DNA from: Patescibacteria group bacterium | Lineage (GTDB): Bacteria; Patescibacteriota; Minisyncoccia; Phycocordibacterales; Phycocordibacteraceae | Direction: 5' to 3' | Assembly (NCBI GenBank): GCA_019752595.1 | Contig: JAIELV010000001.1 | Coordinates: 312,486-376,485 of the forward strand | DNA: 64,000 bases | Shown here: in pieces, positions 1 to 64,000 of the stretch | Position numbering within the stretch: position 1 is the stretch's first letter | Layout of the letters: each line of letters begins with the position of its first letter | Notes under the pieces: model-generated | Told to the model about the DNA's origin: nothing | Databases searched by the model: none | The model's input: only the letters and a program-made list of their open reading frames with translations | Translations under genes and position numbers: made by a program

Positions 1-1
1 C

Positions 2-1204
2 GTAGCAGTCGTTCTTGGTGTTATTTTTTATCTTCAAAATTTTAATGCACAAGAAGTTGCATGTAATGCAATAGGCGAAGCGCGTGCCGAACTGCAGGCA
101 CAGTACGAAGCAGGGGTAAACGCAAGTGTGCAAGTTTTTGCCGAAGAAAAAGCAGTGACTGATGAACGCTTAAACCAGTGTTTGCATGCAAAACCAACCG
201 ACCCGTGTGCGGACGCGCAAAAAGCACGAGATGCAGCGGTAGAGAAGTACAACGGAATCGCATCGCCTGCAGATAACGCTCCGTACGCTGAATTTCAAAC
301 ATACTTCAACAAACGCGAAGACGCGTATCAAAACTACAAAAAAGCAAAAGATGCCCTCGACCAATGCAGGAGTGTGAATCCGCCGAAAGCCGAGGTCCCG
401 TACGAACAGTCAGACACCAAAGCATGTTTTGACGCGTACGATGCATCAGTTCAAGTAGCTCGAGACACATTCGATCGCGACACCCGTACCATGCGAACTG
501 CACTCACCTCTGCCCTTTCCGCTCTCGATGCACGTGAGAAAGCATGCAACCCTCCGAAAGGCAAAGAAAAATTTACGGATCCCCCGCCGACAGACGGTGG
601 TGAAGGACAGACAGACGGCCCTGTTCCAGTTGAGATTGCAAACTGCAAAATGATTAACGAAAGTCTTGATACAGAGCTTTTTATGCTTCGTAAAAGAGCT
701 GCCACCATTCCCGTGGAAATCCAAGGAGTTGAAGACAGTATAGAAAACATCCAGAAGCGTATGAGTCCACTACGACGCGACCTCGCGGACGTGGATACAT
801 ACATCCCACCAGAGAGCGCGAAGACGCAGTTTGAAGGTGCGTTGAATGCGCTCCGCGCTGAACGGAAAGTAGCTATCGAGGCTTCGCTTGATTTTTACAA
901 CAAATTGCTCGCTCGACGAGAAGCAGAAAAAACTGCGCTCCAGGAAGAACTTGCTGACGTAAATGCAAAAATTCAGGCACGCCTAGAGCAGATTAGAAAA
1001 GAAAATGAAGCTCGCCAGCGTGCATTCCCTACGTCTTTGCGCCTTGCAAAACCTGATGAATGCGAGTACTACCACTGCCACGGACTCTTGTGTGGAAAGC
1101 CCGACCCTGCGCCCAACAAGTGTGGTCATGGCTCTACGGAAGAAAGTGACATTGATTGCAAGAAATTCTTTGACTCGTACTTACAATCGGCGGGAGGAAA
1201 TTAG
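2..1204 (+). CDS. Secreted/membrane-anchored coiled-coil protein with Cys-rich C-terminus; 5' end runs off the window (frame open to position 2, N-terminal TM-like VAVVLGVIFYL)
   Basis: Open frame from the window edge. Long charged coiled-coil-like region and C-terminal CxxC-rich tail. No family recognised. Confidence 0.5.
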   Translation, partial: VAVVLGVIFYLQNFNAQEVACNAIGEARAELQAQYEAGVNASVQVFAEEKAVTDERLNQCLHAKPTDPCADAQKARDAAVEKYNGIASPADNAPYAEFQTYFNKREDAYQNYKKAKDALDQCRSVNPPKAEVPYEQSDTKACFDAYDASVQVARDTFDRDTRTMRTALTSALSALDAREKACNPPKGKEKFTDPPPTDGGEGQTDGPVPVEIANCKMINESLDTELFMLRKRAATIPVEIQGVEDSIENIQKRMSPLRRDLADVDTYIPPESAKTQFEGALNALRAERKVAIEASLDFYNKLLARREAEKTALQEELADVNAKIQARLEQIRKENEARQRAFPTSLRLAKPDECEYYHCHGLLCGKPDPAPNKCGHGSTEESDIDCKKFFDSYLQSAGGN

Positions 1205-1593
1205 CCAGTTTCCGATTTTTGGTCGACGAGTTTGAGGCGAGAAGCGACAAATTTCCGAATTAAGGGTAACGGCAGCGGCTCATCGTGTGGGAACTGAAAG
1301 GTACCCTTGCCTACTCGATATTTTGAAAGTAGTTTTTGTACCTCTGCGCTTCCCGCTGACGCAGGATACATGCCAATGCGTTTCTCAAACGCTGCAAAAT
1401 ACACCAGCCTTCCCGAAAGTTTGGTGCCGAATCTGTACGCAGGAATGTTGTAGTTTATAGTTTCTTCCGCTTTCGGCGCAACTTTCTTTATCAAGCTTCG
1501 AAGCGCGCGAAGTCGCGTCTGCACGTCTTTTGGAAATCCTTGAATGTATTCGCTAACCGTCTCTACTTTTCTGCCGTATCTATCATTTTTCAT
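1201..1593 (-). CDS. DUF1801 (YdhG-like) domain protein
   Basis: Start taken at the internal MKNDRYGRKV. Motifs ETVSEYIQGFPKDVQTRLRALRSLI...YNIPAYRF are typical of DUF1801. Confidence 0.55.
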   Translation of the reverse strand: MKNDRYGRKVETVSEYIQGFPKDVQTRLRALRSLIKKVAPKAEETINYNIPAYRFGTKLSGRLVYFAAFEKRIGMYPASAGSAEVQKLLSKYRVGKGTFQFPHDEPLPLPLIRKFVASRLKLVDQKSETG

Positions 1594-1612
1594 ATAGGCA
1601 GTGTAACGAATA

Positions 1613-1873
1613 TTACTCGCCAGGCAAAGGAATTCGTTTATACGAACCCCAGGACTTCGTCCACGCGTCGGTTTTCCATCGGAAAATAAAATGGACCGCA
1701 ATTGCTACTACCGTAAGAACAAAGAGTAATGCTCCTGCTCCGCCCCAACCGCTGAAAAAATACGTGACGGCAAAAATTACCGCCAACACGAGATATTTTT
1801 TTACTCGAAACTTCGCTGATTGCGCGTGCACCGCAACATGCAATTCCCTCTTCCAAAATTCCTTGAAAGTCAT
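1613..1873 (-). CDS. Small 2-TM membrane protein
   Basis: Start at the internal M (MTFKEFWK). Two hydrophobic helices. Confidence 0.35.
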   Translation of the reverse strand: MTFKEFWKRELHVAVHAQSAKFRVKKYLVLAVIFAVTYFFSGWGGAGALLFVLTVVAIAVHFIFRWKTDAWTKSWGSYKRIPLPGE

Positions 1874-2169
1874 TTGTCGTCTTTTTTTGGTGGTCCCCAC
1901 TGCCAGCGAGGTTTCTCGCCTTTTGCGTAGCAAATTCGTATGAGGGTAAACGTGAGTAGTGTAATCGGCAAAAGGAACGTAAACACAACTTCCCGTACGG
2001 GAGAACTTTCATCGATAGTAAATGCGAAGCATGAGACCGCTGCGATATACACCGCAATCACCGCCCACCCTTGCCACTTCACAGGAACCCAGCCCCAGCC
2101 GTAAAGCTTGGCTTTGAACCAGTACCCCTTTGGATTGTCTTTCAGGTACGCAATGTGTTCTTCAAACAT
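1870..2169 (-). CDS. Small membrane protein (W-rich, 2-3 TM)
   Basis: Hydrophobic helices and Trp-rich loops. No homolog recognised. Confidence 0.4.
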   Translation of the reverse strand: MFEEHIAYLKDNPKGYWFKAKLYGWGWVPVKWQGWAVIAVYIAAVSCFAFTIDESSPVREVVFTFLLPITLLTFTLIRICYAKGEKPRWQWGPPKKDDK

Positions 2170-2203
2170 CTATCAATTGTACCAAGAAGCACGCGAGCGC
2201 GGG

Positions 2204-2776
2204 TTAAATCGCCGCGCCGTCGCCAAGACCCATCTGCAGTTTGTACTGCTCAATGACTTCAGGATGTTTACCCTCCTTGCAGTCTGCGACAAACGCATGC
2301 GCGCTCGCACCGTCCGTGAATGTCATATAGGCTAGCGCGCCCTCGCATACAGCGTTTATGTTCAGTTTGCCTTGTACAGCGGGACCAGATTCGAGCATTT
2401 TCGTGACGGTAAAAATTCCTTTCATGTTGTAATTTGCCCACTGGTCGGTGCTCAGCGCTTCTTTAATCACTACAAAACCTTCTGCGGTTATGTGCTCACC
2501 ACTTTGGAACTGATTCATGGCATCGGCAGACGCACCAAAATTCACCGCATACCAATCGCCGTTATCGGTCTGAATACCGAATGCGCATTCCATAGTTTGC
2601 GGACCCGAAGTGTCCATATGCGGAAGACAGCCGTACGTGCCTGAAAGTGTAACGTTTTGCGGAGTGGCATCTAAATCCGTAACAGGTGCCTGCACAAACG
2701 TACCTGCAAATATAAAATATGCGCCGACAAGGACGGCAAGAATTCCTATAGGAATTAGTGTGTTTTTTAGAGTCAT
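2204..2776 (-). CDS. Secreted hypothetical protein (N-terminal signal anchor)
   Basis: N-terminal TM/signal LIPIGILAVLVGAYFIFAG, four Cys. Confidence 0.5.
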   Translation of the reverse strand: MTLKNTLIPIGILAVLVGAYFIFAGTFVQAPVTDLDATPQNVTLSGTYGCLPHMDTSGPQTMECAFGIQTDNGDWYAVNFGASADAMNQFQSGEHITAEGFVVIKEALSTDQWANYNMKGIFTVTKMLESGPAVQGKLNINAVCEGALAYMTFTDGASAHAFVADCKEGKHPEVIEQYKLQMGLGDGAAI

Positions 2777-2876
2777 ATATGCGAATACAACAAAAAATTA
2801 TTTTATATCGTCTAAGACGGGCTCTTGCTCAGTTTCTTACATTATCGGACGAAACCGAACATCCTTGAAGAGACCG

Positions 2877-3503
2877 CTAGCGTGTGCCCGTTTCTGTCAC
2901 TGCGCCAGCGGAACCATTCGTACCTGCACCTGCATCAGTCTTAGCTACAACTTCCACAGCCCAAATGAAGTCGCACAAATATGGAGGCTTGCAGGGGCCC
3001 GTGTATATTCCGCTCACCGTTGCTTCGGTAACATTATCTACGTCTTTGGTTACGATAGGTTGATTTGTTTTCATTGCAGTTGTTCCATTTTGCCCTTGCA
3101 TCAACTGCCACACCTTCAGGCGATACGTGACTGGCTCCTGAGGCTTCGGAACAACAGGGGTCCATCGAAACGTAACCGACTGTACTGCATCGAGTTTGAA
3201 TTCTTTTTGCGAGTCCGTCAAAACCTTTGCTTGATATATGGGTTCCGACTTCACAACTGTATCGCCCGCCGTGTATTCCTTTGTTGGAGTATATTCTTTT
3301 TTTCCTGCAGGTGCGGCATCCCCGTCATCATTCATGTTAAGTGCAGAATCAATGGTGTCGCTAAATTGCGCTTCCGTGGGCTTATCTCCAGTTTGAAAAA
3401 AATCTTTTAAGATAGTGCGCGGTAAAACTGCATACAGGGCTCCGCCTACAACTGCAACAATTAGAATAATAACTAACGGGGCAATTCCTCTAGTGGATTT
3501 CAT
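2877..3503 (-). CDS. Membrane-anchored extracellular hypothetical protein
   Basis: Signal anchor IAPLVIILIVAVVGGALYAV, then a Thr/Gly-rich tail. Confidence 0.5.
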   Translation of the reverse strand: MKSTRGIAPLVIILIVAVVGGALYAVLPRTILKDFFQTGDKPTEAQFSDTIDSALNMNDDGDAAPAGKKEYTPTKEYTAGDTVVKSEPIYQAKVLTDSQKEFKLDAVQSVTFRWTPVVPKPQEPVTYRLKVWQLMQGQNGTTAMKTNQPIVTKDVDNVTEATVSGIYTGPCKPPYLCDFIWAVEVVAKTDAGAGTNGSAGAVTETGTR

Positions 3504-3534
3504 CTATTCACTATAATACTAAAAAGGCGCACCC

Positions 3535-3789
3535 CTATGCCCTGTGCGGGCACCCCGCCCAACAACACGGACGGCGCATTCCCCCTTTCATTTTTGAAAG
3601 CGCCTTTTGAATACGGATATTCCTCGTCTCGGCTTTCTTGCCTGAAATCACCCAGCAAATCCACTCATTCCGCGCCAAAGGCGTGATGTCTTCCCAAAGC
3701 GTTTTCACTTTCGGCAAAGAAACGACCGCTTTCTCTAGATCGCTCGGTATTTTGTGTATCGTACCTGAAGATATGCCCCTTTTAACCAT
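3535..3789 (-). CDS. YdeI/OmpD-associated family protein
   Basis: C-terminal motif ARNEWICWVISGKKAETRNIRIQKALSKM matches the YdeI_or_OmpD family signature. Confidence 0.55.
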   Translation of the reverse strand: MVKRGISSGTIHKIPSDLEKAVVSLPKVKTLWEDITPLARNEWICWVISGKKAETRNIRIQKALSKMKGGMRRPCCWAGCPHRA

Positions 3790-3849
3790 AGAGATTTATT
3801 CTAGCAAATTGGATATGCTACCCCACTTGGTACAAATTCGGAATCTTTC

Positions 3850-4407
3850 TCAAAGATACGGCGTAATGTCTCTGAGAAATGTAGGAAAGTCTGAATACAC
3901 AAAACCCTTGAATCCAGCAACTTTAGCGACATCTATATTCTTTTGCCCGTCATCAATGAAAAGAATTTCCCTCGGTTGAACGCCGCAACGTCGGACTGCT
4001 TCCTCAAATATTTCCTTGCTTGGCTTAATGAGTTTTAAGTCCGACGAAATCAGAAGAGGATTGAAAAGAGAAAATTTATCCGCCGCAATTCGTTCAAGTA
4101 AAGAGCGCGGGATATTGGTCAGTAGTCCTATTGTATATTTTCCTTTTAGTTTCTCTTCAATAAAACTGAAAAGTTCAGTATTGCGAACGGGCGCTGCATC
4201 TACGGCTCTGCGTATTTCAGTCTCAGCGACTTCTGCGTGTTCAGCAAGCTGTCGCACGAGTTCATCTTCCGACAAATCCCCTGAGTCCAGAAGGTCTAAT
4301 TTTTTCATCCACTGAGGTCTTTCGGACTCCGAAATATACGTATCTATCACTTTCTTATAGACGGGCGTGGAGAGAACACCAAAAAAATCAAATAGAATGA
4401 CTTTCAT
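3850..4407 (-). CDS. HAD-superfamily hydrolase (subfamily IA-like)
   Basis: Motif I ILFDFFGVL (DxDGVL-like). Motif IV LFIDDGQKNI. Confidence 0.75.
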   Translation of the reverse strand: MKVILFDFFGVLSTPVYKKVIDTYISESERPQWMKKLDLLDSGDLSEDELVRQLAEHAEVAETEIRRAVDAAPVRNTELFSFIEEKLKGKYTIGLLTNIPRSLLERIAADKFSLFNPLLISSDLKLIKPSKEIFEEAVRRCGVQPREILFIDDGQKNIDVAKVAGFKGFVYSDFPTFLRDITPYL

Positions 4408-4458
4408 ACACTCAGTATAACCGAGCCGCTGGAGGAAGTTTTTTGAAAGTATTATTAA

Positions 4459-4848
4459 TTATTTGATGCGAACCAACTTCCCCTTTCGCTTCACGATGTT
4501 TTTGTAGTCCCACTGAATAAGCGTGGCCTTTTTAAGCCAACGCTTAACATCCTTTCCTACTACCTCTTTGGCATTCGTGTACATGATAGCGGAATCCTTG
4601 AACCTGCCTTTGCCAGGGGTCAGGTGAGGTTCGTCAAAACCTCTTCCGCTCCAAAACATGAGTTGCATTCCCGCTTTGAGTTTTGAATATCCGACAATAG
4701 GATTCCCGTCTAGAAACCACACAGGGTGGCGGTGCCATACTTTACTTTCTGCTTTTTTAAGACCTTTACTAATTTCCTTCATCAGAAGAACGGCAATTTT
4801 TTTGTCCTCTTTAGAAAGCTTTGAGTTGTAGAGAATTATGTCTTTCAT
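4459..4848 (-). CDS. DUF1801-like domain protein (second copy)
   Basis: HPVWFLDGNPIVGYSKLKAGMQLMFWSG resembles the DUF1801 core. Confidence 0.45.
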   Translation of the reverse strand: MKDIILYNSKLSKEDKKIAVLLMKEISKGLKKAESKVWHRHPVWFLDGNPIVGYSKLKAGMQLMFWSGRGFDEPHLTPGKGRFKDSAIMYTNAKEVVGKDVKRWLKKATLIQWDYKNIVKRKGKLVRIK

Positions 4849-4874
4849 ACAGGAACTATAGCAAGAATGCGGAC

Positions 4875-5180
4875 TTAGGCTTTTATAGAAATTGAGTAGT
4901 CGACGGTGTCTTCATGGTCAATTCCCTCCCTTCTTCGCACTTCTGCCTTCAACGGCAATAGATACGTTCCTGATTTCTTGTCGGGGAAAATTGAAGTTTT
5001 CCAAACCATTTTGCCAAGCTTGACCTCAACGGGGAGCGAGCCCCATCCGCGCGCTTTCTTTGCAAACGTTTCCTTTATTTCTTCCGAATGCTTTTTGGGA
5101 ATCGTCAGAAAATGCCACCCTGCCATGCCAGGGTATAACCACACTTTCGAACGAATCTTGTATTGCGTTTTTGCTTTCAC
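4875..5180 (-). CDS. DUF1905 domain protein
   Basis: GWHFLTIPKK...LPVEVKLG...KAEVRRREGI pattern typical of DUF1905. Confidence 0.6.
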   Translation of the reverse strand: MKAKTQYKIRSKVWLYPGMAGWHFLTIPKKHSEEIKETFAKKARGWGSLPVEVKLGKMVWKTSIFPDKKSGTYLLPLKAEVRRREGIDHEDTVDYSISIKA

Positions 5181-5222
5181 AGCACTATTCTTGGCTGCCC
5201 GTCTTTACGAGGTTTATCTTTT

Positions 5223-5558
5223 TTATATATCCCGAGTAGTTGCCCATTCCGTTAACTTCTCACGAAGCCCTTGCTCCATGGCTATTCTGTTGTCAGGAAA
5301 ATTCCGCTCCATTTCAATATGATTATTCCTTCCAAGAACAATATGCCCAAGGGCAAGTGCGTCTTCTAGTTTGGTGCCTGACTCCATTGCAAGGCTTATA
5401 TGGTAAAGCTCTCCAAGAATTATTCTACAGTCTCCTGTCACTAGAAACGCTAATTCGCGTCGTTTATCTTTTATTTCCCTTAGATTCGGTTTGCCCCACA
5501 CCTTTATTAGAAATATATCCTTAAGAGATGCTTTAAGAATTTTCGGCTCACCGTCCAT
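5223..5558 (-). CDS. Hypothetical protein
   Basis: 111-aa ORF with no recognised motif. Last gene of the minus-strand accessory cluster. Confidence 0.4.
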   Translation of the reverse strand: MDGEPKILKASLKDIFLIKVWGKPNLREIKDKRRELAFLVTGDCRIILGELYHISLAMESGTKLEDALALGHIVLGRNNHIEMERNFPDNRIAMEQGLREKLTEWATTRDI

Positions 5559-5736
5559 GTGCGTCAGTATACCTGTTGCCCGTTTGGTACCTGCCTACCG
5601 GCAGGCAGGCAGGCAGGCGAAGTTGGAACCTCAGGGTAAAGGGGGCTGACCCCATTTTCGGTCTTCTATACTTTGTATAATTCTGCGCTTGATTACCAAA
5701 TTTATTCTTATGCTGGTCTATTTTCATAAAGTGCTG

Positions 5737-5755
5737 GCTGGGGAGCAGGGATTCG
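5737..5755 (-). repeat. Direct duplicate of the 19-nt 3' end of tRNA-Gln (gctggggagcagggattcg)
   Basis: Identical 19-mer at 5737-5755 and 5915-5933; the latter is the tRNA T-loop/acceptor 3' half. Confidence 0.8.
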
Positions 5756-5915
5756 GTCACGAATCACTAAGTATTTTACTCCTAGTGCTCCTAAAATACT
5801 AAGTGTTCTCGACCCCGCCTCGCCTGCCTTTCGGCATGGCTCCGGCTTTCGAATCCTGACGGAAGCAAAACTATTTGCTTCCTCTCCCAGCAAAAAATCG
5901 CTCTACTATTTTTTG

Positions 5916-5986
5916 CTGGGGAGCAGGGATTCGAACCCCAATTAAAGGCTTCAAAGGCCTCTGTCCTACCATTAGACGACTCCCCA
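5916..5986 (-). tRNA. tRNA-Gln (anticodon UUG), no encoded CCA
   Basis: Read by eye: acceptor UGGGGAG/CUCCCCA, anticodon arm GAGGC-CUUUGAA-GCCUU, T-loop TTCGAAT, discriminator G. Confidence 0.8.
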
Positions 5987-6109
5987 ATTACGTGAGGTAA
6001 TGTAACACGAAATACGTTTTCCGTGTTCAAATGCGAACGACAACGCCACCCAAAAAAAATTCCTTTAATGTCAGCGCGGTAATATGCTGAAATTAGAAAC
6101 GCGGACGCA

Positions 6110-7051
6110 TCAACCCACCTCTTCCTGGCTCAAAAGATATTTCAAGCCGCCTACAACCGCGGCTATCTGAGCATCAATGCAGACCTCAGGGCTAACCCTT
6201 GGACTATCGGGATACACCTCTGTGGTTGTGGTATATGCAGCGTTTGAAAAGCCTGCACACAGCTTGAGTTTCTTCACAGGATAGTTGACCACTCCTTCTT
6301 GCTCGAGTGCGGTTCCGATAAGATGGCCATGTTCATCAGGTTGAGCAATGTGAGTTACCTCGTTCACCGACTCTATGATAGCCCTCTGAAAATCTGCTTG
6401 CGGATTTTCAGAATCGCCGACAGCATAAAATCCATCGGGGATCTCCGACCACTCTTCGGCGACTCCATCTCGGTCGGCTTTTGCCGGTCGGAAAATGGTG
6501 TTGTCGGTATCGGTCGTTTCGTGAAGGTCAAAATGCGCGAAGGGCTGAACTTCTTTCATCGCATCCAAGAAAAGCCTGCACTCCTCCACCGGACTTTCCT
6601 CAGTAAACCAACGATTCGGGTCAAACGCACGTGAATTCCAACGGTTAACCGTCTCGTACGCCCATGGACTGATGCACGGCACGCACACAATATTAAACTT
6701 ATCTTCAAACTGTGCAGCTGCGCGTTCCATAAAACCGAGTGCGCCTTGGACACCACTGGTTTCATAACCATGCACACCACCTGTGATTAAAACCGTTTTT
6801 TTGTCAGGAGAAAAATTCGGAGATGTTAATGCATAGAGGGGGTAACGCTCCGGATCTTGAGAGAGTGCTCCGTATTGCTGAACGTGGAACCTCTCACCAA
6901 GTTCTTTAATCTTACTGACGACTTCCTCGTCATAAGAGCGTTTGATAATTTGCTCTTTGGACCAGCGGTCGACGTCTTCCTCTCGCCACTTCCAATCTTC
7001 CATTCCAGTCAAATTGGATGCGGTGGCTTCCTTGGAAAATTGTGTTGCCAT
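6110..7051 (-). CDS. Zn-dependent carboxypeptidase-like protein (M14 / succinylglutamate desuccinylase-aspartoacylase family)
   Basis: HGYETSG and FDLHE zinc-ligand motifs. Confidence 0.65.
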   Translation of the reverse strand: MATQFSKEATASNLTGMEDWKWREEDVDRWSKEQIIKRSYDEEVVSKIKELGERFHVQQYGALSQDPERYPLYALTSPNFSPDKKTVLITGGVHGYETSGVQGALGFMERAAAQFEDKFNIVCVPCISPWAYETVNRWNSRAFDPNRWFTEESPVEECRLFLDAMKEVQPFAHFDLHETTDTDNTIFRPAKADRDGVAEEWSEIPDGFYAVGDSENPQADFQRAIIESVNEVTHIAQPDEHGHLIGTALEQEGVVNYPVKKLKLCAGFSNAAYTTTTEVYPDSPRVSPEVCIDAQIAAVVGGLKYLLSQEEVG

Positions 7052-7187
7052 ACTTACTCCAACCTACCATCTAGGCAGTTCTCAATCAAATTCCGTAATA
7101 TTGGACTTCACGGCTTTGAATTATCCGAATGCAACCAAAGCCAGCAATCGAACGCAAGACATCCCCAGCTCATCCGTCTATACTGGT

Positions 7188-8528
7188 ATGCATATGAGGC
7201 CGCTCCTTGCCATACTCCTGTTGGCACTATTCCCTTTTACATTCGCGTACGCTGAAACGCGTTCTATTTTGTTCCCCATCGACGGCGAATACAGTTTTCG
7301 AAACGACTTCTCCGAACCGCGGGACGGGGGTGCGCGCCAGCACTTAGGTATCGATATCATTGCAAGCAAAATGACTCCACTCGTTGCAGTTGCGGACGGC
7401 ACGATTACATTCATCGCAATCCCGCAGGCTTCGTGGGGCTACGCCATCACCCTTGAAGACGCAGATGGTTATTCCTACCGTTACCTGCACATCAACAACG
7501 ACACCCCTGGCACCGACGACGGTGTGGGGGGAACGCAATACGCATACGCGCCGAACCTCTACCGCGGAACGCGTGTGGTAAAAGGACAACTCTTAGGCTG
7601 GGTTGGAGATTCAGGAAATGCGGAATCCACAACGCCACACCTTCACTTTGAAATGCGCGATTCTTCGCGAACAGTATTCAATCCGTACGATTCTCTGTAC
7701 GCAGCTTCAGGCGGAATCACTTCAGGAAAATTTGAAGGTCTCACCACAAACCCCGGGCCCGAGGCAACACCCGAGGAAGAAGCCCAGTTCATTGCCACCC
7801 GCCAGCTACAGGAAGGACTGGTGGATAGACAGGTAGGTGAACTGCATACCAGACTCAAAATATTGAAATACTACACTGGCGAAATAACGGAAACGTATAC
7901 TGCAGCAACACGTGAAGCGGTTCGCAAATTCCAAAACACTGAAGGACTGGCGGCAACAGGTATTGCAGATTCTCTGACACAAAAACGCCTAGAAGAACGC
8001 GCGAAAGCAATCGCTCCTGTGCCCACACAGACCGCAACGAAAACAAGCACTGAGATGTCTCAAGGCTCATCAGGCGATGCAGTGAAAGCAGTTCAGGAAC
8101 AACTGATTGCGCTTGGCTACTTAAAATCAACTGCAACAGGATATTTCGGCCCTTTGACGCACGACGCCGTGATTGCGTTTCAAAAAGCAATGGGTATAGA
8201 CCCTATTGGCATCGTGGGACCAAAAACAAAAGCGGCACTTACAACCACTACTCCATCTACCGCTACTACCTCGGCAACTTCGGCTACGCCCGACCCGACA
8301 ACCGCGTCCACATTTACATTTACAAAACGACTTGAAGTCGGCGTTGCTAACAGCGAAGTAAAAGAGCTTCAGAAATTACTTTCAACTCTTGGATATTTTA
8401 AAGAAGAAGCCACAGGCTATTTCGGTAACATCACAAAAACAGCGGTGATTGCATTCCAGAAAGCAGAAGGTATAGAACCTTTAGGATTTGTGGGGCCCGC
8501 CACCCGCGCTGCCCTCAACGCAAAATAA
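7188..8528 (+). CDS. M23 family metallopeptidase with three C-terminal peptidoglycan-binding (PG_binding_1) repeats
   Basis: Start at MHMRPLL plus signal peptide. HLGIDII...PHLHFEM M23 motifs. Three GYFGPLT-DAVIAFQK repeats. Confidence 0.85.
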   Translation: MHMRPLLAILLLALFPFTFAYAETRSILFPIDGEYSFRNDFSEPRDGGARQHLGIDIIASKMTPLVAVADGTITFIAIPQASWGYAITLEDADGYSYRYLHINNDTPGTDDGVGGTQYAYAPNLYRGTRVVKGQLLGWVGDSGNAESTTPHLHFEMRDSSRTVFNPYDSLYAASGGITSGKFEGLTTNPGPEATPEEEAQFIATRQLQEGLVDRQVGELHTRLKILKYYTGEITETYTAATREAVRKFQNTEGLAATGIADSLTQKRLEERAKAIAPVPTQTATKTSTEMSQGSSGDAVKAVQEQLIALGYLKSTATGYFGPLTHDAVIAFQKAMGIDPIGIVGPKTKAALTTTTPSTATTSATSATPDPTTASTFTFTKRLEVGVANSEVKELQKLLSTLGYFKEEATGYFGNITKTAVIAFQKAEGIEPLGFVGPATRAALNAK

Positions 8529-8555
8529 AAAGTGCTATACTAAGTATAGCACTTT
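8529..8555. terminator. Perfect 12-bp-stem hairpin between convergent M23 peptidase and dnaX
   Basis: aaagtgctatac-taa-gtatagcacttt. Confidence 0.6.
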
Positions 8556-9588
8556 AGGTGGTTGAGGAGAGCTCCATGACCGCGAGTTCAAGCGGAAGTT
8601 CGGGAATTGGGGAACGTACAGTTTCTATAGAAGCAAGGATAATTTTGCGAAGTGCGTCGGAGTTAATTTTTGAAGCGGTTTCTTTTGAAAGCGATGCCAA
8701 GAAGTCACGGTCGACGTCGGGTAAATCCGCGGAAAGCTCTTCTCCGAACGCAGGCGCGTAGCGCATGAGAAGCAAAATGCGCAACCGTTGAAGAAGAAGC
8801 ATGGCAAACACATTCATGTCCACGTTTGCTTTGACCGCTTCCCCTATTGCGGAAAGGGCGCCATCAGCTTTTCCTTCATGAAGACCCGAAATTACGCGTT
8901 GAATGAGTTCGACTCTCGGCGCACCAGTGACTGAGGCGACTTCTTCGAGGGATACTTTTTTGTCGGATGAGGACGCAAGAATTTTTTGCAATATAGAAAG
9001 CGCATCGCGGAACGAGCCATCAGCAAGGAACGCAATCAATTCCCCCGACGCTTTCTCAAGGGTAAAACCCTCAGCCTTCGCCACTTTCGTCACCATTTCA
9101 GAAAGTACTTTTTGTGTTGGCTTCTTAAACGTGAACACCTGACAGCGCGACTGAATAGTGTCGGGTACTTTTTCCAATTCTGTGGTCGCCAAAATAAACG
9201 CGACATGCGAAGGCGGTTCTTCCAGTAATTTCAAAAAAGCATTAAAAGCGCCTTTCGAAAGCATGTGTACTTCGTCAATAATGTAGACCTTCCTCTTTGA
9301 TTCGAACGGCATCACCGCAGCTTCTTCGCGAAGCTGGCGCATATTGTCGACACCTGTGTTTGAAGCGGCATCTATTTCATGAATATCGGCGTCTGACGCT
9401 TCAAGCTCGCGCGCCAGAATGCGCGCGATTGAAGTTTTCCCTGTACCGCGCGAACCAACAAACAAATACGCGTGTCCTGAATGTTTTTCCTTTAACGCTC
9501 CCTCAAGCGCTTTGATGATATGGTCCTGCCCCAAAACTTCTTTAAAAGAAGAAGGTCGGTATTTCTGATAGAGCGAAGACCCTTGCAT
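8554..9588 (-). CDS. dnaX: DNA polymerase III subunit gamma/tau (short form)
   Basis: Start at internal MQGSSLYQKYRP. Walker A GSRGTGKTS. Box VYIIDEVHMLS and sensor motifs. Confidence 0.85.
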   Translation of the reverse strand: MQGSSLYQKYRPSSFKEVLGQDHIIKALEGALKEKHSGHAYLFVGSRGTGKTSIARILARELEASDADIHEIDAASNTGVDNMRQLREEAAVMPFESKRKVYIIDEVHMLSKGAFNAFLKLLEEPPSHVAFILATTELEKVPDTIQSRCQVFTFKKPTQKVLSEMVTKVAKAEGFTLEKASGELIAFLADGSFRDALSILQKILASSSDKKVSLEEVASVTGAPRVELIQRVISGLHEGKADGALSAIGEAVKANVDMNVFAMLLLQRLRILLLMRYAPAFGEELSADLPDVDRDFLASLSKETASKINSDALRKIILASIETVRSPIPELPLELAVMELSSTT

Positions 9589-9619
9589 GGGGCTAGTATA
9601 GCAGGCAGTTAAAAACTGC

Positions 9620-9856
9620 CTAAAAATTGGGATTCCTCGTGCGTGCATCCGCAAGCCACGCCTCGACCGCAGATTTTGCCTGTACAGGTTCACCTTCATC
9701 CATATCTCGTAAATCCCCACCAGAGTAGGCAAACCTACCCAAAGAGCTCAGTGTTTTATCTTCCTCAAGAAAGAACACATGTTCGCCTCCTGGCGCGTCA
9801 ACTCGAAATTGCTTTCCACGATACACAACGCCAAAATTTCTTTCTGATTCTTGCAT
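9620..9856 (-). CDS. Hypothetical small protein
   Basis: 78-aa ORF with no motif. Locally higher GC. Confidence 0.3.
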   Translation of the reverse strand: MQESERNFGVVYRGKQFRVDAPGGEHVFFLEEDKTLSSLGRFAYSGGDLRDMDEGEPVQAKSAVEAWLADARTRNPNF

Positions 9857-9859
9857 AGA

Positions 9860-10285
9860 CTATTCTGCCTCCCGTGGTGCATCGGGGTGAGCGGCAAGCT
9901 CATGTTTGCGTCGATGGAGCGCACTTACTGCAAGATCGAGGTCTGTTGTTCCGCGCCCGCCACCCGCAAGTGGAGAAACGGTGTGCACATGATGTTCAGC
10001 CATTCGTACCGCTCGTTCATGCACGGCAAGCGGGCGGAAGTTTGTGGTGGGGTCATTACTTGTTGGAGAGTGAGTGGTGACAGGTGGCTCAAGCTCTCGC
10101 ACTCTTCGGGAAAGCGCATAACTTTCAGCAATCAAAACCTCTGTTGCCCATCGGTCAGGATTATTACTACCTCGTGCGCGAATTTTTCTTTGCACCTCAT
10201 CGCGACGCGCGCGTAATTTTTCTACATCACCCCACTCATCCACTGAAATTTCATTCGGTCGGACAAGAGGTTTTTCTATGTGCAT
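9860..10285 (-). CDS. Hypothetical protein (Arg/His-rich)
   Basis: 141-aa ORF in GC-richer DNA (~55%). Confidence 0.35.
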   Translation of the reverse strand: MHIEKPLVRPNEISVDEWGDVEKLRARRDEVQRKIRARGSNNPDRWATEVLIAESYALSRRVRELEPPVTTHSPTSNDPTTNFRPLAVHERAVRMAEHHVHTVSPLAGGGRGTTDLDLAVSALHRRKHELAAHPDAPREAE

Positions 10286-10328
10286 ACTCCCTTACTATAT
10301 TCCCGTCCACCCCGTTGGCAAGGGTTGC

Positions 10329-11183
10329 CTATGCGGATATGAGGCCTGCCAATTTCATGGCTCGAATCATGCGCGTCACGCCGATGCCACCACCAAAGCG
10401 TGGAATGAACTTGTGCTTGAGAAATGCTTCTAACTCCGCCTCCACCCGTTCTTTTCCAAACTGGGCATACAGCGTGTTTGCATACCCGCCGTTTGAAATC
10501 GTATGGAACAAATCACGCATTTCCTCGGGGTTCGTACTGCGCTCCGCGGAACCAATCGTTTCGATGCCGTAGAGAATAACGTCAATTTTTCTTGCAATCG
10601 CTTCATTTCCTTTGCCCTCTTTTTTCATGTTCCAGAACGGTGAGGTGTACTGAGGAAAGTTTTTGAGCAGAGTGACGTTCCCATAATCCTCTCGCATCAT
10701 TGCTTCCTCTTTTGCTTTTATCTCAGGAACACCGTACTTTTCCGCTGCCTCTTTGTAATTCACTTCCTTAAACGTTGCTATATCTCCGAATCCCATGTAG
10801 TGCAGAAGTTCTGTTTCTAACTTTTGCAAATCATCGAGTCCGCCGTGCGTTTCAAATTCAAACATCGGGAAGATGAGATTGTGTCTTCCCGCAATCGGAT
10901 TGGCTTCGTTTCTGTAACTCGTGGTGATGCAGTAATACCCTTTTGCTTCGGGCTTCGTGAGAAGTTCATACTCGAGCCACATCTGGCCTGTTTGTGGTAA
11001 GGGCCACAACTGCCCTGCGTAGTTAAATGTCCCAATAGTGGTTGGATCTTCGCACGCTGCAAGAATGGATAGGCGGTGCTGAGTGGGTGTTTCTAAAAAA
11101 CCTTTTGAGCGGAAAAATTCCCGCATTTTTGTAACCGCTGCGTCGTACTCTTTTGGTTCAATGAGATCTATTGTTGGAGGCAT
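10329..11183 (-). CDS. Class II aaRS-like catalytic-core protein, archaeal-type asparagine synthetase A (AsnA)-like
   Basis: Motif 2 TSYRNE and motif 3 FGGGIGVTRMIRAM. 284 aa with no anticodon-binding domain. Confidence 0.5.
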   Translation of the reverse strand: MPPTIDLIEPKEYDAAVTKMREFFRSKGFLETPTQHRLSILAACEDPTTIGTFNYAGQLWPLPQTGQMWLEYELLTKPEAKGYYCITTSYRNEANPIAGRHNLIFPMFEFETHGGLDDLQKLETELLHYMGFGDIATFKEVNYKEAAEKYGVPEIKAKEEAMMREDYGNVTLLKNFPQYTSPFWNMKKEGKGNEAIARKIDVILYGIETIGSAERSTNPEEMRDLFHTISNGGYANTLYAQFGKERVEAELEAFLKHKFIPRFGGGIGVTRMIRAMKLAGLISA

Positions 11184-11215
11184 ATGTTTTTTATTATTTT
11201 TTTAATATTAATAAG

Positions 11216-11244
11216 CAAAAAAAAAGCCCCTCTAGAGGGGCTTT
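11216..11244 (-). terminator. Hairpin plus T-run overlapping argH stop
   Basis: gcccctctagaggggc, followed by a T-run on the minus strand. Confidence 0.5.
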
Positions 11245-12518
11245 GAAATCTTGTACTGACCGAGGCGGAGATTCCCCGGACCTCCGATAGAGGTCACTTC
11301 CTTAAGCGCGGCAACCAGATCTGGCACTTTCAAGTCAGCCAGGTTTTCCTTTACCTTTTGGTACGCATCTCTGAACGGCATGCCTTTCTTAACGAGTTTG
11401 TTTGCCTCCGAGGTTGCGAACAATTCAGGAGAAAGCGATTTCATCAAAACGTCCTTTTTCGGCGTTACTTCTGCCATAACCAAAGACATTATTTCCAAGG
11501 AGCGGCGTGCAATGCCCATTCCCTTTATCAGTGGTTCCTTTGTAAGCTGTGTATCACGGTTATAGCCTGAAATGACCCCCTTGCAGACCTCTTTTACCTG
11601 AGTTTGGAGGGCGATGATGACGCCTACGTTTCCGCGAACGATTTCGAACACATCCGGGTTTCTCTTTTGGGGCATGATGCTCGAGCCTGTTGTGAACTGA
11701 TACGGAAGATCAAAGAAATCAAATTCGGGTGTCGTAAACCAAATCATTTCTGATGCAAGGCGACCCAACGTCATGGTGATTTTGGTCAATACCGAAAGAA
11801 TGTAGGATTCCGTTGGTCCGCGGGAATTCACAGCGTAGAGTGAGTTGACCTGCAGGCGGTCAAATTTCAAAAGTTTTGTGGTCAATTCTCGATCCAACGG
11901 AAGGTTTACACCGAAACCTGCAGCGGCGCCCAAAGGATTCTGATCGTTCAGCTTGTATGCTGATTCCAAAATCATGTGGTCGTTAATCAATTCTTCAAGA
12001 TACGCTGCGGCCCAGTGCCCGACTGACGATGGCATTGCGCGCCTGGTGTGCGTATAGCCTGGCATCGGCACAAATTCGTATTTCTTCGCCATCGCGAGAA
12101 ACACTTTCTGCAATGCGATTAGTTCCTCGCTGATTTGTTTCAGCTTCTTTCTTGTATAGAGCCTAGTAGCAACCAACACTTGGTCATTCCTACTTCTTCC
12201 GGTGTGGATTTTCTTGCCGAGCGCACCGTATTTTTCAACCAAGTAATTTTCAATCGCGGTATGGCAGTCTTCGTCCGACTGCTTGATGACAAACTTCCCT
12301 GCCTTATGAAGAGTAAGAATGTCGTTCAATCCTTTGGTTAATTTCACAAGCTCGGCCTTCGTGATTATTTTTGCCTTGAGAAGTGCCTGTGCGTGTGCCT
12401 TGGATGCCTCAATGTCGTACGGCAACAGGCGCATGTCGAGAATATAGTCGTTCCCCACTGTGTATTGTTCCGCAAGCGGGTGAAGTGAGGTTGATTTTGT
12501 CTGCCAGAGTTTTGCCAT
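11232..12518 (-). CDS. argH: Argininosuccinate lyase
   Basis: HTGRSRNDQV and GSSIMPQKRNPD fumarate-lyase signatures. Confidence 0.85.
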   Translation of the reverse strand: MAKLWQTKSTSLHPLAEQYTVGNDYILDMRLLPYDIEASKAHAQALLKAKIITKAELVKLTKGLNDILTLHKAGKFVIKQSDEDCHTAIENYLVEKYGALGKKIHTGRSRNDQVLVATRLYTRKKLKQISEELIALQKVFLAMAKKYEFVPMPGYTHTRRAMPSSVGHWAAAYLEELINDHMILESAYKLNDQNPLGAAAGFGVNLPLDRELTTKLLKFDRLQVNSLYAVNSRGPTESYILSVLTKITMTLGRLASEMIWFTTPEFDFFDLPYQFTTGSSIMPQKRNPDVFEIVRGNVGVIIALQTQVKEVCKGVISGYNRDTQLTKEPLIKGMGIARRSLEIMSLVMAEVTPKKDVLMKSLSPELFATSEANKLVKKGMPFRDAYQKVKENLADLKVPDLVAALKEVTSIGGPGNLRLGQYKISKPL

Positions 12519-12551
12519 GTTAGTTAGTGTTTAGTGTTTAGCGGTTAGCGG

Positions 12552-13532
12552 TTAGGAATAATTTAGTAATTTTTGCCCATTCGATGACGCGATGTTTACC
12601 AGTGCGTCAAAATCGTAAAATCTGCACGCTTCCATCAAGAACCGCAATTCCGTCCACATATCGCCGTCGACAAACGGTTCATAGAAGTCACACACGTTGT
12701 CGACGCCGAGGCCCACCGTCACTCCAGCCGCAAGCATTTCAGGAACATTGGCAATCGAGTTGTGAACGTTTGAGACTTTGTCATCCAACTGGCGCATGGA
12801 AAGTGCTGCCGTGGGGCACACCGCAACGGCAATTCCTAAGTCTGCGAATTTCTTATAGATTTCTGAACGGTACGCTTTTGGTTGTGCGGAAGTTGAGATT
12901 GCGTGAATCGCCACTGCCCTGCCTTCGTAGCCATGCTTTTTGACCGCATTCGCCAATTTTTCGGAATCGCGCTCATCGGGATTGTTTTCCTGATCGATGT
13001 GCACATGCACAGGCTTATTCAAATTTTTTGCGATTGCAAACAGGATGTCGAGGTTTTCATCATCATTTGGGCGGTCCTTTGATGGCAAGCCCCCTGCGAT
13101 GTCCGCCTTTGCGGTAATTGCTTCATACAACTCACGAGCTTCAGGATTCACCAAGCCACCAAGTGGCTGAGTGATTATTTTGACCTCAATCTTTCCTTTA
13201 TATTCAGCTTTCACTTTCACCGCAGCATCGATGGCTTTATGACCCACGGCGTCGTACGCGTCCACGAACGTGCAGGTGTACGTACACCCCTGTGCAATCA
13301 ACATGTCCAAACCACGGCGAAGCCTTTCTTCAATCTGTTCCTGACTTGAGTTTCTCTTGATGTCGTCTGACATGAGCCACTTTTGCTCCATGTCGAGCAT
13401 TGATTTATCCAAACCTTCCTTGGTGATGTAGTACGCTTTATCAAAGTGCGCGTGACAGTTTGCAAACCCGCCTTTCTCTTTGATGGCCGCGAGCATCTGC
13501 GTTTTCAAATCCCACGGGTTACCAGTGTTCAT
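12552..13532 (-). CDS. Amidohydrolase-superfamily protein (cytosine deaminase/dihydroorotase-like metal hydrolase)
   Basis: N-terminal CHAHFD metal-binding motif and HVHIDQ. Precise substrate not assignable. Confidence 0.6.
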   Translation of the reverse strand: MNTGNPWDLKTQMLAAIKEKGGFANCHAHFDKAYYITKEGLDKSMLDMEQKWLMSDDIKRNSSQEQIEERLRRGLDMLIAQGCTYTCTFVDAYDAVGHKAIDAAVKVKAEYKGKIEVKIITQPLGGLVNPEARELYEAITAKADIAGGLPSKDRPNDDENLDILFAIAKNLNKPVHVHIDQENNPDERDSEKLANAVKKHGYEGRAVAIHAISTSAQPKAYRSEIYKKFADLGIAVAVCPTAALSMRQLDDKVSNVHNSIANVPEMLAAGVTVGLGVDNVCDFYEPFVDGDMWTELRFLMEACRFYDFDALVNIASSNGQKLLNYS

Positions 13533-14158
13533 ATATTTTGAGGATGTTCTTGTAAATATTTTGCTCCATGTCCAACATCTGTGCGTATGGGCATCGCTTT
13601 AAGCCAGTCTGGAACTTCGTCTTCTGCAAAACTCGGCATGGGAATAACGGCAAGCGAATTCAACGGGCATCCGAAGGTTTTTTCGTTCACATTGTCAGGG
13701 TCGCGGTTTACCAGAATTGAAACTTGTACCACTTCACCTCCTGCGGCGCGAACAGTATCAATTACTTTTTTTACCGAACCTCCCGTCGCGACCGTATCTT
13801 CAACAACAAGAACGCGTTTACCTTTTACCAACTGGTCGTACCCGCGTTTAAATATTTGCCCGTTTTCAGGCGTCTTTTCGGTAAATAGACCTAGAACTTC
13901 TTTACCCGTTATGAGAGACAAGTGGTATGAAGTCCACTGAGAAAAAGGAATTCCAGCGACTGCTGGAGAAACAACCACTTCTATATTTTTGTCTTTATTT
14001 AACTCCGCAAACATTCGTGAAAATTCGGAAACAATTTTTGCATGCGGAAGGAATTTGTCTTTATTCATGTAGCCGTGAAGGTGTCGACCTGATGTGCCGA
14101 TAAAGTGCCCCTCAAGTACTGCACCAGTTTCCTTTAGTATTTTTACGACGTCATCCAT
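13529..14158 (-). CDS. pyrE: Phosphoribosyltransferase, probable orotate phosphoribosyltransferase
   Basis: PRPP-binding VLVVEDTVATGGS. Other pyrimidine genes lie nearby in the window. Confidence 0.6.
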   Translation of the reverse strand: MDDVVKILKETGAVLEGHFIGTSGRHLHGYMNKDKFLPHAKIVSEFSRMFAELNKDKNIEVVVSPAVAGIPFSQWTSYHLSLITGKEVLGLFTEKTPENGQIFKRGYDQLVKGKRVLVVEDTVATGGSVKKVIDTVRAAGGEVVQVSILVNRDPDNVNEKTFGCPLNSLAVIPMPSFAEDEVPDWLKAMPIRTDVGHGAKYLQEHPQNI

Positions 14159-14194
14159 AGAGTTCTGACGTCACTGCAGTTTTCTTAAAAAAAT

Positions 14195-14222
14195 ACACCC
14201 TGGGACGGGTGTTCGTTTTTTT
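14195..14222 (-). terminator. Hairpin acaccc-tgggac-gggtgt flanked by an A-run and a T-run, after dus
   Basis: Read directly from the sequence. Confidence 0.45.
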
Positions 14223-14266
14223 AATAACCGCGTTGGTCATTAAAGTCCTAGTATATAGCACCATTC

Positions 14267-15274
14267 TTACTTTGTCAAAGCATCAAGGTATTTTTCCACA
14301 ATGCCTGCCACTTCTTCGGCTGAATTGGTAGCCATAAGTTGCGCTCGCAATTCGGCAGCTCCGTCAAAACCGTTCACATAAGCCTTGTAGTGTTTCTTCA
14401 TAATCGCAAAGCTCTTATGCGGAAGGAGCTCCTCGTAGAGCTCTGTGTGCTCCACCAATACCCTCAATTTCTCCTCAGTCGATATGGTCGACTTACGAAG
14501 TCGACCATTCTGTAATTCTTGAGAATTTGAGAATAACCACGGGTTGCCGAAAATCGCTTTACCGAGCATTGCGCCGTCCGCGCCTGTAGCCGCGACCCGC
14601 TCACGCGCGTCATCCATATTCTGAATATCGCCGTTGCCCATGATGAACACATTCGGATTTACCGCATCACGTATTTCAACCGCCCGCTTCACCCTCTCCC
14701 AGCGTGCAGGCACCAGAGACATTTCTTTTCTAGTTCGTGCGTGCAAGGTAATAACCGCGGGGTTGGCGGATAAAAGCTGCGGAAGCCACTCTTCCAATTC
14801 ATCTTTGTTGTACCCGAGGCGGGTTTTCACTGACACAGGAAGTTCTTTTGCTCCAGCTTTTGCTGCAAAGATAATTTCTTTCGCCAATGCTGGGTCTTTT
14901 ATCATCGCGGCGCCTGCTTTTTGTTTCTCAATTGATTTGTCAGGACATCCCATGTTTATGTCGATACCATCAAATCCAAGCTCACGCGCAAGCGCTGCAG
15001 CTTTCTCCATTGTTTCAGGGCGCGAGGTGAAAAATTGCGCAACTATCGGCCGTTCCGCTTCGGTGAATATCAAATCTGCGAGCAATTTCTTTCTCCCCTC
15101 CTCAGGTGCAAACGCCAGGCCATCGGCGGAGACGAACTCCGTCCACATCACCGAGGGGCCGTCGGGCTTAGAATATTTTGCAATCAGCCTTCGAAACGAA
15201 GCGTCGGTAACATCCGCCATCGGCGCCAACACAAAAAATGGTTTGGGGAGCGTGTCCCAGAATCCTCTATTCAT
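14267..15274 (-). CDS. dus: tRNA-dihydrouridine synthase
   Basis: FVLAPMADVTD N-terminal motif and TIM-barrel FMN-binding pattern. Confidence 0.85.
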   Translation of the reverse strand: MNRGFWDTLPKPFFVLAPMADVTDASFRRLIAKYSKPDGPSVMWTEFVSADGLAFAPEEGRKKLLADLIFTEAERPIVAQFFTSRPETMEKAAALARELGFDGIDINMGCPDKSIEKQKAGAAMIKDPALAKEIIFAAKAGAKELPVSVKTRLGYNKDELEEWLPQLLSANPAVITLHARTRKEMSLVPARWERVKRAVEIRDAVNPNVFIMGNGDIQNMDDARERVAATGADGAMLGKAIFGNPWLFSNSQELQNGRLRKSTISTEEKLRVLVEHTELYEELLPHKSFAIMKKHYKAYVNGFDGAAELRAQLMATNSAEEVAGIVEKYLDALTK

Positions 15275-15292
15275 GAGTCGTTACTATAGCAA

Positions 15293-15313
15293 AAACCCGC
15301 CACTGGCGGGTTT
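15293..15313. terminator. Hairpin aaacccgcc-actg-gcgggttt
   Basis: Perfect 8-bp GC-rich stem between dus and a small ORF. Confidence 0.45.
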
Positions 15314-15318
15314 AAAAA

Positions 15319-15516
15319 TTATTCACCACGTAACATTTCTCGACGTGCAGGACCGTCTCTGTGTATGTCCCACACTGCAATTCGAAGCCTCGTTATTGCG
15401 GCCCAAATGCGAGTATCACTCTCTTCTTGCCCATCACGCACAAATTCAGCGCGCGGAACGGTGTGTGCCGTCGCGGCGTACTGCTGCTGCTCGGGGGTCC
15501 ACTTAAAATGATCCAT
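15319..15516 (-). CDS. Small hypothetical ORF
   Basis: 65 aa with no support beyond the open frame. Confidence 0.2.
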   Translation of the reverse strand: MDHFKWTPEQQQYAATAHTVPRAEFVRDGQEESDTRIWAAITRLRIAVWDIHRDGPARREMLRGE

Positions 15517-15558
15517 GCATCTATGGTAACACAGGATGGGTAATTGTCAATATCCTCA

Positions 15559-16380
15559 TTATTCCTTAAATTTCACGTATACCTTGTTCCCAAAGCGGAA
15601 ATCAGCATACTCGAAATCGGTCCTTCCCTTGAGCTTTTGTGAGGCAAAAACAGAGGCAATATTCTCCAAGGTGCTGGTCGCGTCTTCGGTCATAACAAAC
15701 TTTAACTCCCCGCCCCCGACAAACGAAAGCGCGACATCTGAATTCGGTTCTACAAAAACTGCGTCTGCCGTTCTGCCAAGAGTTTTGGCGGTCTCCGCCA
15801 CAAACGCGTGGAGAGCAGGAAATTTTCCTGACAAGAATGATGAGCCTACTGGTTCAGACTCAATCCTGCCACTATAGCGAACATACGCGTCAGCGGAATC
15901 TGCAACCATATATATAAATCCTGTTTCATCGGCAAAGTAACAGGTACTAGAAATTTCTTCCGTACCCTGTGCACACCAGAGCGCCACGGGAGTTCTTTCC
16001 GAAACAGTAACGGAAATTGAAGTCAGACTGGTATGAGAAACTTTTGCCCCTTTCACGATCGGGAATGTGCCTGTTATCGCGCGCGCGATGTCACTGTTCG
16101 GCACGAACAGCGTATTGCGCTTTGGAATCACCAGCCCATACGAACCTGAAATTTCTTCCTCAACAATTCGCTGTATCAAAGAGGCATCGGCGACTGACGT
16201 GCCGATTACTTCTATTTTTGAAATCGTGACCTCAGAGAGGCGCACTACAAAAAACAAACCTCCGAGAAAAAGGAGTACTACAATAACTCCAGCGGCTATT
16301 TTAATCTGCAACATTTTCCTCCGTCTATCGCGTAGGCGGAGTTTTGGCTGAATCGGCTCTGGGCGCTTTCGAGCTTTCAC
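15559..16380 (-). CDS. ftsQ: Cell division protein FtsQ-like (TM plus POTRA)
   Basis: Basic N-terminus, single TM, POTRA-like region. Common CPR division-protein architecture. Confidence 0.6.
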   Translation of the reverse strand: MKARKRPEPIQPKLRLRDRRRKMLQIKIAAGVIVVLLFLGGLFFVVRLSEVTISKIEVIGTSVADASLIQRIVEEEISGSYGLVIPKRNTLFVPNSDIARAITGTFPIVKGAKVSHTSLTSISVTVSERTPVALWCAQGTEEISSTCYFADETGFIYMVADSADAYVRYSGRIESEPVGSSFLSGKFPALHAFVAETAKTLGRTADAVFVEPNSDVALSFVGGGELKFVMTEDATSTLENIASVFASQKLKGRTDFEYADFRFGNKVYVKFKE

Positions 16381-17639
16381 TTCTTGATTATATCGCTGCC
16401 AAAATAAGGCTGGAGTGCGGGAGGTATTTTTACGGAACCGTCTTCCTGCTGATAGTTTTCAATAAGCGTAACCAAAATACGCGGCGTAGCGATTGCGGTG
16501 TTGTTTAAGGAGTGCGCGAAATGCATCTTCCCCTCTTTATCCTTGTAACGGATGTTCATGCGACGCGTTTGGAAATCATGGAAGTACGACGCGGAGCTGA
16601 CTTCACGATACGTTTCTTCTCCTGGCACCCATGCTTCGATGTCGTATTTCTTTACCTGCCCAAGCCCGATGTCACCACCACAGTTCACGACAGTACGATA
16701 CGGTATTCCCAATGACTCAATAAATTCTTCCGTGTTTCGAGTAAGCCACTCGTGCCACTTCACCGATTCTTCGTGCGAGGCTTCACACAAAAGCACCTGT
16801 TCCCATTTATAAAATTCGTGCACGCGGATCAACCCTTTTACGTCTTTGCTGTGGCTTCCCGCTTCGCGCCTAAAGCACGGAGAGAATCCTAAATATTTGA
16901 GCGGTAGTTCATCCATGTTGAGTACATCGTTCATGTGGTAGCCCATGAGTCCCACTTCTGCCGTACCTGCAAGGTAATCACCGTCCTGTGTCTTATATAA
17001 GTCATCCTCGCCCTGAGGTATGTAGCCCGTACCTAAAAAGTTCACACGACGCAACAAGGACGGCACGATAATCGGATTGAAACCTTTCTCTGTGAAAAAA
17101 CGCTGGGCGTGCTGCCACACTGCCATGTTCAATAGCGCACCAGGGCCTTTGAGGAAATACCCGCGGAAGCCAGCCACTTTCGTACCCCGCTCGAAATCAA
17201 CCATTTTCAGGTTTTCCATTATTTCGATATGGGATTTTGGTGTGAAAGAGAATTTTGTTTTCTCACCCCAATTCCGCACCTCTTTGTTGTCTTTGTCAGA
17301 CTCGCCTTCAGGAACTGAAATATCGGGGATGTTCGGAACCTGCACCATCAGGGTCTGCCACTCCACCATCACACCTTTCAGCTCCTCCTCGCGCTCTGAG
17401 GAAGCGTCTTTCAAAATCTTCATCTCACGCAAAAGCTGTTCGCGCTCAACAGGGCTGGCGCCTGGGATTTTCTCGCTTGCCTGATTCTGCTTGGCGCGCG
17501 CGGCTTCAACCGCCGTCATGAGTTCACGGCGTTTGTCGTCAACGACCAAAAGTCGATCGAGGTCGACGGAGATATGCTTTTTTACAGCGCCCGCTTTGAC
17601 GAGCTCCAGGTTGTCGCGGATAAATTTAATATCCAGCAT
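16377..17639 (-). CDS. serS: Seryl-tRNA synthetase
   Basis: MLDIKFIRDNLE N-terminus, coiled-coil arm, class II motifs. Confidence 0.9.
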   Translation of the reverse strand: MLDIKFIRDNLELVKAGAVKKHISVDLDRLLVVDDKRRELMTAVEAARAKQNQASEKIPGASPVEREQLLREMKILKDASSEREEELKGVMVEWQTLMVQVPNIPDISVPEGESDKDNKEVRNWGEKTKFSFTPKSHIEIMENLKMVDFERGTKVAGFRGYFLKGPGALLNMAVWQHAQRFFTEKGFNPIIVPSLLRRVNFLGTGYIPQGEDDLYKTQDGDYLAGTAEVGLMGYHMNDVLNMDELPLKYLGFSPCFRREAGSHSKDVKGLIRVHEFYKWEQVLLCEASHEESVKWHEWLTRNTEEFIESLGIPYRTVVNCGGDIGLGQVKKYDIEAWVPGEETYREVSSASYFHDFQTRRMNIRYKDKEGKMHFAHSLNNTAIATPRILVTLIENYQQEDGSVKIPPALQPYFGSDIIKK

Positions 17640-17662
17640 AGTGGTACATTAGATACTAGCAT

Positions 17663-18526
17663 ATGGGCATTATCAGAACGCTTGCTCAGAATGAATATCC
17701 TGCGCTCCTTCGGGAAATCCCTTCGCCACCAAAGGAACTTTACGTGCGAGGCGCACTTCCGCCTCCCGAAACAAAACTTTTAACCGTAGTCGGCTCTAGA
17801 GCAATGAGCAGATACGGCAAAGACGCTTGTGAGGCACTCATTGCGGGACTTTCGGGTTACCCCGTTGCCATCGTCTCAGGACTTGCGCTCGGCATCGACA
17901 CCATTGCTCACAAAGCTGCACTTTCGGCAGGACTTCCTACCATTGCGGTCCCAGGCTCAGGACTTGATGATTCGGTTCTCTACCCGCGAGCGAATTTTGC
18001 ACTTGCGAAAGAAATTGAAAATAAAGGAGGCGCGCTGTTGTCCGAATTCGACCCACTATGGAAACCCCGACCTGAAAGTTTTCCGCAGAGAAACCGCATT
18101 ATGGCAGGTATGAGTCATGCAACACTCGTCATTGAAGCAGGAGAAAAATCAGGAACACTGATTACCGCGCGTATGGCATCAGACTACGGCCGCGAGCTTT
18201 TGATTGTCCCGCATTCAATATTCGCGGACGGCGGTGCGGGCGGACATATATTTATGAAAATCGGCGCGACGCCCATTCGAACATCCGCCGATATTTTGGA
18301 AGCACTTGGTATTGAAGCGGGTGCGCCAACCGTCATGCCTGATTTAAATGAGGACGAAAAAATAGTTATCAACATGCTTATAGAACCTACTCCGCGGGAC
18401 GAGCTCATCCGTTCACTTACATCAGATTTCTCCTTCGATGTCAGTCGTGCAAACGTGCTTTTAGCGTCGATGGAACTCAGAGGTTTGATTGCAGAATCGA
18501 TGGGTGAAATTAGGAAAGGGATTTGA
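17663..18526 (+). CDS. dprA: DNA-processing protein DprA
   Basis: VVGSRAMSRYGK...IVSGLALGIDTIAHKAAL Rossmann-like DprA core. Confidence 0.85.
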   Translation: MGIIRTLAQNEYPALLREIPSPPKELYVRGALPPPETKLLTVVGSRAMSRYGKDACEALIAGLSGYPVAIVSGLALGIDTIAHKAALSAGLPTIAVPGSGLDDSVLYPRANFALAKEIENKGGALLSEFDPLWKPRPESFPQRNRIMAGMSHATLVIEAGEKSGTLITARMASDYGRELLIVPHSIFADGGAGGHIFMKIGATPIRTSADILEALGIEAGAPTVMPDLNEDEKIVINMLIEPTPRDELIRSLTSDFSFDVSRANVLLASMELRGLIAESMGEIRKGI

Positions 18527-18703
18527 CCCGTACACTACACTTTGGCATCACTGCTTCTTGTTTTTACTATTTTTTTATACAAACAAATACAGAAACTTAA
18601 AAATTATTTTTTGACAAACTAGTGAACGTTTTGCAACAAAAACATCATGCCAAAGTTAGTGTCAGGGTTGACACTATTCAATTCTTACCTTAGTACTGTC
18701 GGA

Positions 18704-21067
18704 ATGATACTCGTTATCGTAGAGTCGCCCGCAAAGGCGAAGACAATAGAAAAATACCTTGGAAAAGAGTACAAGGTGCTTGCATCTGTGGGTCACATCC
18801 GCGACCTTCCGAAATCAAACAAAGACGCTGTAGATATAGAGGACGGCTTTACCCCTCGCTACGTGGTATCCCCTGGCAAGGCAGAGGTTATACATAGAAT
18901 AGAAGAAGCAGCAAAAAAGGCCGACGAGGTACTCTTGGCAACAGACCCCGACCGCGAAGGCGAGGCTATCGCGTGGCACTTGGTAGAAGCTGCAGGCCTT
19001 AAAAAAGCAAAGCGCGTGGTCTTTAATGAAATCACCAAAGAAGCAGTTATTGAAGCTATCGGAAACCCGAGAAAAATTGACCAAGATTTGCGCAAGGCAC
19101 AGGAAGCGAGGCGCGTGTTGGACCGCCTTGTCGGCTACGACCTTTCGGGTCTTATTTGGAAGAAAGTACGCTACGGGCTTTCTGCGGGTCGTGTGCAATC
19201 CCCTGCGCTTCGTATATTAGTGGAGAAGGAGCGCGAGATACGCGCATTTCAGCCAGATGAGTACTACGTTATTACGGCGGACTTCACCACACCACTTGGA
19301 GACCAGTTCACTGCCACGTGTTCCGTGGAACCAAAAACTGCGGGCGAAGCAAAAGAAATTGTCGACATTGGGAAAAAAGGAACGTGGAGAGTGGGTGACG
19401 TCACCACCTCCCCTGTAAAGCGCTCGCCGAAGGCCCCCTTCTCAACATCAACACTTCAGCAGGCTGCATCCACGCGTCTTGGTTTTTCTCCGTCGCGCAC
19501 CATGCGTACTGCGCAGAAATTGTATGAAGCGGGATTGATTACCTACATGCGAACCGACTCCACAAACCTTGCTGCTGTGGCGGTTTCTGCAATCGCTGGC
19601 TACGTGAAAAAAGAATACGGTGAGAAGTATTTAGAGTTGCGCACCTACAAAACGAAATCAAAAAACGCGCAGGAAGCGCACGAAGCAGTCCGTCCCACTG
19701 ATGTCACCAAAAAACGCGCTGGTTCGACTGATGAGGAAGAAAAACTCTATGAGCTTATTCATGCGCGCACCGTGGCAAGCCAAATGACAGACGCAATCAT
19801 GACCCGTTCAAAAATCACTGCCGTCACCGAAGGTGCTCCTGAATTTTCAGTGACGGGTTCTGTAATCGCGTTTGACGGTTGGCTTGCGGCAGACCCAGAT
19901 GCGAAAGGCGAAGAAACAATTCTTCCTGTTGCAACAAAGGACGACATTCTAGATTTGAAACAGATTGAGTCGTTCCAGAAATTCACTCAACCACCAGGGC
20001 GCTACACCGAAGCAGGTTTGATTAAAGAATTGGAGAAGCGCGGTATTGGTCGCCCGTCTACGTTCGCTTCAACCATCAAAACACTCGTCGACCGTGAGTA
20101 CGTCCTCAAAGAAGGAAGAACACTTATCCCAACAGTGACTGGCGAAACGGTGTCTTCATTTTTGGAAGAAAATTTTGCTACCTACATCAGCGACTCATTC
20201 ACCGCTGAAATGGAGAACGAGCTGGACCAAATTGCCTCGGGCGAACGCGAATACGCACAGACCCTGAAAGAATTTTATGGGCCGTTTTCAAAAGACGTAG
20301 CCTCGAAAGCAGATATTGCAAAACTAACCACACTTGGGGATGCACCAAAAGAATTTCCTTGCCCTGACTGTGGTGCTGCGATGGTTATGAAGCTCTCTCG
20401 CATGGGCGTTTTCATGAGCTGTTCGCGCTTCCCTGACTGCAAAGGATCGCGCACTGAGAAAGGAGAAATTATAAAAGAGGGCGACCCTATTGGAGAACAT
20501 CCCAACACGGGGCATCCTATTTATGTAAAGTCAGGACGTTTTGGTCCATACGTTGAAATGCGCCCGCACGAAACCGCAGAAGAAAAAGAGGCTAAAAAAA
20601 TAAAGAAGGGCAAGAAGAAAGTAATAGCGGATATGCGCCGCGCATCCATACCTGCAGGCGTTGAGCCTGCTTCGGTTACGGTTGAGATGGCAACGAAATA
20701 TCTCTCTATCCCCCGCGAAACAGGTACTCACCCAGACACGGGCATGCCAATAACCGCAGGTACGGGTAGATTTGGACCATTCATTGTGCACAACGGCGAT
20801 TTCCGTTCACTAAAGGGCGCAGACAGTCCGTACGACATCACGCATGAACGTGCGCTTGAGATACTCAAAGAACCTAAGAAAGGTCGTCCAGGAGTATCAA
20901 TCGTTCGCGAGGTGGGCGAACACCCGAAAACGAAGAAGAAGATCTATCTCTATAAATCAAAGAGCGGATTCTTTTTGAAAAAGGGATTCAAGCACATTAC
21001 GGTGGCTGAGAGCAAAGCAGACACGCTCACGCCAGCTGAAGCAGTAGAGCTTTTGAAGGGCCGTTAA
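18704..21067 (+). CDS. topA: DNA topoisomerase I
   Basis: Start at MILVIVESPAKAKTIEKYLG (TOPRIM). Active-site region and C-terminal Zn ribbon CPDCGAAM...CSRFPDC. Confidence 0.9.
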   Translation: MILVIVESPAKAKTIEKYLGKEYKVLASVGHIRDLPKSNKDAVDIEDGFTPRYVVSPGKAEVIHRIEEAAKKADEVLLATDPDREGEAIAWHLVEAAGLKKAKRVVFNEITKEAVIEAIGNPRKIDQDLRKAQEARRVLDRLVGYDLSGLIWKKVRYGLSAGRVQSPALRILVEKEREIRAFQPDEYYVITADFTTPLGDQFTATCSVEPKTAGEAKEIVDIGKKGTWRVGDVTTSPVKRSPKAPFSTSTLQQAASTRLGFSPSRTMRTAQKLYEAGLITYMRTDSTNLAAVAVSAIAGYVKKEYGEKYLELRTYKTKSKNAQEAHEAVRPTDVTKKRAGSTDEEEKLYELIHARTVASQMTDAIMTRSKITAVTEGAPEFSVTGSVIAFDGWLAADPDAKGEETILPVATKDDILDLKQIESFQKFTQPPGRYTEAGLIKELEKRGIGRPSTFASTIKTLVDREYVLKEGRTLIPTVTGETVSSFLEENFATYISDSFTAEMENELDQIASGEREYAQTLKEFYGPFSKDVASKADIAKLTTLGDAPKEFPCPDCGAAMVMKLSRMGVFMSCSRFPDCKGSRTEKGEIIKEGDPIGEHPNTGHPIYVKSGRFGPYVEMRPHETAEEKEAKKIKKGKKKVIADMRRASIPAGVEPASVTVEMATKYLSIPRETGTHPDTGMPITAGTGRFGPFIVHNGDFRSLKGADSPYDITHERALEILKEPKKGRPGVSIVREVGEHPKTKKKIYLYKSKSGFFLKKGFKHITVAESKADTLTPAEAVELLKGR

Positions 21068-21285
21068 TTCTCCTCTCGGCTGTTTGATTGTTGCGAATAC
21101 GCGAGGAGTGCAAGATGTCGTGCGAATAATGATTCTGTCTCATCTGTAGTGACTTGCGCAGTAGTGTCTACTTCGCTCGCGAGCGCAAGCCTCTCAACTA
21201 CGTAATCCATCGCCTCCTGAAGTCCGCCGTGCGGACCCCCTCTTTTTTCATCTGCCATAGTGAAAGAGATTCTAGCACTACTCAT
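21064..21285 (-). CDS. Small hypothetical ORF
   Basis: 73-aa ORF abutting the topA stop. No motif. Confidence 0.2.
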   Translation of the reverse strand: MSSARISFTMADEKRGGPHGGLQEAMDYVVERLALASEVDTTAQVTTDETESLFARHLALLAYSQQSNSREEN

Positions 21286-21389
21286 TTCGTAGCGCTAGAC
21301 CTGCGCTGACACGCGCTATACACTGAGGGTAATGGTCGGCACTAAATGCCACTTCTTGTTTTCTAATTCGCTTCCCTCATAATAAAACA

Positions 21390-22910
21390 ATGGCGCACCC
21401 CACAGACGAAATAATTCGCGCGATGCATTCGCCAACAGCGAAAGATACAGAAATAATTCGTGACGCGTATGATTTTGCGGAAAAAGCGCATGGGGAGGAA
21501 AAACGAAAATCAGGCGAGCCGTACATCATCCACCCACGTGCAATCGCTATAACACTTGCAAAGCTCGGAATGGACCGTGACACTATTGTCGCTGGGATCC
21601 TGCACGACACCATAGAAGACACACCTGTAAAACTTGAAGAGATTGAGAAGCGCTACGGCACAAACGTCGCCACGATGGTTGAGGGCGTTACGAAACTTTC
21701 AAAGTTGAAATACCGCGGTGTTGAACGACACGTGGAGAGTATGCGTCGACTGTTGGTCGCGACCGCAAACGACGTGCGCGTCATCATCATCAAGCTTGCC
21801 GACCGCTTGCATAACATGGAAACACTGCAGTATGTTTCTGAAGAAAAAAGAGCACGTATTGCACTTGAAACTCGTGAGGTGTATGTACCAATTGCTGAGC
21901 GGTTGGGTATGGGACTTCTAAAAGCGCAGCTTGAAGATTTGGCATTTAAAAATCTTGAACCAGAAAAATACAAGGAAACGGCAACATTTCTCGAGGAACA
22001 GGGGCAGAAAGCAAAAGGAGCTCTTGATGAAAGTGTGAAAGATTTGCGAAAGGCGCTTGCGGAAACGGGAATAAAAAACTTCAGAACCGAATCTCGTATT
22101 AAAAACGTTCACAGCTTCTCAGCAAAACTTGAACGCAAAGACAACGATATCGACAAGGTGTACGACATATTTGCTGTCCGTATTATCGTGCCGACTTCAG
22201 ACGACTGTTACAAAACCCTCGGCGTTGTGCATTCACTGTGGCGCCCTATCCCAGGACGTGTGAAAGACTACATAGCAAACCCAAAACCGAATGGCTATCG
22301 TTCAATTCACACCACTATTCTCACCCCGCAAAAGATTATCCTCGAGGTGCAGATTCGCTCGGAAGACATGCAGAAAGAAAGCAAGTTCGGCATTGCTTCT
22401 CACTTTGCATACAAGGACCAAAATGTGACAGAAAAAGCGGCTTCTCTTGGTTGGGCATTGCAGTTTATTCCTTCCCTGATGCGTGTCGTTCGCGGTGCTG
22501 GCGCTCAAACCGCAGCGCCCTTGCCTCGCTGGCTATCCGAGTTAAACGAGGCGGCAAATGTGTTTCGTGAACAAAAAAGTTTTCAGAAGGCACTGAAGGA
22601 AGATTTTTTTGCAGAGCGCATGTTCGTCTTTACCCCAAAAGGAGACGTCATTGACCTCCCTGTCGGTGCAACGCCTGTAGATTTTGCCTATGCCATTCAC
22701 TCGGATATCGGCAACACGATGGTGGGCGCAAAAGTGAACAGTAAACTAGTACAACTCTCAACTCCGCTCAAAAATGGTGACATTGTAGAAATAAACACGA
22801 AGAAAAATGCGCATCCAAACAAGAAATGGATAGACTTCGCGAAAACATCTTCCGCAAAACATCACATCAGAAATACGATAAGTAGAATCGAATCGGGTCA
22901 GAAACCGTAA
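21390..22910 (+). CDS. Bifunctional (p)ppGpp synthetase/hydrolase, short RelA/SpoT homolog (HD + synthetase + TGS, no ACT)
   Basis: HD motif ILHDTIEDT, synthetase YRSIHTTI, TGS FVFTPKGDVIDLP. Confidence 0.85.
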   Translation: MAHPTDEIIRAMHSPTAKDTEIIRDAYDFAEKAHGEEKRKSGEPYIIHPRAIAITLAKLGMDRDTIVAGILHDTIEDTPVKLEEIEKRYGTNVATMVEGVTKLSKLKYRGVERHVESMRRLLVATANDVRVIIIKLADRLHNMETLQYVSEEKRARIALETREVYVPIAERLGMGLLKAQLEDLAFKNLEPEKYKETATFLEEQGQKAKGALDESVKDLRKALAETGIKNFRTESRIKNVHSFSAKLERKDNDIDKVYDIFAVRIIVPTSDDCYKTLGVVHSLWRPIPGRVKDYIANPKPNGYRSIHTTILTPQKIILEVQIRSEDMQKESKFGIASHFAYKDQNVTEKAASLGWALQFIPSLMRVVRGAGAQTAAPLPRWLSELNEAANVFREQKSFQKALKEDFFAERMFVFTPKGDVIDLPVGATPVDFAYAIHSDIGNTMVGAKVNSKLVQLSTPLKNGDIVEINTKKNAHPNKKWIDFAKTSSAKHHIRNTISRIESGQKP

Positions 22911-22930
22911 CTCTGCGTACGACCACCTCA

Positions 22931-22964
22931 CACTCCCTGATATGATATATCATATCAGGGAGTG
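22931..22964. repeat. 34-bp perfect palindrome; core CTGATATGATATATCATATCAG shared with 28737-28764
   Basis: cactccctgatatgatatatcatatcagggagtg between convergent relA and parB. Confidence 0.7.
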
Positions 22965-22976
22965 GTGCGGGTACGT

Positions 22977-23909
22977 TTATATAGAGAATTTCTCAACGGA
23001 AAACGTATCGTCATCCTCTTTTGGTAACGGCGCAGGGGCTTGCAGTTCTTCAGGTACAGAAAGTGAATTTTCGGTTTTTTCAGCTTCAGGAGCGTTTGAA
23101 ACGCGCGCGAGTATTGCTTCCAAATCTTCAGGCGAGAAGAAGTTAATAATCAATTTTCCTCCTTTTGCATCTTCCCTAATTTCCACTTGTGTCCCCAAAG
23201 ATTCTGCGAGTGCTTTCTCCATCGCCTGTATTTCAGGTTTTACTTCCTTCTTTCGAGCGCGATCCCAGGCAATTTCCCTGGTCAGTTTTTCAACTTCACG
23301 AACGGAAAGCTTTCTGGTTTGGATATCGCGAAACAAGGTCATCATCTCATCTTTGCGGTCCTCGAGCATAAGAAGCGCTCGTGCGTGCCCCTCGTAAATC
23401 AAGCCTGATTTCAACGCTCCCTGAATTTCGTCTGGCAATGAGAGGAGGCGCAAACTGTTTGAAACGTATTCACGGCTTTTACCTACTTTTTTTCCTATCT
23501 CAACGTTATTGAGATTAAATTCTTTTGCCAAACGTTCAAACGCACGCGCTCTGTCGATTGCATTCAGGTCTTCACGTTGCAAGTTTTCAATAATCGCAAT
23601 TTCAAGCTTGGTACGCTCGTTTTCTTCAGCAGAACGAATAATGACGGGAACCTGCGAAAGGCCTGCCATTTTCGATGCGCGCAATCGGCGTTCACCCGCA
23701 ATCAGTTCGTAGTACGTAGCAATTCCGCCGTCTTCCTTGGTTTCTTCATGACGCGTAACCGTCATTGGTTGCAAAACACCGTACTGGCGAATAGATTCCG
23801 AAAGATCCTTGAGACGTGCCTCATCGAACTCGGTTCTGGGCTGGTACGGGTTCGGGCGGACTTTTTCAACCTCTACCCAGAAAATTGCATCGCTTTGAAA
23901 CTGGCTCAT
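22977..23909 (-). CDS. parB: Chromosome partitioning protein ParB/Spo0J
   Basis: GERRLRASKMAGL ParB box and HTH. Confidence 0.85.
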   Translation of the reverse strand: MSQFQSDAIFWVEVEKVRPNPYQPRTEFDEARLKDLSESIRQYGVLQPMTVTRHEETKEDGGIATYYELIAGERRLRASKMAGLSQVPVIIRSAEENERTKLEIAIIENLQREDLNAIDRARAFERLAKEFNLNNVEIGKKVGKSREYVSNSLRLLSLPDEIQGALKSGLIYEGHARALLMLEDRKDEMMTLFRDIQTRKLSVREVEKLTREIAWDRARKKEVKPEIQAMEKALAESLGTQVEIREDAKGGKLIINFFSPEDLEAILARVSNAPEAEKTENSLSVPEELQAPAPLPKEDDDTFSVEKFSI

Positions 23910-23976
23910 TGCAAGATTTTAGCATGGAGATTTTTTACGAAATGCGCTACGATAACCGAACGCAAAAGCGTACCCT

Positions 23977-24058
23977 GCCCGGGTGGCGGAATTGGTAGAC
24001 GCGCACGACTCAAAATCGTGTTACGAAAGTAGTGTGGGTTCGATTCCCACCCCGGGCA
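23977..24058 (+). tRNA. tRNA-Leu (anticodon CAA), long variable arm, no encoded CCA
   Basis: Acceptor GCCCGGG/CCCGGGC, anticodon arm CACGA-CUCAAAA-UCGUG, T-loop TTCGATT. Confidence 0.85.
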
Positions 24059-24143
24059 CTGAAACGAAGACCGCGACAACGCTTGCTTTGGCAACGGTTG
24101 AGTGAATTGAACGAGTATGTACTCATACCACGGGCACACAATC

Positions 24144-24170
24144 AAAAAAGCTCCCTAGGGAGCTTTTTTG
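24144..24170. terminator. Bidirectional hairpin aagctcccta/tagggagctt with flanking A/T runs
   Basis: Perfect palindrome overlapping the stop of the 24155-24736 gene. Confidence 0.5.
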
Positions 24171-24736
24171 ATTGTTTTCTCGTAAGGTCGGTTTTCAATT
24201 ATTCTGCGAGCGGTTTCGTTACTGAGTATGAATGTTGTAACACCATCAGTCAGCTTTACTTGTTCTCTATCGCCAAACTGACCGTAATATAAAGACTGCG
24301 CTTTATCACAAAGAGCACGGTCGTACGCTGACATATTCGTTCCTGAGCCTCGTAAATCTTTTGCAAAATATCGTATGTCGTTCACATGTAGCCCTGATGC
24401 AACCCCTCTAATTACATCAATCTGCACTCCTATATCAGAAATAGGAAAGCCAGAAAGTTCAGGATTCAAAGAAACGATTTCTTCATATAATGCTTTTATT
24501 CTTTCGTGACTGTCGACGGGAGGCTGTTCTCCCTTTATAGGGTAAAAATAATTTGCGAGATAATTAAGTTCAGCTGGGGAAAGACCTCCTAGATTCCACG
24601 ACTGACCGAATAGACGATCGATCATGTAGTTGTCCCTCTCTACCCTGCCTTTCATGGCAACCGATAACTCTGTAACAAAACGACCACGCAAAGAATCACT
24701 TGGAACTGCTGATTCAAGCGAAGAATCTCTTCTCAT
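24155..24736 (-). CDS. Hypothetical protein
   Basis: 193-aa ORF with no motif. tRNA-proximal. Confidence 0.4.
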   Translation of the reverse strand: MRRDSSLESAVPSDSLRGRFVTELSVAMKGRVERDNYMIDRLFGQSWNLGGLSPAELNYLANYFYPIKGEQPPVDSHERIKALYEEIVSLNPELSGFPISDIGVQIDVIRGVASGLHVNDIRYFAKDLRGSGTNMSAYDRALCDKAQSLYYGQFGDREQVKLTDGVTTFILSNETARRIIENRPYEKTIKKAP

Positions 24737-25806
24737 GACGACTTATTTTTTCCCACGGCTTCGGAAATGCTTTTATATCCGTCTCGTTTCAGAAACACCG
24801 CAAGCCCCTCGTTTATCGCTCGTGCAATCAAAGGGCCTTCGTAAATAAAGCCTGTATAGACCTGCAGAAGCGACGCTCCTGCCTTTATTTTTTCGTACGC
24901 ATCTTCAGCGGTGAAAATACCCCCCACCCCAATAATCGGCATATTCGGTTTCTTCGAGTGAATGTACGAAATAATTTCAGTTGCCCGTTTCTTAATCGGT
25001 TCTCCTGAAAGCCCGCCTGCGGTTTCTGTTGCAGCGCGCGAAACACCAAGGCGTGCCACAGTAGTGTTGACTGCAATAATCCCGTCAATCTTTCCGTCTT
25101 CGCATACTTTGAGCACTTCATCTATTGCTTCATAGGAAAGATCGGGTGCGATTTTGACGAGCAACGGTTTTCGCACTTTCTGTGCATCGCGAAATTCGTT
25201 CATCATAGACACAATCTCAACAAGAAATTTTTTATCCTGTAACTCGCGTAACCCTGGGGTGTTGGGAGAACTGACATTAATTGCAAAGTAATCCCCGTGA
25301 TCGTACAAACGCTCGAGTGAAAAGCGATAGTCTGCCGCGGCGTCCTCCAGCTCTGTTCGTTTTGATTTGCCTATTGAAATACCTACCGGAATATTCATTT
25401 TGAGATGTGCCAAACGTCGGGACAGCGCCCCCGCCCCCTTGTTATTAAACCCCATTCGGTTCACTAGTGCGCGGTCACTGTCGAAACGGAAAATTCGCTG
25501 TCGTGGGTTGCCGTCTTGAGGATATTTTGTCACCGTCCCCAGTTCAAGAAAACCGAATCCTAAAGATTCCAAGCCTTTCGCAGAGCCGCCGTCTTTGTCG
25601 AGCCCTGCAGCAAGACCTACAGGATTTGGAAAATTAACCCCAAAAACCCTCTGTTGCAGTTCAAGCTTTTGTGTTTTTGCAACAAACGCAGTGAGTTGGG
25701 AAAACGGGAAAAGGCCTACAATTTTCAAAAAGAAAAGCGCGAGTTTGTGGGCCGTTTCAGGGTCTTTAATAAATAGAAACAATACCGATACAAAAAAGCG
25801 GTACAT
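24733..25806 (-). CDS. pyrD: Dihydroorotate dehydrogenase (quinone), class 2
   Basis: N-terminal membrane-association helix and FMN/orotate-binding motifs. Confidence 0.85.
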   Translation of the reverse strand: MYRFFVSVLFLFIKDPETAHKLALFFLKIVGLFPFSQLTAFVAKTQKLELQQRVFGVNFPNPVGLAAGLDKDGGSAKGLESLGFGFLELGTVTKYPQDGNPRQRIFRFDSDRALVNRMGFNNKGAGALSRRLAHLKMNIPVGISIGKSKRTELEDAAADYRFSLERLYDHGDYFAINVSSPNTPGLRELQDKKFLVEIVSMMNEFRDAQKVRKPLLVKIAPDLSYEAIDEVLKVCEDGKIDGIIAVNTTVARLGVSRAATETAGGLSGEPIKKRATEIISYIHSKKPNMPIIGVGGIFTAEDAYEKIKAGASLLQVYTGFIYEGPLIARAINEGLAVFLKRDGYKSISEAVGKNKSS

Positions 25807-26609
25807 TAGCGATACAAGTTAATCTCGTCCCGTAATTTCTTTGCCTCGCGCGCAGGACTATCAGAAAAAATAATCGCCTTCGTGGAATTGATTATAAGCC
25901 CCATACCTTTACTGTTTTTGCCCGCCTGCATCACTGCCTGCACACTTCCGCCTTGCGTTCCGATACCAGGCACCAAAAGCGTCATGTCGCCCACTACAGA
26001 ACGGATGATTTTCATCTCTTCAGGGTATGTTGCGCCGACAACCAACATGCAGTTTCCGTTTTCGTTCCAGCCCGAAGCGACTTTCTCTGCAACTATCTGC
26101 CACATTTTTTTCCCGTTTGATTCGACATCTTGGAATTCTCCTGCCCCAGGATTTGATGTCCTACAGAGAACAATGGAGACTTTGTCTTTGCGCGAAAGAA
26201 ACGGCTGTACGCCGTCTTTGCCTAAGTACGGGTGGAGTGTGATTGCGTCAAAGCCAAGCACATCAAGTATGGCGCGCGCATACAGCTCGCTTGAGTAGCC
26301 TATATCTGCGCGCTTTGCATCACAGATGGTAAGGACGTCGGGAAATGCCTTCTCCAGATAATTTATGGTCATCTCCAACTCCAGCATCCCCTGCGCGCCA
26401 GCACCCTCATAAGACGCCATGTTTGGCTTAAACGCAGCTGCAAACTCTGCGGTCTGATCAATAATGTATTTATTGAACTCAAACTGCGGAAATTTCTGCG
26501 ACCTAAATGCCGAAGGAATTTTTTCGAGATCAGGATCAAGCCCAACGGATACTAATGAGCCTACTTTTTGAGCGCGTGTTTCGTACTTCAAAAGTGCGTT
26601 CATAGGCAA
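25806..26609 (-). CDS. pyrF: Orotidine 5'-phosphate decarboxylase (type 2)
   Basis: DAKRADIG catalytic motif. About 267 aa. Confidence 0.8.
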   Translation of the reverse strand: MPMNALLKYETRAQKVGSLVSVGLDPDLEKIPSAFRSQKFPQFEFNKYIIDQTAEFAAAFKPNMASYEGAGAQGMLELEMTINYLEKAFPDVLTICDAKRADIGYSSELYARAILDVLGFDAITLHPYLGKDGVQPFLSRKDKVSIVLCRTSNPGAGEFQDVESNGKKMWQIVAEKVASGWNENGNCMLVVGATYPEEMKIIRSVVGDMTLLVPGIGTQGGSVQAVMQAGKNSKGMGLIINSTKAIIFSDSPAREAKKLRDEINLYR

Positions 26610-26669
26610 ATCACTCTAACTACGTAGACTGTAACACACTGGGGCGCACCCCAGGAGTACTTCCAATTT

Positions 26670-27128
26670 CTAATCGCTGTGCTCAAGAAATTTAGGGCGA
26701 GCGCCCGTTTCTATGACTTCAAAACCGTTCGGGCGCTTCACCAAAAGCACGTCGACAGGCTGATCCCATGCCTTTCTCACGAGAGGTTCAGCAGAAAGTA
26801 AGTCTGGCGAAAGCACTCCTACTCGAAGCCACGTTTCAGGTACATGTGTCAGTAGCCTGTCGTACCATCCATGACCTCTGCCATGACGAGTACCTGAGAG
26901 GTCGAACTGACGGCCAGGCATGAATACCGCAACATCATTCTGTGGGTATGTGTCACGCAGTTCTTGTCCTACGTCCTCAGGTAATATTTCTTTTGAAGCG
27001 GGAATTAGAAATTCAGTGGGAGCAAGTCCGTGTGCGGAAAGAAATGATTCATAGGAAGGCTCATCCTGCATCGGCTCAAAACCGACCACAGACGCGTTTC
27101 GTAAGTATGATTCGAAAGTCGAGCTCAT
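26670..27128 (-). CDS. 5-formyltetrahydrofolate cyclo-ligase family protein (short)
   Basis: GRGHGWYDR signature. Confidence 0.6.
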   Translation of the reverse strand: MSSTFESYLRNASVVGFEPMQDEPSYESFLSAHGLAPTEFLIPASKEILPEDVGQELRDTYPQNDVAVFMPGRQFDLSGTRHGRGHGWYDRLLTHVPETWLRVGVLSPDLLSAEPLVRKAWDQPVDVLLVKRPNGFEVIETGARPKFLEHSD

Positions 27129-27149
27129 ACTGCTACACCCTTTCAGGTT

Positions 27150-27788
27150 CTATATTTTACCAACGAGGTTCATGTCCCCGCCTTTCAAAGTGTCGTCGCC
27201 TGGATTCCATTCTGCAGGACATACCTGACCACCGTGTGCGCGCACAAACTGCGCCGCCTGAAGTTTTCTCAAAAGTTCTTTTGCCGAGCGGCCAATTGCG
27301 TTGTCGTGAATTTCCATCGTGCGCAATATGCCGTCGGGGTCCATGACAAACGTCCCGCGAAGCGCGAGGCCTTCGTCTTCTACATGATCAAGCCCGCCTG
27401 GTGCGATGTAGACACCGAATGCTTTTGCCAGTCTTCCTGCAGGGTCTGCAGCCATCGGGTACTGAATTTTTTTGATTGCGGGCGAGGTGTCGTGCCATGC
27501 CTTGTGTGTGAACACCGTATCTGCGGAAACGCTAATTACTTCTGCCTCAAGCTCCTGGAAACCTTTGTAGTGAACTGCAAGCTCTTCAAGCTCAGTGGGG
27601 CATACGAACGTAAAATCTGCAGGATAAAAAACCAAAATCACCCATTTGCCACGGTAATCCGAAAAACGAACTTCTTTTACTTTCTCATCATGAAATACCT
27701 CAAACTCGTAGTCGGGCACCACATGCCCTACTTTTACCTGGCTTACGAAGCCCGCAGAATCATTCAAATCAGCTGGTTCTTTAGACAT
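27150..27788 (-). CDS. Peroxiredoxin (AhpC/Prx1-type, 2-Cys)
   Basis: FTFVCPTE peroxidatic Cys and C-terminal VCPAEW resolving Cys. Confidence 0.85.
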   Translation of the reverse strand: MSKEPADLNDSAGFVSQVKVGHVVPDYEFEVFHDEKVKEVRFSDYRGKWVILVFYPADFTFVCPTELEELAVHYKGFQELEAEVISVSADTVFTHKAWHDTSPAIKKIQYPMAADPAGRLAKAFGVYIAPGGLDHVEDEGLALRGTFVMDPDGILRTMEIHDNAIGRSAKELLRKLQAAQFVRAHGGQVCPAEWNPGDDTLKGGDMNLVGKI

Positions 27789-27833
27789 AGCTTTAATTAC
27801 AGTAGTAACTCACGTAGTATAACATTATCGTCT

Positions 27834-28739
27834 ATGCAGAAAATTATTGTCATTGTAGGTCCGACCGCGTCAGGAAAGACCGCGCTTTCTATAGAGCTCG
27901 CACGCGCACTTGGACGCCTGCCTGCCGGTAGGCAGGGCGAGGTTATTTCAGCTGATTCGCGACAGGTGTACCGAGGGCTTGATGTGGGAAGTGGCAAAGT
28001 GACAAAGAAGGAAATGCGAGGTGTCCCCCACCACCTCTTGGATGTCGCGAACCCGAAAAAAGTGTACAGCGCATCAGATTTTGTCCGTGACGGGCGGGCC
28101 GCGATTTCTGAAATCGCGGCCCGTGGAAAAATTCCGATTATCGCGGGCGGAACTGGTTTTTACATCGACGCACTTCTCGGCACTATCCCGCTCACTGACG
28201 TCCCACCAAACCCTGCCTTGCGAAAAAAACTTGCGAAGTACTCATTGAAACAGTTGCAAACGAGGTTGAAAAAAGTAGACCCAAAACGCTTTAAAACGAT
28301 AGATACGAATAACCCTGTCCGCCTCGTGCGTGCGATAGAGATAGCCGCCGCGCTTGGAAAAGTACCAACGACGACTGGCAAAAAAATATATGACGCTTTT
28401 TTTATAGGCATTGGCATTTCTCATGAAAAACTAAAGGAAAAAATCCGTATTCGTCTATTCGCACGAATAAGGGGTATAGAGAAGGAGGCAAAAAAACTGC
28501 ACACACAGGGATTAAGCTGGAAGCGCATGGAAGAATTGGGGCTTGAGTATCGATACATGGCGCGGTATCTGCAAAAGAAAATATCGCGTGATGAACTGAT
28601 GGTGGAACTTGAAAAAGGAATTGTGAAGTACGCAAAACGCCAAATGACGTGGTTCAAGCGGAATACAGGTATTGTGTGGCTCAAACCACAAGATACAAAG
28701 CGCGCAATTCGAATGTCCCGTCAATTTCTGAACACATAA
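27834..28739 (+). CDS. miaA: tRNA dimethylallyltransferase
   Basis: Start at MQKIIVIVGPTASGKT (P-loop). SADSRQVYRGLDVGSGK. Confidence 0.85.
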   Translation: MQKIIVIVGPTASGKTALSIELARALGRLPAGRQGEVISADSRQVYRGLDVGSGKVTKKEMRGVPHHLLDVANPKKVYSASDFVRDGRAAISEIAARGKIPIIAGGTGFYIDALLGTIPLTDVPPNPALRKKLAKYSLKQLQTRLKKVDPKRFKTIDTNNPVRLVRAIEIAAALGKVPTTTGKKIYDAFFIGIGISHEKLKEKIRIRLFARIRGIEKEAKKLHTQGLSWKRMEELGLEYRYMARYLQKKISRDELMVELEKGIVKYAKRQMTWFKRNTGIVWLKPQDTKRAIRMSRQFLNT

Positions 28740-28764
28740 CTGATATGATATATCATATCAGTTA
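28737..28764. repeat. 28-bp perfect palindrome taactgatatgatatatcatatcagtta (same 22-bp core as 22931-22964)
   Basis: Overlaps the miaA stop codon, just upstream of tRNA-Trp. Confidence 0.7.
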
Positions 28765-28839
28765 TTACGTATTAGGTTACTCTTCTTTAGAGCACGGTGG
28801 TTGCGAAACGACACTGTATAATGCAGAATTCGCAAGAAC

Positions 28840-28910
28840 GGGCGATTAGTTTAATGGTAGAACGGAGGTCTCCAAAACCTCTGGCGGGGGTTCGATTCCC
28901 TCATCGCCCG
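28840..28910 (+). tRNA. tRNA-Trp (anticodon CCA), no encoded CCA
   Basis: Acceptor GGGCGAU/AUCGCCC, anticodon arm GAGGU-CUCCAAA-ACCUC, discriminator G. Confidence 0.85.
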
Positions 28911-29040
28911 CAATGATTCATGAGCACAGCTGGGGGCTGTGTGAATGAAACATCATTGCGAGGATGATGCGGAATCGAAGCCCGGAGCGCTGGCGCGAGG
29001 GCGGGCTGTCTGATTTTTCAGCAGGAAAATACAGATAGCC

Positions 29041-29059
29041 GATTCCCTCATCGCCCGCA
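29041..29059 (+). repeat. Direct duplicate of the 19-nt 3' end of tRNA-Trp (gattccctcatcgcccgca)
   Basis: Identical to 28894-28912. 128-bp hairpin-rich spacer between the copies. Confidence 0.8.
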
Positions 29060-29069
29060 TTCGAGTTTT

Positions 29070-29095
29070 AAAAAAGCCCCTCTTCGGGGCTTTTT
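29070..29095. terminator. Bidirectional terminator hairpin gcccc-tcttc-ggggc with A/T runs
   Basis: Lies between tRNA-Trp (+) and rpmG (-). Confidence 0.55.
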
Positions 29096-29096
29096 G

Positions 29097-29252
29097 TTAT
29101 TTCTTCGTTTCTTTGAAGACTTCGCGTTTCCGAGTCTTCGGATTGTATTTCTTGAGAGAAAGTTTCGCATTCGCAAGCTTCTTCTTATTCTTTCTCGACC
29201 ACACAATATGGCCCGAGGCAGACTTCAGTTTTACGAGATTATCCTGTGACAT
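29097..29252 (-). CDS. rpmG: 50S ribosomal protein L33
   Basis: 51-aa ORF below the ORF-track cutoff: MSQDNLVKLKSASGHIVWSRKNKKKLANAKLSLKKYNPKTRKREVFKETKK. Aligns with the L33 consensus ([14 protein letters not shown]..KNKR...KLELKKFDP..R.HV.YKEAK). Confidence 0.8.
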   Translation of the reverse strand: MSQDNLVKLKSASGHIVWSRKNKKKLANAKLSLKKYNPKTRKREVFKETKK

Positions 29253-29285
29253 AGTGAATGACTATAGCTGAAAACGTGAATAGGG

Positions 29286-29837
29286 TCAAATCTCTCGTAA
29301 TACAACACTTCCAGTGCAAAAACTAAACCCAAGATTTTGACCAAAATAATCTGCATCAACACTCATCGGCACCGTAACGGAATATATAAGGTCGCACGCC
29401 TCTTCCTTGCTGATTTTAAAGCGCGCAAGTAAGTCATCTTCAGCCATACGCCTCGTTTTTCCTATAGGCTGTTCAAACAGTGTGACGGTCAAACTCTTGT
29501 CGGTGTCGAGGTAATACATGCTGTACGGCGTAGAACTGCCGACGTCCCCATTTTGCGTAAGCTCATAATATCCAGGAGCGACGCTCGTATCGACAGATGC
29601 AACCTTGCGCACTTCGCCAGAGAACTTCTTCATCGCTTCGTTTTCTACAACCGCAACTGGCTTTGTTCCTCCTCCGCCTGATGTACCTGAAGTTCCGAAC
29701 GGGTCAACAATAGTAGAAGGTGTTTGCCCTTCTCCTCCGCTATCGCTACTCAAAAGCGGTAAAAAGAAATAGAGGAAAACGCCACCACCTACTATGAGGG
29801 CGATAACGATTCCGAGCATGGTGTATCTTAAATCCAT
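29286..29837 (-). CDS. Membrane-anchored hypothetical protein
   Basis: N-terminal TM, Gly/Ser/Thr-rich linker. Confidence 0.45.
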   Translation of the reverse strand: MDLRYTMLGIVIALIVGGGVFLYFFLPLLSSDSGGEGQTPSTIVDPFGTSGTSGGGGTKPVAVVENEAMKKFSGEVRKVASVDTSVAPGYYELTQNGDVGSSTPYSMYYLDTDKSLTVTLFEQPIGKTRRMAEDDLLARFKISKEEACDLIYSVTVPMSVDADYFGQNLGFSFCTGSVVLREI

Positions 29838-29849
29838 ATTTTTATTTTA

Positions 29850-30803
29850 CTATCGAATACCGCATGTTCGAGCTGCAGTCCAATCGGTGCTGAAGTTTCT
29901 ACCTGCTGCGCCCCAAATCTGCTGGGCGGTTGCGATGTTGCATGCAGCAACTTCAAGTGACTGTTTACACCTATTGTACACATCTTCGTTAACAATTAAC
30001 TTTTGGTTCGAATTGCACCTCTCGGCATTGTTCGGGCATGCAAACGCACTTGGGCATTCATGAACTCCTCGGCCGCTCGGCGTACATTCGGGTGCAGTTA
30101 AGCGGTGCACTGTTGCATTTATCTGAAATAACCCAAAGCTAAATAGTCTTCTTTGTGGGTCATTCACGAGTATGTCAGTACGGCGCGTTGGTCTATTCGC
30201 AGCACCGCTTTCTGCCAAACAAACCGCAGCCGCTTGGTTTGCTTGGTCTCCGAAACCACCCATACTGCTTACGCTGCAAAGCCCATTTGTTGGTGAATTG
30301 CATTGGCGTGTTCCCGTCCCAGTTGCTCCAGCCCCTCCCTGTACGGGCCTCGGCGGAAGACTGGCACCTCGCGGATAGCTCAGACACTGAATATCCCTGG
30401 ATAATGCCCACGTACCTCCTGTAATGGTTTGCATCAAAATATCAACCACGAGCCACGCTGCAAGAATAAGCACAATACCGCCCAAAGTTTTAGTGAAAAT
30501 GCCGTGCGCTTTCTTTATGTTTTCAGGCGAAGAGGCTGCGGTGTAATACATGAACCCCGCATACGCAAACAGAAGTGTTGCCGCTATGACGGAGAAGGCA
30601 ATCGAGAAGTTTATAAGGTTCCTTGCGAGCGACACCAAATCGCATAACTGACACGCACCAATAAAGCCGCCGTTCTGAGAGGCAAAACATGTAGGAACTA
30701 ACGGCCCATCTAAAGGTCCTGCGAGCGCGGGCTCTGGAAGTGCGAAGCTGAAAACAAAGGCGAGAAACAGCGCGGAGAGAACCGCCACCTGTACTAACTT
30801 CAT
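29850..30803 (-). CDS. TrbC/VirB2-like pilin N-terminal region fused to a lysozyme-like (SLT lytic transglycosylase-like) C-terminal domain
   Basis: Start at internal MKLVQVAVLSALFL (signal peptide). Two TM helices as in the VirB2-like paralogs. C-terminal CLAESG...FGLFQIN resembles the SLT catalytic E-S and GLMQ motifs. Confidence 0.5.
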   Translation of the reverse strand: MKLVQVAVLSALFLAFVFSFALPEPALAGPLDGPLVPTCFASQNGGFIGACQLCDLVSLARNLINFSIAFSVIAATLLFAYAGFMYYTAASSPENIKKAHGIFTKTLGGIVLILAAWLVVDILMQTITGGTWALSRDIQCLSYPRGASLPPRPVQGGAGATGTGTRQCNSPTNGLCSVSSMGGFGDQANQAAAVCLAESGAANRPTRRTDILVNDPQRRLFSFGLFQINATVHRLTAPECTPSGRGVHECPSAFACPNNAERCNSNQKLIVNEDVYNRCKQSLEVAACNIATAQQIWGAAGRNFSTDWTAARTCGIR

Positions 30804-30861
30804 TCCTGGATTATACCCTAGCGAAATGTTGGGCGTGTGCAAAGCGGGGTATATTTGATAG

Positions 30862-31677
30862 ATGTCTGAGCAGTACGACGACCTTACCCCAGAAGAACGG
30901 GGAGCAAAACGCCGAGAAATAGCGGACAACCGCCAGGCAAGAGCCCAGGGTGGGAATGAACTAGCGCACCTAGCACCGCGCTCTTCTGATGTTACATACC
31001 GCGTGGATGATTCAAGTGGTGTTTCGATACTCCTGTTGGCAGCCTTCTTTGATATTCTCTCGTTTTTGCCAGTTTTGAACATGGTTGTAACTCCCGTCTC
31101 GCAGATTTTTATTTTTCCTCTTGTTTTCTTTTTTCACAATATTTCCGTCGTCGGGAAAAAAAATTGGATATGGTATTTGCTCGCCTGGGTGATTGAAATG
31201 ATTCCGTTTGTCAGCATGTTCCCTACCATTACTCTTATGGCATTTCGCATCATCGCGATCTCGCGTATAGAGGACAAGCTCGGAGCATTAAACCTCGTCG
31301 CAAATACTCGGCAAGCAAAAGCAGCTGCACGGCTAACGATGCAAAAAGGAAGGCAAGCAATTGCAGATCAAGAAAGGCGTGCAGTTGAAAAAGCTGGGCA
31401 AAGAAAAGATGGTACGAAAGATGCAGATAAATCTAAAGAAAAACAAGGAAGGATTACCGACCGACGAGCTGATTTGAACAAATCACTCTCAGGAATGAAA
31501 TCAGGTAAGAATGATGAGTATATGAACTACGCAACAGGAGAAGATGCGAAAAAACCAAGGTGGCAAGGCACGCCTGGCAACAGAGGAATGTTTCAAGGTG
31601 ATCAAAAAATGCGCGGAGCACCACCGCAAAGCGCTCCCGCGAGCGACAATTTTTCAGGCGTCGACAGAGACGAGTAA
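30862..31677 (+). CDS. Polytopic membrane protein with Lys/Arg/Asp-rich C-terminal tail
   Basis: Three to four hydrophobic helices and a low-complexity charged tail. Confidence 0.45.
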   Translation: MSEQYDDLTPEERGAKRREIADNRQARAQGGNELAHLAPRSSDVTYRVDDSSGVSILLLAAFFDILSFLPVLNMVVTPVSQIFIFPLVFFFHNISVVGKKNWIWYLLAWVIEMIPFVSMFPTITLMAFRIIAISRIEDKLGALNLVANTRQAKAAARLTMQKGRQAIADQERRAVEKAGQRKDGTKDADKSKEKQGRITDRRADLNKSLSGMKSGKNDEYMNYATGEDAKKPRWQGTPGNRGMFQGDQKMRGAPPQSAPASDNFSGVDRDE

Positions 31678-31693
31678 GGTAGCTGTCTATTTT

Positions 31694-32455
31694 CTAGGCA
31701 GGCTCTACTAAGAACGTACGTGATTTGCGGTTGTACGACGGAATGGGCTCTGCCTTCAGATGCGGATTCGCTCTCAAGAATTCATTAAACGACTTGTATT
31801 CGCCTTCGCCCTGCAAGTCGAGATCGTTCAACTTCCAATCGTCAAAACAGATAATGGTCGGCTTGGTTATAAATGGACCCACGAAATCCAATACGCTTTT
31901 GGATGAGCTGTATGTGTCACAATCCACGAATACGATTCCAGGATTGTCGATTCCGCACACCTCTGCCGTTTCGGGCGTTAATGTTTCTTGGAAAAGCCCT
32001 TTTACCCACTGAATTTTGTGCGGGTCAATGCCGCGCCGTATAAGACTTTGTTCCATTTCCTCGAACGAACACTTATAGTCTCCGCGCCTCCACACACCAC
32101 CATCCTCGTTTTCTGAACCTTCAGGAAGGCCTTCAAAAGAATCGAAGCCAATAAGAGGCATGCCGACGCCAGCCTTCTCCCGCGCAAGATACATGCTTCC
32201 TATAGAACTTCCGTTAAAAACTCCAAACTCCAGATATTGACCTACATCGCCATCGCGCAAAGCACCCAGAGTTTCGATGCAGTTTCCAAAGAAAGAGATA
32301 AGTTTCTCGGGCGGAACAAGATGCACCTCTGAAACACTTTCAACAGGCAGAGGCCCTTGCGTCCACGGTGAGCGCGGTACGGGACGCACAGCTCGATAGA
32401 CTTTCTTCAATGCTCTTTGAATCGGACTATATTCAAACGGTGATTTTTCTCTCAT
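31694..32455 (-). CDS. Class I SAM-dependent O-methyltransferase (TylF/MycF-like)
   Basis: LEFGVFNGSS SAM-binding motif and acidic downstream motifs. Confidence 0.6.
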   Translation of the reverse strand: MREKSPFEYSPIQRALKKVYRAVRPVPRSPWTQGPLPVESVSEVHLVPPEKLISFFGNCIETLGALRDGDVGQYLEFGVFNGSSIGSMYLAREKAGVGMPLIGFDSFEGLPEGSENEDGGVWRRGDYKCSFEEMEQSLIRRGIDPHKIQWVKGLFQETLTPETAEVCGIDNPGIVFVDCDTYSSSKSVLDFVGPFITKPTIICFDDWKLNDLDLQGEGEYKSFNEFLRANPHLKAEPIPSYNRKSRTFLVEPA

Positions 32456-32458
32456 AAT

Positions 32459-33331
32459 TTATTCGGGCTTTCTCGACATTGATGCTTCGTTTACGTGGTC
32501 CCAGACACCATCTTGCTGAAGGTCGGTAAATAAATCGCCTATAGCGATCCCGTGTTCTTTGAGTACAGAATTTGAGTGGAAACGTATTTGCTTTCTGGTC
32601 TGCATATGTAACCTCACGAAATCAGCTTCTTTTGTAATCACCACGTCAACCGAGGGACTATAACGACCGAAAGCTTCAGGGAAAAATGGACTTCGTACGA
32701 TACCAAAAGAGTTTCGGTTTCCTCTTGTTTTTAAGACCTCTGGACGACGGTCTGCGTAAAATATTGCACTCCCCGCAGTCAATTTCACAAGCGGTACTAT
32801 TTCAGTTGGAGAAATAGGATGCACCAACATTATTTGTGGGCTTTTTGCACCTGCTTTTTTGAATGTACGAATACTTTTTTCTATCCATTCGGCTACATGC
32901 GTAGCCTCACGAGGAAAGGAAGTTCCGCTCTCTTCCATTGAAGCAGCCAAACTTTTACCCGTTAACAGACTCCCAGCATTTTCACCTGTCATTTCATCAA
33001 TCATTGCCGCTCGTTGTTCTGGCTTGAGACGAGCAAAATTGTATGGCATGAAACTGCCCAGACGAAACTCCAATTCGCCCGTAAGAATATCCGCCTGATA
33101 CGGAATCATTAGGTCCTTCAAATCTTTGTTGGACTTCGCTTTCTTGAGGACTTCGGGAGGCATGCGCAACTCGAGCGCGGTCGCTCTGCTGTCGGCGTGA
33201 AAATCTGCAAAACCATTTTTTATAAGCCGAATCCTCTCTCGGCGGTCTTTTGGCAAATCAATATGCAAAATAGAACCCTCTTTACGGCCTTTGGTCTCAA
33301 ATGGACATCTAAAGCGTTTCTCGTCAGCCAC
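32459..33331 (-). CDS. Hypothetical protein
   Basis: 290 aa with no recognised motif. Confidence 0.45.
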   Translation of the reverse strand: MADEKRFRCPFETKGRKEGSILHIDLPKDRRERIRLIKNGFADFHADSRATALELRMPPEVLKKAKSNKDLKDLMIPYQADILTGELEFRLGSFMPYNFARLKPEQRAAMIDEMTGENAGSLLTGKSLAASMEESGTSFPREATHVAEWIEKSIRTFKKAGAKSPQIMLVHPISPTEIVPLVKLTAGSAIFYADRRPEVLKTRGNRNSFGIVRSPFFPEAFGRYSPSVDVVITKEADFVRLHMQTRKQIRFHSNSVLKEHGIAIGDLFTDLQQDGVWDHVNEASMSRKPE

Positions 33332-33430
33332 AGAAAGTGAAAATACAACAGAAAATTGACCTTGTCAAAATTGGGTGCGCCCCGCCCGCCGCGAAAGGCC
33401 AAAAGGATTCGCGGCGGGACTCCCGCAAAA

Positions 33431-33892
33431 TCAAATCTTCTGATACTTCACGGACTTTCCAGTTTTTCCGACTTGCACAATTTTTCCTTCTTTCTCTAAC
33501 TGCGATAGATATCGCGTTGCTGTGGCATCCGAAACGCGGAGCAACTTTTCAACTTGGTTATTCGTTATAGAGCCCTTCTTCGTGATTTCAGTGAGAATCT
33601 TGTCTAGTTTTACTCGCTTGCGGTTTTGTATCACCACCCGCGCCCTCAGTGCCAAATCCCGCGCAAGGTTTACTATTGGCGTGATGATTGAAACTGGAGG
33701 CGGCGGAGCAGTTTGTGGCATCGGCTCAGGAGCGGGAGTCGACTTGTCCTGAGCGGAGTCGAAGGGCCCATTTGCTGGTATTTGAGCCGTTAGTGGTTCT
33801 GGCTGAGCCGTTTGGACTCCTGCAGGAATAGGGATCGGTTCAGATACAGGCGCGGAAGAACTTGAATCTGAAACGGGTGAATCGTCAGGCAT
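33431..33892 (-). CDS. Winged-helix DNA-binding protein with Pro/Ser-rich N-terminus
   Basis: C-terminal ITNNQVEKLLRVSDATATRYLSQLEKEGKIV HTH. Confidence 0.5.
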   Translation of the reverse strand: MPDDSPVSDSSSSAPVSEPIPIPAGVQTAQPEPLTAQIPANGPFDSAQDKSTPAPEPMPQTAPPPPVSIITPIVNLARDLALRARVVIQNRKRVKLDKILTEITKKGSITNNQVEKLLRVSDATATRYLSQLEKEGKIVQVGKTGKSVKYQKI

Positions 33893-33975
33893 GGCTCAAT
33901 TCTAATATGCCAAACGGCTCACATAGTCAGTGCATATATTCTTGCAAAAACTTGACAGATGTGGTATACTAGAAA

Positions 33976-34368
33976 CTAGTTGAACTTTAGGGAAAAATTG
34001 TACATTCCCATCGCGCATAACCCTTGTACTGTTGCGCCTACTTTTTGAGGAGGAATTTCTATATCGGTTGTTCCTGACGGAGGCAGGTTTTCTCTATAGC
34101 CGACAGCAGGAATAGTAAGTGCAGATGAACAGTCAAATGTTCCGTTTGTAGCTACACGAAGGATAGTTGGAATCCCCGCTTTCGCTTGTGTTTGTTGCGG
34201 TGCGTAACCGCCTTTCGCATCAATCTCAATAACCTGTTTCCCATTCTCCATGGTGACGTTGTTGTTTGAGAGTGGTTGGTTTGAAGCAGGACTGTTAGAC
34301 AGGAAAACTGCTCCGGCTATCAAAATTCCTGCAAAAACAATAGAAATAACTGTGGCATTCATTTTCAT
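33976..34368 (-). CDS. Secreted cupredoxin-like domain protein (putative)
   Basis: Signal anchor. C-terminal CAMGMYNF resembles the cupredoxin_1 C-x-MGM motif. Weak. Confidence 0.35.
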   Translation of the reverse strand: MKMNATVISIVFAGILIAGAVFLSNSPASNQPLSNNNVTMENGKQVIEIDAKGGYAPQQTQAKAGIPTILRVATNGTFDCSSALTIPAVGYRENLPPSGTTDIEIPPQKVGATVQGLCAMGMYNFSLKFN

Positions 34369-34374
34369 ACTGTA

Positions 34375-35394
34375 CTAGAAATTAAACATAGGTGGGATTA
34401 AACCAATAATTACAAGGCTGTTTATGAGATTAAACAGAGCGAAGAAGATGACGACAAGCCCCGCGGTTTTGAAGAAAACGCCAGACTTTGCTTTATTCTG
34501 AATGCCGAGTGAGCTAAAACTAAGAAGCGCGAGTACGGGCAACGTGCCGAGAGCGAACACGAACATAGTCGTTGCGCCTCCCCAGAAGCTTCCCGTTGTG
34601 AGCGAATAAATCTGCATGGACTGCGTAAATCCGCATGGAAGAAAGAAGGTCAAAACTCCCAAAAGAACCGGGGTGAGCGTATGGTTAAGTTTTTTTACTT
34701 CAAGCAAATGGTTTGATATGAATTTGGGCAAGGTTGGTTGCAGTTTTTTCGCCCACGGAAATACATCGAGAAGATTAATACCTAAGATAAGCATCACAAA
34801 CGCAACAACGAAGCTCATCACAAAGGTTCCAGTTGCTCCAAGCTGAAATGCAGACCCAAGAGTGCCGATCAGGCCTCCAAGGATAAAGAACGAAACAAGC
34901 CGTCCGATATGGAACAAGATTTGCGGCTTCACTGCGTCGCCTTCCTTCGCGAAATTCGCTGACACCGAAAGCACCAAACTTCCTACAACAGCCATGCATG
35001 TAGATACTGATGCAATTGCTCCTATCAAAAATGCTGTTCCGTAACTAACGTTCCCGCTTGAAATTAGATTCACAAGTCCCAATTTTTGAAGAATCACAAA
35101 AAGCGCCATGAAGCCCAGAGCGACGGGAAGTGCGATTTTAAAGTCCGACCATTGCACGCCCTTTTGTTCTTTTACAGTGGAAAGCTTATAGCCATGTGGC
35201 TCCATTACTTTTGAAAGCTCGGCGGCTACGTCCTCTGCCTCTCTTTCGCCAAAGTTCCCCTGTACCTCAACGCAACAGGTTTTTAAATCGGCGGCCGCAC
35301 TCTCCACAAGAGCGTGATCCTTGAGTTCAGTTTCAGTTAAAACCACACATGCGTTGCAGTGCATCCCGTGGACATGAAATGTGTATGTTTTCAT
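34375..35394 (-). CDS. Heavy-metal-associated (HMA) domain fused to a DsbD_2/TauE-like polytopic membrane permease
   Basis: N-terminal GMHCNACV HMA motif. Membrane domain with conserved Cys pairs (STCMAVVG, FLPCGFT). Confidence 0.6.
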   Translation of the reverse strand: MKTYTFHVHGMHCNACVVLTETELKDHALVESAAADLKTCCVEVQGNFGEREAEDVAAELSKVMEPHGYKLSTVKEQKGVQWSDFKIALPVALGFMALFVILQKLGLVNLISSGNVSYGTAFLIGAIASVSTCMAVVGSLVLSVSANFAKEGDAVKPQILFHIGRLVSFFILGGLIGTLGSAFQLGATGTFVMSFVVAFVMLILGINLLDVFPWAKKLQPTLPKFISNHLLEVKKLNHTLTPVLLGVLTFFLPCGFTQSMQIYSLTTGSFWGGATTMFVFALGTLPVLALLSFSSLGIQNKAKSGVFFKTAGLVVIFFALFNLINSLVIIGLIPPMFNF

Positions 35395-35397
35395 ATG

Positions 35398-36096
35398 CTA
35401 TGTCGTTTTTATGGAAATCGTCTGCCAAGATTGCCATGCGATTCTCATGATAAGCGCCGTGATTATTAAACCAATAAATGGGTCTGCGATAGATATACCT
35501 AAAGCCACGAGAATAGCACTCGCGACGACACCGAGGCTCGTAAGCGCATCAACGCGCGCGTGACTGCCGTCTGCGATAAGTGCGGGACTATTTAATTTTT
35601 TACCTGCTCTGGTGCGGATAATGGCAGCCAACTCATTCCCCAGAAAACCAATAACCCCTGCAACGCCAAGCACCCACAAATGCGTCGGAGTTTCAGGAAG
35701 AAAAAACCGCTGGATAGATTCATAGCCTGCAACGAGTGCGCTCACGAGTACCAAAAATACAACAAAGTACCCAGCCCACTTTTCCCCTCGTACACTTCGG
35801 AAGAAAAATGCCAACCCCAGGGGAATGGCAGTCAATGCATCACCAAAGTTATGAATTAAGTCCGCCAGAAGCGCGACACTATTGCTATACATAAAAATGC
35901 CGAACTGGAGTCCTGCCGTTATGAAAAGTACGAGCAAGCTCAGGGCCACCGCCCTTACTCCCTCTTGCGACCGAACAATACTTGCGTCAACGAGACCATG
36001 CGTGTGACCGTGCCCCTCCACATGTTCGTGATGATGATGTTCTGCTTCAGGTTTGTGATTGTGCATACTTATTTTGATTTCATCAACTTCAGCCAT
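35398..36096 (-). CDS. Cation diffusion facilitator (CDF) family transporter, membrane domain only, His-rich N-terminus
   Basis: HHHHEHVEGHGHTHG tract. ALLADLIHNFGDALT and TALIMRIA CDF motifs. Confidence 0.7.
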   Translation of the reverse strand: MAEVDEIKISMHNHKPEAEHHHHEHVEGHGHTHGLVDASIVRSQEGVRAVALSLLVLFITAGLQFGIFMYSNSVALLADLIHNFGDALTAIPLGLAFFFRSVRGEKWAGYFVVFLVLVSALVAGYESIQRFFLPETPTHLWVLGVAGVIGFLGNELAAIIRTRAGKKLNSPALIADGSHARVDALTSLGVVASAILVALGISIADPFIGLIITALIMRIAWQSWQTISIKTT

Positions 36097-36473
36097 TCTT
36101 TCCAGAAAAAGAATCCGAGTATGTAAAGGGGTATCGCCGTAACCAAACCGGGGTAATAACCGCCCATTGCGATTGCTTTATATGCATGATGCAACTCGTA
36201 CACAAATATAATTCCAGGAATGAGCATTAAACGAAACTGCCATTTTGGTCCTAGCAAAAGTAAATAACTGATTATGAGCGTCAGCCATAACATAATCTGA
36301 AAAAGTACGAACAAACCTTGCAGGGTTGGGAGATTCGCGAGCCATCCAAAGGCAAATGCGACATGCGAATCAATGGCATAGAAGCCGGTATATATTTCTT
36401 CCAAGCCGTGAGCTATAAAGAGTGGGGCTGAGAAAACGAAAAGTATCTTTAACCTATTTGAAATCATACTCAA
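36069..36473 (-). CDS. HXXEE domain-containing membrane protein
   Basis: HGLEEI (H-x-x-E-E) near the N-terminus and four TM helices. Overlaps the CDF gene by 28 nt. Confidence 0.55.
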   Translation of the reverse strand: MSMISNRLKILFVFSAPLFIAHGLEEIYTGFYAIDSHVAFAFGWLANLPTLQGLFVLFQIMLWLTLIISYLLLLGPKWQFRLMLIPGIIFVYELHHAYKAIAMGGYYPGLVTAIPLYILGFFFWKEWLKLMKSK

Positions 36474-38785
36474 AGTTTTGCATTCTTTAGTCTCAATGAG
36501 TTAAGAACTACCGTGATACTTTCAAATGCCATGATTGACCCAGCGATAGCAGGGCTCAACATCCATCCAAACCATGGAAACAGGACACCTGCAGCAATCG
36601 GAATACCAACCGAATTGTAGCCGAAGGACCAAATCAGGTTTTGCCACACCGTTCTATTTGTTTTTTTGGCAAGGTTTACTGCTTCAGCCACTTTTCCGAT
36701 ATCCCCCTTCAAGAGCACGATGTCAGAGCTTTCAATCGCTATGTCAGACCCGTCGCTCATGGAAATTGCAACATCAGCCTGAGCAAGCGCGGGGGCGTCA
36801 TTGACTCCATCACCAATCATCGCAACTATAAGACCTTCTTTTTGCAAGGACGTGATTATGGCAAGTTTGTCTCCCGGCTGTACATCCGTAAATACTTCAC
36901 TAATACCAAGACTCTTCGCGACTGCTTCTCCGGTTTTTTTATGATCTCCAGTAGCCATGATTACCCGCAGTCCAAGTGACTTCAGTTTTGCAATTTCTTT
37001 ACCAGCAGTTTGCTTTATCGTGTCATGAATCTTTATGAGCGAGAGCACATTTTGTGAATCAGCAAGGTACAGTTCTCGTCCATCCGTAAAACGCATCTCA
37101 TCAAAATGACTTCTAATGACTTCAGAGGAACGGTTTAAAACTTCTCCGATGTAATCAATTGAGCCGAGATAATATTTATTCTCTCCGATGCGTGCGGAAA
37201 TGCCCTTACCGGGTATTTCTCGTATGTCTGACATAGAAAGTTCTTCAGCGTTTAACTCTTTGAGCCACCTCGCTACGCTTTCCGACACGGGGTGTTTGGA
37301 GGACTTGGTCATTGAATACGCAACGGATCTTTTGAAAGCTGTATCTGCGTCGTTGCACGTATGATTCTTATCCTCACAAAAGATGCCCTCAATAGAAAGT
37401 TTGTTTTCAGTAAGCGTGCCTGTCTTGTCAAAAACGATTGCTTGAACTTTTGAGAGTTTCTCAAGGCTCTCTGCGTTCTTTATGAGAATGCCGCGGCGCG
37501 CACCCACACCAACGCCGGTAATGATCGCTGTTGGGGTTGCAAGACCCAAGGCGCAAGGACACGCAACTACGAGAACTGCCATGGTAGTTGAGAGCGCGAA
37601 CGCAAAGGCTTGCGTAAGCCCCAAGGAGCCAGATGCGAATATAAGCCATGAGGCAAAGGTAACGACCGATACTCCAATCACGACATAGACGAATATCCCC
37701 GAAATCTTGTCGGCGGCGCGTTCTATAGGAGCCTTCGAGTTCTGCGCGTTTTCAACAATACTAATGATGTGGGCGAGCGCTGTGTCTTTGCTGTCTTTTT
37801 CTACACTGATTTTAATCAAACCCTGGAAATTTTGTGTTCCAGAAAATACCATATCCCCGACACCTTTATCGACGGGGATTGATTCTCCTGTTAAATTCGA
37901 CTCGTCAATACTCGAGCCTCCGGCCGTGATTCTCCCGTCAATCGGTATGCGCTCGTTCGGTTTCACAACAACAATATCGCCGACCCTTACCTCGCCGACG
38001 GGTATTTCAATTTCCTTACCATCTCGCTCCACCAATGCAAATTTGCTCGCCAGTTCTGCAAGTTTTGTCAGAGCTTCATTTGTTTTTCGTTTCGCTCGTT
38101 GCTCTAAAAATTGACCAAGTGCAATGAGGCCAATGACCACAATAACTACATCGTAATAATTTGAACTCACATCAATGAATGCCGAGAGTGGCTTTTCGAA
38201 TGCTGTTACCGCAAAGGAATACAGAAACGCCACAATGGTCGAAATACCGACAAGGGTATCCATGCTTGCAACGCCCGTTCTTAAAAAGACCCACGTCGCA
38301 CGGATGTACCTGCGTCCAATACCAAAAAGGACAATAGTGGCAAAAACCGGCATCAAATGGTGAGCAACCTCGTACAGCGTTTCCGACAGTGGAGGCACAA
38401 TGCCGCTACTTTGAAGTACATCCCAGAGCATCATTGCAAACGAGAAAACAACCATCGGAATGACAAACATTAATTCAAACGAGGTATTTTTTTCGCTCTC
38501 ACCAGTGCCTGTGCTCATATTCATGTGGTCGTGTTCCTTCTGTGGCATACCCATTTCAGCAGCCGTCTTCGGGACATCGACAAATGAATAGCCGAAAGGC
38601 ACTATCGTTGAATTCAGCGTTTCAACAGAGAGAGGTTCTTTTGAAAAATTTACCTTTACCTTTTCAGTAGAAAGATTCACCGAGACTGCGTCAACGCCGG
38701 AGACTTTGGAAACGGTATTTTGAATGAGAGACACGCAACTCGCGCAGTGCATTCCCTGAACTTTGTATACGCGTTCTGTTGCCAT
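36470..38785 (-). CDS. copA: Copper-translocating P-type ATPase (P1B)
   Basis: N-terminal HMA GMHCASCV, TM CPC motif VVACPCALGLATP, DKTGTLT phosphorylation site, GDGVNDAP. Confidence 0.9.
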   Translation of the reverse strand: MATERVYKVQGMHCASCVSLIQNTVSKVSGVDAVSVNLSTEKVKVNFSKEPLSVETLNSTIVPFGYSFVDVPKTAAEMGMPQKEHDHMNMSTGTGESEKNTSFELMFVIPMVVFSFAMMLWDVLQSSGIVPPLSETLYEVAHHLMPVFATIVLFGIGRRYIRATWVFLRTGVASMDTLVGISTIVAFLYSFAVTAFEKPLSAFIDVSSNYYDVVIVVIGLIALGQFLEQRAKRKTNEALTKLAELASKFALVERDGKEIEIPVGEVRVGDIVVVKPNERIPIDGRITAGGSSIDESNLTGESIPVDKGVGDMVFSGTQNFQGLIKISVEKDSKDTALAHIISIVENAQNSKAPIERAADKISGIFVYVVIGVSVVTFASWLIFASGSLGLTQAFAFALSTTMAVLVVACPCALGLATPTAIITGVGVGARRGILIKNAESLEKLSKVQAIVFDKTGTLTENKLSIEGIFCEDKNHTCNDADTAFKRSVAYSMTKSSKHPVSESVARWLKELNAEELSMSDIREIPGKGISARIGENKYYLGSIDYIGEVLNRSSEVIRSHFDEMRFTDGRELYLADSQNVLSLIKIHDTIKQTAGKEIAKLKSLGLRVIMATGDHKKTGEAVAKSLGISEVFTDVQPGDKLAIITSLQKEGLIVAMIGDGVNDAPALAQADVAISMSDGSDIAIESSDIVLLKGDIGKVAEAVNLAKKTNRTVWQNLIWSFGYNSVGIPIAAGVLFPWFGWMLSPAIAGSIMAFESITVVLNSLRLKNAKL

Positions 38786-38788
38786 GAA

Positions 38789-39064
38789 TTATTTTCGTTT
38801 TAGTTTATAGACTTTAAGGATTTCACTCTTCGCCTTTGCGGTTTCTCCGGAATGCATCTGATGATGCACGCAATGGTCGAGGTGATTTTCAAGGAGTATG
38901 TCCTCGACATTTGAGAGTCCCTGTTTGACTGCAGATGTTTGCGTAATCACGTCAATGCAATAGGTGTCGCTTTCAACCATTCTTTGCAGGCCACGTATTT
39001 GTCCTTCAATGAGTTTGAGTCGACGAATAACCTTTGCCTTGCCCTTGGCATCCATGTACTTCAT
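38789..39064 (-). CDS. csoR: CsoR/RcnR-family metal-sensing transcriptional repressor
   Basis: Start at MKYMDAKGKAKV. The upstream ORF-track extension is a translation of the operator palindrome. DUF156 pattern with the Cys/His triad (C..H..C). Confidence 0.75.
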   Translation of the reverse strand: MKYMDAKGKAKVIRRLKLIEGQIRGLQRMVESDTYCIDVITQTSAVKQGLSNVEDILLENHLDHCVHHQMHSGETAKAKSEILKVYKLKRK

Positions 39065-39072
39065 ATGGATGT

Positions 39073-39100
39073 AGTATATACCCCCTAGGGGGTATATACT
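39073..39100. promoter_or_regulatory. Perfect 28-bp palindrome AGTATATACCCCCTAGGGGGTATATACT: candidate CsoR operator overlapping the csoR-copA promoter
   Basis: AT-flanked G/C-tract pseudo-palindrome of the ATACCC..GGGTAT type described for CsoR operators. Ends 9 bp upstream of the csoR start. Confidence 0.65.
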
Positions 39101-39130
39101 AAAACACAGCATGAGAACCGCCTTGTCTTT

Positions 39131-39706
39131 TTATATTTCGTCCCTTCTTTTGAGCATCAGTGGCAATCCAACAACCACAAGAGCAAACGTCCCCCCTAAC
39201 AACCCGACCCAAAACTCCACGCCGAAAGTAAACTGCTCCTCGTCTGAACTCCGCAAAACATTGAGCTCAAATTCTGCTTCTCCTGCGTTAGTGGCCATCA
39301 ACTCGTTCTTACTCGCATCATTAAATCGCACACTTAACGTATAAGCACCTCCCTCAGGAAATACATACGCGAACCTATTCCCGCCAAATTCCTGCTTTGC
39401 AATAGGTCCCGCAAAAAGTGTCTCACCACTTTTATTTTCGTTCTTGAGTGTTATACGAACCCATATGTCGCTAAAATTAACCGACTTATTTCGTGCTTCG
39501 TCAGTAAAAAGATCCATAATAAATACCCCCATACGTCCGGCTTCAATATAGGCATCTCCATAATCCACGTCCACAATATGTCCTTCGGTTGTTGTGCTGG
39601 TAAACGTCATGCCTACTTCTCCGTGTGCGTACGCAACTCCCGGTGTCACACATAACACTGTTGTCAAAAATAAAATGAAAACTGACTTTCGTGTAAAGTT
39701 TTTCAT
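39131..39706 (-). CDS. Secreted hypothetical protein with C-terminal TM anchor
   Basis: Signal peptide ...PGVAYAHGE and a C-terminal hydrophobic helix. Confidence 0.45.
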   Translation of the reverse strand: MKNFTRKSVFILFLTTVLCVTPGVAYAHGEVGMTFTSTTTEGHIVDVDYGDAYIEAGRMGVFIMDLFTDEARNKSVNFSDIWVRITLKNENKSGETLFAGPIAKQEFGGNRFAYVFPEGGAYTLSVRFNDASKNELMATNAGEAEFELNVLRSSDEEQFTFGVEFWVGLLGGTFALVVVGLPLMLKRRDEI

Positions 39707-39707
39707 A

Positions 39708-41129
39708 TTATCCGGCGGCTACAATAGGTTGTGCCATGATCCACAAACTTAAAACGCTGTAGAAAATCATAAGAATAAGCATCGGGTATTGACTGATAAG
39801 TGTTTTGCGACTGTCTTTGAAATACCGCTCCGCTAGTGCATGAGAGATAATAACTGCAATTACATGCCCTATAACAATAAGCCCCACCTGCACATTCCAT
39901 AGCATCTTGAGATTCAGCACGGTGTAGCTGATTTCATAATTCGCAGTGCCGAAAAGATTCCATCCTCTCCCGAAAGGGTCAGAGACAAGATACAGAATAC
40001 GTTGGCCTTCAACGACGAGAATGGAGAGGTAGTGCGCAATCTCGTAAGCGATGGATATTGGCAGAAGCGAGTAGATAAAGCGTCGAGCCACCTCCAGTGT
40101 TGCCGAACCGTCTGAAGAAATCCACTTGGTAAGAAAAGAAAAGATTGCGTAGACGGAAGCGAAAACAACAAAGAGTCCCGCAAGGCCAACTGTTCCTACA
40201 ATTGCCCACGGCAAGCCGAGGGCAAGCAAAGATGAAAATAGATTCTGAAAGAACGGAGTTCCCAGCATACCGTCGGCCGCGACACTTGAGAGCATGAGGA
40301 GCACAAAGGCCGTTTGCGATACATTCGCTTCACCTTGCAATAACCCCACTGCCGGTGGACGCAAATGGACTTCGATTTTTTCACCAACCTTTTTTGTTTC
40401 GGTTATTGAAAACCGTGAAAGAAAGGAAAAGAAAACCGAGAACGGATCACCGTGTTTAAGCCAGACTTCTTTCCCGAAGAATGCCATTCCTGTGAACGTA
40501 ACGACTGCGTACAAAAGTACGAGCATCGCAAGCGGTTGTGGTGTCGCTGAATCGAGGAAAACATTTTCAACCCAGCGAAACGCAAAGAAGAGAGCAAATG
40601 CAGGCCATACGCCCCAAGCGATTGGCCACGGGTGCTCATTAACAGTCACGCGCCCGCGTCTTAGTAGGGCTTCTACATACTCAAACAGCGTTCTGAAGGG
40701 ATTGATAACCCGCCATATATTTCCGACAGCAGCACTTGCGAACGGCACCCCGACCGCAAACAAAACCCACACGACTGTCGGTAGCATATTGAATGCCGGG
40801 TTCTGGTCGCCCCAAATACCGCTCGCCACAGCGGTGAACAGCACGAGAATGAAGAAGAGCTTTAGCGACTGGACCACCCACGACGACGAAAGTATTTTAA
40901 ACCAACCTCTGCGAGAAAGGCTGATATTGGGGTATTCATAAAGCGCCTTCGTAAATTTTTTAGGAACAACCGAGAGAAGAATAAACGAGAGCGCGACCAC
41001 CACACCTGCACCAAAAAGATACAAGTAGAGCGGGACAGGCAAGTCAATGCGCTGGCCAAATCCGTGCGCAAAGGCGAGCCCGGGAACGAGCGTAAAGACG
41101 AGGACAGCAAGTGTGAGGGCGCTTTTCAT
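39708..41129 (-). CDS. Polytopic membrane protein (10 or more TM), hypothetical
   Basis: Signal peptide followed by many hydrophobic helices. Confidence 0.5.
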   Translation of the reverse strand: MKSALTLAVLVFTLVPGLAFAHGFGQRIDLPVPLYLYLFGAGVVVALSFILLSVVPKKFTKALYEYPNISLSRRGWFKILSSSWVVQSLKLFFILVLFTAVASGIWGDQNPAFNMLPTVVWVLFAVGVPFASAAVGNIWRVINPFRTLFEYVEALLRRGRVTVNEHPWPIAWGVWPAFALFFAFRWVENVFLDSATPQPLAMLVLLYAVVTFTGMAFFGKEVWLKHGDPFSVFFSFLSRFSITETKKVGEKIEVHLRPPAVGLLQGEANVSQTAFVLLMLSSVAADGMLGTPFFQNLFSSLLALGLPWAIVGTVGLAGLFVVFASVYAIFSFLTKWISSDGSATLEVARRFIYSLLPISIAYEIAHYLSILVVEGQRILYLVSDPFGRGWNLFGTANYEISYTVLNLKMLWNVQVGLIVIGHVIAVIISHALAERYFKDSRKTLISQYPMLILMIFYSVLSLWIMAQPIVAAG

Positions 41130-41134
41130 ACTAG

Positions 41135-41581
41135 TTAACGCGGATTGACGACAAACGCGCCGATCACAATATCTTCTTCGGCTTCCGCCGCAGGCGTGTC
41201 CTCTGTTGTCTCAGTTGCCTCGTGTTCTTCGTCGGCACCTGCCGCTTTCGGGTGCAATTCAAAATTGTATCGTCCTGCCTTGTCTGCAGTAAACGAAAAC
41301 GACAGCTCTGTCCCTACTGTCATATCGTTCTCAATTTCATATCCCGATATGTGGAATTCTCCCGATTCGTCAGACATGACCCGTATGGTCACTTTCTCGC
41401 CTTCCGTAACTGTCACAATTTCAGGAGAGAGTTTACGATTCGTCACCTGAACGGTAAGTGTTTGCTCTTTTTGAGCTTGCACTTGTTGGGTTGGTGTTTG
41501 CTCTTTCGACCCGGAGGTCAGATATACAATTCCTCCAGCAAGAATAATCACACCGACGATTAACAAAATTATTTTCTGCAT
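41135..41581 (-). CDS. Cupredoxin-like (EfeO-type) domain protein with acidic C-terminal tail
   Basis: IVTVTEGEKVTIRV...ELSFSFTADKAGRYNFELH resembles the cupredoxin_1 fold pattern. Confidence 0.5.
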   Translation of the reverse strand: MQKIILLIVGVIILAGGIVYLTSGSKEQTPTQQVQAQKEQTLTVQVTNRKLSPEIVTVTEGEKVTIRVMSDESGEFHISGYEIENDMTVGTELSFSFTADKAGRYNFELHPKAAGADEEHEATETTEDTPAAEAEEDIVIGAFVVNPR

Positions 41582-41613
41582 ATTTTATTATTATCTAATA
41601 ATCATTAGTAACG

Positions 41614-42153
41614 CTAACTCATCCCGCCAGGAACAGAACTGCAGGTTGCTCCTGGTTCGGGTGTCTGCGGTCCTTGGCGGAATTTATTTATGAAGAGATC
41701 AATGCGCGGGTCTTTTTCTGATTCTAGAAAAAGTTGGTTATTCCACGCAGTAAGCACGATGGGAGTATTTTGCTCGGCAAGCGGACTCAAGAAAGTGTAC
41801 CCACGTACTTTCTTCTTGAGCATCTCAATCTGCTCTGTCGAAAGTGTGGGTTGGTATGTAATCCACACTGCACCATGCTCAAGTGCATGTACCGCTTGTT
41901 CTTTAATTACCGGTTTGTCATATACGTTGCCATTGCACGCCACCCATACTTGCGCATGTTTACCACCTACTGGTGGATTTTCCGCATACGCAACTTCACC
42001 CTGTACATGTTCTCGTTCCGTTAGGGTGTATTGTTTGAGACCTTCTATAACTCCTGAGGTCTGCTCCTTTTTAAAGCCGTTCGACAACCATATCCCCCCG
42101 ACGAGCAATACGAATACCGCGATGATAGCGTAGGACGTTTTGATATTTTTCAT
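41614..42153 (-). CDS. DUF3105 domain protein
   Basis: PPVGGKHAQVWVACNGNVYDKPV...AVHALEHGAVWITYQP matches the DUF3105 core. Confidence 0.6.
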   Translation of the reverse strand: MKNIKTSYAIIAVFVLLVGGIWLSNGFKKEQTSGVIEGLKQYTLTEREHVQGEVAYAENPPVGGKHAQVWVACNGNVYDKPVIKEQAVHALEHGAVWITYQPTLSTEQIEMLKKKVRGYTFLSPLAEQNTPIVLTAWNNQLFLESEKDPRIDLFINKFRQGPQTPEPGATCSSVPGGMS

Positions 42154-42683
42154 ATCGTTATTTCACATACTGTTTTACTAATTTGTTTTGACAAGAGATA
42201 CGTTGAATATCCCAAGAGAAGAACGCCTAAAATCCCGAATTCTTCACCTCCAAGTGGGAAGAGAGCGAGCGCGCTCGTCCCGAATACTGTTCCCGCAAGA
42301 GCGGTCAGTATCAATGAGCCACATGCCGCACATCCGATGCCGAGTGCTCCTGCCACTATTCCCGATGCGCTTATTGTCGCGCTTCCTGCAAACATCTGCC
42401 TTGCACGAATAAGCTCGATGATAAGCGCCACATTTATGCCCACGAGAATTGCTATTGCAATCGTATAGAGAGCCGAAAGCGGGGTGAAGTTCGTCGTGAT
42501 TGAGAGAAGTAGATTTGTAGGCAAAATGATTTTGTCTCCAAGCGATACTGCTGTATCCGTCCATACCGAGAGCAGGAGGCGCAGATTCGGAAGCCACAAC
42601 GCAAACGCAAATACAAGTACACTAACGCCAATCGAGATCAGCTTGGAGTGTGTCGATTTCAACGTGTTGAGGATGGCCTGCAT
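42150..42683 (-). CDS. Membrane protein, hypothetical
   Basis: Five or so TM helices. Confidence 0.45.
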   Translation of the reverse strand: MQAILNTLKSTHSKLISIGVSVLVFAFALWLPNLRLLLSVWTDTAVSLGDKIILPTNLLLSITTNFTPLSALYTIAIAILVGINVALIIELIRARQMFAGSATISASGIVAGALGIGCAACGSLILTALAGTVFGTSALALFPLGGEEFGILGVLLLGYSTYLLSKQISKTVCEITI

Positions 42684-42689
42684 AATCGG

Positions 42690-43409
42690 TTATTTCTCTT
42701 TCAGGGCAAGTTCAATGAGTTGCTTCACTGCCTCATACGGCTGAGCGCCGGATAACGGGTATTTCTTTCCATTCTTTGCAACTACAATGCTCCACGGCGT
42801 GCCGTTGCCGCCAGTTGCGACGGCATTCTGCACGTGTTCTTCAATTTTTTGAGCATATTTACCACTTGTCAGGCAGATGTTAAATTTATTTTCATCAAGT
42901 CCAACATACCCTGCAATTTTGGGAAGTTCTGCGGGGTCGAGGCCGTTGTTGGCAGGAGTGACTTCCATAAGGCGATCCAAATACGCCCAGAATTTGTCGT
43001 TGCCCCCTAACTCTGCAGCGCATTCTGTAGCTTCCGCTTCTTTCCGTGCCCTCGAGTGTAGTTGATCAAGAGGAAAATGCCGATAAACCCACGCTACTTT
43101 ATCGCTGTCGCCGTATTCGGTCATAATCTGTTGCATAGTGGAGTGGAATCGCTTGCAGAACGGACATTCGGTATCCGAGTATTCAACGATTTTCACTGCA
43201 GCATTCGCATCACCTCGAATATGGTCTTCCCTCCCAACTGATTTCATTGCTTCAAGGTTGCCTGTCGGTTGTTGTACATCTTGCGGCTGTGGCACCACTG
43301 CAGCCCCTGCTCCATTACCGCCAAAGTAGAGCGCGAGAGCAATGAAAGCTCCTGCAATGACAATCGCGATAGGTGTTGATAGATTGTTTTGTTTTGATTC
43401 AGTTTCCAT
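42690..43409 (-). CDS. DsbA-family thioredoxin-fold oxidoreductase (membrane-anchored)
   Basis: Start at internal METESKQNN. CPFC active site and the DsbA fold pattern. Confidence 0.7.
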   Translation of the reverse strand: METESKQNNLSTPIAIVIAGAFIALALYFGGNGAGAAVVPQPQDVQQPTGNLEAMKSVGREDHIRGDANAAVKIVEYSDTECPFCKRFHSTMQQIMTEYGDSDKVAWVYRHFPLDQLHSRARKEAEATECAAELGGNDKFWAYLDRLMEVTPANNGLDPAELPKIAGYVGLDENKFNICLTSGKYAQKIEEHVQNAVATGGNGTPWSIVVAKNGKKYPLSGAQPYEAVKQLIELALKEK

Positions 43410-43480
43410 GTAATGACACTTACCAATTAAAGTAATAAACACTGCACGACTGAGTCGTGCAGCCGTTAGGAAAGCCGCCG

Positions 43481-43903
43481 TTAGAAAACCTTTCGATTTA
43501 AAATACCATTTGAAAAAAGCTCTTGTAGCAGTGTGGGCGGCAGATAATTTTCTCTGCGTGCAACACAGAAGATAGGTACGAGTGTCCTCCTCGGCTTTGG
43601 CCACCGCGCTTTAGTTCGAATCAACACAAGTGCGAACATGGCCAAAAGTAACAAAATCAAGGCCAAACCATCCTGCTGAGACATAGTCGTAAACATGCTC
43701 TGCCAGGCGGCAATATGCTGCAGTGGGGTCATGTTGCACACGACAGTTTTGCTGGTCATAAAAAGACAAGGCGACATGGTCATATCTCCGTCCGGGCCCA
43801 TCGTCACACTCAAGTGTTGCACTCCAAAAAACCCGAGAATAAGAAAGGCTATGAAGCCTAGAACGAGAGCCGTTTTCGCAATTTTTGCAATCAGGACGAC
43901 CAT
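43481..43903 (-). CDS. Membrane protein, hypothetical
   Basis: Three TM helices with conserved Cys. Confidence 0.4.
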   Translation of the reverse strand: MVVLIAKIAKTALVLGFIAFLILGFFGVQHLSVTMGPDGDMTMSPCLFMTSKTVVCNMTPLQHIAAWQSMFTTMSQQDGLALILLLLAMFALVLIRTKARWPKPRRTLVPIFCVARRENYLPPTLLQELFSNGILNRKVF

Positions 43904-44316
43904 TTAGTTTATTATAGCTTGTTTCGGACTATAGAAAAAACTATACTTCAAACGAGGCCGACGACCGAAACGATGCTAAACCACAACATAAGGATTTTTA
44001 AATTCATAAATTCATCATATCAAAGCCACTTTTTGCACTCATTTTTTGCAATCACGCATGAATCTCTGCTGAGATTCTGCGCGACCCCGCCTCAGTCGCC
44101 TCCGCTCCTTCCGGCTTTCCGAAGCTCCATGCATTCTCTTCGGAACCCCCGCGAAAAAAGAAAGGATGGGCAGGGCGAGGAAGCGCCGAGCGACTTTGTT
44201 TTGTTATGAGCAAAGCGAATTAAAAAACAAGAAGTGCCCTTTGTGGTGCGGAGCGAGGCGCGAATGGGCTTCCTAACAATTTTGCTTGAAATAGGTTCGG
44301 ACTTTTTCGTAAAGAA

Positions 44317-44464
44317 GCACCACAGGAAGACTTCCAAAATTTCGGGCTTCGCCCGTAGTTTGTGTGTGGAGATAAGACCAAGGAGTTAAGGCATTTCCGC
44401 GCGCAAGGCGCGCGGTGAGGGTGAGGTTGGAGCCGAAGATTTTCTGGAGGGAGGATTTTTGCAC
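44317..44464 (-). repeat. Left copy of a 148-bp imperfect inverted repeat (partner 48463-48610); contains a truncated copy of the recombinase 3' tail
   Basis: Reverse complement aligns with 48463-48610 over the same length. The terminal ~41 nt and ~45 nt are near-identical and the middle has diverged. Confidence 0.75.
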
Positions 44465-44557
44465 TAATTAGTTAAGAGTGCTTGCCCCACCCACCCAGTG
44501 CGCGCACAACATCCCTTCGCTAAAAACTAAGTAATTAGCGAAGGCTCCCGATATATT

Positions 44558-45334
44558 TTATTCACCAAAATATCTACCACCGTTTATGTGGAATGTTTGC
44601 CCCGTTATAAAATCAGCACTTGAGGATGCAAGATAAGAAACAAGGCGTCCAACCTCTTCGGATTTACCAAACCTGCCTAACATTGTACGTGATTTCCTTG
44701 CTTCGTTTTCTTCATCAGAAGCTTCCCCAAGTAGCATATCTGTTTCGATATAGGCAGGAGCGACGGAGTTAACAAGTATTTTTGGCGCAAGCTCTGTTGC
44801 AAGTCCGCGCGTAACGCCTCCAAGAGCTGCTTTTGAAACTGCGTAAGAGAATATCTCACTTTCTTTCGTGTAGTTATGCGCACTTGCTGAAGAAACGAAT
44901 ATAACTTTTCCTTTCGGGGCACGTTCGAGTAATGGTAATACTTTTCGCGTTACCATAACGGCTCCTTTAAGATTTGTAGCAATATGGTCGTCAAAATTTT
45001 TCTCGGTCAATTTTCTGAATGGCTGTTTGACAAGTATGCCCGCATTATTGACCAAGACATCCACGCGCCCGTGACGTTCTTTGACAATGCGAACCATTCT
45101 TTCTATTGCGGCTCGTTTTGTAACATCAGCGCGAATAAAAAGTGCCGAAACACCGCACGTATCAGCTTCATCTTTGAGTCGATCAACCTCTTCCTTGGAG
45201 GTTTCCTTATAGTTAATTACTAAGTCGCATCCATCGCGAGCCAGACTTCTTGCGATTGCCTGACCTATACCCCGTGTACCGCCGGTAATTAGAGCGACTC
45301 GACGAGTTTTTTCCTTCTCTTGAGCGACTGCCAT
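44558..45334 (-). CDS. SDR-family oxidoreductase (FabG-like)
   Basis: TGGTRGIGQAIA Rossmann motif and the YxxxK catalytic region. Confidence 0.8.
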   Translation of the reverse strand: MAVAQEKEKTRRVALITGGTRGIGQAIARSLARDGCDLVINYKETSKEEVDRLKDEADTCGVSALFIRADVTKRAAIERMVRIVKERHGRVDVLVNNAGILVKQPFRKLTEKNFDDHIATNLKGAVMVTRKVLPLLERAPKGKVIFVSSASAHNYTKESEIFSYAVSKAALGGVTRGLATELAPKILVNSVAPAYIETDMLLGEASDEENEARKSRTMLGRFGKSEEVGRLVSYLASSSADFITGQTFHINGGRYFGE

Positions 45335-45344
45335 AAACAGGTAG

Positions 45345-46280
45345 TTAAGATACTATAGGTTCAATGTTTTGGTCAAATAGCTTCGAAGCTCGTGCGCAAT
45401 ACTCGGCAATATGTTCTTTGAAGTATGGCGGATGCTGCTTTTGAATCTCGCCAATCAGAAAGTAGCTGATTGCTACTAATAATCCGTACCCTGCATCATC
45501 AGGAAGAGGGATAGTGAGATTTCTATCAAGTGGGGCAACTGGTGTTGGTTTGCCAAAGGAAATGAAAAACTCAGTCGGACTTGGAACAACTGTGGTTGCG
45601 TGTTTGGCTTGCTCATGCGTATATGTACGCCCCGATACGCGCGATCCGAAAAGCTCATCAAACTTTGTTAGTAGCATCGGCGCAATGAGACGCAAAGAGG
45701 TGGGGATAGTAATAAAAAAAGCATCAAACTTTTCAAAATCTTTTCTTACTTTCGGGATAACCGCGTTTTCGATAAAAGTGCGGATTTGTAGGGGACTTTC
45801 TTGAGTAACCGAAAGAATAATCCCTAAATATGTGGATGTATTGTATGTGTACGGCTCTCGGTTTTTAGGAAGCAGGAATATATCTTTTTTCTCAACATAT
45901 TCTCCAGCAAGAGGGGCGGGGTTGTGGGTTACGAGTATTGTTCGTAGCTTAAGTTTTTGAAAATCTTGGGCAATTCGTACCGCATGTTTCCCGCCGGAAG
46001 CAGAAATTAAAAGCGCCAGAATAATGTCTGGGTTTTCGGATACGACTTTTTCATAGTCGCTTTCATCTGCACAAACTGCGTTTTTCAAATACGTTGCCAA
46101 GATTCTGCCTGTGGCAGCCGCATTTACGCTTCCAACAATCAGTATTTTGCCCGAGGAGAGTTGCGGCAACTTAGGGATTCCATCACGTTCAAAACGCTCA
46201 AGAGTGGCAAGAACGCACACGTCAAGGGTTGGTAGTGTGTCTAAGCCGAACGCTTCAAGAATTTGCAGATAAGATTGCAT
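45345..46280 (-). CDS. SIS-like domain protein (putative sugar-phosphate isomerase)
   Basis: ILIVGSVNAAATGRIL and LISASGGKHAV segments resemble SIS-domain motifs. Weak. Confidence 0.3.
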   Translation of the reverse strand: MQSYLQILEAFGLDTLPTLDVCVLATLERFERDGIPKLPQLSSGKILIVGSVNAAATGRILATYLKNAVCADESDYEKVVSENPDIILALLISASGGKHAVRIAQDFQKLKLRTILVTHNPAPLAGEYVEKKDIFLLPKNREPYTYNTSTYLGIILSVTQESPLQIRTFIENAVIPKVRKDFEKFDAFFITIPTSLRLIAPMLLTKFDELFGSRVSGRTYTHEQAKHATTVVPSPTEFFISFGKPTPVAPLDRNLTIPLPDDAGYGLLVAISYFLIGEIQKQHPPYFKEHIAEYCARASKLFDQNIEPIVS

Positions 46281-46285
46281 GAGAT

Positions 46286-47029
46286 TTATTTTTGGGGACG
46301 TAGTGTGTGCATAGCAGCTAATAAGATACTCGTTTCTTTTACGCAATTACCACGAAAGTTGTCTTTCTCGAAAAACAGTGCCATGCGAGTCAAAAAATGC
46401 TCAAATACGCGAGGTTTAACCCAGTCCGGATTTAGAGCGAGAATTTTAGCTATGGTTGGCAGTGCTCGGTAACGGCCTGCGCATAGCGTATGATACACCA
46501 CACCCGCAAGTTCAAATTCTTTCGTGAATTTTCCGTAAATTTCTAAATCGAAGTCGATGTGTACCAGCCCTGTTTCGGGAGCAATCAACATGTTTGGCGT
46601 CCAGCGGTCGCCGTAGACGATACTTTTTTTGTGCGCAGAACGAAGGTCAGAGAAAAGGTCGTACACAGTTCTGTCGATATCCGCATCTGATGCCTCTTGC
46701 ATAAATTTATCTATGGTTTTTGCATTGTTTAAAAACCGATAGTACGGAACATCTTTTTCATCCACATATGCCGGCGGGATCACTCGCAGACCTTGACGTG
46801 CCGCATTGGTTGCGAATTGAACTTGCTCGGCGGAAGTACGTCTCCGGAAGCGGCCACCTAAGTCGGTAAAACCAATAAAGTGGTATTCGTGAGCGTTTTT
46901 GCGAATAATCTCTTTTGTAGTGTCTTTTGGGTTTCTCGTTAAAAACTCTCGTCCTAATTCATCGACTACAAACTCGTGCACGTTGAGCGCACCTTCCAAA
47001 GGTTCCCTAAATAGCTTTCTGAATTCCAT
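46286..47029 (-). CDS. Protein-kinase-like phosphotransferase (APH/choline kinase/Kdo kinase superfamily)
   Basis: VYGDRWTPNMLI catalytic-loop-like and LVHIDFDLE DFG-like motifs. Confidence 0.5.
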   Translation of the reverse strand: MEFRKLFREPLEGALNVHEFVVDELGREFLTRNPKDTTKEIIRKNAHEYHFIGFTDLGGRFRRRTSAEQVQFATNAARQGLRVIPPAYVDEKDVPYYRFLNNAKTIDKFMQEASDADIDRTVYDLFSDLRSAHKKSIVYGDRWTPNMLIAPETGLVHIDFDLEIYGKFTKEFELAGVVYHTLCAGRYRALPTIAKILALNPDWVKPRVFEHFLTRMALFFEKDNFRGNCVKETSILLAAMHTLRPQK

Positions 47030-47061
47030 TGTTGACTAATGACCATAGCAAGGAATAATTT

Positions 47062-48672
47062 TTGAGTCAAAAGCGGAGTTACAATATACCTATGTTGTAT
47101 TTCCTCTACGCCCGCAAAAGCACCGACAACGAAGACATGCAGGTGTTATCCATCGAGGCACAACTTTCAGAGTTGCGCTCACTCGCCAAAAAGGAAGGAC
47201 TAGAAATTGCTGCCGAATTCATAGAAAAACAATCCGCCAAAATGCCCGGGCGTCCACACTTCAACGAAATGATTGAACGTGTTCGCAAAGGCGAAGCAGA
47301 AGGAATCCTGTGTTGGAAATTAGATCGTCTTGCAAGGAATCCCGTTGATAGCGGGCAAGTGTCGTGGCTTTTGCAGAGTGAAATTTTGAAACACATCCGC
47401 ACACCAGAACGCTCCTATTTTTCAGAAGATAGCGTTTTGCTTATGTCTGTTGAATTCGGCATGGCAAACCAGTACATTCGTGATTTGGCATACAACACCA
47501 AGCGTGGACTAAGAGAAAAAGCACGTCGTGGTGAGTTTCCAAGCGTTGCGCCTCTTGGGTATCAAAATAATCCGCGAACGAAAAGAATTTATGTTGATAA
47601 AAAGAAATCACTTCTCATTCGGAAAGCGTTTGAGTTGTATGCCGAAGGCAACAAACGATTAGAAGATATTTCACAATTCCTTTTTGAGAACGGCATCAAA
47701 ACCAAGGCGCAAAAACATTGGGGCAAGAGCGCGGGCGGAAAGCGCCTTGCCAAAGACGGGGCTAAGAAAATCCTCACCACAACCTTTTACTACGGCGATT
47801 TCTACTATTCCGGCGAGTGGTACAAGGGTACGCACACACCGATAATCACGAAACAGCTTTTTGACCAAGTGCAAAAAGTCATTGAGGCGCGCGGACATGT
47901 GCGCAAGAGCGCAAAGAACGACCCGCAAGCATTGTGTGGGTTACTGCGTTGCGGTTCGTGCGGCTGTTCCATAACCGCCGAAGTCATAACCAAGAAAAAG
48001 CAGAAGAATGGAATCGTACATCGGTACACCTATTACCGGTGTACGAAAAAGAGAGGTGCATGCGCCGAACCATACATCCGTGAGGAAGAACTGACGGCTC
48101 AACTTTCTCTAACACTTTCCAGTTTTGCTTTGCCCGAAAAATGGGCAAAGGAGATGTTTGCCTTGGCTGAAAAAGACGAGAGGGATTCGGGCATTTCCGC
48201 GACGGGCGCCCTGCAGGGACTGCGCGACCGAATTAGCGACATAGATTCCAAACTCGCCCGCCTTACCGACCTCTATGTTGAACAGGATATTGAGCGCGAT
48301 GCATACCTTGAACGCAAACGCTCTCTGATGTCGGAAAGGCGGTCATTGGACGAGCAAATCGTGCGTTTAGAGAAGGACGCGACAGCGTGGCTCCAACCAC
48401 TCCGTATGTGGATAAAAGACGCTGAAAACCTTAACCAAATTGCAAAATCCACGGACAAAGCCGTGCAAAAATCCTCCCTCCAAAAAATCTTCGGCTCCAA
48501 CCTGCATCTTTCCGCGCGCGAAGTTTCAGGAAATGCCTTAATGCCTTGGTCATATCTGCACGGGGGAACAGCGGGCGAAGCCCGAAATTTTGGAAGTCTT
48601 CCTGTGGTGCGCCGGGTTGGATTCGAACCAACGGAGACCGAAGTCAGCAGATTTACAGTCTGCCCTCGTTGA
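47062..48672 (+). CDS. Large serine recombinase (resolvase/invertase catalytic domain + recombinase domain + Zn ribbon + coiled coil); true 3' end uncertain
   Basis: YARKSTDNEDMQ...SIEAQ serine-nucleophile motif and LDRLAR. CGLLRCGSCGC...YYRCTKKRGAC zinc ribbon. The open frame runs into tRNA-Tyr. Confidence 0.85.
   Translation: MSQKRSYNIPMLYFLYARKSTDNEDMQVLSIEAQLSELRSLAKKEGLEIAAEFIEKQSAKMPGRPHFNEMIERVRKGEAEGILCWKLDRLARNPVDSGQVSWLLQSEILKHIRTPERSYFSEDSVLLMSVEFGMANQYIRDLAYNTKRGLREKARRGEFPSVAPLGYQNNPRTKRIYVDKKKSLLIRKAFELYAEGNKRLEDISQFLFENGIKTKAQKHWGKSAGGKRLAKDGAKKILTTTFYYGDFYYSGEWYKGTHTPIITKQLFDQVQKVIEARGHVRKSAKNDPQALCGLLRCGSCGCSITAEVITKKKQKNGIVHRYTYYRCTKKRGACAEPYIREEELTAQLSLTLSSFALPEKWAKEMFALAEKDERDSGISATGALQGLRDRISDIDSKLARLTDLYVEQDIERDAYLERKRSLMSERRSLDEQIVRLEKDATAWLQPLRMWIKDAENLNQIAKSTDKAVQKSSLQKIFGSNLHLSAREVSGNALMPWSYLHGGTAGEARNFGSLPVVRRVGFEPTETEVSRFTVCPR
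48463..48610 (+). repeat. Right copy of the 148-bp inverted repeat; its last 6 nt are the 3' terminus of tRNA-Tyr
   Basis: Alignment with 44317-44464 as above. The repeat ends ...cttcctgtggtgc, and tggtgc is the reverse complement of tRNA-Tyr ...GCACCA. Confidence 0.75.
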
Positions 48673-48690
48673 CCACTTGAGTACCGACGC
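48605..48690 (-). tRNA. tRNA-Tyr (anticodon GUA), long variable arm, CCA encoded
   Basis: Acceptor GCGUCGG/CCGGCGC (one G-U pair), anticodon loop CUGUAAA, T-loop TTCGAAT, 3' ACCA. Confidence 0.85.
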
Positions 48691-48738
48691 AAACGGGTAT
48701 GCAGGAGCATACCCGTTTCGGGAGTGTATCACTTTTAT

Positions 48739-51432
48739 CTAGTTTTTTGAACCCGAAGCAATAGTCGCTCTGTGTGCCTTGGTCGCACGAGCGCTCTTCT
48801 TTACATCAAACACAAACTCCTTGCCCTTGAGCCCCACCGTCACTGTTCCCCCTTCCATAACGCCCTGAGACACCATAAAAGATGCAACGGGGGTCAGAAT
48901 CTTTGACTGAATCAGGCGCTTCAATGGTCGTGCACCATACTGCGGGTTATAGCCTTCCGTAGAAAGAAATTCATACACCTCGGGCTTAATCTCAAGTGTG
49001 ATGTCTTTTGTTTTCAAGCGTTCCTCCACAATCTTGACCTGCATGTCTACGATATTCTTGATAGCAGCAGGCGAAAGAATATCGAAGATAATAATTTCGT
49101 CCAAGCGGTTCAGGAACTCTGGTCGGAAGAAATCCTTCAGGCGCTCCGTCACTTTATCCTTAATCAATCCATACTGGCCTTTATCGTCGCCCTGTGTTTT
49201 CGAGAATCCGAATGTCGACATTTTGTCGATAAATTCCGCTCCGATGTTTGAAGTCAGAATAACAATCGTGTTCTTGAAGTTCACCTTTCTTCCCTTTGCA
49301 TCCGTCAGGTGTCCGTTGTCTAAAACCTGCAGAAGAATGTTAAACACCTCAGGGTGTGCTTTCTCAATTTCGTCGAACAAAACAACCGCATACGGACGGT
49401 GACGCACTTTCTCAGTCAGCGTGCCTCCTTCTTCGTGACCCACATACCCTGGCGGAGAACCAATGATTTTCGAGACGGAATGCTTCTCCATGAACTCAGA
49501 CATGTCGACACGGATAATCGCACCATCATCGTCGAACATAAATTTCGCAAGTGCTTTTGAAAGTTCTGTTTTACCAACACCTGTTGGACCTAAGAATAGG
49601 AATGAGCCTATCGGGCGGTTCGGGTCTGCAATACCCACACGTGAGCGTTTTACCGCATCTGACACGGATCTCACTGCGTCGTCCTGCCCTACCACCTGAC
49701 CTTTCAATTCTTCTTCCATTCGCGCGAGCTTTTTCGCTTCCGCTTCGAGCATGCGCGACACAGGAACTCCCGTCCACTTCGAAACCACCTGAGCAATATC
49801 AACGTCAGTTACTTCTTCTTTCAACACACGACGCGAACGCTGGAAGCGTTTCAGCTTGTTCATTTCATTCTCAAGCTCTTTCGCCAACGACGGAAGTTTG
49901 CCGTAGCGAATTTCTGCCGCGCGACCCAAATCTGCACGCGCTTCTGCTGATTCTGCTTCGCTCTTCAGCTGGTCTACCTCTTTCTTTATCTTACCGATTG
50001 CGGCAAGCACTTCTTTCTCATTCTTCCACTTCACCTCCAAATCAGCGGTCGTTTCGCGCAATTCTGCTACATCTTTTTCAATCGCCTTGATGCGCGTTTT
50101 GGTGTTTTTGCCTACGTTATCCGCTTCGTCTTTTTTGAGTGCCGCAAGTTCAATCTCAAGACGGCGAATCTTTCTGTCAGTCTCTTCGAGAAGTGGGGGC
50201 TTATTCTCAAGTGCGATTTTCATCGCAGACGCCGCCTCATCGATGAGGTCAACGGCTTTGTCAGGCAAGAAGCGGTCGGTGATGTAACGGCTGGAAAGTT
50301 CTACCGCCGCAACGATAGCGTCGTCAGTGATGCGCACGCCGTGATACAGCTCGTACTTATCGCGCAGACCGCGCAAAATAGCAACCGCATCTTCCGTTGA
50401 CGGCTCATTTACATACACAGGCTGAAAGCGGCGCGTAAGTGCGGGGTCACGTTCAATGTGTTGCTGGTACTCCTTCAGGGTCGTGGCACCGATGATGCGC
50501 ATGTCGCCGCGAGCCAAGGCGGGCTTCAGCATGTTGCTAGCGTCCATTGCACCTTCTGCGGCTCCTGCGCCCACGAGCGTGTGAATTTCGTCGACGAAGA
50601 GAATAACTTTCCCTTCGGCCTTCTCCACTTCTTTCATGATTGTCTTCAATCGCTCCTCAAACTCTCCGCGGTATTTCGTGCCCGCAATCAGAAGTCCAAG
50701 GTCGAGTGTCAAAAGTTCTTTATTTTTCAGAGATTCAGGAACGTCGCTCACCGCCATTCTCTGCGCGAGCCCTTCCGCAATTGCGGTTTTACCCACGCCC
50801 GCTTCACCGATTAAAATCGGGTTGTTTTTTGTACGACGGGAAAGTATCTGAATCACGCGGCTGATTTCTGAATCGCGACCAATGACAGGGTCCAGCTTGT
50901 TGTCCTGCGCGAGCTTGGTGAGGTTTCTGGTGTATTTGGTAAGTGTGCGCATTTTTTTCGGTTCTTGTGGCTGTGTGTCCCTGCCCTGCTTGAATTCTTG
51001 AATGACCGATACCACCGCGTTTCTGTCGACGCGAAAACGATTGAAAATTTCCGCTGACGGTCCTGGGTGCTGAAGCACGCCGAGGAACAAATGTTCAACA
51101 GACACAAATGACTCACCGAATGTGCCTGCAATTTTGACTGCCGCTTCAAGTGCCTGTGCCAAATCTGGCGTGAGGTACAACTGGTAGCTTGCTGAAAGCA
51201 CTGAACCCGCAGGAGGTGCTTCAAGTAAATCAATAACGGAATCGGTGAAAAGAACGGTGTCGACATCCAAACGCTCGAGTATCGCAACCACGGGCGATTC
51301 TTCCTGCATCAAAAGAGCGGCAATCAGGTGCAATGAAGAAACGTGATTCTGTCCACGTTCGATCGCAAGCTCGTGCGCTTTACGCACTGCTTCTTTTGCC
51401 TTCGTTGTGAAATTTCCAAATGGAGGTGGCAT
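48739..51432 (-). CDS. clpB: ATP-dependent chaperone ClpB
   Basis: Two AAA+ modules ([16 protein letters not shown]), M-domain coiled coil, Clp N-domain. Confidence 0.9.
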
Positions 51433-51488
51433 ACCTCTAGTATACCAAAAAGCCTGAAAAAAGTTTCAAGTGCAGATATACGTACAAA

Positions 51489-52307
51489 CTACCGTGCAGG
51501 AGTTGATGTCGCCGCGGGCGCTGTAAACAGAAGGGCTATGTCGGAAGCGGATACAAAAGAGCCTGCGGGAGTCATGTATGTTGAAATACCGATAAAATCC
51601 CCAAAGATATTTACGAGGGGTGTACCAGGAACTAGTGTTCCAGCGATATTGGTATCAATAGTCCGCACACCTACAACTGTTTTGTCTTTCTTTGTAACAT
51701 CCACAAGCGGGGTTCGAGAAGAGACCGCACCTATTTGCACACGCTCATTTGTCACCGACAAAAGCCCTATAGCCGTCTGCCCCAGCTTCAGAGAATCAGT
51801 TGCCCCAACCATAAAGCCACCTTTCAAAGATTCTTTTGTGTCTTTCGGTACCAAAAGCGCAACACCAATTTCAGGATACTCCGCTTGTACCGAATAGACA
51901 GCAGAAACGCCACCGACAGTTATCAAGTGATCGCCGTCAACCACCGAAGAATCTGAAATGACACCCAGCGAAGTTACCGCGGCAAGACCAACGATTGAGG
52001 AAGATGTTGCGACACCGCCATATACTCGAGCCGTTTTTGCAAACGATTCAGAAATCGACTTCGTGATAAGGTCTTCTTCTTTTACCACCACGGTCGTTTC
52101 TTTAATCGTGACGGACGGCTTGGAATCGGTAGCTGGCAATACCGTTTCTACGGTTCTTTCAACAATCTGATTCACCGTGTTCGTAACCGAAGCAGGCGCC
52201 TGCGCCAAGAGTGAGACCGTCACAATACCTGTTGCAATAGATGTGACGAACGACACCAAGAGCGCCAACAGAATGATTTGCGTTGTCGAGAGATCCTCTA
52301 TATCCAT
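51489..52307 (-). CDS. Membrane-anchored trypsin-like (HtrA-like) domain protein; catalytic Ser not evident
   Basis: VVDGDHLITVGG and TPLVNIFGDFIGIST resemble HtrA His and Ser-region motifs, but GNSGG is replaced by AGTLVPG. Confidence 0.4.
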   Translation of the reverse strand: MDIEDLSTTQIILLALLVSFVTSIATGIVTVSLLAQAPASVTNTVNQIVERTVETVLPATDSKPSVTIKETTVVVKEEDLITKSISESFAKTARVYGGVATSSSIVGLAAVTSLGVISDSSVVDGDHLITVGGVSAVYSVQAEYPEIGVALLVPKDTKESLKGGFMVGATDSLKLGQTAIGLLSVTNERVQIGAVSSRTPLVDVTKKDKTVVGVRTIDTNIAGTLVPGTPLVNIFGDFIGISTYMTPAGSFVSASDIALLFTAPAATSTPAR

Positions 52308-52528
52308 GCAGGAATTGTACACCTTCCGTGAACGTGCGCCATGCATGCCGTTCATATAATAAAAAACGCGCACCACGCGCGCGCAAAAACACTTTCAAGA
52401 ACACATTTTAAAATTGAACCGTCCTAATTTCTTACTTTAAAAACGCGAGTATCAAAAATAGGACGATTGCACTTTGTATTACAGTTGGAATCGTCATATC
52501 GGAATGGTACCACGCTTGTCAAGTCCTG

Positions 52529-53737
52529 TCAACCAGCACCCTGTGAATTTCGAAGGACTTTCTTCAAGGCCCTAACCGCCTCAGCCAATTCCCACTCTTC
52601 GGTTTCGGGTCCTAGAGAAAATCGTATAGTTCCCTTCGAAAGCCCTGAATCCCCCGTCAATTCTTGCACCACATGTGAATATCCGCCCCCCGAGCCACCA
52701 CACGCCGAGCGGGGTGTTACTGAAATGCCCTCCTTATCCATAAGGACGGCGAGGTATTCCCCATCAACATTGGGAATAGTAAACAACGCGTTGTTGGCAA
52801 TTCTCCGTTTTGGATGCCCAACCAGTTTTGCCTCAGGAATTTCTTTCAAAAGCTTTTCAATAAACCAGTCACGAAGCGCTCGCACGCGCTCCTCACGTCG
52901 CACCCGATGTTCTTTTGCAGTTTTAAACGCAAGCGCGGCGCCAATAATCCCAGGCACGTTTTCCGTGCCTGGGCGCACACCCCGCTCCTGAGTACCTCCG
53001 CCCATAATCGCTGCAATCGGAACTGAAAAATCTCGATATAACACACCAATTCCTTTCGGTCCTTGTATTTTCTGTGCATCATACGAAACTAAATCCGCAT
53101 GAAGTGTGTGAGGAGCAGCGTCGAGGTAGAGCGGTGATTGTGCGGCGTCAGTGTGCAAAACGGGCAAAGAAAATTCGGGCACGCTTTCTTTGTGTTTCGA
53201 GACGTTGCGGTCTTTGTACCTTTGCAGTGTATGTGCGATTTCTCCTATGGGTGACACTGAACCTGTTTCAGAATTCACATGCGCGATACTGACGAGTACT
53301 GTTTCGGGCGTGAGAACATCAAGTACTGAATCAGGTGTAATGATTCCGTCGAACGCAGGCTTGATATAGGTCGCACGAACTCCTAATTCCTCTGCAAGTG
53401 CACAGGCTTCAAGAATAGATGCGTGCTCAATAGTTGATGTCACGATGTGCATATCAGCGTATGCAATTCCCCGATTTTTAAGTGCACGCAACACGCCACG
53501 GATGGCAAGGTTATTTGATTCAGTTCCGCCAGAAGTAAACACCAGCTCTTCAGGTTTTACAGAAAGCGCGCGGGCGGTTTCTGTACGTGCGCTTTGAAGT
53601 GCGTCATGCGCGCGCCGCCCCTCTTCATGGGTTGCACTCGGATTTCCACTCACTTCTTCAAGTGCGGTATAGACGGCGCGCGCCACAGCGGGCAGAACGG
53701 GCGTTGCGGACGCAAAATCTAAATAAATTCTCCTCAT
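52529..53737 (-). CDS. Cysteine desulfurase (class V aminotransferase, IscS/NifS-like)
   Basis: Start at MRRIYLDFASATP. PLP-lysine motif SYDAQKIQGPKGIG. Confidence 0.85.
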   Translation of the reverse strand: MRRIYLDFASATPVLPAVARAVYTALEEVSGNPSATHEEGRRAHDALQSARTETARALSVKPEELVFTSGGTESNNLAIRGVLRALKNRGIAYADMHIVTSTIEHASILEACALAEELGVRATYIKPAFDGIITPDSVLDVLTPETVLVSIAHVNSETGSVSPIGEIAHTLQRYKDRNVSKHKESVPEFSLPVLHTDAAQSPLYLDAAPHTLHADLVSYDAQKIQGPKGIGVLYRDFSVPIAAIMGGGTQERGVRPGTENVPGIIGAALAFKTAKEHRVRREERVRALRDWFIEKLLKEIPEAKLVGHPKRRIANNALFTIPNVDGEYLAVLMDKEGISVTPRSACGGSGGGYSHVVQELTGDSGLSKGTIRFSLGPETEEWELAEAVRALKKVLRNSQGAG

Positions 53738-53780
53738 GTACCTGTGGAGTACATTGAAACACACTTGCTATACTTCAGCG

Positions 53781-54275
53781 ATGGAGAACATCGGGTTTAT
53801 TCAGTTTTTTCTTGCAGATGTCGTCGCACATCCACTTACCACCATACTCGCAGTCTTTTCATTTATTTTACTTATTGCTGTTGTATGGCTCGCCCACCGC
53901 ATAGATGTACTTACTCGCGGTGGCGATGGAAAATCAATTGAAAGCACGCTTACTGCACTTTCTCTACGCGTAGAAAAATTAGAGCGCCATGCGAGCGCAG
54001 CAACTGAGGGTTTGAAAAATCACGAAGAGCGAATACAGCGCGCAGTCTCGGGCGTTTCAGTAAAACGCTTTGATCCATTCCAAAATGCAGGTGGCCAGCA
54101 GAGCTTCGCATCTGCACTTTTGAACGAAAACGGCGACGGTGTGGTGTTGTCTGGTATCCATTCAAGAGACGGCGTCCGTGTGTACGCAAAGGAAGTGAAA
54201 AAGTTTGCGTCTGAACGCGAACTTTCGGAAGAAGAAACTGGTGCAATCGCCGACACGAAAGCAAAACTCGGCTAA
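53781..54275 (+). CDS. DUF4446 family protein
   Basis: N-terminal TM. RFDPFQNAGGQQSFASALLNENGDGVVLSGIHSRDGVRVYAK matches the DUF4446 core. Confidence 0.6.
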   Translation: MENIGFIQFFLADVVAHPLTTILAVFSFILLIAVVWLAHRIDVLTRGGDGKSIESTLTALSLRVEKLERHASAATEGLKNHEERIQRAVSGVSVKRFDPFQNAGGQQSFASALLNENGDGVVLSGIHSRDGVRVYAKEVKKFASERELSEEETGAIADTKAKLG

Positions 54276-54886
54276 TCTTCACGAGATTGACGGGGAGCGG
54301 ATTTCTTTTTGCGCGATCGATAGAGACGCATATAATCCCGATGCCCTTCAGGTCCGAGTGTTGAGACTTTCCCTGGACTCAAATCTCCCCATTTTTCACG
54401 AAACGCTTCCTCCTCTCTCCCTTCCCACGGGTTCCTAATTACTTTAGGCATAACCTCCTCAATGCCGTGGTAGCGACAATAATTTACAAAGTTCGGATCA
54501 ACTCTCTGCACCTGACCTATTGTTTTACCGTTATGTACAAGCCGATAATATTCCTCAGGATCTCCATACGGTCGGTAATGCTCCACAATTGAGAGAAGGC
54601 CGTTTTTCTTAAAAAAATTGTACATTTCTCTTTCTTCCTGATCTCCATATCGAAGTTGTTTAGGAGTTGGCCGTTTTCCAGACTCTAATGCGTTGTATGC
54701 GCGAACTAATCGGACAATCTCCTTCAACTCTCCGTAGACACCCCCTTCGCGTGCGGTTGCAATAAGTCTTGGATTTATTCTCTCGAGTGTAGCTATGTCC
54801 ATACCTAAGTATTTCCGTTTGTAGACACCGAGAACTTGAGTCCCAGACTTTCTCGTATTTAACTCGCGTGTTCCTCTTTCAACCAT
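54272..54886 (-). CDS. Hypothetical protein
   Basis: 205 aa from the internal M. No motif recognised. Confidence 0.4.
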   Translation of the reverse strand: MVERGTRELNTRKSGTQVLGVYKRKYLGMDIATLERINPRLIATAREGGVYGELKEIVRLVRAYNALESGKRPTPKQLRYGDQEEREMYNFFKKNGLLSIVEHYRPYGDPEEYYRLVHNGKTIGQVQRVDPNFVNYCRYHGIEEVMPKVIRNPWEGREEEAFREKWGDLSPGKVSTLGPEGHRDYMRLYRSRKKKSAPRQSRED

Positions 54887-54952
54887 TCTTTTAGTATAGG
54901 GTCTTGAAAAATTATTTGCTAACAACGTCAATTCGTGGTTTTCTGCTGTGTA

Positions 54953-56446
54953 ATGGCTGAAAACGGCAACATCTGCAAACAACCTGTAGTCGCTATCGTT
55001 GGACACATTGACCACGGCAAGACGACGTTGTTGGACTACATCAGAAAATCATCTGTAGCCGCAAAAGAAACAGGCGGTATTACTCAGCGCGTATCTGCAT
55101 ACGAAGTCACTCACACAGGTGCTGAAGGCACTCGCATGATGACCTTTATAGACACTCCAGGCCACGAAGCGTTCCAAAAGATGCGAGTGCGCGCAGGCTC
55201 TGCGGCTGATATCGCCATTCTTATAGTTGCAGCTGACGACGGTGTAAAACCACAGACACAGGAAGCATACAAAGCAATTCAGAATGCAAAGATTCCTTTT
55301 ATTGTCGCTTTCACAAAAATAGACAAAGACACCGCAAACGTCGAGAAGGCAAAAGAATCGGTCATGCGCGAGGGAATTTACCTTGAAGGCTTGGGTGGCG
55401 AAATTCCTTTTGCACAAATCTCAGGTAAGACAGGCGCAGGCGTACCAGAACTCCTCGACCTCATCGCACTTGTTTCAGATGTGAACGCGATAACCTGCGA
55501 CTCTGAAAAACCCGTAGAAGCAATTGTTATTGAGTCATCACGTGATCCGAAAATCGGCATTGCCGCAACGGTTATTATCCGCCAAGGAACTATTGAAACA
55601 GGCGGATTTGCCGTTACTGGAAAAGCATTCGCCCCACTTCGTGTTCTTGAAGATTTCGCAGGTAACAAAGTAACTTCTATCCGTTGCGGAAAACCTGCAC
55701 GCATCACTGGTTTTACAGAAGAGCCGAAAGTGGGTTCCTTGGTCACAACGGTGAAGACAAAGAAAGACGCAGAAAATGCAGTTTCGGATGCACTGAGAAA
55801 TGCTTCGGTAAAACAAGGGGCGTACGCAGATGAATCAAAATTCGTAGTGCGGTTAATTCTAAAAGCAGATACCGCGGGCTCGCTTGAAGCACTTGAACAT
55901 GAAGTGGCGAAAATATCTCACGAACGTGTTTCAATTCTCACCGTCCTCTCTGGTGTTGGTTCAATTACCGAAAGCGACATAAAACCCGTCATCGGTTTTT
56001 CTCCTTCCCTGATTTTAGGCTTCAACGTGAAAGCTGAAGGAAGCGCGAAAGACCTTGCAGAACGTCAGCACATCACTCTTGAAACCCGCTCTATCATTTA
56101 CGAACTTGCTGACTGGCTCAAAGAAAAAATACTCGAACTCGCACCACCTGAAGAAACAAAACCTGGAGTAGCGCAAATTATTAAGCACTTCTCAACCTCG
56201 GGCTCAAAGCAGGTCATCGGCGGTCGCGTAACGGAAGGAATACTTTACCGCGACGACCGCGTAACAATTATGAGAAGAGGTATCGAGGTGGGCCCAGGAA
56301 AAATAATTAACCTCCAATCGCACAAAGCGGATGTGGGAAGCGTACCTGAAGGAGAAGAATTTGGTGCACAGATAGAAACGAAAGCAGACATTATCGCCAA
56401 CGACGTAATTGTCGCCCAGAAGAAAAACATCAATGATAAAAGATGA
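54953..56446 (+). CDS. infB: Translation initiation factor IF-2 (N-terminally short form)
   Basis: G domain [29 protein letters not shown], and the C-terminal beta-barrels. Confidence 0.85.
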
Positions 56447-56744
56447 TCGCATTCTCTCGGCTATTCATACCGCCGCAGCGGAGTTTATAAACCGCGAGTC
56501 AAATCGCCGTTCATTAGTCACCGTAACGAGAGTTGGTTTCCTCGATGAGAAAAACGTACAGATTTTTATTTCTGTATTTCCCCAGAAAGACTTACATGCC
56601 GTGATGGATTTTCTAGGGAGACAGGAAAAAGAATTCCTCGTGTATCTGAAAAAAACCGTCAAACTGCATTTTGTGCCCAGAATGCGCTTTCTCCCTGACC
56701 CTGACATGGGACTACCACCCCCAGCGCCCGTTGAGGAAAAGTAG
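56433..56744 (+). CDS. rbfA: Ribosome-binding factor A
   Basis: Start [13 protein letters not shown]-like RbfA pattern. Overlaps the infB stop by 14 nt. Confidence 0.75.
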   Translation: MIKDDRILSAIHTAAAEFINRESNRRSLVTVTRVGFLDEKNVQIFISVFPQKDLHAVMDFLGRQEKEFLVYLKKTVKLHFVPRMRFLPDPDMGLPPPAPVEEK

Positions 56745-56837
56745 TTTCACCTGCAATCTAGATCTGATAAGGATTTAATACGTCATCCGTACCCTTGAGA
56801 AATTGCAGTACACATTGTTACCACCTATAATTTTAGC

Positions 56838-57566
56838 GTGGGTGTACGCTATTCATTCAATGAGCATTTCTTTGATAATTGGAATAAAGAAATGGCATAC
56901 GTATTAGGATATATCTTCGCAGACGGAAGCCTTGAATGCTCGCCGCGTATACGAGCACACTACCTACGGATTACCAGTATTGATTTAGAAAGAATTGTTG
57001 CCTTTAAGAAACTCCTTGCGTCTAGCCACACCATTACCAAAACGAAACCTCCCGTTGGGGAAACACAATACATGCTCCGCATTGGTAGTAAGAGGCTGTA
57101 TAAAAGCCTTCTTAGGTATAGACTCCGCCCTAGAAAATCCTTATCCGTAAAAATGCCTGAGATACCCAATCGGTTTCTGAATGATTTTGTAAGGGGATAT
57201 TTTGATGGCGATGGTTGTGTATATATTGAAAAAGCGAGGGGTGAAAAAGGAGGTAAAATTTTGAAAGGAATGCGTGTAATTTTTACAAGTGGAAGTAAAA
57301 AATTTCTTGAAGCTTTGGAGAAAAAAATTTGTGAACGGGCGGGTATAAAAAAGAAAAAAGTCACAGTAGCGCGAAGAAGTTTTCAGTTACGATACAGCAC
57401 CGACGACGGAGTTACGTTATTCAAGTTTTTATATAGAGATGTTAGTGGTATGTGCTATATGAAAAGGAAGTTGGCAAAGTTTAATGAATACTTTAAGCTT
57501 CGCCCAAAGCGCATTGATTCCGAAGTGAAATACGTATTAGAATGCGTAAACGGCACGGTACATTAA
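56838..57566 (+). CDS. Free-standing LAGLIDADG homing endonuclease (two-motif, monomeric type)
   Basis: Motifs LGYIFADGS and VRGYFDGDGCV, each followed by the expected basic-rich DNA-binding saddle regions. Confidence 0.8.
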   Translation: MGVRYSFNEHFFDNWNKEMAYVLGYIFADGSLECSPRIRAHYLRITSIDLERIVAFKKLLASSHTITKTKPPVGETQYMLRIGSKRLYKSLLRYRLRPRKSLSVKMPEIPNRFLNDFVRGYFDGDGCVYIEKARGEKGGKILKGMRVIFTSGSKKFLEALEKKICERAGIKKKKVTVARRSFQLRYSTDDGVTLFKFLYRDVSGMCYMKRKLAKFNEYFKLRPKRIDSEVKYVLECVNGTVH

Positions 57567-57590
57567 TTTTGTCTTGCCTACTCTGTCCAT

Positions 57591-57666
57591 GGCCTGGTGG
57601 CGAAGAAGCTAACGCGGCGGTCTGCAAAACCGCTATACAGGGGTGCGAATCCCCTCCAGGCCTCCA
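57591..57666 (+). tRNA. tRNA-Cys (anticodon GCA), CCA encoded
   Basis: Acceptor GGCCUGG/CCAGGCC, anticodon arm GCGGU-CUGCAAA-ACCGC, T-arm AGGGG-TGCGAAT-CCCCT, 3' UCCA. Confidence 0.85.
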
Positions 57667-57728
57667 CAAACTTTTTAGAAAGAATAAGGAATGCGTCTAG
57701 AGTTTTTTGGTATAATGCGTGTACCATT

Positions 57729-58265
57729 ATGTCGCGCAAACGTTCTTGGACGGTGGAGGAACTGAAAAAAGCTGCTGCAAGTTCAACTAGTTACCGCCAG
57801 GTCATGAAAAAACTGAATCTGCGTGCTGCGGGTGAAAATTACGCTCAACTTCAAAAGTATTTAAAAGAGAACGACATAGACACTCAACATTTCAAAGGTA
57901 TTGCCTGGAATAAAGGTTTGCGAGGAATCGGCAAACCTCAGATACCACTTGAAAAAATCCTTGTTGAGTACAGTACATATCAAAGTTTTAAACTTAAAAA
58001 GCGTTTATTTAATGCAAAGTTGAAGAAACCATCTTGTGAGGAATGTGGCTGGGCGAAAATTGCCGAAGGAGGTTATTTACCTTTAGAGCTTGACCATATC
58101 AACGGTAACAGACATGATAATCGATTAGAGAACTTGCGAGTTCTTTGCCCGAACTGCCATAGCTTAAAACCTACACATCGTGGCAGAATGGGGAGAGGAA
58201 AAACGAAAAAACCTCTAAGTCGGGATGGTGAAATTGGTAGACACGCAACACTTAAGATGTTGTGA
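57729..58265 (+). CDS. HNH homing endonuclease (phage-type, N-terminal WT..EL helix-turn-helix-like module)
   Basis: LELDHINGNRHDNRLENLRVLCPNCHS HNH motif. The upstream open frame (from 57597) overlaps tRNA-Cys; start taken at the internal ATG. The 3' end overlaps the first 47 nt of tRNA-Leu. Confidence 0.75.
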   Translation: MSRKRSWTVEELKKAAASSTSYRQVMKKLNLRAAGENYAQLQKYLKENDIDTQHFKGIAWNKGLRGIGKPQIPLEKILVEYSTYQSFKLKKRLFNAKLKKPSCEECGWAKIAEGGYLPLELDHINGNRHDNRLENLRVLCPNCHSLKPTHRGRMGRGKTKKPLSRDGEIGRHATLKML

Positions 58266-58305
58266 CCGAAAGGTCGTGTGGGTTCGATTCCCACTCCCGG
58301 CACCA
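58219..58305 (+). tRNA. tRNA-Leu (anticodon UAA), long variable arm, CCA encoded
   Basis: Acceptor GUCGGGA/UCCCGGC, anticodon arm CAACA-CUUAAGA-UGUUG, T-arm GTGGG-TTCGATT-CCCAC, 3' ACCA. Confidence 0.85.
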
Positions 58306-58312
58306 CTATAGA

Positions 58313-59842
58313 TTATCTATCATTCCCTATCCGAAACTGATACAACGTCGGCGGTAAGAAAAAATAGATAGGATTAAATTTTGCCTTAAATGTTGAAAAA
58401 CCTTTCCACGAGGAATCTTCTCCCTGCTTCCAAAAATTTCCAAGATCGATAAAACGTACTCCTGATGCAAAAGATTCCTTAAACCATTTATCAAAAAGCC
58501 CCGTCATCAAAGGCTCGTCGCGCACTTCAGGTAAGAAAAAACCACCTTGATAGTAGGACAGCGGAAGCGCGGATGAGCGTAAATGTGCCACGCCAGCGAG
58601 AATTTTTCCGTCGCGCTTTCGACGAGCGACGAGGAATGTCATTTTGGTTTTTGGGTTTTTGCGTCGAAAATCCATTTCATACAGCATTCCGTCTTTCAGT
58701 GTGAGCGGTAATGTGCTTTTGCTGTAGGCTTTTCTAAATTCGTCAAAATCAGTTTCTTCAAGTGAATACGTATCGGCGCATTCAGATGCAAAACGCTTTC
58801 GGTCTCGCTTTCCTGTTTCTGACCACTCTCGCCAATACTCTGCGGTAAGCGGTATAAACCCAATTTTATACGCAGGCTTATCTGAAAACGCAATCCATTT
58901 TTTCGGAACGTCCAAGCGTCCCATTCTCTGCCACATCACCAGCCGTACGGGCTTTTTTTTGTCGTGAGACAACGGCAGCACCTCGGGCTCATGATCTCCT
59001 TCGTATTGCTCAAAAGAAAACGGCCACAAATTCCAATAACTTCCTCGCGGTTTCTCGCCTATGCGTGCAGGATGAAAATAACGAGGAATGCTTTCAAACG
59101 TGTTCAAGTCAGGCCACTGCCGAAGTGGGCGGTACCCGTCAGTGGCACATTTCTCAACGGTACCCCTTTGAAAGAGACCGACATAATTCCAGCTAAACAG
59201 CCACTCCCTCAGTGAGTGGAAAACAGTTCGTATCGGGATAAATAATTCTTTGTTCTTATAGACGTTTGCCAGCAGATACCCCTGCGGAGAAAGTCTCTGA
59301 TGAACAACAGTAAGAAATTCCACGTCAGCAGACAATAATGATGGTTGCTGTCCGCGAAACAAATCAATAACAATGAGGTCAAATTCTTCTTGTATTTTTT
59401 GTACCGCGTTCTTTGCGTCGTCGCAGATCATCGTGGGAAACGGATACGGCGCATAGAGTTTTAATTCTTTCGCGAGTGCAATCATTTCGGGGTCATGCTC
59501 AACAACAGTAAGCGTGGCTTCGGGAAATACACGCGAAATCATTTTCAATTCCCCACCACCACCAAGGCCGAGAAGCAGTATTTTTTTAATTCGCTGAGTA
59601 CCTCGGTACCGAGTAAGCACCTCAAGCGCATACTTCCACATAGCGTGAACCTCAGACCCCGTCTGCTCAATTCCATCAACACTTACCTGCCACGAACCGA
59701 ATTTTCGAATCGCAGTAATCGTTCCGTTTTTCTCCGACTGTCGGACAATAGATTCTGAAAACCAAGACATTAATGAGCATTGTACCCGAAGCGAGTATCG
59801 ATAAAGCATTGCCTCAAACGAAAAATTAGTTACTATACACAA
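58313..59842 (-). CDS. Fusion protein: spermidine-synthase-like SAM methyltransferase/aminopropyltransferase fold (N-terminal) plus FemAB/GNAT-like acyltransferase-like domain (C-terminal)
   Basis: ILLLGLGGGGE...VVEHDP...ICDDA...DLIVIDLF spermidine-synthase-like motifs. The C-terminal ~250 aa resembles aminoacyl-transferase/FemAB-type folds. Weak. Confidence 0.5.
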   Translation of the reverse strand: MCIVTNFSFEAMLYRYSLRVQCSLMSWFSESIVRQSEKNGTITAIRKFGSWQVSVDGIEQTGSEVHAMWKYALEVLTRYRGTQRIKKILLLGLGGGGELKMISRVFPEATLTVVEHDPEMIALAKELKLYAPYPFPTMICDDAKNAVQKIQEEFDLIVIDLFRGQQPSLLSADVEFLTVVHQRLSPQGYLLANVYKNKELFIPIRTVFHSLREWLFSWNYVGLFQRGTVEKCATDGYRPLRQWPDLNTFESIPRYFHPARIGEKPRGSYWNLWPFSFEQYEGDHEPEVLPLSHDKKKPVRLVMWQRMGRLDVPKKWIAFSDKPAYKIGFIPLTAEYWREWSETGKRDRKRFASECADTYSLEETDFDEFRKAYSKSTLPLTLKDGMLYEMDFRRKNPKTKMTFLVARRKRDGKILAGVAHLRSSALPLSYYQGGFFLPEVRDEPLMTGLFDKWFKESFASGVRFIDLGNFWKQGEDSSWKGFSTFKAKFNPIYFFLPPTLYQFRIGNDR

Positions 59843-59973
59843 ATCCCGCCCACAGCTGCAGTTGGTAAGCCGCCTACGGCGTCTTGCTCCAGCTGCGCTC
59901 GGACGTCATGAGAGCAAGCTCTCGCGACGCTCCTCGCTGGCTGGAGTAGAGCAGTTTTTTAAAGTACAGATAT

Positions 59974-60046
59974 CCGCCCTTAGCTCAGTTGGTAGAGCAG
60001 CTCCCTCTTAAGGAGACGGTCGTAGGTTCGAATCCTACAGGGCGGA
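59974..60046 (+). tRNA. tRNA-Lys (anticodon CUU), no encoded CCA
   Basis: Acceptor CCGCCCU/AGGGCGG, anticodon loop CUCUUAA, T-arm GTAGG-TTCGAAT-CCTAC. Confidence 0.8.
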
Positions 60047-60484
60047 CTCGCGAAGCGAGTCCTGTAAAGAGAGCGCTGGTGGGCGCATCCTTACCCTGAA
60101 AGCCTGCCCGGTGCGCGTAGCGCCAGGCTTACAGGGCGGACTGAAGCGTAGCGTAAGGACGCCCTAGCAAGTTCGGGGAACTTGCGTGTAGGATTCGAAG
60201 ACCTTGTGAGCATTTTTTCAGAGCATGCGAATGAAAAAATCCACAAGGTGTACTGCTCCCGTAGGGAGAGAATCCTTCCCTATGTACAGGGCGGACCATG
60301 ACAAAAACGCCTCCCATGCGGGAGGTTTTTTGCTTGGTCCGCGGGCGCAGGTATATTTTTGTTTACCGAAGGTAAGGCAAAAATACCGAGCCGGGGATCG
60401 CGGAAAATCTCCGTCAGGAGATTTATCCGTGTCCGGACCGCGACGAGAGCTGTGACGACGGAGGTCCTGCCTACAGAGCGGACT
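60036..60484 (+). repeat. Four direct copies of the tRNA-Lys 3' segment TACAG(G/A)GCGGAC(U): 60036-60048 (in the tRNA), 60130-60142, 60285-60297, 60472-60484 (one mismatch), separated by hairpin-rich spacers that include a degenerate T-arm copy
   Basis: Read directly. gtaggattcgaagacc at ~60189 mimics the tRNA-Lys T-arm gtaggttcgaatcctac. Confidence 0.7.
60304..60331 (+). terminator. Hairpin cctccc-atgc-gggagg followed by T6 (intrinsic terminator-like)
   Basis: Lies within the tRNA-Lys to tRNA-Leu spacer. Confidence 0.5.
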
Positions 60485-60594
60485 TATAGTAAAGTTCCTG
60501 ATATTGTATAGAACAGTCGCTGGGGTAAGCAAAGCTTTCCTCAGCTCGTTCGAAGAACATAGAAATGCTAACATCTCTATGTTCCTTCTCACTC

Positions 60595-60675
60595 GCTGGG
60601 GTGGTGAAATTGGTAGACACGCCTGCCTTAGGAGCAGGTCCGCAAGGGTTGGAGGTTCGAGTCCTCTCCCCAGCA
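60595..60675 (+). tRNA. tRNA-Leu (anticodon UAG), long variable arm, no encoded CCA
   Basis: Acceptor GCUGGGG/CCCCAGC, anticodon arm CCUGC-CUUAGGA-GCAGG. Confidence 0.85.
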
Positions 60676-60728
60676 CAAAACAGCTAATTCCCAACAAATG
60701 TGCTACACTTAGTATAGCACAAGGTGGG

Positions 60729-61010
60729 TTAATTCCCTCCTGGAAGCCCGACGCCAGGGAAAATGGTATTCGTCGCGATACGAAGGATGGTAAAGACGGA
60801 GACCATGATAAAGAACCCAATAACTCCCCAAATCATGTGTGTTCTTCCTGTTTCGCGTGCTTTCGGGTCGTCAGATTTACTGATAAACGTAATCATACCG
60901 TTCACGAAATACCACATCGCGAGCGCGAATAACAAAAGAATTATTGGCTGTATTATGAGCCCCGTTACTTTTCCGATAAATACCGTGAGTGCGTCGTTGG
61001 GTGGATTCAT
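60729..61010 (-). CDS. TrbC/VirB2-like pilin-type small membrane protein (paralog 1)
   Basis: Two hydrophobic helices separated by a short polar loop. About 93 aa. Confidence 0.5.
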   Translation of the reverse strand: MNPPNDALTVFIGKVTGLIIQPIILLLFALAMWYFVNGMITFISKSDDPKARETGRTHMIWGVIGFFIMVSVFTILRIATNTIFPGVGLPGGN

Positions 61011-61025
61011 GCAGAAGATGAGGAA

Positions 61026-61469
61026 TTAGCGACCAGGACAACTGAGCCTTGTAGGGCCTGTGGTCATTTCAGCACCTGCAATTCTTGGTGGGTTGATTGC
61101 ACCGCCACCGACGCCAAAAGTAACTTGCAGAACGTTTACAATTCCCCAAATGGAAAGCATAACGAAGAGCACTAAAATACCGTAAATCATTATGGTGCGA
61201 CCCGCATTTTTACTTTGCGGTGTTGCTGGCTGACCGTACGCAGAATGAGCACCAGTGTCTCCACCAGTACTCAAGCTGAACATATACATTGCCAAGCCCC
61301 AGAAGAAACCAAAGAGCGCGAGCGCAACAACAATTGGTGTTGCAAGTCCTACAAGACCTCCCAACGTACACAAAACGTCTATGAGTGTATCAGCCGCAAA
61401 CACAAACTGTGGGGTCAAGAGTAACGCGAGAAGTGAAAACACAAAGCCAGAAGCGAGCGCGTTTTTCAT
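61026..61469 (-). CDS. TrbC/VirB2-like pilin-type protein (paralog 2; signal peptide + two TM)
   Basis: Signal peptide ...QFVFAAD. TM1 GGLVGLATPIVVALALFGFFWGLAMY, loop, TM2. Paralogous to 61945-62322. Confidence 0.55.
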   Translation of the reverse strand: MKNALASGFVFSLLALLLTPQFVFAADTLIDVLCTLGGLVGLATPIVVALALFGFFWGLAMYMFSLSTGGDTGAHSAYGQPATPQSKNAGRTIMIYGILVLFVMLSIWGIVNVLQVTFGVGGGAINPPRIAGAEMTTGPTRLSCPGR

Positions 61470-61505
61470 ATTTTTTAGTATATCATCACAGAAATCGAAG
61501 AAAGA

Positions 61506-61883
61506 TTACCCCTGACATTCTGTAGTGTTCATGTTGTCTACATCAAGACAGGGATCCTGCGCGGGTCTGCTGGGTGTCGGCTCATCAAGAATACTCCTTC
61601 CAGTACCCGCTGGATTTTCTTGTAACTGCTGATTTGTACCTGCACTGCCGAAGAAAGTCATCTGTAGTATCGTCAAGATGCCCGCAAGAGAGAACACGAC
61701 AAACATCCCCACAACAGACCAAAAAACGCGAGCGCGCGCCTGCTTCATTTTTTCTGGATTTGCTGAATCAAACGTCAGCATCGCCAAATTCCAGAAGAAC
61801 ACAAATAACACCAATGCTATTGGTGTACCCACAACCACGACAGAAGTCATGTTGTTAATTATTTGTGTAAGCGTCAGATCCAT
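61506..61883 (-). CDS. TrbC/VirB2-like pilin-type protein (paralog 3)
   Basis: Two TM helices, ...FFWNLAM..F.. pattern shared with the paralogs. Cys pair at the C-terminus. Confidence 0.5.
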   Translation of the reverse strand: MDLTLTQIINNMTSVVVVGTPIALVLFVFFWNLAMLTFDSANPEKMKQARARVFWSVVGMFVVFSLAGILTILQMTFFGSAGTNQQLQENPAGTGRSILDEPTPSRPAQDPCLDVDNMNTTECQG

Positions 61884-61944
61884 ATACTACGCAGTATCGG
61901 AAGCCGGCCCCTTGAAGGGGCCGGCTAGTAAAAACGTCTATACG

Positions 61945-62322
61945 TTATGGTTGCACTTGCGGTACGTCAACTCTTGGAATGTCACTCCCCTGTAGCCGTG
62001 AGTCAGAATCGTTAATGCTGAACGTCTGCTGAAGGATGTTTACGATACCCCATACCGACACCATGACGAAAAGCACCAAAAGACCATACACCATCATGTC
62101 GCGTCCTTTCTTCTTGTCTTTATCTTCACCACTGAAGTTGAGGACGTACATTGCCAAGCCCCAGAAGAACGCCATCAGGGCAAGCGCAACGATAATAGGA
62201 GTGAGTGTGCCAATCAGTTCACCAACTGTAGTGAAAACCTGGGTAAGTGTTTGAGCCGCAAATACAGAAACTGGCAGGGCCAAAAGTGCTGCAATGCTGG
62301 AAACTTTAATAAAATTCTTCAT
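61945..62322 (-). CDS. TrbC/VirB2-like pilin-type protein (paralog 4)
   Basis: Signal peptide ...VSVFAAQT. TM1 IGTLTPIIVALALMAFFWGLAMYV. TM2 MMVYGLLVLFVMVSVWGIVNILQ. Confidence 0.55.
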   Translation of the reverse strand: MKNFIKVSSIAALLALPVSVFAAQTLTQVFTTVGELIGTLTPIIVALALMAFFWGLAMYVLNFSGEDKDKKKGRDMMVYGLLVLFVMVSVWGIVNILQQTFSINDSDSRLQGSDIPRVDVPQVQP

Positions 62323-62432
62323 AGAAATACTATAAATTAAGCTATATAAAACTGATTAAGCTCTGTCTTTCAATTATACCACTTTCGCATCATCGCTGGG
62401 GCACCTGCATGCCCCGTGTGGATAGTACTTTC

Positions 62433-62804
62433 TTAGGGATTTGTTGCACCGAGCTGTTCAACTGTCAGGCGTATCGCTGTAGCAAGCGCACTTGCGCCAA
62501 GGAGTATTACCCCGCCCACAAGTGCCCAAAAAAAGTTTGAACGTACCTGTTTCAATTTATCAGGATTGCCTTCAGCCTGAACGAACTGAAAACCAATATA
62601 GACGATATACACCACAAGAATCGGAAATCCTATCTGTATGGCAAGCTGAAGCACGCGCTCCAAAAGGACGGTGAGTGTCGTGTTTTGACCAAGAGGATTT
62701 TCTAACCTCTCTGCGCCTACGATGAGAGGAACCGCGAGTACCAAAAGTGGAAGCAGGAACGCAAAGGATTTTTTTAAAAGTCGCATGAGTGTGTTGCCTA
62801 GCAC
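62433..62804 (-). CDS. TrbC/VirB2-like pilin-type protein (paralog 5)
   Basis: Signal peptide ...IVGAERL and two TM helices (FFWALVGGVILLGASALATAI). Confidence 0.5.
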   Translation of the reverse strand: MLGNTLMRLLKKSFAFLLPLLVLAVPLIVGAERLENPLGQNTTLTVLLERVLQLAIQIGFPILVVYIVYIGFQFVQAEGNPDKLKQVRSNFFWALVGGVILLGASALATAIRLTVEQLGATNP

Positions 62805-62822
62805 GTGCTAAAAACTTCCCCC

Positions 62823-64000
62823 CTATTGTAACCTAAAGAGAGCGCCGAGCTCTGATGATGCTTGAATAACAGATTGGCTGACCTCAGCTTCACCAGATGC
62901 CACCCGCTCCACCATCCTTTGAAACACTGAATCGGAGTTCGCGGGATCAGGATCGAGAAACACGAACGAGGAAAGCGCGGATTGGCGGAAAATCGATGTA
63001 TACGAATTATCCGAAGCGCTTTGTGCTTGGTCTCTGCGCACCGACGGCGTGCGTAGACTTTGAGTAAGCGCGCGATCGATTTCTGGTGTGGCCAAAGCGC
63101 GTATAACTAACAGTGCGCCGTCAGAATTTCTTGATCCGCGAGGAATGGAGAGTGAGAGCATAGTAGCCTCAGTGGCTTGGGTACCGCCACGCACCGAAGG
63201 AAGTACGCTGACGTCAAAGTTTAGATTCGGATTTGAGGCGCGTATCGGAAAAAGCTCGCTTGCTCTGCCCACATAGAGCGCCAGCCTGCCTGAAACAAAT
63301 GCATTCAATGATTCTGGTTGAGAACTATTCCACGAGTAAGAAGTTTTTACGGGGTCAGCAAAATCCGTATAAAAACGCAACGCGGAAGGCGCGGAAGGTT
63401 GCTGTCCAGCGCCTGCATCTTTCAAGACAGATACATATCCTCCTCTTTCACTTTTTGCGACGACGGGATTTCCTAACTGTCTGATGAGGCTCACCATGAG
63501 TCCTTTCGCGTGAGTAACGTTCTCCCATGTTCCCATTGCTATTCCGCTTCTTGTCAGCGTTCCCCGACTGTCAGATTTTGAAAGTGCTTCGGTTTGTGTA
63601 GTAACCTCGTCCCAATATTTCGGCGCTTGTGCGAGCCCTGCTTCCGTGAAAAACGTGCGGTTCCAGTAGAGCACTAAGGGATCTAAGCTAAACGGGACAC
63701 CGTACATGCCACTACCCGTTAAGAGCACTTCTCCTGCTTCAAGAAACGTATCCTGAAATTCACGGCGACTGTACTCTGAATATGGAATTTGTACTAATTT
63801 ATCTCCCTGAGACAGGAGGTAGGATGTCGGAAACAAGACGACGTCGGGACCGCGCCCAGCTGCAATTGCAGCGACCAATTTCGGAATAAAATCGCTCTCA
63901 CCCATCGGTTGGTACGTAACTCCTGTGTACTCATCTGAACCTCCCTGAAGCACATCGAGTGCAGGTTGCATTTCTTGTGCGGAAAGAGTGCCCCAAATGA
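62823..64000 (-). CDS. Extracellular solute-binding protein (ABC transporter SBP, family-1-like); 5' end beyond the window
   Basis: Frame stays open to the window edge (…IWGTLSAQE precedes the first in-window M). Periplasmic-binding-protein-like composition. Weak family call. Confidence 0.5.
   Translation of the reverse strand, partial: IWGTLSAQEMQPALDVLQGGSDEYTGVTYQPMGESDFIPKLVAAIAAGRGPDVVLFPTSYLLSQGDKLVQIPYSEYSRREFQDTFLEAGEVLLTGSGMYGVPFSLDPLVLYWNRTFFTEAGLAQAPKYWDEVTTQTEALSKSDSRGTLTRSGIAMGTWENVTHAKGLMVSLIRQLGNPVVAKSERGGYVSVLKDAGAGQQPSAPSALRFYTDFADPVKTSYSWNSSQPESLNAFVSGRLALYVGRASELFPIRASNPNLNFDVSVLPSVRGGTQATEATMLSLSIPRGSRNSDGALLVIRALATPEIDRALTQSLRTPSVRRDQAQSASDNSYTSIFRQSALSSFVFLDPDPANSDSVFQRMVERVASGEAEVSQSVIQASSELGALFRLQ

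Follow-up and report, generated by a model that had tools for sequence, protein, structure and literature searches.

We propose that two nuclease genes in the chromosome of a tiny, uncultured Patescibacteria (CPR) bacterium are intact, free-standing homing endonuclease genes (HEGs) that are specialised for tRNA genes and spread by intronless homing, with the tRNA genes as their targets or anchors; we put the probability of this reading at roughly 0.7. The genes look like mobile elements because each belongs to a lineage tied to one tRNA gene, yet is missing from close relatives of its host. Both lie within the window, the 64-kb stretch of DNA analysed here, in a variable interval with the following features.

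56409..56744, plus strand: rbfA, at the left edge of the variable interval; divergent, scoring below the Pfam and NCBIfam RbfA cut-offs, but syntenic
56803..56831, plus strand: putative promoter of the LAGLIDADG gene (TTGCAG, 17 nt, TATAAT), read from the sequence
56838..57566, plus strand: free-standing, single-chain (two-motif) LAGLIDADG homing endonuclease gene, GTG start, 242 aa
57552..57559, plus strand: GGCACGGT in the last codons of the LAGLIDADG gene (..N-G-T-V-H, stop), resembling the tRNA-Cys 5' end GGCCTGGT
57591..57666, plus strand: tRNA-Cys(GCA), CCA encoded (ARAGORN and Rfam)
57708..57716, plus strand: putative promoter of the HNH gene, an extended -10 (TGgTATAAT) 12 nt before the start codon, likewise a reading of the sequence
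57729..58265, plus strand: free-standing HNH homing endonuclease gene, ATG start, 178 aa
58219..58305, plus strand: tRNA-Leu(UAA), CCA encoded (ARAGORN and Rfam)

A short infB (54935-56446; TIGR00487 match, 2e-116) lies upstream of both nuclease ORFs, which are intergenic, located between tRNA genes and on the same strand as the tRNAs. The gene order infB-rbfA-[LAGLIDADG]-tRNA-Cys-[HNH]-tRNA-Leu(UAA) is kept, and infB adjoins the locus in 62 fetched loci. GC content is 0.375–0.42 across the two ORFs, compared to about 0.46–0.48 in the flanks. The two tRNAs (Rfam scores of 60 bits for tRNA-Cys(GCA) and 54.7 bits for tRNA-Leu(UAA)) were the only Rfam matches between 56300 and 58800 at E ≤ 10, with no group I or group II intron and no other family; this range covers 56745-56837, where an earlier sequence-only reading of this DNA had suggested a search for intron-like structure. 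Both tRNAs are uninterrupted, and neither ORF is embedded in an intron or in frame within a host protein, as an intron- or intein-encoded HEG would be. The earlier description of both genes as free-standing and of homing-endonuclease type, with no intron or intein host around either, is thus borne out by these searches and by the profile matches given below, and its coordinates, including a 24-bp gap between the LAGLIDADG gene and tRNA-Cys and a 47-nt overlap between the HNH gene and tRNA-Leu, all proved correct on checking with ORF calls, ARAGORN and Rfam. No further copies of either family were found in the window.

The identification of the first gene as a two-motif LAGLIDADG 24 bp before tRNA-Cys was confirmed by Pfam LAGLIDADG_3 (46.5 bits, cut-off 22.5), by the motifs LGYIFADGS (catalytic D29) and VRGYFDGDG (catalytic D125) and by ARAGORN; LAGLIDADG_1 reached 16.7 bits, under its cut-off of 23.1. 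The ORF also matches phrog_4645 (1.6e-40), and residues G24, A28, D29, G30, G120, F122, D123, G124, D125 and G126 are invariant across 25 homologues. Its AF2 model (pLDDT 89.9, pTM 0.89) adopts the pseudo-dimeric alpha-beta-beta-alpha-beta-beta-alpha fold, with I-Tsp061I, I-AniI, E-DreI and I-OnuI-type enzymes as Foldseek matches in the PDB (probability 1.00, E 2e-8 to 1e-6) and the bI3 maturase also among its neighbours. An identical 242-aa NCBI protein (P0001) comes from an 831,433-bp Patescibacteria contig; an exact-sequence look-up among contigs matched none.

The HNH ORF is matched by Pfam HNH_3 (31.1, cut-off 24.8) and HNH (26.7, cut-off 21.4) and by phrog_10822 (5e-43). Across 29 homologues there is no variation at the catalytic-site residues D122, H123, N135 and H144 or at the zinc-binding cysteine pairs (C103, C106, C140 and C143). 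The conserved core extends from residue 1 to about 156, and residues 164-178 are the translated 5' half of tRNA-Leu. The AF2 model consists of an N-terminal three-helix domain, a beta-beta-alpha core (strands 120-123 and 136-139, helix 141-145) and a tail with pLDDT below 50; Foldseek against the PDB returned only weak HNH-domain matches (E ≥ 0.16). The gene had been called phage-type, which agrees with 261 matching phage records and with 46% identity between residues 82-156 and the nuclease domain of T5 hegA/F-TflIV (E 6e-13). The exact-sequence look-up placed the HNH protein on a single 1.8-kb contig, which belongs to the same strain.

Judged by these sequence features, both ORFs are intact and probably active. 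HEG life cycles include a decay phase, and the genes could instead be relics that are no longer nucleases, whether fixed, decaying copies or DNA- or RNA-binding proteins of, for example, a maturase-like kind. Such a fate would be consistent with the rearranged LAGLIDADG-tRNA junction of the window (a 24-bp spacer and a degenerate copy of a tRNA end), with the loss of the HNH gene's own stop codon and with the bI3 maturase among the structural neighbours of the LAGLIDADG protein. However both ORFs are full length and keep every invariant catalytic and metal-binding residue of their families, the models of both cores are confident, and a maturase would find no intron RNA here, and we consider it quite unlikely that nuclease function has been lost.

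Relatives of both genes are numerous: at least 585 GTDB species genomes carry the HNH lineage, and at least 546 metagenome stretches contain members of the LAGLIDADG family. Free-standing, tRNA-adjacent endonucleases, which had been described as unusual in cellular chromosomes, are thus not unusual in this phylum. Nor is the locus a random hotspot, as each family keeps to a single tRNA species. The HNH loci examined are the best 80 by similarity to the query rather than a prevalence sample. In all but one of the 79 informative GTDB loci among them, tRNA-Leu(UAA) starts at a distance of -48 to +31 nt from the end of the HNH ORF, and this linkage holds whatever is upstream, ordinary host genes included. 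The same tRNA directly flanks HNH relatives in 51/80 viral contigs, although it accounts for only 15% of the tRNAs there. The lineage occupies the 5' flank of tRNA-Leu(UAA) in CPR, whereas phage copies mostly lie on its 3' flank; this tRNA gene is the anchor of the lineage and probably its target. The LAGLIDADG lineage is tied to tRNA-Cys in the same way, all 27 of the closer homologues lying 5' of that gene, while members of a sister lineage are found 5' of tRNA-Asp.

A LAGLIDADG gene linked to tRNA-Leu(UAG) was observed at another locus (L068). Separately, partial tRNA-end repeats are present near the interval, between tRNA-Lys and tRNA-Leu(UAG); a decayed LAGLIDADG was sought in this 547-bp spacer by tblastn with the L068 protein, with no match. 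Long gaps between tRNA-Cys and tRNA-Leu, or between tRNA-Cys and HNH, at other loci were considered as candidates for decayed HNH copies, but hold host genes or unrelated ORFs.

The gene tied to tRNA-Cys is absent from the four nearest relatives of the host (L164-L167, IF-2 84–92% identical), whose contigs end in or just after tRNA-Cys, so that LAGLIDADG status is readable and HNH status is not. The spacing between rbfA and tRNA-Cys in relatives is 115–160 bp. At IF-2 identities of about 70–73%, L168 carries the LAGLIDADG gene only, L171 the HNH gene only, and L169 and L170 neither. The comparison of relatives recommended by the sequence-only reading therefore reveals endonuclease-free alleles of the rbfA-tRNA-Cys-tRNA-Leu interval, and since these exist the genes are not the universally retained residents, without empty sites, that would have spoken against mobility. 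The rarity of two different families side by side was also correctly anticipated: none of the 80 HNH loci and none of the 22 LAGLIDADG loci contains both genes. HNH is missing from 22/22 informative LAGLIDADG loci, and in 20 of these tRNA-Cys and tRNA-Leu are 0–81 bp apart.

Across pairwise comparisons, IF-2 identity spans 36–60% and HNH identity stays near 66% throughout (Spearman 0.04), the HNH value being the higher of the two in 99.8% of pairs. In the nearest relative that bears an HNH gene (IF-2 70%), the HNH protein is only 54% identical to that of the window, while hosts at IF-2 identities of 36–48% harbour copies that are 60–72% identical. These sequence comparisons point to an HNH gene decoupled from host phylogeny, although saturation under strong constraint could also flatten the relation.

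Conceivably, both genes have descended vertically in CPR since ancient times and serve the host at tRNA loci, with repeated losses and no present mobility; possible roles include supply of a promoter for the downstream tRNA, maintenance of the tRNA gene, or defence. A mean HNH identity of about 66% across CPR classes, with invariant catalytic residues and a fixed position in at least 585 species, is what such a function might look like, a promoter directly upstream would drive the tRNA too, and there is a weak NCBIfam match of the HNH protein to ZorE, though this arises from the HNH motif alone. We nonetheless think a host function unlikely, given that close relatives with identical synteny are without one or both genes, that HNH similarity does not mirror host relatedness and that phage members of the HNH family also flank tRNA-Leu(UAA). 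GC content below that of the flanks, internal stops in some LAGLIDADG-family copies elsewhere and the lack of defence-system partner genes at the locus also argue against it.

A further suggestion was that a prophage or integrative element once inserted at a tRNA gene and has decayed to leave this interval. Against it stand the independent occurrence of the two genes and the recurrence of the same single-gene inserts, identically placed, in hundreds of genomes. Such an origin would draw on the fact that tRNA genes are classic integration sites, on the phage relatives of both families, on the low GC content and on the partial tRNA-end repeats between tRNA-Lys and tRNA-Leu(UAG). However there is no integrase ORF between 54000 and 61000 and no other phage gene, no att-like direct repeats bracket the interval (56600-58400), and each insert comprises a single ORF with its promoter (one ORF plus about 60–90 bp) at the 5' side of the tRNA rather than its 3' end. 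We regard this origin as highly improbable.

If the genes spread instead by intronless homing, flanking tRNA sequence could be carried with them. The tRNA-Cys at 57591-57666 is a variant allele, in which the D-loop is without GG (G18G19) and the T-loop reads TGCGAAT (G at position 55). It is identical at 76/76 positions to the tRNA-Cys of LAGLIDADG-positive L168 (IF-2 72%) and differs from the copy in the nearest LAGLIDADG-negative relatives (IF-2 84–92%), and on this sequence pattern appears to have been co-inherited with the LAGLIDADG gene. One recent joint transfer does not explain the pattern simply, as the LAGLIDADG proteins of the window and L168 are only about 60% identical despite their identical tRNA-Cys. 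The variant type was found at 14/28 LAGLIDADG-positive loci compared to 14/56 others; it is enriched but not exclusive, and its D-loop and T-loop were therefore rejected as the signature of a resistant allele. In tRNA-Leu, a C-G/G-C difference in the anticodon stem (66/79 HNH-positive versus 4/20 HNH-negative loci) may be phylogenetic in origin, and since it is absent among close relatives a resistant-allele signature in this tRNA is treated as unproven.

The ends of both ORFs are also intertwined with tRNA sequence. In most homologues the LAGLIDADG ORF ends in G-x-V-A-K(-W) and a stop, which is the tRNA-Cys 5' end itself. L168 has an exact copy of GGCCTGGT at the same position in the ORF, followed after 135 bp by the real tRNA, and GGCACGGT in the window looks like a decayed copy of the same tRNA end. 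The HNH stop codon ends at 58265, 47 nt inside tRNA-Leu(UAA). This overlap had been interpreted as either a true stop-overlap or a tail that is not translated; the overlap itself is real and recurs in 37/78 HNH loci (with the -47/-48 geometry seen here in 11), and the tail is unconserved and unstructured. The reading phase at the HNH-tRNA junction is split 35/14/29 over 78 loci, by which a conserved phase was rejected, and because the phase varies the overlapping HNH tail is not a conserved coding feature.

The putative -10 box of the LAGLIDADG gene ends 6 nt before its GTG start, implying a leaderless or near-leaderless mRNA, and a TATAAT-like box ends 6–8 nt before the start in 13/22 tRNA-Cys-type LAGLIDADG loci, often with TTGCA(G/A) ahead of it. 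Such a box ends 6–9 nt before the ATG in 42 of 73 HNH loci, and transcription from the putative HNH promoter of the window would be expected to read on into tRNA-Leu. A -35/-10 promoter scan called neither of the two proposed promoters. Taken together, a -10 box beside the start codon and the fusion of ORF and tRNA suggest a portable, host-independent expression design.

We propose that the enzyme would cut a HEG-less allele in or beside the highly conserved tRNA gene, and that double-strand-break repair from the HEG-carrying copy would bring in the HEG, its own promoter and adjoining tRNA sequence by co-conversion. The tRNA gene would thereby provide both a target and flanking homology that stay conserved even between very distant hosts, with insertion taking place in the adjacent intergenic spacer. 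The ORFs would be expressed from the -10 box 6–12 nt ahead of the start, on a leaderless or near-leaderless mRNA continuing into the tRNA; where an ORF extends into its tRNA, like the HNH ORF of the window, maturation by RNase P would remove the stop codon, and this may hold nuclease levels low. The window would represent a rare double-occupied allele, formed by two independent invasions of adjacent sites.

More tentatively, these genes may be part of an extensive and so far undescribed system in CPR and their phages, made up of isoacceptor-specific HEG-plus-tRNA cassettes, in which co-conversion replaces tRNA alleles across phylum-level distances. Each endonuclease would recognise one tRNA gene, a leaderless promoter would drive that tRNA, and the stop codon would be fused to the tRNA 5' end. 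If so, homing would drive horizontal replacement of tRNA genes in cellular genomes, and would account for the spread of odd tRNA variants (such as tRNA-Cys without G18G19 and with G55) as well as for the duplicated tRNA ends and mini-helix scars that lie upstream of tRNA genes.

Homing endonucleases have already been described in CPR, inside rRNA introns and in rRNA operon spacers. We found no paper on tRNA-flanking HEG copies in CPR among open-access papers and bioRxiv preprints, and the loci described here suggest that tRNA genes form a second major class of landing site in the chromosomes of cells, where individual lineages keep to one tRNA species. If the enzymes do cut tRNA genes, they would offer a route for horizontal replacement of tRNA alleles, both among distant CPR lineages and between phages and their hosts. 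They would also be a source of many natural long-site nucleases whose targets can be predicted, and would account for the contig breaks that recur in CPR assemblies and for odd annotations there in which ORFs overlap tRNAs.

LAGLIDADG genes in rRNA introns occur in CPR, the same phylum as the host of the window (PMC11270868, PMC8172020). I-Tsp061I, I-DmoI and the CPR rRNA enzymes share with the window LAGLIDADG protein its fold, its single-chain two-motif architecture and highly conserved RNA genes as targets (a proposed target in the case of the window), and I-Tsp061I (2dch) is its best PDB match (Foldseek E 2e-8; 1.3e-7 with the family profile by sequence). However the rRNA enzymes have their genes within group I introns or insertions of 16S and 23S rRNA genes, whereas the window gene is intergenic, without a ribozyme, 5' of tRNA-Cys and equipped with its own putative promoter. 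A further comparison is with SegF, SegG and MobE of T4, summarised as intergenic, free-standing HEGs that cleave a neighbouring conserved gene in HEG-less genomes and co-convert markers (PMC2330249). Their homing was shown experimentally in phage co-infections, while for the cellular chromosome of the window it is proposed from sequence, and DNA might there be encountered by transformation, via phage or through episymbiont contact.

The F-Tfl enzymes are listed in the same source as site-specific endonucleases encoded by ORFs in the T5 tRNA cluster (PMC2330249). T5 hegA/F-TflIV resembles the window HNH gene in nuclease family, in being free-standing and in its location in a tRNA gene cluster, where it lies 24 bp downstream of a tRNA on the same strand. 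It differs in its length (227 aa), in its N-terminal part, in being phage-borne and in lying beside tRNA-Ile and tRNA-Ser; the window HNH gene is chromosomal in CPR, belongs to a lineage tied to tRNA-Leu(UAA) and overlaps its tRNA.

SegB of T4 and T6 is a free-standing HEG between tRNA genes that cleaves tRNA genes via a conserved T-loop motif and drives preferential inheritance of itself and the flanking tRNA genes by co-conversion; because the end of its ORF coincides with the 5' processing site of a tRNA, maturation of that tRNA separates the last codon from the stop codon (PMC2330249). The association of SegB with tRNA genes is widespread in phages, with no preference for a tRNA isotype reported (PMC13096335). 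A free-standing, tRNA-cleaving HEG with co-conversion is also the mechanism that we propose for the window genes, for whose enzymes cleavage is predicted. The Pfam search gave no GIY-YIG match and there is no homology to SegB; SegB is a GIY-YIG enzyme found in phages only, whereas the lineages of the window are of the HNH and LAGLIDADG families, isoacceptor-specific, and resident in cellular chromosomes.

The sequence-only reading had placed two unrelated, free-standing homing endonuclease genes (HEGs) among tRNA genes of this Patescibacteria (CPR) chromosome. The finding is real: ORF calls, ARAGORN, Rfam and Pfam recovered every feature and coordinate, as follows.

56838–57566, + strand: LAGLIDADG ORF, GTG start, 242 aa, two motifs; Pfam LAGLIDADG_3 (46.5 bits, cut-off 22.5), phrog_4645 (1.6e-40)
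57591–57666: tRNA-Cys(GCA); ARAGORN and Rfam
57729–58265, + strand: HNH ORF, 178 aa; HNH_3 (31.1 bits), HNH (26.7 bits), phrog_10822 (5e-43)
58219–58305: tRNA-Leu(UAA); ARAGORN and Rfam

Both ORFs lie downstream of infB and rbfA, the former short and the latter divergent, and display a GC content of 0.375–0.42 compared to ~0.46–0.48 in the flanks. The LAGLIDADG ORF ends 24 bp before tRNA-Cys, and the HNH frame does run into tRNA-Leu(UAA), its stop codon being located 47 nt inside the tRNA gene. As had been claimed, no intron surrounds either gene, neither an intron nor any other Rfam family being detectable in 56300–58800 at E ≤ 10. The position between DUF4446 and infB is a variable slot, which in the window holds a 247-aa ORF (54272–55015, – strand) overlapping the listed infB start and without match in Pfam, NCBIfam or PHROGs, and in relatives holds unrelated or weakly similar ORFs of 104–218 aa, or none.

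Both proteins look functional, with cleavage activity predicted from conserved residues and structural models. The catalytic aspartates D29 and D125 and both LAGLIDADG motifs are invariant among 25 homologues; the AlphaFold model (pLDDT 89.9, pTM 0.89) is akin to the monomeric enzymes I-Tsp061I, I-AniI and E-DreI (an I-DmoI-derived chimera), and a family profile matched I-Tsp061I and I-DmoI among PDB sequences. All 29 HNH homologues compared retain D122, H123, N135, H144 and four zinc-binding cysteines, and the model of the window protein comprises an N-terminal three-helix domain (residues 9–47) and a beta-beta-alpha core. Its tRNA-encoded part (residues 155–178) has pLDDT < 50, and homologues are mostly 156–164 aa long, without this tail. 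Since ORF and tRNA meet in a phase that varies between loci and the tail is disordered, we regard the overlap as a by-product of tight abutment. Processing of the tRNA by RNase P would remove the HNH stop codon, an idea already put forward for T4 segB, whose last codon is severed from its stop codon when tRNA-Arg matures (PMC2330249).

The first clue to tRNA linkage came from homologues in other genomes, whose C-terminal tails are translated 5' ends of tRNAs. Among the best 80 of at least 585 HNH loci in GTDB species representatives, tRNA-Leu(UAA) is on the same strand and begins –48 to +31 nt relative to where the stop codon ends in 78 of 79 informative cases; the two overlap in 37 loci and are 0 to +12 nt apart in 39, with the –47/–48 geometry of the window found in 11. 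This linkage is independent of the upstream neighbour, usually tRNA-Cys at 44–124 bp, otherwise different tRNAs or ordinary host genes (e.g. RmlA/RmlB-like enzymes). Contigs labelled Elusimicrobia/Omnitrophica (L021, L029, L040, L076) also carry HNH-tRNA-Leu(UAA) units, 65–71% identical to that of the window; either the family has spread beyond CPR or the contigs are mis-binned. The LAGLIDADG family was sampled as 80 of at least 546 JGI metagenome loci. All 27 closer homologues (39–48% identity) lie directly 5' of tRNA-Cys, 20 of them overlapping it. A sister lineage (33–42% identity; metagenome contigs L112–L161) sits between tRNA-Met(CAU) and tRNA-Asp(GUC) with a similar junction, the stop codon falling –24 to +13 nt relative to where tRNA-Asp begins in 28/30 loci. 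Single cases adjoin tRNA-Phe (L044), tRNA-Leu(UAG) (L068) or tRNA-Leu(GAG) (L149), and in L108, L117 and L150 the gene occupies the slot downstream of tRNA-Cys.

Viral HNH homologues in IMG/VR (≤ 52% identity) have tRNAs in 78/80 loci. tRNA-Leu(UAA) directly adjoins the gene in 51 (43 upstream, 8 downstream) though it makes up 61 of the 414 tRNAs, thus the family tracks tRNA-Leu(UAA) in phages and CPR chromosomes alike, whichever side the tRNA is on. This suggests that the sequence recognised by the HNH enzyme is the tRNA gene itself. For viral LAGLIDADG homologues (≤ 35% identity) tRNA linkage was not seen. The suggestion that the window genes are a phage remnant is unsupported.

The conserved order is infB-rbfA-[LAGLIDADG]-tRNA-Cys-[HNH]-tRNA-Leu(UAA)-tRNA-Lys(CUU)-tRNA-Leu(UAG), with infB found in 62 fetched loci, and comparison of related genomes with this synteny yielded alleles of the rbfA-tRNA-Cys-tRNA-Leu interval that lack one or both endonuclease genes (L164–L171).

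Occupancy of the interval, with identity of IF-2 (the infB product) to the window
Window: IF-2 100%; LAGLIDADG present; HNH present
L164–L167: IF-2 84–92%; LAGLIDADG absent (rbfA, 115–160 bp, tRNA-Cys); HNH not readable, contigs stopping in or just after tRNA-Cys
L168: IF-2 72%; LAGLIDADG present; HNH absent (Cys-Leu spacer 33 bp)
L169, L170: IF-2 73%, 72%; LAGLIDADG absent; HNH absent
L171 (748,944-bp contig): IF-2 70%; LAGLIDADG absent; HNH present

The empty sites and the presence of all four occupancy states argue against the alternative that both are genes kept in all relatives at this position. The doubly occupied window represents a rare state: a LAGLIDADG gene 5' of tRNA-Cys occurs in 0/80 HNH-positive loci and HNH in 0/22 informative LAGLIDADG-positive loci, 20 of which have tRNA-Cys and tRNA-Leu(UAA) 0–81 bp apart. 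The L164–L167 contigs, from three sequencing runs, all end inside or ≤ 21 nt after tRNA-Cys; coexisting HEG-positive and HEG-negative alleles could have broken the assembly. In L168, an ORF call of 217 aa (7993–8646) that matches no Pfam family begins inside tRNA-Leu(UAA).

In 42 genomes with both IF-2 and HNH at the locus, mean pairwise HNH identity is 66.5%, and in 99.8% of pairs the HNH proteins are more alike than the IF-2 proteins; HNH identity is flat over IF-2 identities of 36%–60% (Spearman 0.04), a pattern that saturation could also produce. The HNH protein of L171, the nearest HNH-bearing relative, is only 54% identical to that of the window, and hosts at 36–48% IF-2 identity have copies 60–72% identical to it; one metagenome copy reaches 81%. 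The tRNA-Cys of the window matches that of LAGLIDADG-positive L168 at 76/76 positions, but differs from those of far closer LAGLIDADG-negative relatives all along the D, anticodon and T arms, with no similarity in the rbfA-tRNA-Cys spacer. These patterns fit replacement of the entire rbfA-to-tRNA-Cys segment along with the endonuclease gene, with the caveat that the window and L168 LAGLIDADG proteins share only ~60% identity although their tRNA-Cys is identical. This tRNA has an odd elbow (D-loop AAGAAGCTAA without the G18G19 pair; T-loop TGCGAAT, with G in place of the expected U55), seen in 14/28 LAGLIDADG-linked compared to 14/56 LAGLIDADG-free tRNA-Cys genes, and many LAGLIDADG ORFs terminate at the D-loop TAG of the variant. 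No clean resistant-allele signature appeared in tRNA-Cys or tRNA-Leu. Together, tRNA linkage, empty sites and the apparent decoupling of HNH from IF-2 support the proposal that both genes are mobile elements.

Candidate promoter elements were read directly upstream of each gene.

56803–56840: putative LAGLIDADG promoter (TTGCAG, 17 nt, TATAAT, 6 nt, GTG)
57708–57716: putative HNH –10 element (TGgTATAAT), 12 nt before ATG

A consensus promoter scan called neither window site, and the proposal therefore draws on sequence reading and cross-locus conservation: a TATAAT-like box ends 6–9 nt before the start codon in 42/73 HNH loci and 6–8 nt before it in 13/22 LAGLIDADG loci. This suggests a gene-borne promoter reading into the tRNA, with mRNAs that would be leaderless or nearly so.

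Copies of tRNA ends occur elsewhere in the cluster. The GC-rich (~0.55) tRNA-Lys(CUU)-tRNA-Leu(UAG) spacer (547 bp), with no Rfam match or convincing ORF, contains at 60036–60484 four copies of the 13-nt tRNA-Lys 3' end (TACAGGGCGGACT) spaced by 94, 155 and 187 bp, which may be scars of repeated insertion or excision at the tRNA 3' end. At 60514–60594, the 8-nt 5' end of tRNA-Leu(UAG) (GCTGGGGT) recurs without mismatch 76 bp upstream of that gene; after it come an acceptor-stem-like mini-helix, a hairpin (60555–60584) and a CT-rich tract. The same ~65-nt module, with a tRNA-Cys 5'-end copy, is found upstream of tRNA-Cys in the LAGLIDADG-free L164–L167, and L168 7690–7826 was grouped with both; the module may be a footprint of lost endonuclease genes, or a separate small element or leader. 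Across 409 tRNAs in all fetched loci, 13 genes, mostly Cys, Lys(CUU) and Leu(UAG), are preceded within 150 nt by a perfect repeat of their first 8 nt, compared to 0/386 with one in the 150 nt downstream and ~1 expected by chance.

The two genes belong to known endonuclease families and most likely act by intronless homing, itself a known mechanism. Functionally closest are the free-standing endonucleases encoded in tRNA clusters of phages. T4 SegB (GIY-YIG), which recognises a T-loop motif in tRNA genes, promotes the inheritance of its own gene and of adjacent tRNA genes (PMC2330249), and its association with tRNAs is widespread in phages (PMC13096335). T5 hegA/F-TflIV shares 46% identity with the window protein in its HNH domain, and its gene is placed 24 bp downstream of a tRNA. 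The LAGLIDADG model is structurally closest to archaeal rRNA-intron enzymes, and CPR LAGLIDADG genes have been reported from introns of rRNA genes and from spacers of rRNA operons (PMC11270868, PMC8172020). Open-access papers and preprints yielded no account of endonuclease lineages that flank tRNA genes in an isoacceptor-specific way in CPR chromosomes, which is not proof of absence. Compared to known intronless homing, the novelty lies in the setting and in so strict a specificity for tRNAs.

Follow-up and report, generated by a model that had tools for sequence, protein, structure and literature searches.

What has placed four copies of a tRNA 3' end, one behind another, between two tRNA genes of a Patescibacteria genome, and are they the remains of insertions or parts of a structured RNA? 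In the window, which is the whole stretch of 64 kb that was analysed, TACAGRGCGGAC occurs with at most one mismatch at 60036, 60130, 60285 and 60472, always on the plus strand. The repeats had been described by a sequence-only reading of the region, and their spacings of 94, 155 and 187 were correct when recomputed. No further copy was found anywhere in the 64 kb; the chance expectation was 0.29, and a count of four or more was reached in 0 of 100 shuffles. The first copy lies inside tRNA-Lys(CUU) (59974–60046), as had been stated, and corresponds to the T stem and the 3' strand of the acceptor. We favour, with moderate confidence, the explanation that the spacer consists of three diverged members of a superfamily of ORF-less, structured tRNA-trailer elements of ~95–190 nt, which have the architecture of RtT and whose copies are gained and lost via the repeats. 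The region is composed of the following parts.

59846–59954, plus strand: 5' "ghost" of tRNA-Lys (local alignment to tRNA-Lys nt 1–28)
59974–60046, plus strand: tRNA-Lys(CUU) (ARAGORN; Rfam tRNA, 68.9 bits)
60048–60142, plus strand: unit 1, 95 nt (minimum free energy (MFE) fold; orthologue in L084)
60143–60297, plus strand: unit 2, 155 nt, type A-like (antisense match; similarity; fold)
60298–60484, plus strand: unit 3, 187 nt, type C (terminator scan; fold; similarity)
60485–60518, plus strand: conserved leader of tRNA-Leu(UAG) (TTCCTGATATTGTATAG...; homologous upstream of tRNA-Leu(UAG) in L004 and L024)
60519–60594, plus strand: 5'-side element of tRNA-Leu(UAG) (13-nt direct repeat with the tRNA-Leu 5' end)
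60595–60676, plus strand: tRNA-Leu(UAG) (ARAGORN; Rfam, 58 bits)

The tRNA-Lys gene does not encode CCA, and its 3' end at 60036–60047 is repeat copy 1. Unit 1 begins with a GAA-triloop hairpin (60048–60058), followed by GTCC (60059–60062), which is paired with the GGAC of the tail copy in the MFE fold. In its conserved hairpin (60089–60141), tail copy 2 (60130–60142) supplies CAGGCTT and CAGGG, the respective partners of AAGCCTG and CCCTG. Unit 2 carries ACGCCCT (60159–60165), antisense to the acceptor strand, then a P2 hairpin (60166–60185) and TGTAGGATTCGAA (60187–60199), antisense to the T stem and loop. The latter is a perfect 13-nt reverse complement of tRNA-Lys 60027–60039 (p=0.005), and "gtaggattcgaagacc", which had been taken for a degenerate direct copy of the T arm, is therefore a reverse complement instead. 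After a long hairpin (60200–60249) and a CTCCC-GTA-GGGAG hairpin (60256–60268), the unit ends with GAATCCT, an 8-nt insert and tail copy 3 (60270–60296), then CCA. Its 5' half is similar to the tRNA-Lys element of L058 (z=12).

Unit 3 starts with a terminator-like hairpin and T6 (60309–60331); this hairpin had been noticed before, and the terminator scan placed it at 60309–60326 with TTTTTT behind it. It is followed by the 5' strand of the closing stem, GGTCCGC..GCAGG (60336–60351), two hairpins (60350–60387 and 60405–60424), a P5-type motif GACCGCGACGAGAGCTGTGACGAC (60436–60459), and CCTGC with tail copy 4 (60466–60484), in which a G is changed to A. With the tail copy removed, unit 3 is similar to the tRNA-Arg element of L008 (z=10) and the tRNA-Lys element of L004 (z=7.5), and the unit 3 region shares with L004 the motif GAGAGCTGTGACGAC and the downstream leader TTCCTGAT. 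The suspected duplication of the tRNA-Leu 5' end was also real (CAGTCGCTGGGGT at 60514 and CACTCGCTGGGGT at 60590). Its 5'-side element consists of an acceptor-stem minihelix, GCTGGGG-TAAGCAAAGCTTT-CCTCAGC (60519–60545), and of TCGTTCGAAGA, a hairpin and CCTTCTCACTC (60546–60594). Two homologous copies of this element stand in tandem upstream of tRNA-Lys in L089; a 15-nt core is invariant in them, and 7/7 arm pairs have been exchanged to fit the acceptor stem of tRNA-Lys.

In 60048–60594, ARAGORN found no tRNA and RF00005 gave no match even at E≤10, so that neither a tRNA gene nor a tRNA pseudogene was detected there, and Rfam returned no family for any unit, either at the gathering threshold or at E≤10. 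The 200-aa ORF on the minus strand (60218–60820) is spurious, as had been suspected, because Pfam has no match for it and it crosses tRNA-Leu in antisense. Such elements create spurious ORFs and may stay unannotated, as they were reported neither by the tRNA tools nor by Rfam in this analysis. Tandem Repeats Finder detected no array in the region, being blind to it because the bodies of the units differ. The locus had been judged not to be CRISPR-like, and we agree; a CRISPR array has repeats of ~25–40 nt, spacers of similar size, a leader and cas, whereas the repeat here is 12–15 nt, the spacing is irregular (94/155/187) and Tandem Repeats Finder saw no array. A tmRNA, a group I/II intron, a retron, the known self-cleaving ribozymes and a Y RNA were also considered and had no Rfam or ARAGORN support.

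The suggestion that a tRNA-fragment repeat family is present was borne out, as relatives of the units were found at other tRNAs. Two of them are in the window.

5737–5914, minus strand: type A element behind tRNA-Gln (5915–5986, minus strand) (exact 16-mer repeat; model R1, 70.7 bits, E=9e-15)
28912–29059, plus strand: type A element behind tRNA-Trp (28840–28911) (model R1, 53.6 bits, E=1.2e-10)

The tRNA-Gln element has an antisense arm with a P2 hairpin (5891–5848), the core GCC-GGA-GC..GC-GA-GGC and a long P5 hairpin, and it ends in an exact 19-nt copy of the tRNA-Gln tail, then CCA. Its best similarity, with the tail copy removed, is to the tRNA-Lys element of a Yanofskybacteria genome (L013_Lys, z=19). 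In the tRNA-Trp element the antisense arm GCGAGGATGATGCGGAATCGAA (28958–28979) matches the Trp T loop TTCGATT, the core is GCCC-GGA-GCG-CTGG-CGC-GA-GGGC, and an exact 20-nt copy of the tRNA-Trp tail (29040–29059) is followed by an intrinsic terminator; it is similar to L026_Lys (z=7, tail copy removed).

Elements were found behind Lys, Arg, Met, Pro and Leu tRNAs in other Patescibacteria. In a comparison sample that was seeded on one tRNA-Lys 20-mer, a tail copy was present 125–430 nt downstream of 21/112 tRNAs, and the controls gave 0 in antisense, 1 upstream in sense and 0 upstream in antisense; outside the set selected by the search, 7/79 tRNAs had a tail copy downstream. Every unit ends in a copy of the 3' part of the upstream tRNA. 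In well-preserved members it starts at T-loop C56/G57 and extends 1–4 nt past the discriminator (~17–22 nt), and in the Lys units of the window it is 11–13 nt. The complement of the tail stretch sits further upstream in each unit, and the two are predicted to pair into a long helix, similar to an acceptor/T arm, that closes a multi-hairpin domain. The hairpins of this domain in type A are P2, P4, whose GGA/GA internal loop is invariant, and P5, in which G.U pairs are conserved. The subfamilies that share this plan (A, B, C and the short type of unit 1) look unrelated to one another, and about half of the elements, unit 3 included, start with a terminator-like hairpin.

The arms fit the respective upstream tRNA, while elements on different tRNAs have inner modules in common. 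The antisense arms were GGATTCGAA for Lys and Gln, GGAATCGAA for Trp, TGGGAATTGAA for Pro, GAGGGAATCGAA for Arg and CGGACTCGAA for Met. An exact antisense match of 9–13 nt was present in 15/25 elements, and p≤0.01 was obtained in 11/25 by the exact antisense-word test. In units 1 and 3 the exact antisense matches are only 6 nt, which alone is not significant; the pairing is short but is included in the MFE fold. RNAduplex of arm against tail gave a median z of -0.85, in a test that has no power in GC-rich sequence. All R1 matches in 310 kb were adjacent to tRNAs and directly followed the tRNA on its strand, and the model also found untrained elements behind tRNA-Arg in L051 (63.9 bits), L017 and L008. 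A metagenome scan with the pattern ACAGGGCGGACN{140,170}ACAGGGCGGAC was useful only for L051, L058 and L062, because 47/50 loci were coding sequence or tandem repeats without a tRNA-Lys at the repeat. Our literature searches returned no description of these elements in Patescibacteria. What looked like a curiosity of one locus becomes a family that is open to comparison with regard to its constrained positions, the tRNAs it chooses and the genes that co-occur with it.

The helices of these elements covary. Paired cells amounted to 83.7%, compared with 74.7% in shuffles (0/500 reached the observed value) and 34–46% when the structure was slid, and the covariation score was 0.229 versus 0.116 in shuffles (0/500); these shuffle counts are not probabilities, because the alignment is model-fitted and the sequences are related. 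The pair counts were taken from a covariance-model alignment, as MAFFT could not align the elements, nor the P4 or P2 hairpins with their variable inserts. In P4b, 3/3 pairs change on both sides, and in L008_Arg an A.T pair is replaced by G.C, departing from the sequence of its own tRNA. The internal loops GGA/GA and G.U-C.G-G.U are conserved. The predicted fold is favoured on the tRNA-sense strand, which was the more stable in 22/25 elements (mean 7 kcal/mol, p=9e-5).

In the relative L084, the 5' ghost, tRNA-Lys and unit 1 form a block that is ~95% identical, while the neighbouring protein is 65% identical. The orthologue of unit 1 shows one change in the last 53 nt (1/53 positions of the 3' half), and its 5' hairpins contain a compensatory change (TCGC/GCGA to CAAC/GTTG). 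From this comparison, unit 1 is probably under purifying selection. Together, the re-matched arms, the covariation, the strand bias and the conservation of unit 1 suggest that a fold of the tRNA-sense strand is under selection.

The presence of the units also varies among relatives. Unit 1 is present and units 2 and 3 are absent in the closer relative L084, and the Lys–Leu spacer is only 3 nt in some relatives (L016, L012). It had been proposed that short, repeat-free orthologous spacers would support recent scars, and that conserved repeats with covariation would favour a functional RNA. Both were found; the covariation decides what the units are, and the short spacers indicate that units come and go. 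The empty site of L025 differs from the filled orthologous sites of L002/L026 by exactly one element plus one repeat, and this comparison shows elements being gained and lost in that form. L019 has two identical tandem units, L002 has a remnant of an Arg-type element reduced to its 5' 45 nt, and L017 has a decayed repeat. In L013, L023 and L051 the repeat continues 5–10 nt beyond the tRNA, which points to an event at the DNA level. In streamlined genomes, small structured DNA seems to be actively gained and lost at the flanks of tRNAs. The CCA behind a tail copy was considered as a sign of retro-origin and rejected; it occurs only in unit 2, in the tRNA-Gln element of the window (W_Gln) and in L002/L026, which is about chance given the fixed C.

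The same building plan is known from E. coli RtT (RF00391; the 178-bp tyrT repeats; rttR). The tyrT repeats were reportedly described in 1978 and the rtT RNA in 1991, and to our knowledge the purpose of the repeats is still unclear after decades. RtT units of ~130–180 nt stand directly behind tRNAs on the same strand, often in tandem, and the three Lys units and the Gln and Trp elements likewise directly follow their tRNA on its strand. Each E. coli unit ends with the last 19 nt of tRNA-Tyr, CCA included, and the CCA of this tail copy is the exact end of the annotated E. coli rtT RNA (rttR); the tail copies of the Patescibacteria elements are 11–22 nt. In the Rfam consensus, the closing helix is formed by the antisense GGGGAAGGAU and the tail copy AUCCUUCCCC and encloses a multi-hairpin domain with GA-rich motifs, and a corresponding closing helix was found when the Rfam structure line was compared with our folds and pair counts. 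The antisense T-loop variant "GAGAA" of RtT also occurs in the Patescibacteria L021 and L051_Arg, and RtT too varies in copy number from strain to strain, with 1–14 among the E. coli genomes with a match. Northern blots in Actinobacillus (Pasteurellaceae) have shown small RNAs of the RtT family that adjoin tRNA-Asn and tRNA-Lys (PMC4986893). On the other hand, in Patescibacteria the antisense arm often covers the acceptor strand too and is interrupted by the P2 hairpin, CCA is usually not encoded, there are several subfamilies, and the phylum is different.

In sequence comparison, RF00391 had no match in the whole window at its gathering threshold (45 bits), nor at E≤10 in 59800–60800, 5700–5930 and L001 1150–1650, whereas E. 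coli RtT units score 133–137 bits with it. Model R1 gave only 5.6 bits on E. coli RtT, and the one likeness in sequence is a 14-mer in one element (p=0.003 before correction for 25 comparisons). Because of this weak score and the single uncorrected alignment, we claim a shared architecture with RtT, and neither homology to it nor membership of it. A phylum that is very distant from E. coli and has reduced genomes shows the RtT building plan again, behind seven or more tRNA species, with the arms re-matched and the inner loops conserved.

In our preferred explanation, the units would be transcribed as the trailer of the tRNA, and the tail copy, held in a helix, might be treated by the tRNA maturation machinery as a tRNA 3' end, giving stable RNAs of unit length. 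The antisense arm would stop the extra tail copy from competing with the 3' strand of the real tRNA. Recombination or slippage at the direct repeats may make arrays grow, shrink and vanish, and the highly conserved tRNA could provide the homology for their exchange. Plant mitochondrial t-elements, MALAT1 mascRNA and tRNA-linked snoRNAs are tRNA-like processing signals, and by analogy the acceptor/T-arm-like helix could recruit RNase P/RNase Z to set the RNA ends. These signals mimic a generic tRNA shape, whereas our units copy the exact tail of the neighbouring tRNA and have no T loop or elbow. Two features of the predicted structures speak against a trailer RNA: the terminator-like hairpins at the start of units could block read-through from the tRNA, and the fold of unit 1 pairs the discriminator and C74 (GTCC/GGAC), which would hinder a tRNA-type 3' cut.

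A trailer RNA is also opposed by the repeats themselves, since direct repeats that start in the T loop and stop a few nt beyond the tRNA are a classical sign of integrase-mediated insertion, and direct repeats of tRNA 3' ends flank integrase-borne islands, prophages and integrase-less derivatives (CIMEs). The repeats could accordingly be stacked att scars, the neutral leftovers of integrative elements that repeatedly entered the tRNA-Lys 3' end via a site-specific recombinase. Our elements resemble islands and CIMEs in a 16–22-nt direct repeat reaching a few nt past the gene (17–22 nt from the T loop by our count), in clean empty and filled sites and in tandem accretion at one tRNA; a direct tRNA 3'-end repeat is present at both junctions, and in three loci it extends 5–10 nt past the tRNA. 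Between its repeats, L031 contains a partial 3' half of a foreign tRNA-Lys and a small ORF; in L001 and L023 the tRNA-Met repeats enclose a GIY-YIG-like ORF, and the window contains the gene of a large serine recombinase (47062–48672). We nevertheless regard scars as unlikely. The units are gene-less and only 95–190 nt, they carry an internal complement of the repeat, which would have no role in a scar, and no integrase or phage gene was found inside or beside any small unit; the only ORF of the array is spurious, the bodies match non-coding structured families, and scans of viral contigs gave no matches. These bodies are conserved RNA-type families with covarying helices and strand bias, and unit 1 is kept far better than the neighbouring protein. 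A fixed att specificity fails because one core carries arms re-matched to seven tRNA species. Of the serial insertion at the tRNA-Lys 3' end that had been proposed, the serial addition of units holds and the decaying att scars of larger elements are not supported. Local duplication debris, in which fragments of tRNA-Lys arose by slippage or unequal crossing-over and drift without function, is highly improbable and largely refuted: the 8-nt insert in the tail region of unit 2, the G to A change in copy 4 and the truncated remnants elsewhere (the Arg remnant of L002, the decayed repeat of L017) would fit it, but the unit bodies are unrelated to tRNA-Lys and related to elements in other genomes, the helices covary, and unit 1 appears to be under purifying selection.

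The fit between arms and tRNAs raises a further possibility, that of a self-targeting mobile element whose antisense arm guides insertion, as RNA or ssDNA, at the tRNA 3' end and whose tail copy is the target duplication. The arms always fit the neighbouring tRNA, the cores are common across tRNAs and phyla-level lineages, the indel is exactly one element plus one repeat, unlike units pile up in tandem in the window, and the 5'-side family follows the same logic with its invariant core and 7/7 swapped arm pairs. We consider it quite unlikely, as no associated enzyme and no orphan or in-transit copies were found, we know of no mechanism for writing a new 20-nt guide, and the conservation of unit 1 between relatives suggests residence and not recent movement; selection for pairing after duplication explains the pattern equally. 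Extended to all RtT-type elements from E. coli to Patescibacteria, this would be a programmable selfish system, in which a conserved RNA core with exchangeable arms guides insertion next to tRNAs and duplicates the matched segment. The arms would read the 3' tail or, in the 5'-side family, the 5' acceptor strand, in a guided targeting without a known enzyme. This extension is likewise quite unlikely; if the arms do direct insertion, it would be a new kind of guided mobility. A classical MITE does not fit, because the two halves of the inverted repeat are an internal stretch and the flanking repeat itself, not the two termini of the element, and the repeats are 17–22 nt of one specific target. 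It is very unlikely that the units act in cis only, terminating the tRNA-Lys transcript and offering RNase P/RNase Z cut sites before tRNA-Leu with no functional free RNA. Terminator-like hairpins open many units, acceptor-stem mimics lie exactly at the unit ends and before tRNA-Leu, and Rfam lists RtT as "Cis-reg". However, 3-nt spacers suffice in relatives, such punctuation needs less than three different serial units, the conservation of the internal loops (GGA/GA, G.U-C.G-G.U) hints at a specific partner, and RtT of E. coli and Actinobacillus accumulates as discrete RNAs.

The finding also reaches beyond the Lys–Leu spacer, to the elements behind tRNA-Gln and tRNA-Trp and to a 5' fragment of tRNA-Lys at 59846–59954. 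This ghost is made of a diverged copy of tRNA-Lys nt 1–22 (CCGCCCACAGCTGCAGTTGGTA), a structured insert of ~75–85 nt at the position of the D loop, and nt 19–27 (GTAGAGCAG). It is ~95% identical in L084, where its GAGAGC/GCTCTC hairpin shows a compensatory change of G.C to A.T, and its insert module recurs downstream of tRNA-Lys in L089.

The 12-mer TACAGRGCGGAC was found four times in the window, at 60036, 60130, 60285 and 60472, all on the plus strand, where 0.29 copies are expected by chance and 0 of 100 shuffles reached four. The repeat family is up to 15 nt long, with spacings of 94, 155 and 187 nt. The sequence-only reading had described these four tRNA-Lys tail repeats and their spacings, a terminator-like hairpin with a T run and a duplicate of the 5' end of tRNA-Leu, which is present as a direct repeat, and all of these were borne out. 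The 200-aa minus-strand ORF was rightly held to be spurious, as no Pfam family matches it and it reads antisense across tRNA-Leu. The stretch TGTAGGATTCGAA at 60187, taken for a degenerate direct copy, is instead a perfect 13-nt reverse complement of the tRNA-Lys T loop and stem. From tRNA-Lys to tRNA-Leu, the DNA folds far better than its shuffles (z = -6.95, a figure that includes both tRNAs). The features of this region are the following.

59846-59954: tRNA-Lys 5' fragment (nt 1-22) with the structured insert CGGACGTCATGAG-hairpin-CGCGACGCTCCTC, 5' of tRNA-Lys; also in the comparison locus L084, at 3600-3733
60036, plus strand: first copy of the repeat, being the T-stem and acceptor 3' strand of tRNA-Lys(CUU), 59974-60046
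60048-60142, 60143-60297 and 60298-60484: units 1, 2 and 3
60309-60326: terminator-like hairpin, then a T run
60485-60518: conserved leader of tRNA-Leu(UAG)
60519-60594: 5'-side counterpart of the tail-copy design, a minihelix GCTGGGG-TAAGCAAAGCTTT-CCTCAGC copying the tRNA-Leu(UAG) acceptor stem, then a conserved module
60595, plus strand: start of tRNA-Leu(UAG)

In the tRNA-Lys(CUU) of the window, C1 pairs with G72 (CCGCCCU/AGGGCGG), an unusual first pair in a bacterial tRNA. Its 3' 20-mer is common to 32 species, mostly Patescibacteria.

The spacer finding is real and more general than the sequence-only reading saw. A search with the tRNA-Lys 3' 20-mer, taking one genome per species, gave 32 loci, mostly from Patescibacteria, and at 11 of these another copy of the tail lies 134-500 nt downstream and no second tRNA intervenes. 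In the window, the last 19 nt of tRNA-Gln are repeated exactly 178 nt downstream and the last 20 nt of tRNA-Trp 147 nt downstream, so that three of the eight tRNAs of the window carry RtT-type elements. Of 112 tRNAs of the Patescibacteria loci and the window, 21 have a second same-sense copy of their 3' 14-mer in the 600 nt downstream, against 0 on the opposite strand, 1 upstream in sense and 0 upstream in antisense. The non-Lys tRNAs, which were not selected by the search, contributed 7 of 79 (Gln, Trp, three Met, Pro and Leu), and the covariance-model search added elements behind tRNA-Arg. Well-preserved repeats run from C56 or G57 of the T loop to the discriminator and 1-4 nt more; in three loci, the repeat reaches 5-10 nt past the tRNA.

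The commonest kind of element, type A, is built of the following parts, in this order.

Part 1 (optional): a small GAA-triloop hairpin or a terminator-like hairpin
Part 2: the complement of the acceptor 3' strand
Part 3: P2, a perfect 8-10-bp hairpin, with a CUGC loop in several elements on different tRNAs
Part 4: the complement of the T stem and T loop
Part 5: AA
Part 6: P4, of the pattern GCC-GGA-GCG...CGC-GA-GGC
Part 7: P5, in one subfamily GGUCGCGAC...GUUGUGACC with a conserved G.U-C.G-G.U run
Part 8: the tail copy, repeating the 3' end of the upstream tRNA

The domain is closed by pairing of the complement, or antisense arm, with the tail copy. The arm varies with the tRNA species: Lys and Gln elements carry GGATTCGAA, Pro TGGGAATTGAA, Met CGGACTCGAA and one Arg element GAGGGAATCGAA, while the Trp arm is GGAATCGAA, the T loop of tRNA-Trp being TTCGATT. 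Of 25 elements, 15 contain an exact antisense match of 9-13 nt, and in 11 of the 25 the match was significant against shuffles (p<=0.01). Type B elements (L018/L062, L007 and L013-Met) and type C elements (unit 3 and L004) keep the general plan with different inner modules, and the P5 motif GAGAGCTGTGAC is kept in type C.

Pair counts were made in the corrected register of a model-derived alignment of 15 elements, 14 of them distinct. Standard pairs filled 83.7% of cells, compared with 74.7% in shuffles (0/500) and 34-46% with a slid partner; the covariation score was 0.229 against 0.116 in shuffles (0/500), and 13 cells had both-sided changes (0/500 shuffles). In the inner P4 helix, all three pairs have double changes. 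As the alignment was fitted to the model and the sequences are related, these pair counts are support, not proof, for a fold selected on the tRNA-sense strand. Three further points are independent of them. The outer pairs of P4 vary as GCC/GGC, GGC/GCC, GUC/GAC and GCC/GGU. In the Arg element of L008, an A.T pair became G.C on both strands, departing from the sequence of its own tRNA. Of 25 elements, 22 fold better on the tRNA-sense strand than on the complementary one, by 7 kcal/mol on average (Wilcoxon p = 9e-5).

When the core similarity was scored with the tail copy removed, the closest relatives often lay behind other tRNAs. The Gln element of the window was closest to an element behind tRNA-Lys in a Yanofskybacteria genome (z = 19), the Trp element to L026 Lys (z = 7), unit 3 to an element behind tRNA-Arg (z = 10) and to that of L004 Lys (z = 7.5), and the 5' half of unit 2 to the L058 Lys element (z = 12). 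All copies that model R1, the covariance model of type A elements, found in the window and 35 loci (310 kb) adjoin a tRNA. The inner modules are therefore common to elements on different tRNAs, and only the arms are changed to suit the adjacent tRNA.

The elements are also gained and lost. In L025 the terminator lies directly 3' of tRNA-Lys, whereas in L002 and L026 the orthologous terminator comes after a hairpin, an element and a repeat; the difference is exactly one element and one repeat. L019 carries a 160-nt unit twice in tandem, the two copies being identical; in L002 an Arg-type element is reduced to its first 45 nt, and L017 has lost the tail copy. The relative L084 carries the tRNA-Lys 5' fragment, tRNA-Lys and unit 1 as a block that is about 95% identical to that of the window, the 5' fragment likewise, while the neighbouring protein is 65% identical. 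Unit 1 differs there at one position in its last 53 nt, with 5' hairpins rebuilt by compensatory changes. Unit 1 is therefore either old and constrained or a recent arrival, transferred as a block. L084 has no units 2 and 3, and its tRNA-Leu(UAG) lies upstream; units 2 and 3 are later additions.

A related design is seen on the 5' side of tRNA genes, where a module copies the acceptor stem of the downstream tRNA in the arms of a minihelix, with an invariant GTAAGCAAAGCTTTC between them and a conserved hairpin leader after it. The Kaiserbacteria contig L089 (2131-2252) has two such modules in tandem before tRNA-Lys, with the 15-nt core unchanged and all seven arm pairs swapped to CCGCCCG/CGGGCGG. 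The tRNA-Lys 5' fragment is conserved in L084 and L089 with compensatory changes, and a related insert module stands 3' of tRNA-Lys in L089 (about 2355-2440) with a compensatory A.T to T.A change. In L026, nt 1-24 of tRNA-Lys are present a second time directly 5' of the functional tRNA-Lys (6382-6475), with a two-hairpin insert of 43 nt in the D loop.

The Patescibacteria elements and the RtT repeats of E. coli have the same architecture. The tyrT-tyrV locus holds four RtT-type units, one between the tRNA genes and three of 178 nt after tyrV, and all four end in the last 19 nt of tRNA-Tyr. In the Rfam consensus (RF00391), the closing helix GGGGAAGGAU / AUCCUUCCCC consists of an antisense stretch and the tail copy around a multi-hairpin domain, and annotation places the end of the rttR RNA exactly at the tail copy's CCA. 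The copy number is 1-14 among E. coli genomes with a match (4741/5426). Northern blots in Actinobacillus detected RtT-family RNAs adjoining tRNA-Asn and tRNA-Lys, in a paper according to which processing of tyrT and other tRNA operons releases RtT RNAs (PMC4986893). The GAGAA form of the antisense T loop is found in RtT and also in L021 and L051-Arg. What is claimed is a shared architecture, not membership of the RtT family: RF00391 had no match at E<=10 to the Patescibacteria elements in the three regions searched, and our own Patescibacteria model gave RtT 5.6 bits. The only notable sequence link is CGAGCGAAGCGAGA, which the P5 loop of L001 has in common with the RtT consensus (p = 0.003 before correction for 25 comparisons). 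Among tRNA-linked structured repeats, the elements are of the RtT type, in a Patescibacteria variant.

The data show the anatomy, the fit of arm to tRNA, the strand bias, the covariation and the indel pattern. We presume that the units would be transcribed as tRNA trailers and that the tail copy, in a helix like the acceptor/T-arm, would be cut as a tRNA 3' end to give unit-length RNAs, as with E. coli rtT. The antisense arm may prevent competition between the spare tail and the 3' strand of the tRNA itself, and recombination between repeats probably alters the arrays. Against such trailer RNAs, terminator-like hairpins open about half of the units, including unit 3, and the discriminator is buried in the predicted fold of unit 1. 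The sequence-only reading offered two origins, stacked att scars from serial insertion and decay, or a tRNA-fragment repeat family. The repeat looks exactly like an integrase footprint, and gene-bearing insertions with like repeats exist in L031, L001 and L023, so an att-scar origin keeps some weight. It leaves the antisense arms and the conserved folds without explanation, and the elements are not a pile of decaying scars. Arms that direct an element to the end of a tRNA gene would explain the matching on the 3' and 5' sides alike, but guided insertion of this kind has no enzyme behind it and no new insertion was observed.

Further insertions lie behind tRNAs in the comparison loci. Behind tRNA-Met in L001 (602-675) and L023 (4580-4653, re-oriented copy), a GIY-YIG-like ORF of about 85 aa is flanked by 22-25-nt tRNA-Met tail repeats. 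A related genome, L013 (tRNA-Met 4304-4376), has a non-coding type B element at this site, with the last 15 nt, GCGACGTGAGATTCC, in common with the insertion. In L031, the 500 nt 3' of tRNA-Lys (7430-7503, minus strand; insertion at about 6930-7429) hold, before the tail repeat, part of a tRNA-Lys (its 3' half) and a small ORF for a membrane protein. The different T stem and acceptor of the partial tRNA suggest a foreign origin, and the insertion looks like a true integration remnant. L032, labelled a Pseudomonadota MAG, has a 207-nt insert (about 7207-7413) with a tail repeat behind tRNA-Lys(UUU) (7414-7487, minus strand), of which the opposite strand folds better (+14 kcal/mol); this may be another kind of element or a sign of a mis-binned contig.

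The source of the window is a Patescibacteria (CPR) genome. A neighbouring 509-aa ORF is 100% identical over 95% of its length to an NCBI protein, called from a later start codon, of a "Patescibacteria group bacterium" on an 831-kb contig, and small T4SS-pilin genes and a short IF-2 lie nearby. Cys, Leu(UAA), Lys(CUU) and Leu(UAG), in that order, form an old cluster. Gaps of 2-32 nt separate the four genes in L016, and that between Lys and Leu(UAG) is 3 nt both there and in L012; in the window the four genes are separated by a LAGLIDADG ORF, an HNH ORF, the 509-aa gene and the 548-nt Lys-Leu spacer. The LAGLIDADG ORF (56838-57566, plus strand) lies just 5' of tRNA-Cys. The HNH endonuclease ORF (57597-58265, plus strand) occupies the gap between tRNA-Cys and tRNA-Leu(UAA), which is 32 nt in L016 and 1 nt in L012, and as called overlaps both tRNAs. 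Within its region, 5' of tRNA-Leu(UAA), 57877-57904 weakly matches nt 20-44 of that tRNA (score 24), a match that may reflect a ghost fragment or be due to chance. A large serine recombinase of 536 aa with Resolvase, Recombinase and Zn_ribbon_recom domains (47062-48672, plus strand) overlaps at its end tRNA-Tyr on the opposite strand (48605-48690, minus strand), and may mark an integrated element there.
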